This document shows positions 1-34,203 of a DNA stretch of 34,203 nucleotides, one piece after another. Numbering within the stretch: position 1 is the stretch's first letter; each line of letters opens with the position of its first letter. This DNA is from Guillardia theta CCMP2712 (taxonomy: Eukaryota > Protista > Cryptophyta): contig NW_005434599.1 in NCBI RefSeq assembly GCF_000315625.1, positions 314,070 through 348,272 of the forward strand. The letters are read 5' to 3'. Made by a program: the position numbers and the translations under genes. The notes below the pieces were generated by a model. The model made no database searches. It was not told the DNA's origin and worked only from the letters and a program-made list of their open reading frames with translations.

Positions 1-1370
1 ATCTCTTGACGAACTCCACTTGAATCTTGAAGCAGAGGCAATTAAGTGTTCCACTGTTAGCAAAAGTAGCCTGGTGCTTGATTGTTGTAGACGTGAATAC
101 CTTTCTCCTTCAAGAGATCAATAACTTGATCATATGCAGCTCTCACAGTCCTCTGAAAAACCTCAGGACTGTCTCCATATGGAATGTAGGACATCGTCAT
201 AAGGCATGATGAACTTCGGACAAGCTTTTGCCAGAATTTCCATTCTTTCTTCGAACAGTCTACGCCGTAAGGGAAAATGGAAATGGTGACTTCAGTTGCC
301 TTCTGAGGATTGCCAGCCGAGAAAGTCATTGTTGCACAGTCATAGTTGATCGTGATAACAAGGCGATGCTTCCCGTGAAGTTTGAAGATATCAATCCACT
401 CTTCGACAAGTTGAAGGAGGCCGAGACAATGTGTCCCATCTGGCAAACAGAACAGTTTGAATCTTTCGCACATCGCATGCTTCTCTTGTACTCTAACCCG
501 TGATATTTTTGGCATTGGAATAAAGCAGCCAGCCATGCTATCGTTTGCACGACAGAATCCTTGGTACTGCGATTTCGTTATACCGTTTGCTGTCAGGGCA
601 ACTGCTGCCTCTCGCGCGCTCGGCATCATTTGCCTGACCGCAGGTTTCAGGCAGTTTTGAAGCTCCTTATTCGTGGCAAGTTCATTTTTTATGACTGTCT
701 TGAAGGCTTGACTGCTCAGAATGCCTTCAAAGAACGTAAGGCTATCGTATTTCGAAGTTTTGCACTTCTTCTGCTTTCGAGGCCCCTCGGCCGCTTCCTG
801 TCCAGAGTCATCCTCACACTGGTGGTGAAATAGATCAGCAAAATGTCCCCATTTCACTCGACAATTGGCCTTGTGTGACGCAAAGTGCCGATCTACCTTC
901 TTCGTGACCACATCTAGAAGGTCCTCATCAGTGTCACCCTGGATCTTCTTCAGAATCGCTGTTTTCACTTTTGGATCTTTGATAGAATCGTAACAAGCCG
1001 GAATTGGTTCATCAGAGTCGGAAATAATCCCTTCGCGTATGGCTTCATCCACATGATGACTAAAACCTCTCTGCTCCTCATACTCTTGTAAGATTCGAAG
1101 CAACAACTCAGGAGATCTACCTGCATCTCAGGTGTTACAAAGATTTGAATTATACAAATAATCTCTTTTCAAACCTATGGCCTTCAGGCAAGCATTGACA
1201 TTAGGTTGTCCTTGCCATTTTCCTTGTTTATAGAGGAAGCCCGCTCGACTTGCCAGAGACTCCCAGGTGAGCAATTCATCGTCTTCCAGGGTGATCGTTT
1301 GTTTGCGACGTCTGCACGAACTTCCTTGCAAAGGTGGGGATGACGGATTTGATAGATTTGGTCCTGACAT
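1..1370 (-). mobile_element. Spliced gene for a putative RAG1/Transib-like DDE transposase, truncated by the window edge
   Basis: ORFs 1128..1370 and 57..1106 share a frame and are joined by removing a 54-bp GT-AG intron (1121-1174) that contains the TGA. The motif order AVALTANGITKSQY..G..P..RVQEK / VITINYD / PQKATEVTISIF / SSSCLMTMSY..GDSPEVF parallels the RAG1 core. The region is more AT-rich than the flanking host genes. Confidence 0.5.
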
Positions 1371-1487
1371 GGTTAATCAATGTTTTAATGTTCAAAATGC
1401 CAGGCCAAATTTCAAGATCCCACTGACATGTCTCTCAACTTGTGCCGTGGCGACTGGCCTGTGGAAAAAATTCAAATCCCTGAAATA

Positions 1488-1860
1488 GGGATGGGTGGGG
1501 AACAGGGGGGACTACCCTACCCCCTATTTGTGAAAGCACTAGCAGAAAAGGACCCGGTGACTTCATTCTTGTACCAAACCCAGAAACACAGTACACAATG
1601 AATTTGAATCAGTTACAAAATATTTTCGAACCTTAGTATTGAATTTCTAAGTCTTTTCTACTGTGTTTCCAATTTATATTTATTTTATGATTATCCGTAT
1701 CCTTCTAAAACGTTTTCGCAGCCTTAAAACATGTCGTCTGTTAAAGTTTCGAGGGGAGTGGGGTGGTCTTGAAGGTTACCGCCCATGACATTCAATACCC
1801 CACCCCCTATTACTAGATGATATGGGGGTAAAGGTGCTTCTGTGCGAGGGCAGTACCCGT
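1488..1860. repeat. G-tract/C-tract intergenic element, copy 1, including a canonical G-quadruplex motif at 1488-1510
   Basis: GGGATGGGTGGGGAACAGGGGGG. Shares TTCGAGGGG..GGGGTGGT and CAATAC..CACCCCC with 25220-25470. Confidence 0.5.
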
Positions 1861-1893
1861 ATTATGAGCAGTCAAAGTACGGGTCATTGAAAG

Positions 1894-2041
1894 NNNNNNN
1901 NNNNNNNNNNNNNNNNNNNNNNNNNNNNNNNNNNNNNNNNNNNNNNNNNNNNNNNNNNNNNNNNNNNNNNNNNNNNNNNNNNNNNNNNNNNNNNNNNNNN
2001 NNNNNNNNNNNNNNNNNNNNNNNNNNNNNNNNNNNNNNNNN
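1894..2041. other. Assembly gap
   Basis: Run of N. Confidence 0.99.
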
Positions 2042-2584
2042 CCTGCATGCTCCTGCTGCTTGTTGCTTGATTGCTTGACCCTTAGGCTGCTTGTCTGCGC
2101 GGCTTCGCGCTTGGGCTGGCGCTGCCGCGTCTGGGTGCCAGCAGTGCTGGTTCTTTTCGGGCTTGTGTTTTGTGTGTGATTGTGCAGCTTCTCGCTGTGG
2201 ACTGTGTGCCTGCCGGTTCAGCTTGTTCCTGCTTTGTTTTGCTTGAGGCACTTTTTACCTTCTGCCAGTAAATCCTATATCTTCAGGGCGTTTCATTTTG
2301 GACGTCCCCTTCTGCTGCATGTCACAGAGTCACCCCTCCTAGCGACTGTTGCTTGGCCCTTCCTGCTTGCCAGTCTGCGCGGCTTCGTCACGATGCAGAC
2401 GGTACCGTCGGTGGAGATGGCAAGCCTGAGGGATGAACACTTGAGGAGGCCCGAGTAGTCATGGGCGATGATACCCGGTGACCCAGCCCGGTGTTTGCGA
2501 ATCTTCTCCAACGCTCAGCGGCAACATGGAGCCAGGAGTCACGAGGTGAGTTGTGATGACGAGCGCGGACGGTCGAGAGCTGAC

Positions 2585-2790
2585 GAGTCAGGCGGCCCGG
2601 CCCGGTTGAGGCCCGGGCCGGCCCGGGCCCGGGGTGGCCCGCCCGGCCGGGAATCGGTGCACTCGGAATCCCCGACGGTGGCCAGGCTCTACTAGAAATG
2701 ACAGTGAAGTACCTTTACTCAAAGTTAAGTTAAAAATCAGTACGAGTACCCGGGCGGCCCGCCGCGGCTTTCCGTTGAGTAGGAGGAGGG
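2585..2790. repeat. GC-rich CCGG/CCCGGG island, copy 1
   Basis: Dense GGCCCGG/CCGGG words. The AGTACCTTTACTC motif near 2708 recurs as AGTACCTTTTACTC near 26060. Confidence 0.5.
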
Positions 2791-3012
2791 CCGTTGGTGA
2801 TGGCGGGGGGAGCGGGAGGGCAGCAGGTGAAGTTGCCAGCCCTGGCGCTTGGAAGGCGAGAGCATGGCAGCATGACAGCTCGAGACAAGCTCGAGCATGA
2901 CGAGCTCGCCAGCAGCATGCAGGAGGGACGGCGGGGGAAGTCGGAAGTGAGGATGAGAGGAGGGCATGGGAGAGCAACGGGAGCAGTGAGTGAGAGAAGC
3001 CATCGGCACTGC

Positions 3013-4464
3013 ATGGTGGATCAGTCTGTTTCCTCCCTCATGATAGGAAACGTTCCCAAGTACTACACAGTAAAAGTGACCCTAGAATCAGCTGTGGTTG
3101 TGATCGACGGGGAAAGCAAGGAGCGAAGTGTGAAAGTTTGCACCTCCATGGACGGAGTGACTTTCACGAGCACAAGCTGCAAGGTCTTGGAGGCAGACAA
3201 CGCTCTCTCGATCAACGAGACGTATATCTTTCATCCGCAAGGGAGTTTGTTGGGTTCATTTCTGTTAATTCGAGCACTCATGAGCCCTGTCAAGTCAGAG
3301 CAGGAAGAGGTTGCGATGGGGGTAGTGGATCTGTCAGGAGCGTCAAGCTCTGACGGGATCATTCGGATCCAACGAAAGCTGAAGAGCGAGGGAAGTAAGT
3401 TGCACGTCAGTGTGAACCTGAGCATCCAAGTGTTGCCGCGAAGCAAGTCCTTCTCCATCTCCTGGGGCTCGGAGTCAGATTCCATCTTCAGGCGATCAGG
3501 TTTCGCCGTCTCTTCGCGCGGGCTTGTTAGTACTCCCCAACCTTATCAGAAGCGCGGGCTGCCCAAGCACGTGAGCTTCTCGGACCTGAGGTTGGTTCGC
3601 AAGGTCGCAGAAGAAGCGGAGGGGTACGAGGTGTGGCGAGCGGTGGATGCGAACAAACGATGGTACACGGTCCGTCGGTTTCTGGTGACGAAGAAGCAGT
3701 GCCGTCAGATGCTGACGTCTTGTCTTTCTGGTCTCATCGATATGGAAGGTTTCCGATCTGTTGGGGTCTGCGACGCTTTCCTGGTCGGTCTGAACGTGAG
3801 TGTGGTGTTGGATGATGGCGATGGTGTCTATCTGCGAGAAGCAATACAGAAGAATGGAGCTCCGGCCGAGCATGTGACCTCTCTTATCCTGAAGCAAATC
3901 TTATCAGCCCTTCAGTACTTGCACGAACATCATTCGAGAATCCACAACGACGTTGACGCGAGGAATGTTGTGTGTTTGAGGAACGGAGAAGTCAGAGTCC
4001 GAGGTTTCTGTTACAGTCAGAAGTTGATCGGCACATCTCAAACTTTCTGTGGACCTTACCTGCATATGTCTCCCGAGCGGTTACTTGGGTTAGAATGCTC
4101 ATTTCCATCAGATGTGTGGAGCCTCGGCATACTCGCTTACGAGCTTGCAACGGGAAATTTGCCAGACAGCTATGTGCAGAACTCTTGTGCATCAAACATC
4201 TTAAACTTCAAGAATGTCGTCATCAACCAACCCAGTCCTTCAATCAAGGAGAACGCCAACATATCAAGTCAGTTTCGCCATTTCGTGGATTGTTGTTTGA
4301 AGAAGAACGCGCGCTCTCGTGCCACCATCTCAGAGTTGCTCGCTCATTCCTTTTGCAGTCGTCAAGACGCCTGGATCACGACGGTGGGAGCTTGGGTACA
4401 GACAGGACAGGCTGCTCATGGAAGGCCACACGAGAAGCGAGGCTCAGTTGTGACGCAGGGCTGA
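3013..4464 (+). CDS. C2-like domain plus MAP2K (STE7/MEK)-like kinase fold, probably a pseudokinase
   Basis: Intronless ORF, open from 2794, with likely start ATG 3013. The N-terminal beta-rich segment (INETYIF, MGVVDLS) is C2-like. Kinase C-lobe motifs are HMSPER, SDVWSLGI and FRHFVDCCLKK..R.T.SELLAH.F. The catalytic motifs are degenerate (HNDVDARN, GFC). Confidence 0.85.
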   Translation: MVDQSVSSLMIGNVPKYYTVKVTLESAVVVIDGESKERSVKVCTSMDGVTFTSTSCKVLEADNALSINETYIFHPQGSLLGSFLLIRALMSPVKSEQEEVAMGVVDLSGASSSDGIIRIQRKLKSEGSKLHVSVNLSIQVLPRSKSFSISWGSESDSIFRRSGFAVSSRGLVSTPQPYQKRGLPKHVSFSDLRLVRKVAEEAEGYEVWRAVDANKRWYTVRRFLVTKKQCRQMLTSCLSGLIDMEGFRSVGVCDAFLVGLNVSVVLDDGDGVYLREAIQKNGAPAEHVTSLILKQILSALQYLHEHHSRIHNDVDARNVVCLRNGEVRVRGFCYSQKLIGTSQTFCGPYLHMSPERLLGLECSFPSDVWSLGILAYELATGNLPDSYVQNSCASNILNFKNVVINQPSPSIKENANISSQFRHFVDCCLKKNARSRATISELLAHSFCSRQDAWITTVGAWVQTGQAAHGRPHEKRGSVVTQG

Positions 4465-4530
4465 CATGGAGGAGAGGGATCGAGAGGGGTGGAAAAATGT
4501 ATTTACTCGAGAGCAGCTTGCCCTCCTGGT

Positions 4531-5802
4531 CTACCCGTATTTGTCGGACTTGAGGCTTGACATTCGCTTCTGGCTCGCCTCCATCACTTTCTCCAAATGC
4601 CCAGAGGCTGACCGAGTTTCCGGCGAGCTGTAGGAGGGTCGAAGCAGCTCCGACGTCGCTTGCCCTACTAGATCGGTCCTGGCACCTGCGGCTCGTCCTG
4701 GAGTCGAGGATCCTTGTTTGATCAACATCTCGCTGACCAGCTTCGTCACAAACTCCGTCAGGTTGTGTCGCTCTTGCAGCTTTTCAAGGGCGCTTTGCTC
4801 TCGGCTCTGAGCATACAAGTCCCGCAGTCGCGCCTCTTGATCATGGATCAGCTTCTTAGCCTGTGACAGCTCGTTCTCCAAGTCGTTGATTCGCCTGTCA
4901 GGCGTCCCGCCCTTGACGGGCCCGGGCAGCTTCACGTTTCTCTCCAACACGTTGAGACGAGAGTCAGTCAGCGAGCGATGGTCCTGCAGCTGAGCCTCCA
5001 GCCGTGCGATCTCTTGCAGGTGGAGGTTGTGCAATGTCTTTCTATCCGTACACAACTCTTCGTACTTCTCGCTCAGCCTCTCGAACTCTTCCAGCTGCTC
5101 TCTGCAGCTCTCAGCAACTTTCTCATGTCCCTTCACTATCACATCAAGTTTCGCGCTCACGTTCTCCTTCTCGGTCTTGCAGTCGACGAGCTCAGACCGG
5201 CAGGCGCTCACCTGACTTCTCAGGTCTGCCAGCTTCTCATTCAGACCTCCGACCTGACCATCCAGCACTGTCAGCGCCTGCTGCTGAATCTGAACAGCCT
5301 CGCTCAGCCTGCGGAAACCTGACTCAGTCCATAGTCTCAGTCGCTGCACTGAATCCTCGGACGCTTGGGTCGAACCCTTCACCACGTTCAACGCATTTCT
5401 GAGCTCTGCGATCTCTGGGCCCAGTCTCTGCACTCCTTTGGCGACAAGGGTGAACTGATCTGACGTGTCAACTTTGAACCTGTTCATTTCTCCGCACAAG
5501 ACGTCGATCTCTTCCACCATGATCTGAGATAACGAGTCGATGACGCTGCCGAGGGATCTCATCTGCTCCTGCACTGACAACACCTCGCTCTTGAGCTGCA
5601 TGGCCTTCTCAAGCTTCTCAGACACCTGCTTGCGGAACTTGCGCAGATGCCTTGTTGAAACCAACTTCACTGGCGCGTTGCTGGCAAACGGACAGTTGGT
5701 AGTGGTGGCAATGATGCCTGCGTAGGGGTGATGCGAGATATCATGCTTCTGGCAACCTCGAGACAGGAGCTGGTTCAACTGAAATGGCCTGGCAAATGCC
5801 AT
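4531..5802 (-). CDS. Coiled-coil protein of unknown function (423 aa ORF; 5' end uncertain)
   Basis: Long ORF with E/L/Q/K-rich heptad pattern, convergent with the kinase gene. Confidence 0.7.
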   Translation of the reverse strand: MAFARPFQLNQLLSRGCQKHDISHHPYAGIIATTTNCPFASNAPVKLVSTRHLRKFRKQVSEKLEKAMQLKSEVLSVQEQMRSLGSVIDSLSQIMVEEIDVLCGEMNRFKVDTSDQFTLVAKGVQRLGPEIAELRNALNVVKGSTQASEDSVQRLRLWTESGFRRLSEAVQIQQQALTVLDGQVGGLNEKLADLRSQVSACRSELVDCKTEKENVSAKLDVIVKGHEKVAESCREQLEEFERLSEKYEELCTDRKTLHNLHLQEIARLEAQLQDHRSLTDSRLNVLERNVKLPGPVKGGTPDRRINDLENELSQAKKLIHDQEARLRDLYAQSREQSALEKLQERHNLTEFVTKLVSEMLIKQGSSTPGRAAGARTDLVGQATSELLRPSYSSPETRSASGHLEKVMEASQKRMSSLKSDKYG

Positions 5803-5974
5803 TGCTGATCGGACACGGGTTGCGAATAAATAGAGGAGGAAGAAAAAGAGAACGAGATGGCGATGGTGAGGGAGGAGAAGGAATTGAGGGGATACGGAAA
5901 GGGCTGACGAGGAAGAAGGGGTGCTTGTGTGGTTGAGTGGGGAAGAGAAGGGTAGGGATATGGAGGGAGTAGGA

Positions 5975-6290
5975 TGAGGAGGAAGGGAGGAGGAGAGGGA
6001 GGAGGAGGAGGGGGAGGATGTTCTAGTAGCGCATCACTTCGCCCGACATCATCTCATCCGTTGTTTTTCAATTGGGTAGGCCACCCACCAGTCCTAATCA
6101 CCGTGAGTCCAGCTAAAGGGATGGGGTGGGGTTATTCTGTCGGGGAATGGGAAACGGGAGGGAGAAGGGAGGGGGAGGGAGAAGGGAGGGGGGAGGGGGG
6201 AGGGAAAAGGGAGGGGGGAGGGAGAAGGGAGGGAGAGGAGAGGGGACGGGGATGGAAGAATAAGGCGAGTTGGGGAAGGGAAGGCAGAGA
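5975..6290 (+). repeat. Purine-rich (GGA/GGGA) low-complexity tract, interrupted by unique sequence
   Basis: Runs of G and A. Confidence 0.7.
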
Positions 6291-6291
6291 T

Positions 6292-6739
6292 GAAGCCAAG
6301 GATGGCGTAGGAGGGCTAGCAGAAGCCAAGGATGGCGTAGGAGGGCTAGCAGAAGCCAAGGATGGCGTAGGAGGGCTAGCAGAAGCCAAGGATGGCGTAG
6401 GAGGGCTAGCAGAAGCCAAGGATGGCGTAGGAGGGCTAGCAGAAGCCAAGGATGGCGTAGGAGGGCTAGCAGAAGCCAAGGATGGCGTAGGAGGGCTAGC
6501 TGAAGCCAAGGATGGCGTAGGAGGGCTAGCTGAAGCCAAGGATGGCGTAGGAGGGCTAGCAGAAGCCAAGGATGGCGTAGGAGGGCTAGCTGAAGCCAAG
6601 GATGGCGTAGGAGGGCTAGCAGAAGCCAAGGATGGCGTAGGAGGGCTAGCAGAAGCCAAGGATGGCGTAGGAGGGCTAGCAGAAGCCAAGGATGGCGTAG
6701 GAGGGCTAGCAGAAGCCAAGGATGGCGTAGGAGGGCTAA
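6292..6739 (+). repeat. Minisatellite, 30-bp unit, about 15 copies
   Basis: GATGGCGTAGGAGGGCTAGCAGAAGCCAAG repeated. The only internal variant is A>T at 6501, 6531 and 6591. Confidence 0.98.
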
Positions 6740-7164
6740 CAGACCAGGTCTGAAGATTGATGATATGTTTGAACATATTTGGTGCACAGGTGCAGAAGCT
6801 TGGAATGAATGCGAGGTGAAGAAGAAAATGAGGAATGCCGTGAGAGGAACTGGTGGTGTGAGGCCGGAAGCACCTGGCATAAGCTATTCAGTTATCTTGA
6901 TCAATCTCTAGGGAAGCTCGAAGATGCTGTTCGAACACAATTACACTCAAGGTCGTTGACTGGCCACGCTCATTCGCCGGCAGCAGAGACCCGTTGAGTG
7001 GGTGTATCTAGTAAACATGGTCAAGAGGACAGTCAAGGCATCATTTTATCAAAACTTGATGCTAAGGTGAGCATACCCGCGAAATAAAGATTCATCAAAT
7101 GTACTTGATCTGACTCTTCTTCTTGAGTCCCTTGTCGCAGTCAAGTGCAGACAAGTGAAGGCGG

Positions 7165-7312
7165 CTGGCGCATGTACAGACTATGATGCCTCTTCTGCTG
7201 ACTATGATATCTTTTCATCGACATGAAAAGATATCACATGATGCCTCTTCTGCCAGAGCTATGCTGGCGCATGTACAGACTAAGATGTACAGACTATGAT
7301 GCCTCTTCTGCC
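7165..7312 (+). repeat. Local shuffled duplication
   Basis: GCTGGCGCATGTACAGACTA and ATGATGCCTCTTCTGC each recur 2-3 times. Confidence 0.8.
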
Positions 7313-7539
7313 ATTGCATGTGGTCGTAAATTCTTCAAAGAAGTTTCCGATATTCAACTTGCGATGACAAAGCTTGGTGTTGGAAAAATTTCCAGAAATT
7401 TCCTAATTTTGTTGCTTATTTTGAATATTTTACTAAGCAAACAAATGAAATGTTGATATAATATTCGAAACTCTGAAAATTTCTTTCTCAAGTTTGAAAA
7501 CTTGTCAAGTCGCGATCCGAATTGATCGACCGTTGCGAC

Positions 7540-9393
7540 ATGGCCGCGTGCTGCTTTCTGAGTCGCCGTCGAGCGCCTCCCTCCCCTCCTCCAGCACCTT
7601 CCATTCAGCATTCTCCTCCAGCTCCTTCTCTCATACAGTCTCCTCCAGCTCCTTCTCTCATACAGTCTCCTCTAGCTCCTTCTCTCATGCAGTCTCCTCT
7701 AGCTTCTCTCTCATCTCCATCCACCCCCCCTCTCGAAAGCTCTCAGCAGCGCCACGCTCATTCACCGTGCGATCGGAGGCTGATCAAGCACAAAGATGGC
7801 TTGCAGAAGGTGAACCTCTGCAACACAACAGAGTCGTTGGCCTCGACATCGCCGTTTACTAGTACGTCATCATGTACGGAATCAAAGTCACGAACAGACT
7901 GTGAGGAGATTCAGGAGTTTTCACTCCAATTGAGTGCGATGGGGTTGGAGTCTCTTTCACGGAGCGTGCTGAACTCACAGATGCGCTTGGGAGAGATCAA
8001 ACAGATCATAGATGCCCTTGAGATACCAAAGGACAAGAACTCACAGGAGATGAAAGATGATGTAGCATTGGAATCATCCCGCAGCGGTGAAGGAAGCAAC
8101 ACCAGCATGTCGGAGGTGAACGGCGAGTCGGTCATGATCTTCCTCTCGAGGACCGACAAAAGAAGCCCAGTGGAGGTTGAAAACAGTTACGCGAGATCTG
8201 ACAGAAGAGCCAAAGAACGCGAGAGTGGATTCAAAGACACAACGCCGCTACGGCGCACGGATGATGTCGTCCCACTCGATCTCAGCCAAGATAGCGCATT
8301 AGTTAAAGACCTTCGACGCCCCGATCGGCCGACAGAGCAAGAGGGGCAAATAAGGCAGCAAGATATGCATCGTCAAGAAAATCACAGAAATGTACTGGTC
8401 CAGCAGAATGCGAGTGTTGAAAGCACAGCTACACTGGAACAAGATAAAATCTTGTTTCACTTGTTTGTGCAGCAGAAACAAACTGCAGATCTCAAGCACG
8501 AGTTAGACGAAGCAAAGCAAGAGCTTGAGCATCTCAAAGCTCAGCTACTTATACCTGAGATAAGAAAGGAATCTCATCTGCAACTGATGCAAGGAACGCT
8601 GAAAGAATCATGGATGAAGGTCAGCCCATCAAACCTTCCGTCAGGTTCGGGAGTGACGCCCAACGAAAAGCGAGAGTCGCGAGGAGCAGCAGATAATTGC
8701 TCTTATCTTCTTCCCTTGCAGCAAGTCACCAAGGTCGAGGCACTTGCGGCCTCGGGGCATTCCACCAGGTCAAACTCAGATCAAGGCTCGGACTCCCCTG
8801 GTTGCCAGCACGTGCATGTCGAGGACAGCGCAGTGATGCAACCTTTTCAAGGAGCTTGCACTCCACCGCTGACAGAGAGTTGTTGCTTCACTCCAGCCTC
8901 TTCACCTCGTGCGTCTCCTGCTGAGTGGGATGGCGAACAAGCAGGAGATCATACACCGAACCCGGTGACGCCAGAAGGAGAGGAAGAATGCGAGGACAAG
9001 GAGGATGAAGGGGATCACTCTATTCTTGTTGATCTCATTCACACCATCCGATCTTCGCAAAGGTTTCCATCTTCTTTACTCTCTCGTCTGATTTCTCGCA
9101 GGTCTCACCTGAGTCGCAACGAGACAAACTCAGCGTCAACTCGGCGGCATCTCGAAATGCGAGCTCCGACTCCGAGCTCGGAGTGCTCGTCGCGCACCTC
9201 AGGAGGGCTGGATAGCAACGAGCTGTCTGAAAGCAACACGGAGATGACGGGCTCGCTGCGAGATCTCATGACACACCACACGCTTCCTATCAAGGCACCG
9301 CTGCACGTGAGAAGCTCAGCTCCTGGAGGCATGCCCCGGGTTATCCCGACGTTCCGTCTTCGCATCAGTGATGGATCAACTGATTATCAGTGA
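7540..9393 (+). CDS. Ser/Pro/Glu-rich hypothetical protein with a short central coiled coil and N-terminal SPP(A)PSL(I)Q repeats
   Basis: Intronless ORF of about 617 aa from ATG 7540, with a 27-bp repeat about 4 times at about 7580-7710. An AT-rich region lies upstream. Confidence 0.7.
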   Translation: MAACCFLSRRRAPPSPPPAPSIQHSPPAPSLIQSPPAPSLIQSPLAPSLMQSPLASLSSPSTPPLESSQQRHAHSPCDRRLIKHKDGLQKVNLCNTTESLASTSPFTSTSSCTESKSRTDCEEIQEFSLQLSAMGLESLSRSVLNSQMRLGEIKQIIDALEIPKDKNSQEMKDDVALESSRSGEGSNTSMSEVNGESVMIFLSRTDKRSPVEVENSYARSDRRAKERESGFKDTTPLRRTDDVVPLDLSQDSALVKDLRRPDRPTEQEGQIRQQDMHRQENHRNVLVQQNASVESTATLEQDKILFHLFVQQKQTADLKHELDEAKQELEHLKAQLLIPEIRKESHLQLMQGTLKESWMKVSPSNLPSGSGVTPNEKRESRGAADNCSYLLPLQQVTKVEALAASGHSTRSNSDQGSDSPGCQHVHVEDSAVMQPFQGACTPPLTESCCFTPASSPRASPAEWDGEQAGDHTPNPVTPEGEEECEDKEDEGDHSILVDLIHTIRSSQRFPSSLLSRLISRRSHLSRNETNSASTRRHLEMRAPTPSSECSSRTSGGLDSNELSESNTEMTGSLRDLMTHHTLPIKAPLHVRSSAPGGMPRVIPTFRLRISDGSTDYQ

Positions 9394-9430
9394 ATATGTA
9401 CACCATGTATCATCTCTTCGCTCCAGGCCG

Positions 9431-9736
9431 CTAGATGGCGAGCTCTCTCAGCAACTCCTCAAGTTCTTTATCCTTATCCTTCATGTACGCGTCACCAGTT
9501 TCTATCAGGCTGATCGCTTTGTTGATGACCGCCAGCCTGTGTCTGGAGTAGTTACCAACGGGAAGCTTCGACACTCTTGCCTTCTCGTCTAACAAGCATC
9601 TTAACTTGGTCTCTATGATACCCGCCAGCTTCTTGTCGGCACCATGGCTGACGCTCTTGGAGTAAGGCTTCGCCTCTCGGGTCAGCTTTCGCTGTCTCCT
9701 CGCTGGTCCATGCTCGCTTCTTCCTGCTTCCTCCAT
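9431..9736 (-). CDS. Small helical hypothetical protein, 101 aa
   Basis: Clean ATG-to-stop ORF with protein-like composition, filling the space between two + strand genes. Confidence 0.65.
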   Translation of the reverse strand: MEEAGRSEHGPARRQRKLTREAKPYSKSVSHGADKKLAGIIETKLRCLLDEKARVSKLPVGNYSRHRLAVINKAISLIETGDAYMKDKDKELEELLRELAI

Positions 9737-9844
9737 CTCGGGGCACTCGGATTAACATTATTATTGTTCACTTTAATATTATTATCTCCCCCATAATAAC
9801 GTTATAAGTGTATTTAGTGTTACAGTGCTGGTTGCGAAGGAAAC
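9737..9844. promoter_or_regulatory. Probable bidirectional promoter, 108 bp and AT-rich
   Basis: Lies between the divergent ATGs at 9736 and 9845. Contains the palindrome ATAACGTTAT at 9796-9805. Confidence 0.55.
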
Positions 9845-10954
9845 ATGGGGGTGCATGAAGAAGCGGAGAAATGGAAGGAGAAAGCGATCAAACGATGTAA
9901 GAGGAGGAGGGGGAGAGGAGGAGGGGGAGAGGAGGAGGGGGAGAGGAGGAGGGGGAGAGGAGGAGGGGGAGATGATGCGGCGATGAAGGGGAAATAAGGG
10001 AGAAGAAAATTGCTGAGGCCGAGGACGAGGAAGGAAGTAGGAAAATGAGGAGGTGGAAGTGAGGGAGTCAGAGCAGCAGAAACAGCGAAATAGCGAAGAA
10101 GGAGAGGAAGTAGAAAGAGGGAGGGAGGAGAGGCCGGACGGAGGGAGGAGAGGCAAGGAGCGACTGACGATGGCCTGATGGCTGCACAGCTCCATTCGTC
10201 AAGTTCATGATGGAGCACATGGCCAAGAGGGGCTGCCCTGTAGACGAGAGTTTCTTTGTTGTTCGCCATTGCGATGAGAAGGTAGGGGGAGGGTTTGATG
10301 AGTCAGCCTCGAGGCAAGGAGGCGTGGTTCTCTGTGAGAATCATCTTCGCAACTACGCGCATACTGGTGACGCCCTCGCTCCTCTCCTTGGCGCCCTCGC
10401 TCCTCTCCTTGGCGCCCTCGCTCCTCTCCTTGGCGCCCTCGCTCCTCTCCTTGGCGCCCTCGCTCCTCTCCTCGTCTCTCTGCTACTGTCCCCTTGCCTC
10501 CTATCGTGCCCTTCCCCTGCTTGCGTCTTGGTTGCTCACAGCAGGCAGAGATGACGATGACGCACGAGCTCATTCACGCCTACGATCACTGCCGCGCGTT
10601 CGTCGATTGGACCAACTGTGTGCATCACGCGTGCAGTGAGATCAGAGCTGCCAACCTGAGCGGCGACTGCAAGTGGTGAGGCACAAGGAGCGCGTGGGGG
10701 AGGTGATGGGGAGCAGGTGGCAGGAGATTCTGCGAGGAAACACCGCCTTCCTAGGTCAAGGACGTGCCTGCATCAAGCGACGCGCTGCTCTCTCTGTGTC
10801 TATGAATCCGGCATGCTCGGCTCCCGGTTAGTTCCGGAGGGCAGGAGGAGGGCAAAAGGTCCTGAGGGCTCCTGCAGGAGTCGCGCAAGAGGCGGTGGAG
10901 AAAGCGTTCGAGCGCTGCTATGCCGACACGAGCCCCTTCGATCGCGTTCCTTGA
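9845..10954 (+). CDS. ATP23: Mitochondrial inner-membrane metalloprotease ATP23 (peptidase M76), 5 exons
   Basis: Exons 9845-9896, 10190-10366, 10549-10675, 10717-10826 and 10878-10954 join in frame through GT-AG introns. Motifs: [65 protein letters not shown]. Confidence 0.95.
10369..10472 (+). repeat. 21-bp tandem repeat, about 5 copies, in ATP23 intron 2
   Basis: GGCGCCCTCGCTCCTCTCCTT. Confidence 0.95.
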
Positions 10955-11018
10955 GCTGCTCATGCAGCTGAAGTGACACAAGCCAGACATGTTTATGAAG
11001 CTTAACATGTACATCACC

Positions 11019-14000
11019 TCAACTATTTACATGCAGTCGATGAAAGCTCACCCAAGCATCTCCCTCCTGGTCTCTTTTCTCCTCTGCTGCATCGCTCGCC
11101 GGGTTACCATCCTTCCCCTCCGCCTCCGCGAACTTCTGTGCCACGTGCTCGAGGTGGGCGTAAAGCGTGAGGAGTGAGTGCTTGTTGAGCGGCTTGGTTC
11201 CTCCACCTGACAGCTCAGGGAACGAGAAGTAGCGCAGCTCCTCTGCGGTGAACGCTTCCCCTCCCTCCCCCCTCTCCCGGCCCTCCAGCTGCTGCAAGCT
11301 TGTGGCGAGAACAGCTTTCAGCCAGCAGGTGGAGGCCGCGGCTCCTTCCAGCGGCAGCGCGTTCACGATCGACTCGGTCAGATACTCGACCTGTCGCTTC
11401 AGCACCCGCACGTTCCTTCCCAGCAGCCTCGCGAGCTCAAGAGGATCCGAGCCCTCGTCCTGCTTGATGCTCTCCGCCACAAGGATGCCGTTGAGCTCAT
11501 CCTTCAGCTCAGCCAGATGGTGCGAGTGGACGCAAGAGCAGGAGAAGTTCTTCTGCTCCTGTCTCCTCCCCTGGGTCTCCCCTGCCTCTCTCAACCTGGC
11601 GAGGACGGCAGTCGCGTCGACCGCGCCATGGGCATCAGCCTCTTCGTCTCTGTGCTGGAGGCGAGGGCAGGAGGAGGAGGAGGAGGAGAGCTTCAGCTGC
11701 ATCATTTCTCGTTCCAAGCTCAGCATCTTCTCGTGCTGTTCAGTGAGGGTCTCTTGCAGGGACGTCACGTCGCTCATGAGGCTGGTGATGATCTCGTTCT
11801 TCTCCTGCAGCAGGCTCTCGCTCTTCGTCGCCTTCCTCGTCTCTGCTCTTATTCTCCTCTCAACTGCCGTCGGCAGACTGCGGAAGCGGCTCCTCATGCT
11901 AGCGGGCGACAGAGCGTTGCTCTCTTCATCCTCCGCCTCCTCGATCGTCACCTTGCGCACGATCCTCTCGAGGATGTTGGTCCACAACGTGTGCTCCTGC
12001 TCGAGCGCCGAGAGGTCCTCGAGGAAGCCATCTGCTAGCCGCCTGCTCCCCTTCACCTCCTCCAGCAGCCACGTGATGCCGCCGAGTAACTGTTTCTGCT
12101 CCTCCTCATCTCCCCCCCGCGACTTGGCAGCCTCCTGCTGCTCCCCCGACTCTCCTGCGCGGCGCTCACCAACTTCTTGGCATAGGCAGGAGATGCGGAG
12201 GAGTTCAACGGCCTCCTCTAACTCGCTCCTCACCGTCTCCTCCCTCTCATCCGCCTCCTGCTGCGCCTTGACCGCAGCAGTCAGACGAGACCGCAAGCCC
12301 TTCATCTCTTCAGCAGAGGTTCGCAGCTCCTCCTCCAGCTCGCCTGCTCTCCGAACCAGTCGCTCCTTCTCCCTCCTGGCTGCCCTCAGCTCCTTTAGGT
12401 CATCCGCTCTCTCTCTCCCCAGGGACGCGAGGGGAGAAAGCGTCTGCATCAGATTATCCAGACCAACCAGGAGAGACAACAGACTCTCTTCCTCCCTCCT
12501 CGCCTCCTCCTCCACTTCTTGTTCCTCCTCCCTTCTCCTCTCCACGACCATCACTCGCAGTTTTCCTACTTCTTCTTCCAGGCGATCGCATTGGGACACA
12601 AGCAAACTATTCTCATCCAGTACCTTTCCCAGCTGCTGCCTCACCTCCTCCAGCTCTCTGGCAGCTCTCTCCGCGTCTGCCGACTCTTTTCGTCGCGTCT
12701 CTTCCTGCTCGTCTGCCGCTGCTCGCAGGCGCGTGATCAAGGTCTCCGCTTGTTCCAGCTGCCGGCGAGTCTCGGCGAGCTCAGACGCCTGTTGCATCAA
12801 GCGCGAGTCGCTGAGTTGCTGGTGTGCGTGGCGGAGGAGGAGGAGGAGACGATCAGAGACGTTCAGCTCTCCTCGTCCTCCTGCAAGTCTCCACTGAGTC
12901 TGATAGCTGACTAGAATCTCAACCATCGCCTCTCGCTCTTCCTCCACTTCCCTTAAGCGTCTCTTTGCACTTTCGAACCCGCGGACAAGGGATGCAACTT
13001 TCGCCCAGACGTCCAAACCATCATCCCTCTCCCCCCCCGTCTCCGCGACCAACAACAGCCTCAGCTCTCGCACCATCTTCTCCAGTTTTGCAGTCACCTC
13101 CAGCCATCGCTCAGCACATGGCAGAGAAGCTGAAAGGAGTCGGTCGAGCGCTTCCATCACCTCGAGCGTCTCCTCCTGCCATACCCCCACACTTGTCGTC
13201 ACTTGTCTCGCCTCTCCCTCCAGGTCTTGCGCCACTGTCACCATATCACGAAGCATCTGCCAGCAGGCCGCGTCGTCGCGTCGCATGTTCGACTCAACTT
13301 GCAGCATCACGTCGTCAATCTCCTCCTGCGATTGGTTCAGCTCGTCAAGGATGTTCTGAGCGAACGGAAGTGCCGCCCCCACCCATCGCTCCTTCCTGCC
13401 CTCTGCCATGGCGAGCAGCCCCAGCAGCTCGTCGTGGCTCTCCTTCCACTCGTTGTTCATGTCAGCGAACACTCGCAGGCAGTCGCTGCGCACATCCGTG
13501 AGCTCCGTCAGCATCTCCTCGCACGTTGCTCTGCTTGTCTCCCTCGCTCGCTCTTCCTCCCCCACCAGCTCCATCAACTTCTTCATCTTCTCACTGTCTG
13601 ACGCTGCCAGTTTCATTTCCTCCTGCAACCTCCTTGCCTCCTCATCGCCTCGCTTCGCTGATTCCTTCGCCTCCTCCAGCACAAGGCTAAGAGACTTGAG
13701 GTCTGCCGCGACGTCAAGGACCCGCACGAGGATGTCGGCGACTCTTCCTCCTCTTCGAGCCTCCAGCTGCTCCATGAGCTCATCAAGATGTTTCACTTGC
13801 TCTTCTATCACCCGCATCTCCTCTTGCATGCGTCGCATGTGAGCAAGCTTGCTTTCTTCCGACCTTATCCTCCTACTCAGCTCCTCCTTGGCCTGCCCCA
13901 GCTCTTCCTTGGCCTGCCCCAGCTCTTCCTTGGCCTGCCCCAGCTCTTCCTTGGCCTGCCCCAGCTCCTCCTTGGCCTGCCCCAGCTCTTCCTTGGCCTG

Positions 14001-17000
14001 CCCCAGCTCCTCCTTGGCCTGCCCCAGCTCTTCCTTGGCCTGCCCCAGCTCGCTCTTGAGCATCGCCTCCTTGCTCTTGACCTTTCTGAGCTCGTCTTTC
14101 TCCAGCAATTGACCAGCTTGACTTTCCTGCAGCTCAAGTCTCATGATTTCCAGCTCTCGCCGCATGCTCGCCGCCTCCGCCTCCTTCTCCGCCAATTTCT
14201 GTTTCTCCTCCATCACCCACGTCTCCAGCTCTTGCATGCGGACCTCAGAAGCTTCCATGCAATCTCGCGAGCTCGCAGCTTGCTGAGCTTGCAGCGCCAA
14301 CAACTTGAACAACAACCTGCCCCATCGCCAACAGACTTTCTCCTCCCTCTTCTCCTCCCTCTTCTCCTCTCGCCTCCCCTTCAGCAGCTTGTCAAACTGT
14401 GCGGCCTGACTTCGAGCTTCCTCTTCGTAGGCAGACTGAAAACTTGAAAGCTGCTGAGAGGCGGCGAGGAGAGCGCGTGAGACGTCAAGGCCGTCGCTCC
14501 TGACCGCCACGAGTCTCCTCTTCATAGCAGCCACAATCGACGACAAGCCAGCAGGAGCACAGCCGCACGCAGCCCTTGCAGACAGGATCTCGTTCCTCAG
14601 ACATCGCAGTTGTTCCTCAAGCTTTTCAGCACTGTCGAGGCTCAGCTGGATCTCCTGGTGGACTTTGTGCTCCTCCTCTCGGGCCTCAACTTGACAGCCA
14701 TGCACGAGGCTTGTCGCTTCCTCAAGTTGGAGGAGCATCGAGAAGACGGTCTGCGCTTTCTCGTCGCGCCCCTCCAGCAGCATCGCAAGGGTCAGGGAGC
14801 AGGTCGATGAGAGTCGATCGCAGTCAGACAGCAGCTGCTCGATCTTGAGCTCCTCCTTCTTCGAGGTTTCTTGCTGTTCACCTCGCAGCATCTCAACAGT
14901 CGCAGCTTGTCCTCTTGCTTCGGCTTGCAGCTCCTCCCTCCTCTTCCTGCTCAGCTCAACTTCTTTCAGACATCTCCTCATCTTCCCTTCTATAAGTTCA
15001 AGCGCGTCTAGCGTTACTTCCTCGCACTCCTGCCCCTCTTGAACCAGCTCGACAACATCGCGCAAGTCAAGGCCCTCACGGCACAAGTCCTTCAGTTGCA
15101 ATGCCATTGCTCGAGCATGCAGCAGCTGCGACTCAGCATGCCGTCGCTTCCTCGTCTCTCTGTGCGACTTCATCAGGTGGAAGTGCTGCTGTAAACTCAT
15201 CCGATTCTCCGCAGCCTCTTGCAGCTTCTCGTTCCTCTTGCACGTTTCAGCCCTTCGCCCCTCAAGCTCCTCCACCTGCCGTCTCGCCACCTCCAGCTGG
15301 TCTCCCATCTTCCTCGCCACCTGCTCGAGCTGCTCGAGCTGCTCCTCCACTCGTGTCTGCACGTGCTCTTGTTCTGCTTGCCGAGTCGCCACGAGCTGAG
15401 CCTGCAAGGCCATCTCCCCCGCCGCCCGCTGAGACCCTCGTTGAGCCTGCTCAAGCTGCAAGGTGACCCGCACCAGCTTCTGTTTCTCCTCTGCCCTCTC
15501 CTCTTCTCGATTCTTCAATGCCTCCCTCGCGAGCTTCAGTTCCGCCTGTGACGTCTGCAACTTCAGCTGCAGTTCCTCCATACCATGAGCTCGGGCCCTC
15601 TGCTGCTCCTGCGCTGCTTCGGATTGTCGTCGCAACGAGCTCAAGCTTTCTTTCACCTCTCCTTGCATCTGCAGGCACATCTCGGCGATCTTGAGACTCT
15701 CTTGCTTCACCTGCCAGGCTTCTCGCGCCCCGTCTGACCTCAACTTCTCCAGCCTCATTCCCAGCCTGTCGCATCGCATCCTCATCGGCCCGCACGTCTC
15801 GCTCAACCTGCACATCAACTCGTCCACCTCCGACACTTGACGCAGCAACTTGTCAACTTGATCGTCTCCATGTTCCAGCAGCTGCTGCCTCGCATCAGTT
15901 CTCTCTCCTCCTCCAACTTCACTGCACCTTCTCTTGCGCCTCTGCTCGTCGTCCTTCCTGCGTCAACCCGCTCGCAATCTCTGAGCTCAACATGCGCAAC
16001 TCGAGAAACTCCCGGGAGAGGACGCGAAGACTCCTTCTGCTCTCGTCCTTGATGACCTGCCATGCGGTAAGCTGCTTCATCGCCCTCTTTCCCTTCTCCT
16101 CTCATGCCTCGTGGGTTTCTCGCAGTCTCTCGCAGTTTCTCCTTTCCTGCTGCAGCTCCTCCCTGCTCCTCTCCAGCTCACGCGACAGTCTCTCGCTTTC
16201 CTCGTGCGACACCTGCACCATCGTCAGGGGCGGCAAGCAATCAGCAAGCAGGAGACCCTCGTCTGCTCAATCGCTCGTCTGCTCTCTTGCGTCAAACTTT
16301 CGTTCCGGTGCATCACAGCCACCAGCTGCTCCATCACGTCGCGCATCTGCTTCTCCAGCAGACCCTCCATGCTCTTCACCTTCTGCTTCAGACCCTCTGC
16401 CTCCTGCACCCACATGACCTCGTTAAACTCCCGCACCAGTTAGCACCTTGCTGTCATGCTTCGCCTTCCCATCCAGCTCATTGCGCGCATCTTCCAACTC
16501 TCTGAAGACAAGGATAAGGAGAATGCAAGTCAGCATCGCCTCCTTCCTCTACCTGATCAGTCGCTCCTTCTCCTCGTTTTCTCGCGTCACGACCTCCACA
16601 TTTCTCTTTGCCATCGCTGCCTCTTCCTTGGCTCTCTTCGCCTCTACCGCGTATTTTTCCTTCACTCCGATCAGCTCGTCCAAGAAAGCTTTTGCACCTC
16701 CCGAAGCCGAACTCGCACCAACCTGCATGGAGTCATTGGGAGGGTACAGGAACACAAGAAAGAAGGGCCCGAGAGAGGAACAGGAAAAGAAGCAGGATTA
16801 GGAGTAGGAGTAGGCCTAAGTAGGAGTAGGAGTAGGAGGAGCAGGAGTAGGGGTAGGAGCAGGAGTAGGGGTAGGGGTAGGAAGGGGTAGGGGAGTGCAG
16901 CTTGCATCTACTTGGAGTTGAAGACGATTTATGCGATCTCTCTGCTCGGATATCGTCTTGTCTCTGTGCTCGAGCTCTTCCTCGGATTGCTGCAATTGAT

Positions 17001-18009
17001 CTCGAAGCTTTCTGTTGTCATGCTGGAAGGCAGCGTCAGCTTTCTCACGCGAGAGCATCGTCGTCTTTACATCAGCTTGTTCAACAGCGTTCTGAAGTTG
17101 TGCCACATGCTCTTGTAGCTCATGGATGTATCCTTCCTTGGTCGAGCACTCTGTCTTGCTCTGCTCCAGCGCGACTTCCAGCTCCTGCACGTTCTTCTGG
17201 TAGCCTCGAGCCTGCAGCCTCGCGTCATCCGCGGGCCCATCCACATCATCCTCACCTGAGCGTCAAGTCGCTCGAGCTGATGACTCAGGCGCTGAAGGAG
17301 CGACTCCTGACTCACGGGGCTCGCAGATCCTGACTTGCTTCCTCCCTGACTCAGCCCGCTGGCTTGCCCAAGCGCTCGCTTCTCTCCGGCAGCTGCCTGT
17401 ACAACTGAGGGGCTGAATTGCTTCCCAACGAGAGGCGAAGGCTGCTGGGACCGGAAGCTGCTGTCCGATCGTGGAGGAAGAGGAGGAAAGGGGGGAGAGC
17501 TGGACTGCGAAGTCACTGACGGAGCAGGCATGTCTCGGAACGCTGGGATCTCGTCGTCCGGGGGAGGAGTAGACGGCAACTTCTTTTTCTTTCTCCCTGA
17601 CCGTCGCTGAAGCTGAGCTCTGATGGGGATCTTTGCCCATCCCCTCTCCAGCTCGATCTCAACGAGCGAGAGAGGTTCTCCGCGCAGCAGCTGGTTGATG
17701 GCAAGCATGGTGAGGCCCTGCACAAAGTCAAGAGATAAGCGAGGCTTTCACGACCAAGGCAACGTACCTCAACTGGCTGACCGTCGATGGACCGCAACGT
17801 GTCTCCGAGCTGCAGCTTGCTTCCTTCCGTGCCTCCAGTGACCTAAGCTCGATCAACCTTGTTCATGGAGGTACCTCCATCCCTACCTTGCATGTTCCAT
17901 CCAATGCCGACAAGCCGAACTTGACGCGAACGCCTGTGTTCCTGTTGTTGCCATCGCGACCAGCATCGCTCAACGTGGATGAGGCGACGCTGACCTCGGA
18001 GTCTGACAT
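11019..18009 (-). CDS. N-terminal PDZ domain plus very long coiled-coil protein (about 2100 aa, about 10 exons)
   Basis: ATG at 18009. Exons 18009-17887, 17842-17768 and 17717-17256 give GVRVKFG..CKVTGGTEGSKLQLGDTLRSIDGQPVEGLTMLAINQLLRGEPLSLVEIELERG (PDZ). Further exons 17211-16912, 16722-16553 and several small ones splice in frame into the 1609-aa terminal ORF. Confidence 0.8.
13878..14051 (-). repeat. Coding 21-bp tandem repeat encoding (LGQAKEE)x8
   Basis: CAGCTC(C/T)TCCTTGGCCTGCCC on the + strand. Confidence 0.95.
16798..16895 (+). repeat. Intronic GGAGTA/GGGGTA hexamer repeat
   Basis: Lies within intron 16723-16911 of the PDZ gene. Confidence 0.85.
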
Positions 18010-18376
18010 GTTGAAGCTCTAGCTCATGAGGAAGAGCATGTTCATGCACGGCAGCAGCGCATGTTACCTCCTACTAGTCCTGGTATGCCAGCTTGCTCCC
18101 GCCATGTGGCATTACCTCGCTTCCCATCGCGATCTACCCCCACGACAACATGCAAGTTGACAATGGTGCTAGCTTATGCTATATTACCTTTATGCTACTT
18201 ATGAAATCGTCTGACTATGACCTGATCTCTCTGAAGGTATCAACCACTACCCCCTCCCACTGCTGCCATCGATTTCTACTGAAATATCAGCTTATCAATT
18301 TTTCAACGATTATTTCAATTATTTAGGGGTAAATTGAAAATCTAACATTATAATTGAAAAAAACGTTCATGATCAA

Positions 18377-18415
18377 AACCGATTTAACTCGATGATTGCA
18401 ACCGATTTAACTCGA
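18377..18415 (+). promoter_or_regulatory. 16-bp direct repeat in an AT-rich divergent intergenic region
   Basis: AACCGATTTAACTCGA at 18377-18392 and 18400-18415. Confidence 0.45.
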
Positions 18416-18618
18416 GTCTAATCGTGATTCAATTCGATTTAAATCCGCTTCTATGCGACCACCCGCGTTGATAGTATGACGGGAAGTGTTTGGGGGTAGC
18501 GAGAGAGAGAGGGAGAGAAGAGAGATGAAGAGGAACAAGGGGATGGAGGAAGGTATTCAACAATTGCACATCGAAACAAGGACGACTACAAGCAGAAGGA
18601 TTTGCTGACGAGCATTCA

Positions 18619-21600
18619 ATGAGAAAAACGACCCTCCAAGTCTCGCAGGTTTGTCTTCTCTTGCTCGCATGTTCTCTCGAGCTGGTATCCGTGTGGACCG
18701 AGCTGCCTTCCCGGCCCATGTATCGTTTGCGGGGAGGAGGAATGCACATGCACGAGGAGGAGAGTGGAGACTCTTGGTCGTCCTTAAGCAGCGAGGAGAA
18801 GAAGCGGAAGAGCAAGCTGGAAGAACTGGACAACATGGCAGACGGGGTAGGAGCGAGTCTGCTGCGAAAGATGGGCTACGATGGTGGAGGACTCGGTCAG
18901 CGAGAGCAAGGGAAACCGAATGCGATAGAAGTTGAAGCGCAGAAGCAGAGCTCACGGGCGGGGATCGGCAAGCCTCATCTTGTTGTGTCCGCCTAATTCA
19001 TCGTTGCAGGACTACGTGAAAGGAGTGCAAAGGCACAAGGCGACTTCTTGTTCAGCGAGAGGTGAAACTCTCTTCTATCCCCCGTCGGCTCCACATCCTC
19101 ACCTTCTCCCAGCGATTTCTCGGATGAAAAAACTGCGGGAGGAAAATACGGAGGGCTAAAGAGAGCGTGGGACAACAAGTCGCTACGAGTATGCAGGAGG
19201 GAGAGGATGTGATGAAAGCGACAGGTTTAGAAAAGCTTTTGGTCGAGAGAAGGTCAGGAGAAGCAAGAAGAAAACTGACCAGACATTGGTAGATCACCTG
19301 ATCCTAACGTGATGACCTGAGAGGCTGCAGGAATTTGATGCGAACACTACTCGTTCGAGTAAAATGAGCCAGCGGTTTTGTGAATCTTTCGACGAGAAAT
19401 ATGGAGAGGTGCTGGGAGAGGAAAGCGCGGGATCTTTGAGAGAGAACGAGCAGGGAGGTGCGAGTCCTGCCCATCCTCAGGGTCCTCTACTCTCTTACTG
19501 GCCCAGCAGCTCCCTCACATCCTCCCAAGCGAACCAACTGGAAGGAGTTCGACGCGATGAGCCGTGAACAAGCAAGACCTCGCAAGTAGTCCAGACTCAG
19601 GTGGTTTGATGAGATGGCGTCGCTCACTTGCGATGTCTCAGGCGAGAGAAGCCCGATGACATGGAAGAGTTGTTTCGATTCCGAGAAAGAAACAGGTGGC
19701 GAATCATGTCCTCTGATCGCCTAAGCCCCTGCAGAAACAAGACAGAAGCAGGAGCGTACCAAGACAAGGAATTCTCGGACGTGTCAGGTGTCACGAGCAG
19801 ATACGACGTCGATGATCTAACTGTGTGTGCAGACAAGGATGAGTCTGAGAGCAATCAAAGTCTGGAGGTGAAGACCGAAGTGAAGGTTGACATGGGGTTG
19901 TGGTGAGGACTTGAATCATGGGATTGTCTTCCAGCCCAACAAGATTCAAGGAGAATACTTCGATCCTGCTGGTCGTCACCTCCTGTGTTGACGTGGCTAC
20001 TCGTGAACGCTTGCTTGCAGTTCCCTTCCTTCCGCTATCGGAGCATTCAGACCCAAACGAGTGAGGATGCAGATATTTACTTCTCGCCTCTCACTATTCC
20101 TTCTCTCTTCTCCTTGTCTTCCTTGCTTCTCACGTGCTTTCAGAGCTGATGTGCCAAAGCGATCGGCGAGACCGCAAAGGACGCGGCAGAGAGGAGCAGA
20201 CACGGCAGAGGTAGCCAAGGCAGCGGGTGATGGGCGGAGAGTCTCCTCTATGAAACGCAAGAGAAATGAAAGTCCTCCATGTGAGACGCCTGCTGATCGA
20301 TTTTGAAATTGACGAGGGGAAAGCAGCAGACGGGACTCGCCGGAAGGAGAAGAGGAAGAGGATGGATCAGGTGCTGGCGTTTGCTCGTGTGCCTGCTGCT
20401 GATTCTCTCAAGCTTCCTGCTCGAGAGCCTCAAGAAGGTGAGTCAACCCCAGCACGACTAGAGTTGACCAGCTGTGCTGCAGCTGCAGAAGATCAACAAG
20501 TCAACCTGAGCGACGCGTTGAAGACATGTCTGCCTGCCTGCCTTGTCTATGTGAATGTCTTGACCGCAGTTGACCCCCATCAGTCCAAGCCCACCTACAG
20601 GCCATCGCACAAGACGAGAACAAGATGTTTAGGAAAGAGAAGGAAGAGAAGGAAGAGAAGGTTGTTCCTGTCCATGCTGCTTGTGAACTGAGAAAGTGAG
20701 GCTTCAGATCTCAGCAGAGAAGAGCTCCTCACAATTTGCGGTGTGACGTGTTACCTTCCTTTTCTTGTTGCTGATCGGCTGTCAGAGTTCGCTGCAGGCC
20801 CTCAAGCACCAGTGCCTGGCAGAGGAAGACAATGTGCTTCTGCTCTTGCTCTGCGTCCCCTCACCCGCTGCGTCAGGTTGCCAAAGAAATCTCAGCAGCT
20901 GCCGGGGAGGCGAGTCGAGCGCAGGCGGTGACGTACACGAGGAGCTTCAGAGATGAGATGAGAGACCCAGCGATGAACAGCAGCTGTAAGGCTAGCGAAG
21001 CGACGGAGGAGGACTGACTAGCACGACAGTTCTTGTCAAGAGCAAGACGGGGAGACACCAGGACGACCCGGACGCGCTTGTCAAGGTGGCAGCTGAGAGC
21101 ACAGTATGGAAGCTTCTCACGAGCACTGCAGCTCATGCACGAGCCTCCTGGCGGTTGGACGGAGCCGAAAGGTGGACTGGAGAGGTGAGAGTGAGAGTCT
21201 CCAGCACTTGCTCAGCTGAGTTGCCTTACAGGTGGATGGAGAACCAAGACTTGGACTTTGAACCTCCGGTCAACGTGTTATCACAGCAGAAAGAAGGTAT
21301 GACAGCAAATCACCTCCCTCTCCCTCTCCCTCTCCCTCTCCCTCTCCCTCTCCCTCTTCCTCTTCCTCTTCCTCTTCCTCTTCCTCTTCCTCTTCCTCTT
21401 CCCCCCTCTTCCTCCCCCTCCCCCTCCCCCTCCCCTTCTCCCTCCCCTTCTCCCTCTCCCTCTCCCTCTCNNNNNNNNNNNNNNNNNNNNNNNNNNNNNN
21501 NNNNNNNNNNNNNNNNNNNNNNNNNNNNNNNNNNNNNNNNNNNNNNNNNNNNNNNNNNNNNNNNNNNNNNCCTTCCTCCTTCCTCCTTCCCTCCTTCCCT

Positions 21601-22721
21601 CCTTCCCTCCTTCCCCCCTCCTTCCTCCCCCTCCCCCTCCCCTCCCCTTCCTCCCTCCCCTTCCTCCCTCCTCCCTCCTCCTCCCTCCTCCTCCCCTCCT
21701 TCCCTCCCCCTTCCCCTCCTTCCTCCTCCCTCTCCCTCCCCCTCCCCCTCTTCTCCCCTCTTCCTCTCCCTCTCCCTCTCCCTCTCCCTCTTCCTGTTCT
21801 CTTCTGATCCTTCTCGCCCTTCGCCTTAGCTGGAGTGCCCCGAAAAGCCTATTTCCTTCCCGCTGGGCAGGAAAATGAAGACAAAGCTCTTGCTGTTCGC
21901 GGAGAGATGAAGATGACGAAGACGGATGTGGAGGAGAGAGGAGCGTTCCCGATGATGGACAAGGACGGCAGCCTGGTACGACTACAAGGACAAGCGACTG
22001 AGGCTCACGCGGCGCTTAGACTCCAGGGTTCTACCCGAAAGGAATCGTCTTACACAAGGGCTGGAAGGTCTCGACAGGATACAACCCGGTGGATACTTCA
22101 GCTGTCGATGCGCTTCGTCCTCCTCTGCAGGTAAACCATCATGAGCATCTCCCCATGCCTCCTCCCCTGCTCTCGTCTCACGCTAGTCTGCGATCACCGA
22201 TGCTTGCCAGCGTGAGCTAGTCAACCTGGCCCAACAGCGAAGCATGAAGGTCCTCCTTCCCTTGCAAGTGCGTTCTCCTCACTGCTGGGACAGCATCGCG
22301 AGAAGCTGCTGCTGCCCAAGAAGCGAAAGGTTCGGCATGGGTGCTGGGACGGGGATGACGAGGTGGCAGGAGGCAAGGAAGGCGAGGATGCGGCAGGAGT
22401 TGGCGGAGGATCCGGTGCAGTACTCGCACACGGACTACATAAGGTATGAAGAACTTCATGGAGGAGCTTGAAAGAAGCAGAGGAGAGGAGGGAGGAAGAC
22501 GGCAATGTCAAGGCGGCGATGCTGAGAGGAGGGGCAGATACGAGGCTGCGCTCCGGGCGGCTGTGAAGGCAAGAAAGTGGAAGGAGGTGAAGCAAATGAG
22601 ACTGAGAGCAGCTGCTGAATGATCCGCAGAAACTTGCGAGAGGACGAGCGCCGCCTCTCTTCTCGGAGGGGCAGAAGACGAGATGAGAGCTAGGGGAGCA
22701 GAGGAGGGGCAGCTAGAATGA
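18619..22721 (+). CDS. Multi-exon G-patch domain protein with an N-terminal signal peptide and RLRGG motif; downstream exons unresolved and may belong to more than one gene
   Basis: Exon 1 encodes a hydrophobic CLLLLACSL stretch, YRLRGGG, and the G-patch GVGASLLRKMGYDGGGLGQREQGKPNAIEV..RAGIG. Many short GT-AG-bounded segments follow, with a candidate stop at 22719-22721. Confidence 0.6.
21314..21800 (+). repeat. Intronic polypyrimidine microsatellite (CCTCTC/CCTCTT)n spanning the gap at 21471-21570
   Basis: Visible directly. Confidence 0.95.
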
Positions 22722-22772
22722 ATAAAACGAAGCGAGAGAAAGAATATGCGAGGAAAGGAAGCAAGGCGTCGA

Positions 22773-24819
22773 CTACCAGAAGAGAGGGTAGGAGCGGAAG
22801 GGAGCAAGATTGTTGACGATGAGGGCTGTGAAAACGAGGATGACGCCTGCGCGTGTCGTTAGAGTAGAAGGAGGGAGGGAGAAGAACAGGCGCACATCCA
22901 AGAAGGGAGGGGATCAGATACGCCCAGCCCAATTCTCGGATTTGAGGTCCAGCTGGTGCAAGTCAGAGGCAGCAGGTCGGAGGTACAAGCAGCACCACTG
23001 ATGTAGATGATGGAACATGCGGCTGCCGGGGGATGCGTGAGGCCGGAGCCAGCCATGGCGGTGATCACCAGGGCAGGTACGAGGGCGTCACTGACAGGCT
23101 GTAGGAGGTCAGCAAGAGGGAGAAGCAGCTGAGCGTCACCTGGGGGAAGAAGGCAACGTACTTGGGGTCCGTGAGGTAGTTGACGATCACAGCGATGCTG
23201 CATGCGATGATGTGCGAGCCGATCACCATGCGAGGTTGCGCGAAGGGAGAGCTCGGGGCCGCGAAGATAAGAGTCGCGAGTGCCCCGTACGAGCCCAGCA
23301 TGATGGCGTAGTAAGTCTCGTTACCGACAGGACCGCAGGCCCAGGCGGAGTAGGAGACTGCGAGGAGCCCGATGAAGGCGCCAACAAACGTCACAGCCAT
23401 GCCCTTGACGTCCATCCGAGGCGGTGGCTTCCCTTCCGCCCCCTTCCATTTCCGCCAGTATTCGGAGAAGAAGCTTCGAATCTTCTGCTTCTCCTCTAGG
23501 GCCGAGGGCTCAGCCGACAGGTTCGTGAAGGTTTCCTCCTCCTCTAAGACGCTTATCCCCCCCACTGGCTTATCTGTCTTGGCTCTTGCGATCTTGTAGG
23601 CATAGTAGTTGAATCGGTCCCTGCGCTGGAAGTATGCCCGCATATGGCTGATCATCCCCGCGCTGTGTTTCATGCACTTGATAACGTCTGGGTTGTGCTT
23701 GACGTCCAGGTAAGAGCGAGCGACGTGCGCGATCTCCTCGTTGTGAGTGCGCTCGCCGCTGGTGGGCTCGTGGGGCAGGTAGAGCATGAGGACCCCAACG
23801 ATGCGCTTAGTGTTAGCCGCATCGAAGATGGGGAGGCCGAGGTAAGCGAGGAAGAGCTTCCCAGACAGCTCAGTGAGAGGATCCTTGGGGGTCTCCGGGT
23901 CCTCCATCATCTGATTGAAGATGTTCCAGTCTTGATGGCCCTGAAGCCAAATCGATCCAGGAAGCGACTGCCCGCAGCGGAAGCTAGCTTCCCTCCTCAC
24001 CCGTTCAAGCTCGACCAGCACTGTTTCACTCTCGCTGAGGCCGCAAGGAGCATGGCGGGTCCAAGCATGGCTCGAGGAGGGCTTTGTGAAAGAGACACCA
24101 GAGAAGCAGCAGTGGTGGGCTCCCTTGGCCTTGTGGTGAAACAGATGCATCATCGGACCTCGCGAGTTCTGAGCATGCGACTCCCCGTCGTGCACGTTGC
24201 CATCTTCACTCCTGCACACAGAGAAGGTTCAGGAGAAGGGAGCAGGCAAGGCAGCACCAGCACCTCAAGTGAGGATGTCCATCAGCCGACAGAGCTCGTT
24301 CAAACTCCTCGTCGATCGACATCTCAACCGAGCGCTCTGATGACTCCCGAGCAAGCGAATGATGCGAACGATCTCGCACGCTAGAAGCCGCGACTGACTC
24401 GCGATCATCCCCAGCCAAGTCGTTCGGCCCTGTCACGCCATTGCCGCTGGGATGATCGGCAGGTCCAACATTCCAGATCTCTGCATGGACGAACTTGGTG
24501 TGGAGGCAGATCCACTTCAACACGTCTCCCTCCTCGTGGAAATCGCTCGCGTGATTGTGCGATGTCCTGCTGCTGCTGTCCCCAAAATTTGCGGCCTGGC
24601 ACGGAGACGCAATCAGGCACCGGGTGCAAGTCAAGCATTAACAACCGAGAACTGGTTGGTCACGTCCGAAGGTGCTGGGTTAGCTTCAGACGGCCCAGTC
24701 CGATGTGCAAATGCATCGAGGAAGAAAGCTTCATCCGCTACCTTGATTGTTTCCAGCTCGGTTGAGAACACGAGCTCAGGTTTCATCAACACAAGAGGCT
24801 GCAATGACACGTCAGCCAT
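22773..24819 (-). CDS. HPP-family transmembrane protein (nitrite-transporter family) with an N-terminal GAF-like domain, about 6 exons
   Basis: The spliced C-terminus reads LGSYGALATLIFAAPSSPFAQPRMVIGSH...GLTHPPAAA...LGWAYL...LIVNNLAPFRSYPLFW* (stop 22773-22775). The N-terminal part has HAEIW, FRCGQSLPGSIW and LGLPIFD..IVGVLMLY. Confidence 0.88.
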
Positions 24820-25219
24820 CGTCACACAAGGTCACAGGGGGATTTGGTAAATGCATGTTGACGAAAGACTTGATGGATTATGTGGTTCCATTCTCTCTGC
24901 CTATGTGTACATCGAGATCTTGCGCATGTTCTGAACAGTGGAGCTCCTACGCATTTTCCATTCCCATCATCTGCTCTACTTTTATATCAGTCATATTCAC
25001 AACCCTTTAGCTGTCCTGCTATTTGCCCTGCAATCTTTCATCTCTTGCTCTCCCGACCTTTTCCCTTCCCCTTCCCTCCCGCTCCCTTCCCTTCCCCGCT
25101 CCCTCCATCTTTCGTTCCTTTCTCATCATTTCGCAATCTGCATCGTTTCTTTCTAAAATGTTTTATCAGTAATGGTTTTGAAAAGAAGCTATTTCGAGAA
25201 ACATCACAAAGTAGGAACA

Positions 25220-25470
25220 AGGGGTGGGTAGAAAACAGCAAGGAGGTGGGGTGTGACGGTGTCAGTGGTCACGGACGCACAGTAGGGGTACATAATACAG
25301 ATGTAGAGGGTAGGGGTACTACAAGCAATTTTCATCTTCGAGGGGTGGATGAGGGGAGGTAGGGTGGGGTGGTTCAGCAGTTGCCTCTTGCTGAAAGTTC
25401 AAAACTCAACGCTTGGCAATACACCACCCCCACCCCCATTTGTTCTCATAAATTGTAGGGTACTATATGA
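25220..25470. repeat. G-tract intergenic element, copy 2
   Basis: Multiple GGGGTGG and GGGGTAC(TAC) words. Confidence 0.55.
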
Positions 25471-25509
25471 CCAAGCTTGGCGGTTACAACATACAGTTTG
25501 ATTGTAACT

Positions 25510-25945
25510 GCTCAAGGCGGCTCACGCCGGCCCGGGCCCAGCGGCCGGCCCGGCGCGGCCAGACCGTTACCGGCCTGAGTACTGTATCGGTCGGTCCGAC
25601 AGCAGTGACGGCCGACCGGGGCCGGGGCACGGTGGGCCACCGGCGTGGCCGCCGCACCGTGCCACGGGCAGCCGCTGAGCCGCGGCCCGGCGGACTCCGC
25701 CGGGTTCGAGAGCCGAGTCCCGGGGACTCGGCTCTCGACTCCGGCGAATGCTCCCGGAGTCCGCCGGGACTCTGACTCGAGCACCGGCCGGGGAGGCCGG
25801 GCTGATGCCACTGAGCCGCCGGGCCCGGGGTAGAACTCGGAATAATACTCGTATAGCTGATGCCGGGTAGAATAATAGCTGACTCAGGCTCAGTCTCTGG
25901 CATACCGTCCTTACACTAGTGACCGTCGGACTCCCGGGACTCAGA
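25510..25945. repeat. GC-rich CCGGG/GACTC island, copy 2
   Basis: Dense CCGG, CCCGGG and GACTC/GAGTC words. Contains the hairpin GAGCCGAGTCCC-G-GGGACTCGGCTC at about 25710-25734. Confidence 0.6.
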
Positions 25946-26313
25946 TTCACCGTCTGAAAGAGCAAGGATAGAGTTGTTAATGCCATGATGGCATCGTATC
26001 TTTTCTTCACTCAATCATGATAGTCACTAGGCCAGTATGTGAGAGCCTCGGACTACGGTAGTACCTTTTACTCGGACTATCATAGTCACACGTACTACAG
26101 CAGTAGTACCTCTCTTGGCGGTTACAACTTACAGTCACTAGTGTAACTTCTTAAACGATTCCTGTAACGAATAAGAAACGTATTTGTAACGTCGGTGACG
26201 GTTGCGAAGAGCCACGCGGAGATGCTGAGCGCTATCTTGAAGGACATGGTGAGCGAGAGGGAGGTGGAGGAACTGAAGGAGAAGAAGGGGACAGAGACAG
26301 ACAATACATGATA

Positions 26314-26385
26314 GATGCGATGATTGATGCGATGATTGATGCGATGACTGATGCGATGATTGATGCGATGATTGATGCGTTGATA
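26314..26385 (+). repeat. 12-bp tandem repeat GATGCGATGATT, 5-6 copies
   Basis: Visible directly. Confidence 0.92.
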
Positions 26386-26929
26386 TTGGGAAGATTTTGC
26401 GGGTATGAAGGCCGGAATGTAGGATGTCGAGGGAACCAAGCAGAAGTAAGATTTGGTCGGTGCCAACGAGGTGTTGACATGAGAGAAGCAAGATACAGCA
26501 CTTGAATGCTGTATCATTGTGATGTGGCAATAGCTTTAACGCTCATGCCGTTTGAGAGCTATTTGACCTGAGGAGCAACTTGATGATCTTGTTTTGAGCT
26601 TTGTTTTTGAGTATGGATTGTTCTTCTGTATCACGAAGGAATATTCGGTTAGTTCATTGAGAGAAGCGTTCAATTGCAATTTTGGTACTGAGAACATTGT
26701 TTCTCAATGTTGTTGTTTCTCAATGTTTCAAACTGGGTTTGTTGTGAACCGAACCATGTGCAAATTTTGAGTTCAGAATTCAATGTGCCATTGTTGAAGG
26801 ACTGAGCGATCTCCTGCTTCAAAAAACATCTCGAAGCATTCTTTTGTTTGTATCAGAACTTTGATTTGCGTTCGACTCATGGCCTTGTTGATTGATGCGA
26901 CGACTCGTTGCACGTGATGATGTGGGGGC

Positions 26930-27566
26930 AAGTGTAGATCAGAGGGGAACCTCAACATTTTCACAAAAGCTTTCTTCCACCAAATCCTCTCCGCTACATC
27001 CTTTACTGCGCCTGATTGATCTGCAATACAGTTTGCCCAGGGCCCTGAGCCTGTGGTTCTCCTTCCTCATGACGGAACCTGCGTATGTACATAGATTCTC
27101 GTCGGTTTTCGCTGAATTTTCGGGCCACTAGAACACCATGCCTGGCTGGTCTGTGACCTGGTCTACCCCCAATGTTGAGGCAGATCCTGACTGCAAGTCC
27201 TTCCCCTTCTATGCGCACAGGTCGATCAAAGTTGCATCTGTATTCAGGTCTGAAAGGGTTGCAGGGGTCTTGGCTCTGGTGCTTCCTACGGGGCCTCAAA
27301 CTTCGCTGTTTCATCACTTGCCAACGGAATGGCCCACCAGCAGGCTTAAAAAGAAATTTGTAGCTTTCCAAGAATGATTAAACATAGATGATGAAAGTGC
27401 CAACGATTTGAAGTTTTTATTTGGGAATGTTGCAAATTCTAGTCAGGAGCAACCGCTGCAGGCCAACAGTGCAGGTATGTGACGCGACATTTGTTGCATT
27501 AGAAATACAGCAACAGGGTGACAGCATTGCAGATTCAACGAGCTGACACATGTCGCACAGGAATGA
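26930..27566 (+). CDS. Possible small multi-exon gene of unknown function; boundaries uncertain
   Basis: Intron-like segments of about 45-55 bp with GTATGT donors (about 27082 and 27475) and TAG/CAG acceptors. The joined reading FAQGPEPVVLLPHDGTC-NTMPGWSVTWSTPNVEADPDCKSFPFYAHR is open. Confidence 0.3.
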
Positions 27567-27575
27567 ATGCTTTCA

Positions 27576-28346
27576 TCAACTTACAACTATCCTTGGAAAT
27601 TCATATAGATTTGCAGATGCTGCATCGTCTGATATGGATCGTCTTGCTTTGAGCTCGCAGTTGAAATTTCTCAACGATGAGAATGATGTCATCATCTGGA
27701 GAACGTCGCCGGTGTTCATTCTCCCACACTTCAAACAATCAAGACAAGTACGTAACGTTTGCCTCGGCCCCCCTGAAATATTCTCAAAAATTTTCAGCAT
27801 CTCTTTCTTATGGCCAATATTCTCTCCAACAGCCTCCTTAAATTCATTGAGGTGATCCAAGTTTCTGTTGTTCTCCGTTGAAACGATTTCCCGATGGGAG
27901 CCTGAAATCCCAGATGAGACTGTGTATTGCGTTGAAGATTGCATAGACGCGTCGGAGTGATGGAACGTGATAGGATTCGCTGCAGCTATTTGTGCAGATC
28001 GACTCCTCGCAGATAGATCCTTCCTGTGTCGCAAGAGCAGGGCTGTCCTAACTTGTCTCTGCTCCACACAAACAAAGTTACTCAAATGTGAATGAAAGAT
28101 TGCATCATTGATAACAAGTACCTTGAGCTCATGGTAGATTCTGCTTGTTCGCAAATGGGATCTTCGCTTCTTCGCGTCCATGGCAGTACCCTCGGATTGT
28201 AATGTGTCGGCTTCAGAGCCTGATCCTGGTACCCATGCTTCGAGCAAATCTAACTCATTTCCAATAGTTTCGTAGATTCTTACTTCATGCAGTATTTTCC
28301 TCATTTGTTGAGTTTTGTTCATGGATAAAACTTGATCTTCAATCAA
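27576..28346 (-). CDS. Hypothetical protein of about 250 aa (first ATG about 28322)
   Basis: Uninterrupted ORF in AT-richer DNA with a CLDCLKC motif; no recognisable domain. Confidence 0.45.
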   Translation of the reverse strand: MIEDQVLSMNKTQQMRKILHEVRIYETIGNELDLLEAWVPGSGSEADTLQSEGTAMDAKKRRSHLRTSRIYHELKVLVINDAIFHSHLSNFVCVEQRQVRTALLLRHRKDLSARSRSAQIAAANPITFHHSDASMQSSTQYTVSSGISGSHREIVSTENNRNLDHLNEFKEAVGENIGHKKEMLKIFENISGGPRQTLRTCLDCLKCGRMNTGDVLQMMTSFSSLRNFNCELKARRSISDDAASANLYEFPRIVVS

Positions 28347-28729
28347 TCAGTCTTCTACTCCGTCACAGAGCGAAAGCAGAATGCAATGTTCGTCGCTGAA
28401 TATTTACGAGCCGTCAACTTGTTTTCAAGACTAGGCTGGAAGTAGGAGCGAAGTGTGACGGTGGGGAGGAAAGAGAGCAGAGCTAGAGCTGAGAGAGGGA
28501 AAGGAGGGAGGAAAGAAAAGGTAGGGCGCAGGCTTGGATGAGGGAAAGGGAGGCGTTAGTTTGAGCTTGGTAAGGATCCTTTTAGAGAGGGTACGACACG
28601 ACAAGAAATGGACCTACCACCGGTGGTTTCATTTGAAAGGAAGGGGGTACTACATCATAAAAGTCTTTATAAACCCTGCTGTCAAAAATTCAATTATTAA
28701 AAAGCAGGAAAGTTTTGTGACATGAAATC

Positions 28730-29080
28730 GATCGGACTGACTCCCCGGCCCGGGTCCGGGGAGTCCCGGACACCCGGGCCTGAGCCTGAGCCCTCCGAGT
28801 CACCGGGCGATCGGCTGACTGAGGCTCCCCGCCGGGACTCCGGGACCCGGGCCTGAGCGGCCTGAGCCCTCCTGAGTGGCGATCGGCCGCAGTGACTCGG
28901 AGGCTCCCCGGGTCCCGGGCGCGGCCCGGCCTGAGCCTGCCCTGACTCCGCAGGCGGCGGCCCTCAGTGATGATCGGCTTGAGGCTCCCCGGGCCCCCGG
29001 GCCTGGTGACGTAGTGTCCAGGAGTCCTGGGACTTGGCTCTTCCGGGCCCCGCCGGGCCTTCAAGTCGGCCTCCACTAGT
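28730..29080. repeat. GC-rich CCGGG/GACTC/CCTGAG island, copy 3
   Basis: Same word composition as 2585-2790 and 25510-25945. Confidence 0.6.
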
Positions 29081-29129
29081 CACTCAGAAGTTCATTTCCA
29101 GTCAAGATGACAGAAGTTGATCGTTGACA

Positions 29130-29312
29130 TCGGTAGGGGGGTGGGTAGTACGATTGACTCTGACTTGAACCCTGGACCCCTCCCATTATTAACCCCACCA
29201 TTATCAAAAACACTAAAACTTGTCCTAAATAGAGGGGGTGTCTTGAATCACAGGGTGGGAGGGGTCAGTATCGGAATTGCAGGTGATGACATAGGGGGGT
29301 GGGGGGTACGGA
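29130..29312. repeat. G-tract intergenic element, copy 3
   Basis: GGGGGGTGGGTAGTAC, GGGTGGGAGGGG and GGGGGGTGGGGGGTAC. Confidence 0.5.
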
Positions 29313-29493
29313 AAAGTTTCCTAATCGTTTTCAACGACCATGCCGGAAATAAGTGAAGTGAAGCGATGAAGAGGGTAGAGAGAGAGAGAGGAGGAGGAGA
29401 AGAGAGATGTGTGGGAGAGAGGGAGGAAGGAGAGATGCTGGGTCAGGGAGAGCCTCGAGCCGAGGAGAGAAAAAGACAGACTCGCCCGGCCTG

Positions 29494-29563
<70 letters not shown>
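29494..29563 (+). repeat. (CAGA)n microsatellite, about 17 units
   Basis: Visible directly. Confidence 0.98.
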
Positions 29564-29564
<1 letters not shown>

Positions 29565-29979
29565 AACAGGAGAGGAGAGAGACATACAAAAGGAACAGAG
29601 GAGGAAGAGCAGAGAGGGCGAGAGGTGGGTACAGAGCAGGGGAGAGGGGTAGAGATTGGGTGTGAGAGTCAGACGAGACTTAGACGCGTGTAGACTACTA
29701 TCCTACAAAGGAACAATGGCTGTTGCAGCAGGAGGGGAGGAAATTATCAGTGAAGTAAGAAGGAGAGGAAAATCTTCGAATCCGCAAAAGATTTGAGAGG
29801 GGATAAATAGAGAATGAGTGTTGTGCTCAATCGTTCTCCGTTTGCAAGCCAACAATGTATGATAGCATGCGTGATCCACAACATTAGCATCCTCTTGCTC
29901 ACAAGGATCTGATGGCATCTCAGGCCTGAGCTTTTGTATGGGCGACAGGGAGGCGAGAGAATCTTCTTAGCGACGGAAG

Positions 29980-32900
29980 ATGCTTCAAGAAGACCCCGGC
30001 ATTATGCTGTCGAATCGCTCGGCAAACATGGATCGGGTCGAGGCTACCGGGCCCGCAAAAGGTTTCCGGGCTCGTCGCGTTGCGTTCCGATCGAGAATGA
30101 AGAATCGAGTAGCAAGGCAAGAACGAGGAGGAAGAGAAAGTGGTGATGGTGGTGTCTGAAGAGAAGGAGAGGAGGGGGGGGGGGTGGGGGGGGAGGAGGA
30201 GGAGAAGGCGCAGAGTCTTTGCTGAGNNNNNNNNNNNNNNNNNNNNNNNNNNNNNNNNNNNNNNNNNNNNNNNNNNNNNNNNNNNNNNNNNNNNNNNNNN
30301 NNNNNNNNNNNNNNNNNNNNNNNNNNNNNNNNNNNNNNNNNNNNNNNNNNNNNNNNNNNNNNNNNNNNNNNNNNNNNNNNNNNNNNNNNNNNNNNNNNNN
30401 NNNNNNNNNNNNNNNNNNNNNNNNNNNNNNNNNNNNNNNNNNNNNNNNNNNNNNNNNNNNNNNNNNNNNNNNNNNNNNNNNNNNNNNNNNNNNNNNNNNN
30501 NNNNNNNNNNNNNNNNNNNNNNNNNNNNNNNNNNNNNNNNNNNNNNNNNNNNNNNNNNNNNNNNNNNNNNNNNNNNNNNNNNNNNNNNNNNNNNNNNNNN
30601 NNNNNNNNNNNNNNNNNNNNNNNNNNNNNNNNNNNNNNNNNNNNNNNNNNNNNNNNNNNNNNNNNNNNNNNNNNNNNNNNNNNNNNNNNNNNNNNNNNNN
30701 NNNNNNNNNNNNNNNNNNNNNNNNNNNNNNNNNNNNNNNNNNNNNNNNNNNNNNNNNNNNNNNNNNAGAGGATCTAGCTTGGATTCCTGGTCGGCAAACA
30801 GTAAGGTAGGAAACGAGCAAAAATCTGAAGTTCACCACGTTCATATCCGGAAAGTTGCGGGCTCTATGCCCGATCAACGTAACAGGGTGCGCCCACCAAA
30901 CCAGGCTTAGCGTTCCGGGATAGATACAAAAAAAATCCTCAGAACCACACTCCAATGATGTAAAACAGAATGTGGTGATTCATTTCTCCAATTCCATTCA
31001 GAGACATTCTGTGGTGGGGGGGAGGAGGAGGAGGAGGAGGCACGAGTCTTTGCTGAGTCTGTGGCAGGTGGTTCAAGCAGACTCGTGATATCAGCTTCTT
31101 CAATATGGATGAGCTCCAGCGAGGAATCTCCCCGAACATGGTGGCGTCCATGATGAGCCACGACAGGTGCGCTGGTTTGGATGAGTGTACAGACGATGAT
31201 GATGATGACGATGACGATCGATGACGATGATGATGACGATGACGACGGTATAGGTTGCTCGGGTCCCTTCCGCCATCAGAAGAATTCCTCAAAGAAGGTC
31301 TGCAAGCGTTGGACTAGATCGTGATACTGGATATAATACTGATGGAGGAGGAGGAGGAGCAAGAGAGGAGGAGCATGATGATGATGATGATGACGACGAT
31401 GGTGATGATGATGATGATAATTATGATGGTCCAGGCATTGTAGAGAAAAGAAGCCAGGAGAAGAAGTGGCAAGAGAGGAGGATTATCCTGACATCAACAC
31501 ACATCATCTTGACAACGCAAGGGTCGGACATGATCAAAGACAGCATCTTTCTGCGAGATGTCTCCCTTGCTCGGTCTCTTCTCTCCTCTCAGTGAGTTGT
31601 CGATGACTTCACTACAGGTCAGTGAGCCACCTCGACGGTCATCGGTTTGACCTGCTGGACCGAATGAAAGAGCATGAGGAGGAGAGGGAAATCGAGTGCG
31701 GGCAATCGCAGAACGGAGGATCGTTCAGAGGCAAAGTCAAACAGGTCGCGCACGTCGACAGCTTCACGTTCGAAGTTCACACGAGGGAAGAGAGTGAGAG
31801 CTGCGGGAGGGTCTACGTCTTCCGCAGCTTTGACGAGAAGGAGACAGACGACTGGGTCAAGATGATCGACGAGCAGGCGAAGCTCTCTATGGATAGCGCT
31901 CTACACGACAGGCTCGGAGAGTTCGAGAGGATGCGCTACAAGATCGCCATGTTCTACGACAGCAACCCAGTGCAGAGCGTCGTCGCCTTCCTCATCACCA
32001 TCAACTTCTTGGCTAACGCGGCGCAGTCGGAGCTCCTTCCTAAGGAAGGCAGCAGCATGGCGAACTTCTTCGCTGTGCTCGACGATCTCTTCACGATCCT
32101 CTTCACGATCGAGCTGGGGCTCAACCTCATCTCTCACTGGTTCTGGCCCTTCATCTCCGACGGCTGGTCCGTCTTCGACTTCGTCATCGTCTCCATCTCC
32201 CTCATCGCCATGATTGTCGGCAACCTCCCGGGCGTCAAGTCGCTTCGCCTCATGCGAGCCTTCCGCGTCCTCCGCCTCTTCGGCCGCCTGCAGTCGCTGC
32301 GGCAGATTATCACCGCACTGACTCACTCCATCGTCCCCGTCCTGAACGCGTTCCTCATCATGCTCCTCGTCACTTGCATCTACGCCATCCTCGCCGTCAA
32401 CTTCTACAGCGACCGGAGCCCCGAGTTCTTCGGCTCTTTTCTCGCGCCTGCTTCACCCTCTTCCAGGTCTCCCTCCCTCCCTCCCTCCCTCCCTCCAGTC
32501 CTCCCTACCTCCCTCCCTACTCCATTCCTCCCTCCCTCCCCTCATCTCTCCTCCAGGTCTGCACGGGCGACGGCTGGGCGAGTGAGATCGCTCGTCCAAT
32601 CTTCCATGACGGCAGTGGAGGAGACGGGAAAGATCACCTGGGGCTGGACGGGAATGTCGCGTTGTTCTTCGTCTCCTTCATCGTTATCGTCGGTTGGACC
32701 CTCCTCCAGGTCTCCTCTAGTCTCCTCTCGTCTCGTTTCGTCTCTTCTCCTCTCCTCCCCTCCCCTCCCTCCCTCTCTCTTTCTTTGTCTCAATTTTACT
32801 AGTTCTGTTTCTCTGTCCCCTCCTTCCTCTCTTCCCTCTTTCATGTCTTCTGCAGGTCGTCGTTGCCGTTCTCCTTGACAACTTCACCGCCGCAGCAGAG

Positions 32901-34203
32901 TGAGCAGAGGAGGAGGAGGAGAGGGAAGGAAAGGAAGGAGGAGAGGGAAGGAAAGGAAGGAGGAGAGGGAAGGAAAGGAAGGAGGAGAGGGAAGGAAAGG
33001 AAGGAGGGGTGTGGAAGGGGCGGGTGTTTAATCTCATCCTGCTGGCAGGGCGGAAAAGGAGGACAAGATCAGGCAGAAGAATTTGCAGGAGGGACGTGCG
33101 CTAGTCGTGTTTGCCATCGACCCCCTCCTGGTCCTGCTATACTACCCCTTACTCTTCGTCTTCTTCTCCCTCTCCTCCTCCACTTCCTCTGACGTCTCAG
33201 CAGGCGGCGCTCGCTCACTTCGACACCTCGCAGGATCTTTCTGATCGCATCTCCATGCTCTTCAACATCCTCGACACCGACGACTCCAACACCCTCAGCT
33301 TCGAGGAGCTCTCCTACGGTCTCCGCAAGCTCAAGGTCCCTCTCCTCTCCTCTCCCCCNNNNNNNNNNNNNNNNNNNNNNNNNNNNNNNNNNNNNNNNNN
33401 NNNNNNNNNNNNNNNNNNNNNNNNNNNNNNNNNNNNNNNNNNNNNNNNNNNNNNNNNNCCTCTCCTCTCCTCTCCTCTCCTCCTCCTCTCCTCTCCCCCC
33501 TCCTCTCCTCTCCTCTCCTCTCCTCTCAGCAGCCGCAGGTTCGGCCTCCCATCTCGCTCTCTCGCGATGATTTCGAGGTCATGACCATCCAAGGAAGTCT
33601 CCTCAACGACCGCGGCGAGCTCGGCCCCTCCGAGTTTGACAAGGTCAGGTCCCAGCTGGAGATAAGCTGAAGGGGACACTGCAAGAGGACGAGGAAGAGG
33701 AAGAGGAAGAGGAAGAGGAAGAGGACGAGGGATGACGATGATGATGATGATGACGACGACGATGATGACGATGATGCTGTAGGTGATGAGGAGGCAGTTG
33801 AAGCTCTACGTGCAGCGGCAGATGGCGAACGCGATGGACCTGCTGGGAGCTAATTCGACAGGACAGCAAGACACTCTCTTCTTCGTGCTGAAGCTGCTCA
33901 TGATCGGTGAACTCGAGGAGGATGCGAAAGCAGGAGGAGGAGGAGGAGGAGCAGGAGGAAAAGAGGATGTGGGGGAGGAGGAGGAGGAGGAGGAGGTTCC
34001 CTGACTCAGGGAGCAGGAGTGAGCGAGATCCACGAGTCTGTGAACCCGCAGGACGCCTGGTGTGAGGACGCGAGGGAGCGAGTGAAGCCTCCGGTAGAGG
34101 CGAAAGTTGAGGCGTTGGAAGTGAAGGTGAGAAAGAGGAGCGATCAAAGAGGAGGGCTGGAGAGGGACAAAAGGAGGGGACAGGGGAGAGGAAAGGAAAG
34201 AGG
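29980..34203 (+). CDS. Single-domain 6TM voltage-gated cation channel (BacNav/CatSper/EukCat-like) with N-terminal PH domain and C-terminal EF-hand; apparent 1-bp frameshift; 3' end unresolved
   Basis: PH: KEGIVEKRSQEKKWQERRIILT...FEVHT..GRVYVFRS..KETDDWVKMI. S2 FTIEL. S3 WSVFDFVIV. S4 KSLRLMRAFRVLRLFGRL. Pore FTLFQVCTGDGWASEIARP. S6 LLQVVVAVLLDNF. EF-hand DTDDSNTLSFEE. Exon 1 (29980-30116) is tentative. Confidence 0.88.
30227..30766. other. Assembly gap
   Basis: Run of N. Confidence 0.99.
31192..31430 (+). repeat. Intronic (GAT/GAC)n and (GGA)n microsatellites in two introns flanking a short exon
   Basis: Visible directly; similar tracts occur at 33685-33780. Confidence 0.85.
33359..33458. 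other. Assembly gap inside an intronic (CTCTC)n tract
   Basis: Run of N. Confidence 0.99.

Follow-up and report, generated by a model that had tools for sequence, protein, structure and literature searches.

Two groups of transposases are the closest described relatives of the element analysed here. HzTransib of Helicoverpa zea (PDB 6PQN, 6PQX) is a transposase that works alone, without a partner protein, whereas RAG1, the protein that cuts antibody genes in vertebrates, and the RAG-like transposons (mouse and zebrafish RAG1; amphioxus BbRAGL/ProtoRAG, PDB 6B40) are paired with RAG2, a six-bladed kelch propeller with a PHD finger that reads H3K4me3. [quoted passage not shown] RAG-like elements had mostly been regarded as an animal matter, but this is out of date: a RAG-like transposon in the pelagophyte alga Aureococcus anophagefferens (AanRAGL), as well as Transib relatives in bacteria, fungi, plants and ctenophores, were published in 2022 (Tao et al., PMC9435367). 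AanRAGL was found by sequence search and possesses a true RAG2-like gene in the same direction, 5-bp TSDs and asymmetric CAC-type terminal inverted repeats (TIRs).

Here, we analysed a 34,203-nt stretch of Guillardia theta CCMP2712 DNA (hereafter the window; positions 314070-348272 of the contig C75 in an 87.1-Mb assembly with 669 contigs). A preliminary description based on the sequence alone had proposed an intron-containing, divergent RAG1/Transib-like transposase at window 1-1370, in a probable algal genome. G. theta is indeed a cryptophyte alga, and a relative of the protein is named by NCBI as GUITHDRAFT_142617. In the following, C numbers are contigs of this assembly, L numbers are extracted loci and X numbers are RNA sequencing runs.

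The window contains a defective copy of a repeated element

The gene described previously is real: the minus strand of window 57-1370 encodes all five motifs in the proposed order, with the Asp of LVITINYDCA at 339-341. The parts of this copy are as follows.

1-22: sequence unlike the element, a second breakpoint of this copy; it does not match L015 2670-2691, and the 4.4 kb further left (L011 5638-10000) read N.
23-74, plus strand: a 52-bp remnant of the 3' part of a partner gene, gene B (coding for NLEAEAIKCSTVSKSSLV); the rest of gene B and the left end of the element are missing.
74-75: internal deletion joint with 1 bp of microhomology; the 1568 bp removed are the end of gene B, the spacer and codons 415-820 of gene A.
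57-1120, minus strand: exon 2 of gene A as it stands in this copy; 75-1120 are authentic coding sequence (residues 66-414: N-terminal region, DNA-binding/dimerisation part, pre-RNase H and the first half of the RNase H domain), 60-74 code for 5 foreign residues, and the stop is at 57-59.
339-341, minus strand: codon of the first catalytic Asp candidate, D326 of the 820-aa full-length protein.
1121-1174, minus strand: 54-nt GT..AG intron.
1175-1370, minus strand: exon 1 of gene A (65 codons plus 1 nt), with the ATG at 1368-1370.
1371-1893, minus strand: upstream region of gene A and the subterminal part of the right end of the element; about the last 60 bp, including the terminal ...CCCAATATG, fall into an N gap at 1894-2041, as the right end in other copies lies 58 bp beyond this point.

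The two exons join in frame, and the splice joint (L015 5355 to 5410) was present in raw RNA reads of run X19 (3 reads, 2 starts) and in contigs of two other runs, X2 (depth 480) and X8. The strand of the RNA reads (first mate on minus) does not fit the usual dUTP convention for a minus-strand gene; we left this uninterpreted and relied on the GT..AG direction. In contigs of runs X1 and X2, a 109-bp stretch upstream of gene A (L015 5847-5955, corresponding to about window 1610-1718) was skipped, but this is a length variant of the element and not a GT..AG intron.

Further genomic copies, which had been named in advance as something to look for, were found: window 1-1893 matches at least 25 places in the genome. 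Window 75-1893 equals C242:5372-7197 at 99% and window 23-75 equals C242:3752-3804 (L015 2692-2744) at 100%, so that 1568 bp present in C242 and C9 are missing from the window. Since the same joint (L015 2743 to 4312) occurs in a contig of the independent run X2 at depth 46, the deletion is real and not an assembly slip. The window copy encodes 419 aa, of which the first 414 are identical to the 820-aa protein of C9. It keeps only the first Asp and cannot encode an active enzyme, and its value is that of a pointer to the family. The second Asp and the Glu, which had been expected just left of the window and whose absence had been put forward as a refutation, were deleted from this copy, but are present in full copies elsewhere as D440 and E747. 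The interpretation offered in the preliminary description is only partly supported.

The intact element carries two genes

A full, gap-free copy of 4778 bp is located at C9:152417-157194 (locus L015, positions 1418-6195). Further full copies are on C242 and C211, whereas C80 (1.9 kb), C322 and C492 hold shorter internal-deletion derivatives with both ends. The borders are sharp and identical in all copies, reading CATACCGGGCAG... on the left and ...CCCAATATG on the right. Gene A is on the minus strand (exon 1 at L015 5410-5607, exon 2 at 3091-5355) and encodes 820 aa; gene B is on the plus strand (L015 1729-3000) and encodes 423 aa. The two genes are tail-to-tail, about 90 bp apart. At the start of gene B (L015 1774-1836), three tandem copies of a unit of about 20 nt encode PTIPRPSN repeats, and the conserved part of the protein starts after them.

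We considered whether the A-B pairs might be a host gene family, domesticated or never mobile. The lack of detectable TSDs (see below), the purifying selection on gene A (dN/dS of 0.20 over 705 codons between the C9 and C65 subfamilies), the many open frames and the spliced transcript could be read in this way. However, near-identical copies (99-100%) sit in unrelated flanks with sharp common borders, internal-deletion derivatives retain both ends, the short inverted ends are conserved across organisms, and the GC content of window 1-2000 (0.39-0.46) is lower than that of the host DNA to the right (0.52-0.60). We therefore regard this possibility as very unlikely, although transposition itself was not observed.

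Gene A is predicted to have a RAG1-type fold

A sequence-profile match to RAG1 or Transib, the lack of which had been named beforehand as evidence against the proposal, was not obtained. Pfam and PDB sequence searches with the window ORF, the full protein, a 13-sequence profile and each relative gave no RAG1/Transib hit. Pfam RAG1 (PF12940) also found nothing in the six-frame translated genome, but this is weak evidence, as the control genomes gave nothing either; the newer domain models PF26100, PF26101 and PF26104 were not part of these searches. Only 21 relatives exist among 1.84 billion representative proteins. Together with its repeat status and the low dN/dS, this shows that the gene is not a chance ORF.

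The other part of the same test, the fold, gave a clear answer. The AlphaFold model built from the 13-sequence alignment had a pLDDT of 75.6 and a pTM of 0.72, with residues 170-757 mostly at 80-95 (757-aa numbering; add 63 for the 820-aa protein). The top 49 Foldseek hits in the PDB were all RAG1, HzTransib or BbRAGL (E 4e-9 to 2.5e-5), and rank 50 was Hermes at E 0.03. The match covers the whole RAG1 core, i.e. dimerisation/DNA-binding, pre-RNase H, RNase H, ZnC2, ZnH2 and C-terminal domains in one chain. Two further searches agreed: ESM Atlas features gave RAG1 clusters at 0.95, and the Atlas shape search gave RAG1 and RAG1_RNase_H clusters.

To examine the candidate active site and the zinc-binding residues, which had likewise been proposed as a check, we inspected the alignment of the relatives, whose mean column identity is 23%. 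D263, D377, C398, C401, H653, H659 and E684 (757-aa numbering) are invariant wherever a relative covers them, apart from one aberrant C-terminus; the first Asp is invariant in 7 of 7 relatives that cover it. In the model, the first Asp lies on the first strand of the RNase H part (strand E255-265), the second just after the fourth strand and the Glu at the start of a late helix. The spacing is D-114-D-21-CxxC...H-6-H-25-E; the catalytic triad candidate is D326, D440 and E747 and the candidate split zinc site is C461/C464 plus H716/H722 in the 820-aa protein. In mouse RAG1 the spacing is D600-108-D708-19-C727xxC730...H937-5-H942-20-E962. The equivalence of residues with RAG1 rests on fold, order and spacing; no residue-by-residue superposition was made. 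The split zinc site agrees with that of RAG1/Transib, with a CxxC about 20 residues after the second Asp and two His about 20 residues before the Glu.

An alternative would be that gene A belongs to another RNase H-fold transposase superfamily (P element, hAT or a bacterial IS type) and resembles RAG1 only in the shared DDE fold. The next fold neighbours were the P element at 11.4, and ISCth4 and Hermes at about 8, while RAG1, HzTransib and BbRAGL scored 6-11 Z units higher and aligned over about 425 residues, including the pre-RNase H, ZnC2 and ZnH2 parts, which the others lack. As the positions of the CxxC and HxxxxxH are also those of the RAG1/Transib split zinc site, we consider this alternative very unlikely.

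Gene B is linked to gene A and has a tentative BAH-like domain

The kelch-type RAG2-like neighbour that had been suggested as a test was not found: a linked convergent gene does exist, but it had no Kelch or other Pfam hit, its model has mixed helix/strand content, and nothing suggests a kelch propeller. It is nevertheless a real, conserved gene. A 433-aa homologue (50% identity) and a 383-aa homologue (23% identity, E 3e-23) lie on the metagenome contigs L049 and L017, each tail-to-tail with a gene A homologue. Within the G. theta genome, profile searches found 63 gene A and 66 gene B matches. Comparing their coordinates by hand, we found A and B adjacent and convergent at 24 loci: C9, C47, C242, C31, C340, C17, C56, C19 (twice), C154, C285, C72, C307 (twice), C100, C105, C282, C296, C276, C389, C319, C113, C497 and C560. 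By bit score these fall into about ten subfamilies, and at least 14 gene A frames are open over 750-1050 aa; the sequences, ends and TSDs of the subfamilies were not compared, 18 of the genomic loci being represented by their coordinates only. Gene B homologues with open frames of 396 and 384 aa also occur without a gene A match nearby (C8:1178704-1179768 and C320:7777-8781) and may be solo or domesticated copies.

The gene B model is poor (pLDDT 35, and about 60 for residues 118-195). Even so, residues 80-234 matched only BAH domains: the best Foldseek hit was Sir3 (E 1.7e-4), and the top 50 rows were essentially all BAH. Language-model features of the distant homologue P0023 (residues 40-215) hit BAH clusters at 0.94 with 206 shared features, whereas the Atlas features of the whole G. 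theta protein gave no usable hit. Pfam BAH (PF01426) hit neither the protein nor its loci, and in the genome only host genes. These results leave the presence of a BAH beta-barrel undecided, and we assign the BAH-like domain tentatively, as probable but not shown. Compared with the BAH-domain chromatin readers Sir3, ORC1, MTA1, DNMT1, EBS/SHL and ASI1, gene B lacks a Pfam BAH hit, and its C-terminal half (about 240-423) has no recognised fold; we found no paper describing a BAH protein encoded by a transposon of this superfamily.

Instead of being a subunit of the transposase, gene B could be a passenger or a regulator, e.g. a chromatin-bound repressor or a factor protecting the element from silencing, that acts without binding the gene A product. 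This would be in line with the gene B frames without a neighbouring gene A and with HzTransib working alone. A complex prediction of the A core (166-757) with B (60-423) gave no answer (score 0.00, alignments not used, partner fold uncertain) and is no evidence either way. On the other hand, the strict tail-to-tail linkage at 24 loci and on two distant metagenome elements, over divergence down to 23% identity, is the pattern of RAG1L-RAG2L, which act as a complex (PMC9435367). We consider a role without binding to the gene A product less likely, but it is not excluded.

The element has short CAT-type ends and no detectable target-site duplication

TIRs and a 5-bp TSD had also been suggested as criteria. 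The terminal 8 nt form an imperfect inverted repeat with 6 of 8 identical (CATAYYGG): CATACCGG on the left and CATATTGG when the right end is read inward. The same two octamers end the L049 element (positions 127 and 4745), and the metagenome element L016 ends with CATACTGG, showing that the ends are conserved in elements of two other organisms whose proteins are only 45-50% identical (L049 at both ends, L016 at one end). They begin with CAT and not with CAC, and no longer TIR was found. In L016, the terminal motif occurs twice in the same direction, as CATACTGG at the end (position 88) and as CATACCGGG 88 bp inside (position 176). The internal copy is followed by an 18-nt spacer and GGCACC, just as at the G. 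theta left end. Since this shared bipartite pattern of a 9-mer, an 18-nt spacer and GGCACC proved to be an internal copy in L016, we do not claim an RSS-like 12/23 structure; a second conserved block with unequal spacing is only hinted at, and no bipartite heptamer/nonamer-type end could be shown.

No direct repeat of 2-10 bp flanks any of the five G. theta copies with both ends, nor L049, at any offset within 6 bp (0 of 6 elements). This is unexpected for the superfamily and remains unexplained. One possible cause is that the flanks of 99-100% identical 4.8-kb repeats were mis-joined in an old assembly, although this fits poorly for the 1.9-kb C80 derivative. An apparent empty site for the C242 copy in a paralogous repeat was not clean, because about 71 bp beside it are replaced. 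Several insertions (right flanks of the copies on C492, C560, C242 and C9; loci L035, L037, L030 and L031) are followed by GC-rich DNA full of CTGAC/GTCAG/CCGTGAC palindromic motifs, and most right flanks start with CGG or CCG, which may reflect a target preference or another repeat family.

Comparison with known systems and interpretation

We conclude with high confidence that window 23-1893 is a defective, internally deleted and left-truncated copy of a cut-and-paste DNA transposon of about 4.8 kb, whose gene A is a very divergent member of the RAG1/Transib transposase superfamily. Our analysis shows the repeat status, the deletion, the splicing, the fold match, the conserved residues and the conserved A-B pairing, whereas the chemistry and the role and binding of gene B are inferred. 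By analogy with HzTransib and RAG, a dimer of A would bind the two ends, nick at the CATA border, form a hairpin on the flanking DNA to free the element and insert the free 3'-OH ends into a target. Gene B would be an accessory subunit or targeting factor, in the position that RAG2 holds in RAG-like transposons but unrelated to it, that through its BAH-like domain ties the enzyme to nucleosomes or to a histone mark, or regulates it.

Compared with HzTransib, the G. theta protein shares about 11-14% identity without a HMMER match, has about 230 extra N-terminal residues and a longer stretch between the second Asp and the His pair, and its element carries a second gene, CAT ends and no observed 5-bp TSD. 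Compared with RAG1 and the ProtoRAG-type transposons, whose two-gene layout it shares (PMC9435367), the partner is a 423-aa protein with a tentative BAH-like domain, and no RING or zinc-finger N-terminus was detected. AanRAGL is likewise a RAG1-superfamily transposon with a linked second gene in a unicellular alga, so that a protist RAG1 relative is not new in itself. The G. theta family, however, has none of the AanRAGL features listed above, and Guillardia is not mentioned in the supplements of that paper that we examined. The searchable literature links neither Guillardia nor cryptophytes with Transib or RAG1-like genes, and it links no BAH partner with Transib. We read the family as a very divergent representative of the RAG1/Transib kind with a different partner gene.

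It is possible, but tentative, that G. theta and related uncultured organisms carry a third architecture of the superfamily: a transposase too divergent for sequence profiles to find, permanently paired tail-to-tail with a BAH-type chromatin reader instead of RAG2, with CAT-type 8-bp ends and possibly no TSD. This would mean that a RAG1-type transposase recruited a chromatin-reading partner at least twice independently, and that the two-gene layout is older or easier to reach than thought. How a single-gene Transib became the two-gene RAG transposon, and then the V(D)J recombinase, is an open question, and RAG2 has been the only known partner so far. A separate lineage in which a RAG1-fold enzyme is genetically bound to a different presumed chromatin reader provides an independent case to compare, and raises the questions whether the partner is needed for cleavage, whether it steers insertion to certain chromatin and which surface of the enzyme it uses. 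The finding also shows that sequence searches for RAG1/Transib miss deep branches that structure prediction recovers. Since surveys of more than 680,000 assemblies were done by sequence search (PMC9435367), the known range of the superfamily in protists is probably understated.

Environmental relatives and neighbouring sequences

A search for related loci with the single protein gave only two near-identical metagenome contigs, L050 and L051 (JGI Ga0172376_10035653 and Ga0172367_10057892), which carry gene A at 95-96% protein identity to the G. theta copy. A very close relative of this element therefore occurs in nature. In L050, the terminal CAT reads AAA.

The C242 copy sits inside another repeat, which also occurs left of the window on C75, and a 309-aa frame that looks like a reverse transcriptase lies directly beside it (L012 7221-8150, minus strand). 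To the right of the N gap, the window contains ordinary host genes, among them a protein kinase, a coiled-coil protein and an ion-transport protein. The protein kinase is encoded at 2794-4464 (plus strand) and the ion-transport protein at 31622-32878 (plus strand), while a 1609-aa open frame with no Pfam family is at 11019-15848 (minus strand).

What the first reader, a model, noticed from the sequence alone, without database searches (positions are those of the whole stretch)
31255..33910. Single-domain voltage-gated channel with PH domain, EF-hand and CatSper-like TGDGW filter
Seen: PH domain, 6TM with a basic residue at every third position in S4, filter T-G-D-G-W (32563-32577), S6 with Gln where this family usually has Asn (LLQVVVAVLLDNF), and one canonical plus one degenerate EF-hand. 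Knowledge: BacNav filters are TLESW-like, CatSper subunits use TxDxW, and single-domain EukCat channels occur in marine algae. A PH domain is not part of the BacNav or CatSper alpha-subunit architecture. Inference: a possibly Ca2+-permeable homotetramer integrating voltage, phosphoinositide or G-protein input and Ca2+ feedback. Its small size could make it useful as a tool.
Basis: partly seen in the sequence, partly recalled or inferred. Interest (0 to 1): 0.72.

Follow-up and report, generated by a model that had tools for sequence, protein, structure and literature searches.

The report
PH-domain voltage-gated channel gene, cryptophyte
This is a real 10-exon gene of the alga Guillardia theta for a one-repeat voltage-gated cation channel with a PH domain in front, a calcium-type pore filter and an EF-hand tail; it is one of about 45-60 such loci in this genome, and as assembled this copy is one base out of frame just before its pore.

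Summary
The gene is GUITHDRAFT_114473 of Guillardia theta CCMP2712. It has 10 GT-AG exons between 31105 and 34004. It encodes:
- an N-terminal PH domain (Pfam 26.2 bits; the predicted structure matches BTK, SKAP55 and Slm1 PH domains);
- S1-S6 with a K/R4 S4;
- the filter TGDGWAS at 32563-32583;
- S6 with Gln where relatives have Asn;
- an EF-hand pair, with EF1 canonical and EF2 degenerate.

The assembly gap lies inside intron 8, and no coding sequence is lost there.

The exons sum to 1832 nt, one base short of an open frame. The break is in a T4 run at 32437-32440. The Hanusia phi ortholog transcript reads straight through this point. The public protein model dodges the break and therefore lacks the pore helix and filter. 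I could not check reads, so assembly error versus a recent pseudogene remains open.

The channel belongs to the EukCatB/NavEh lineage, in a cryptophyte subclade, not to CatSper or BacNav. The PH fusion is family-wide: about 45-60 loci in this genome, plus Hanusia and Hemiselmis and a PH-like N-terminus in Cryptomonas. I found it in no paper. This scan has already reported the same family on other DNA of this genome.

Ca2+ permeability and lipid input are inferred, not shown.

The parts
31105..31166 (+). Exon 1: start codon and N-terminus (MDELQRGISPNMVASMMSHD..). It has no Arg cluster of the NavEh N-helix type.
   Evidence: It matches public model P0001. An in-frame stop lies upstream at 30956.
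31254..31297 (+). Exon 2: the lead-in to the PH domain and the start of strand 1 (..LPPSEEFLKEG).
   Evidence: P0001.
31435..31573 (+). Exon 3: PH strands 1-5 (IVEKRSQEKKWQERRIILTS...IKDSIFLRDVSLAR).
   Evidence: Pfam PH_15/PH weak hits on the exon alone; tblastn to Hemiselmis P0010; AF2 model.
31618..32466 (+). Exon 4: the PH loop insertion, PH strands 6-7 and C-helix, the pre-S1 helix, S1-S5 and the start of the pore helix. It contains the frame break.
   Evidence: Ion_trans 93.8 bits, E 1.2e-26; 80% identical to Hanusia phi P0002; tblastn.
31254..31876 (+). PH domain (residues about 34-168 of P0001), split by introns 2 and 3, with a disordered insertion of about 32 residues.
   Evidence: Pfam PH 26.2 bits. 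AF2 core pLDDT above 90 with seven strands plus a C-helix. The top Foldseek hits shown are all PH domains or PH-containing modules, 143 with E <= 0.001.
32237..32302 (+). S4 voltage sensor: KSLRLMRAFRVLRLFGRLQSLR.
   Evidence: Direct reading; motif scan.
32437..32440 (+). T4 run where the frame shifts by one base (EFFGSF | SRACFTLFQ).
   Evidence: Frames. Exon sum is 1832 nt (corrected for E1/E2). The ortholog transcript P0002 reads EYFGSFSRACFTLFQVCTGDGW without a break.
32557..32709 (+). Exon 5: end of the pore helix, selectivity filter, extracellular loop and the first part of S6.
   Evidence: 47 of 50 residues identical to P0002; tblastn.
32563..32583 (+). Selectivity filter T-G-D-G-W-A-S: Asp at the high-field-strength site and Gly at +1.
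   Evidence: Direct reading; alignment A3.
32856..32899 (+). Exon 6: the rest of S6 (VVVAVLLDNFTAAA..). Together with the end of exon 5 it gives LLQVVVAVLLDNF.
33049..33130 (+). Exon 7: post-S6 helix and linker (AEKEDKIRQKNLQEGRALVVFAIDPLL).
   Evidence: AF2 helix continuing from S6.
33204..33335 (+). Exon 8: EF-hand 1. The canonical loop DTDDSNTLSFEE is at 33273-33308.
   Evidence: EF-hand_6 27.0 bits on the exon; profile hits to CDPK and centrin; AF2.
33359..33458 (.). Assembly gap, inside intron 8 (33336-33538), flanked by CT microsatellite.
   Evidence: The 132-residue spacing is invariant across homologs.
33539..33643 (+). Exon 9: EF-hand 2, degenerate. The loop LLNDRGELGPSE is at 33599-33634.
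   Evidence: The beta-bridges at model residues 76 and 117 pair the two loops.
33783..34004 (+). Exon 10: conserved helix VMRRQLKLYVQRQMANAM..FFVLKLLMIG, then an acidic/Gly tail and a stop. The public model instead splices after LLMIG.

Best explanation
The locus is gene GUITHDRAFT_114473 of the cryptophyte Guillardia theta. It encodes one subunit, about 610 residues if the single missing base is an assembly error, of a single-repeat voltage-gated cation channel of the EukCatB/NavEh lineage.

Shown here:
- the exon structure;
- a PH fold joined by its long C-terminal helix to the pre-S1 helix;
- an intact-looking voltage sensor, with K plus four R in S4, Glu in S2 and Asp in S3;
- the filter TGDGWAS;
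- an S6 Gln specific to the clade;
- a C-terminal EF-hand pair with one ligand-complete loop.

Inferred, not shown:
- Four subunits form a homotetramer, or a heterotetramer with paralogs, that opens on depolarisation.
- Asp at the high-field site with Gly at +1 makes the pore Ca2+-permeable and probably Ca2+-selective.
- EF1 gives Ca2+ feedback on gating, as suggested for EhEUKCATB1.
- The PH domain holds the N-terminus at the inner leaflet or to a partner, and so tunes gating or localisation.
For: Identity. The locus is 100% identical to P0001, GUITHDRAFT_114473. The window is G000:C75:314070-348272.

Channel. Ion_trans scores 93.8 bits. Per matched stretch, the best solved match of one channel repeat is NavEh (8j7f, 7x5v), one stretch of 92.4 bits. 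The best single repeat of Nav1.2 scores 59.4 bits and NavMs/NavAb score about 60 bits.

Tree. The window pairs with Hanusia phi (100/99) inside a 19-row TGDxW clade (100/99). The TGESWSE clade carries the EhEUKCATB1 filter. It groups with the TGDxW clade and a small TGDSWAE/TGDSWNE group in one unstarred 52-row grouping (92/76). All of these are separated from BacNav at 100/100.

PH domain. Paralogs also carry a PH domain directly before the channel: L015 scores 25.7 bits, L017 28.0 and L021 27.6. About 62 loci match the PH/pre-S1 profile, and about 45 of them reach the first half of the PH domain.

EF-hand pair.

Selectivity.
- The E305D mutant of EhEUKCATB1 (TGESWSE to TGDSWSE) conducts Ca2+ and Ba2+ (bioRxiv 10.1101/2020.04.29.068528).
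- Gly at filter position 4 determines Ca2+ selectivity in CavMr and is present in CatSper3/4 (PMC7041947).
- One-repeat channels with Gly at HFS+1 are classed as Ca2+-selective (PMC10120453).

Gene integrity. All exons after the frame break are open. They keep all 37 invariant columns of the tail alignment.
Against: - As assembled, the reading frame is broken at 32437-32440.
- I found no expression data for this G. theta gene. The only transcript evidence is from the Hanusia ortholog, and that transcript retains introns.
- The PH score is only just above the Pfam cut-off.
- Position W+1 of the phosphoinositide motif is Gln, not Lys or Arg, so lipid binding is uncertain.
- The filter differs from every tested channel. 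It has Gly at position 2 and Ala-Ser at positions 6-7, so selectivity is an extrapolation.
- EukCatA, EukCatC and CatSper sequences were not in my tree.
Confidence: 0.8

Rival explanations
1. This copy is a young pseudogene. The one-base loss in the T run is real, so the protein ends out of frame before the pore helix and no channel is made from this locus.
For: The assembled sequence is out of frame. The family is large, at about 45-60 loci. Several loci show stops inside matches, so some copies are expected to decay.
Against: It is the only lesion in 1832 nt. All later exons are open and keep every invariant residue of the tail. Exon 5 is 47/50 identical to the Hanusia ortholog. A T5-to-T4 homopolymer miscount is a typical error of draft assemblies, and this window alone has four gaps.
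Confidence: 0.3
2. The channel is Na+-selective or non-selective like other EukCats. The Asp/Gly filter does not confer Ca2+ selectivity in this scaffold.
For: Its nearest characterised relatives, EhEUKCATB1, SaEUKCATB1 and NavEh, are Na+ channels. Diatom EukCatA with Asp at the high-field site is non-selective.
Against: E305D alone made EhEUKCATB1 conduct Ca2+ and Ba2+. Gly at +1 gives Ca2+ selectivity in CavMr and is found in CatSper2/3/4.
Confidence: 0.25
3. The PH domain is not a lipid sensor. It is a protein-binding or purely structural module, for example for clustering, trafficking or tethering the N-terminus.
For: In the family only the strand-1 Lys and the strand-2 Arg (W+3) are conserved. 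The W+1 position is Gln, Asn, Thr or His. Most PH domains bind phosphoinositides weakly or not at all (general knowledge). Some relatives carry the PH domain after the EF-hand tail instead (P0057, P0059).
Against: The domain sits directly before the membrane-embedded S1. It has a basic strand1-strand2 loop, KRSQEKKWQERR.
Confidence: 0.4
4. It is a CatSper homolog, a subunit of a sperm/flagellar-type Ca2+ channel complex.
For: It has a T-x-D-G-W filter like CatSper3/4.
Against: No CatSper chain is among the 60 best solved matches. NavEh, Nav/Cav repeats and BacNav all score higher. S4 is strongly charged. The closest relatives are algal EukCatB-type proteins.
Confidence: 0.03

Closest known systems
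EukCatB channels: EhEUKCATB1 = NavEh of Emiliania huxleyi (PDB 7X5V, 8J7F), and SaEUKCATB1
   Same: A single 6TM voltage-gated repeat from a red-plastid alga. The filter begins T-G-(E/D)-x-W. There is a C-terminal EF-hand-like pair. It is the best single-repeat solved match (92.4 bits). It belongs to the same starred 65-row eukaryotic set, separated from BacNav at 100/100, and within it to one unstarred 52-row grouping (92/76). The papers list cryptophytes as EukCatB holders.
   Different: NavEh has no PH domain. Its filter is TGESWSE, with Glu and Ser, and it is Na+-selective. It keeps the S6 Asn. It has an N-terminal helix with an Arg cluster that plugs the pore. This copy has Asp/Gly, Gln in S6, a PH domain and no Arg cluster at its N-terminus.
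Bacterial single-repeat channels (NaChBac, NavAb, NavMs; CavMr)
   Same: The same 6TM fold and a homotetramer design. FxxxTxExW-type pore helix and filter. CavMr (TLEGWVD) shares the Gly at filter position 4.
   Different: About 270 residues with no PH or EF-hand domains. They score about 60 bits against 92 for NavEh. They are separated from the algal clades at 100/100.
CatSper1-4
   Same: A T-x-D-x-W filter. CatSper3/4 have D-G-W. They are Ca2+-selective one-repeat subunits.
   Different: They form an obligate heterotetramer with many auxiliary subunits, and have weakly charged S4 segments (general knowledge). They are not among the best solved matches. They have no PH or EF-hand domains.
Other PH-bearing members of the same cryptophyte family (G. 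theta GUITHDRAFT_134639, 104223, 148822; Hanusia phi; Hemiselmis andersenii A0A6U5CI52)
   Same: The same PH + 6TM + EF-hand layout, TGDxW filter and LLQVVVAV in S6.
   Different: This copy has a longer PH loop insertion, a short N-terminus, and the one-base frame break. Its public model lacks the filter.

Membership tests
EukCatB / NavEh-type single-repeat voltage-gated channels | One 6TM repeat with a charged S4 and no further repeats in the gene | tested here: met
   Ion_trans 93.8 bits. S4 has K plus 4 R. Stop at 34002-34004. No channel match from window position 28931 to 4.7 kb beyond the window end apart from this gene. The nearest other hit on the contig is about 71 kb away.
EukCatB / NavEh-type single-repeat voltage-gated channels | Groups with haptophyte, cryptophyte and pelagophyte sequences, apart from BacNav, EukCatA, EukCatC and CatSper | tested here: inconclusive
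   In one unstarred 52-row grouping (92/76) with the TGESWSE clade (the EhEUKCATB1 filter), and separated from BacNav at 100/100. NavEh is the best single-repeat solved match. No named EukCatA, EukCatC or CatSper sequences were available for the tree.
EukCatB / NavEh-type single-repeat voltage-gated channels | C-terminal EF-hand(-like) pair, as in EhEUKCATB1/NavEh | tested here: met
EukCatB / NavEh-type single-repeat voltage-gated channels | N-terminal inactivation helix: two hydrophobic turns followed by an Arg cluster (a NavEh feature, not proven for the whole family) | tested here: not met
   The N-terminus is MDELQRGISPNMVASMMSHDR, with no basic cluster. Relatives such as P0010 (MAAILLAAKRRR) do have one.
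PH domain (PF00169) | Seven-strand sandwich capped by a C-terminal helix | tested here: met
   AF2 gives strands 13-20, 26-33, 37-41, 48-53, 57-63, 110-116 and 126-131, and a helix at 134-159, with core pLDDT above 90. Foldseek TM-score on the target is up to 0.77 to SKAP55 and TAPP1 PH domains. Pfam gives 26.2 bits.
PH domain (PF00169) | Phosphoinositide motif K-Xn-(K/R)-X-R on strands 1-2 | tested here: inconclusive
   The sequence EKRSQEKKWQERR has the strand-1 Lys and the final Arg, but Gln at the (K/R) position. Binding cannot be tested with these tools.
EF-hand | 12-residue loop with oxygen ligands at positions 1, 3, 5, 9 and 12, and a hydrophobic residue at 8 | tested here: met
   EF1 is D-T-D-D-S-N-T-L-S-F-E-E and scores 27.0 bits. 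EF2 (LLNDRGELGPSE) fails at positions 1 and 5.
CatSper | Closest sequence kinship to CatSper1-4 | tested here: not met
   No CatSper chain is among the 60 best solved matches. NavEh, Nav/Cav repeats and BacNav rank higher.
BacNav | Bacterial clade, TLESW-type filter, S6 Asn, no extra cytosolic domains | tested here: not met
   The filter is TGDGW, S6 has Gln, and PH and EF-hand domains are present.

The most novel reading that the evidence does not exclude
The cryptophyte clade would be a natural Ca2+-selective, homotetrameric, strongly voltage-gated channel whose gating or placement is set by a built-in PH domain that reads inner-leaflet phosphoinositides. That would be a direct fusion of a lipid sensor to a Cav-like channel, with EF-hand Ca2+ feedback, multiplied to dozens of paralogs that could mix into heterotetramers.
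Probability: 0.2. Interest if true: 0.7.

Novelty: new variant of a known kind. Interest (0 to 1): 0.5.

Why it matters
EukCatB/NavEh channels are the only eukaryotic one-repeat Nav-type channels that have both electrophysiology and a cryo-EM structure. The cryptophyte branch adds two things I did not find in any paper.

- It has a PH domain fused directly before the voltage sensor.
- It has a natural Asp/Gly filter of the kind that gives Ca2+ selectivity in CavMr and CatSper.

If the inference holds, these are compact homotetrameric Cav-like channels with lipid and Ca2+ inputs. That would be useful for work on selectivity and gating, and for understanding excitability in cryptophytes.

For this locus there is also a practical point. 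The public protein model lacks the selectivity filter because it steps around a one-base frame break. Surveys based on that model will misread the gene.

Tried and rejected
I therefore had no read-level check of the T run, the splice sites or the gap. I did not try other routes to reads.
- Supplements. The supplementary tables of both EukCat papers are not held. I could not check whether protein 114473 was in their EukCatB set.
- G. theta genome paper. It is not held, so the sequencing chemistry is unverified.
- Joined protein. Exons were searched by reference. Full-length questions were answered with the public model P0001 and with intact homologs.
- P0001. It is unusable for the pore, because it replaces 28 residues (SRACFTLFQVCTGDGWASEIARPIFHDG) with LAPASPSS.
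- Foldseek on the tail. It gave only weak E-values (0.03 and above), although every top hit was an EF-hand protein. The profile search carries that claim.
- An intron at the break. I rejected an intron as the cause of the frame change, because the two reading frames abut with no room for one.
- Alternative junctions for intron 3. I rejected a 26-nt intron and a phase-0 donor at 31560. Only 31573|31618 keeps the frame, and it matches P0001.
- Family assignments. I rejected CatSper and BacNav membership, and a four-repeat channel.
- Tools not used. I did not use the large HMMER search, the third word search or the complex predictor. None would have changed the verdict.
Full report
**Source and locus**

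The window is G000:C75:314070-348272 of an 87-Mb, 669-contig assembly. The exon-4 translation is 100% identical to 'hypothetical protein GUITHDRAFT_114473 [Guillardia theta CCMP2712]' (P0001, 562 aa). The organism is therefore the cryptophyte Guillardia theta.

**Gene structure**

I read the three forward frames, ran tblastn of four homologs against the locus, and checked the junctions (with E1 and E2 corrected by one base). This gives ten exons:

| Exon | Coordinates |
|---|---|
| E1 | 31105-31166 |
| E2 | 31254-31297 |
| E3 | 31435-31573 |
| E4 | 31618-32466 |
| E5 | 32557-32709 |
| E6 | 32856-32899 |
| E7 | 33049-33130 |
| E8 | 33204-33335 |
| E9 | 33539-33643 |
| E10 | 33783-34004 |

All nine introns are GT-AG and 44-203 nt long. 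Exons were searched by reference. For full-length questions I used the public model P0001 and intact homologs.

**The assembly gap**

The gap (33359-33458) lies inside intron 8 (33336-33538), between CT-microsatellite flanks. Exon 8 ends on a whole codon (…KLK) and exon 9 begins on a whole codon (VRPP…). In 14 family members the distance from the S6 motif LLQVVVAV to the YVQRQ motif is exactly 132 residues. P0001, which joins exon 8 to exon 9 across the gap, has the same 132. No coding sequence is missing, and the frame does not depend on the true length of the gap.

**The frame break**

The exons sum to 1832 nt, one short of a multiple of three. The shift is at the T4 run at 32437-32440. One frame reads …SPEFFGSF and the next frame continues SRACFTLFQ.

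The Hanusia phi ortholog transcript (P0002, 80% identical over exon 4) reads EYFGSFSRACFTLFQVCTGDGWATEIARPIF… without a break. There is no room for an intron at this point.

The public model P0001 steps around the break. It reads on as LAPASPSS and splices into the middle of exon 5. It therefore lacks 28 residues, including the pore helix end and the whole filter.

Everything after the break is open. It keeps all 37 invariant columns of the tail alignment, and exon 5 is 47/50 identical to Hanusia. This suggests a homopolymer miscount in a draft assembly; this window alone has four gaps. My odds are about 70:30 for an assembly error.

- *Channel.* Ion_trans scores 93.8 bits, E 1.2e-26, on exon 4 alone.
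- *S4.* It reads KSLRLMRAFRVLRLFGRLQSLR (32237-32302). The S2 Glu (TIELG) and the S3 Asp (VFDFV) of the charge-transfer centre are present.
- *Filter.* T-G-D-G-W is at 32563-32577, followed by A-S.
- *S6.* It reads LLQVVVAVLLDNF. In alignment A3 the Gln aligns with the Asn of the TGESWSE clade (VLINVVVAV) and of bacterial channels (VVNLLVG). The Gln is shared by nearly all of the TGDxW clade; one relative has Pro.
- *EF-hand 1.* The loop DTDDSNTLSFEE (33273-33308) has all ligand positions. The exon scores 27.0 bits against EF-hand_6, cut-off 25.
- *EF-hand pair.* A profile of the tail matches whole EF-hand pairs of centrin, calmodulin and CDPK (best E 2.6e-6). The AF2 model has pLDDT 86-93 over residues 41-140. 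It shows helix-loop-helix twice, with the short beta-bridge between the loops at residues 76 and 117. All top Foldseek hits are EF-hand proteins, though with weak E-values.
- *EF-hand 2.* The loop LLNDRGELGPSE keeps Gly6, Leu8 and Glu12 but lacks acidic ligands at positions 1 and 5.

**The PH domain**

- Pfam PH scores 26.2 bits (cut-off 25.1) over residues 34-168 of P0001.
- I aligned 17 N-terminal regions from homologs and paralogs (A1) and predicted the structure. Mean pLDDT is 78.8. 96 residues have pLDDT of 90 or more. The model has seven strands and a 26-residue C-terminal helix that runs almost directly into the pre-S1 helix. There is a disordered insertion of about 32 residues between strands 5 and 6.
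- Foldseek against the PDB gave 143 matches at E ≤ 0.001. The top ones shown are all PH domains or PH-containing modules (BTK, SKAP55, Slm1, TAPP1, AKT3), with target TM-scores up to 0.77.
- The lipid motif is only partly present. EKRSQEKKWQERR keeps the strand-1 Lys and the strand-2 Arg, but has Gln at the (K/R) position. The family shows the same pattern.

**No further repeats**

A stop follows at 34002-34004. tblastn with four channel proteins found nothing else from window position 28931 to 4.7 kb beyond the window end. The nearest other channel hit on the contig is about 71 kb away.

**Family**

*Relatives.* The closest relatives are:
- Hanusia phi;
- G. theta paralogs;
- Hemiselmis andersenii, which UniRef names 'PH domain-containing protein';
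- Cryptomonas curvata;
- many unnamed metagenome proteins.

Nearly all carry FQVCTGD(G/S/N)W.

*Next group out.* It carries FFQVLTGESWSEA. This contains TGESWSE, the filter published for EhEUKCATB1.

*Solved structures.* The best match of a single channel repeat is NavEh from Emiliania huxleyi (8j7f, 7x5v; one stretch of 92.4 bits). The best single Nav1.2 repeat scores 59.4 bits, and NavMs/NavAb score about 60 bits. No CatSper chain is in the top 60. By total score the four-repeat Nav chains rank first, because they match in three or four stretches.

*Tree.* I built a maximum-likelihood tree of the S1-S5 region with 68 rows.
- The window exon pairs with Hanusia (100/99) inside a 19-row TGDxW clade (100/99).
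- That clade joins a small TGDSWAE/TGDSWNE group first.
- These two then join the 30-row TGESWSE clade in one unstarred grouping (92/76).
- All of these are separated from bacterial channels at 100/100.

*Literature.* The EukCat papers state that EukCatB occurs in haptophytes, cryptophytes and pelagophytes, and that the G. theta genome was searched.

*Conclusion.* I file the gene as a cryptophyte EukCatB-type channel.

**How common the design is**

- Long single-exon reading frames at paralog loci carry a PH domain directly before Ion_trans. L015 scores 25.7 bits, L017 28.0, L021 27.6 and L016 19.9.
- A profile of the PH/pre-S1 module matches 71 exon pieces in the genome.
- By my count these pieces fall into about 62 loci, and about 45 of them reach into the first half of the PH domain.
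- Earlier notes of this scan, on other DNA of this genome, describe the same family and estimate 40-50 genes. I treated those notes as leads, and my own counts agree.
- The TGESWSE clade and NavEh have no PH domain (precomputed Pfam columns).
- The PH domain therefore looks like a gain at the base of the cryptophyte clade.

**How it probably works**

*Shown:* the domains and motifs above.

*Inferred:*
1. A tetramer opens on depolarisation.
2. The pore passes Ca2+. Changing Glu to Asp in EhEUKCATB1 (TGESWSE to TGDSWSE) made that Na+ channel conduct Ca2+ and Ba2+. Gly at filter position 4 is a determinant of Ca2+ selectivity in CavMr and is present in CatSper3/4, TVDGWTD and TQDGWVD. A review classes one-repeat channels with Gly at the high-field +1 site as Ca2+-selective, whether the high-field residue is Glu or Asp.
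3. EF1 gives Ca2+ feedback. EhEUKCATB1 currents needed external Ca2+, and the authors pointed to its EF-hand pair.
4. The PH domain is tied to S1 by one long helix. It anchors or senses something at the inner leaflet. Whether that is a lipid or a protein is open.

This copy's N-terminus lacks the Arg cluster of the NavEh inactivation helix. Relatives such as Hemiselmis (MAAILLAAKRRR…) do have one.

**Novelty**

The 6TM + EF-hand core is known and structurally solved. I found the PH fusion and the natural Asp/Gly filter of the cryptophyte clade in no paper. Databases do label some members as PH-domain proteins. I rate the finding a new variant of a known kind, of moderate interest. This particular copy adds an annotation correction and an unresolved frame break.

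Noticed in passing
L012 (G000:C1:75877-79566), minus-strand ORF 1-2937: An intronless paralog of 979+ aa has a strong EF-hand pair (PF13499, 39.9 bits, residues 160-221). It sits between an N-terminal PH half (residues 95-141) and the channel (residues 323-551). This looks like a Ca2+ sensor placed inside or just after the PH domain.
   Followed up: partly
P0057, P0059, P0066, P0067 (metagenome relatives): These relatives carry a PH domain (28-29 bits in P0057 and P0059; for P0066 and P0067 only the precomputed PF00169 label) after the EF-hand tail, near residue 410-530, instead of or in addition to one in front. P0011 and P0004 appear to have two PH-like regions upstream of the channel.
   Followed up: partly
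P0013 (MMETSP transcript): This member of the same clade has the filter TMEGW. That is the motif of domain I of animal Cav channels, from memory. It also has Pro in place of the S6 Gln/Asn (LLPVVMAV).
   Followed up: no
window 30227-30766: A 540-N assembly gap lies about 340 nt upstream of the start codon. A further 5' exon or the promoter could be hidden there. The present N-terminus is shorter than in paralogs. It lacks their MAAA...KRRR-type start, which resembles the NavEh inactivation helix.
   Followed up: partly
P0002 (Hanusia phi transcript): The ortholog transcript retains at least three introns (after LLQ, after AAAE and after DPLL). Its predicted protein starts at the exon-4 boundary. 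It is therefore an unspliced or partly spliced RNA.
   Followed up: partly
window 33650-33780, 33910-34000 and introns 1-2: GAG/GAT/GGA microsatellites fill several introns and the acidic/Gly tail of exon 10. Similar repeats occur at dozens of places in the genome. The public model splices the tail repeat out.
   Followed up: no
G000: C265:19681-20184, C265:33681-34184 and C420:5845-6348: Near-identical PH/pre-S1 matches occur at two places 14 kb apart on one contig and on a third small contig, with the same E-values. This suggests recent tandem duplication or uncollapsed assembly copies.
   Followed up: no
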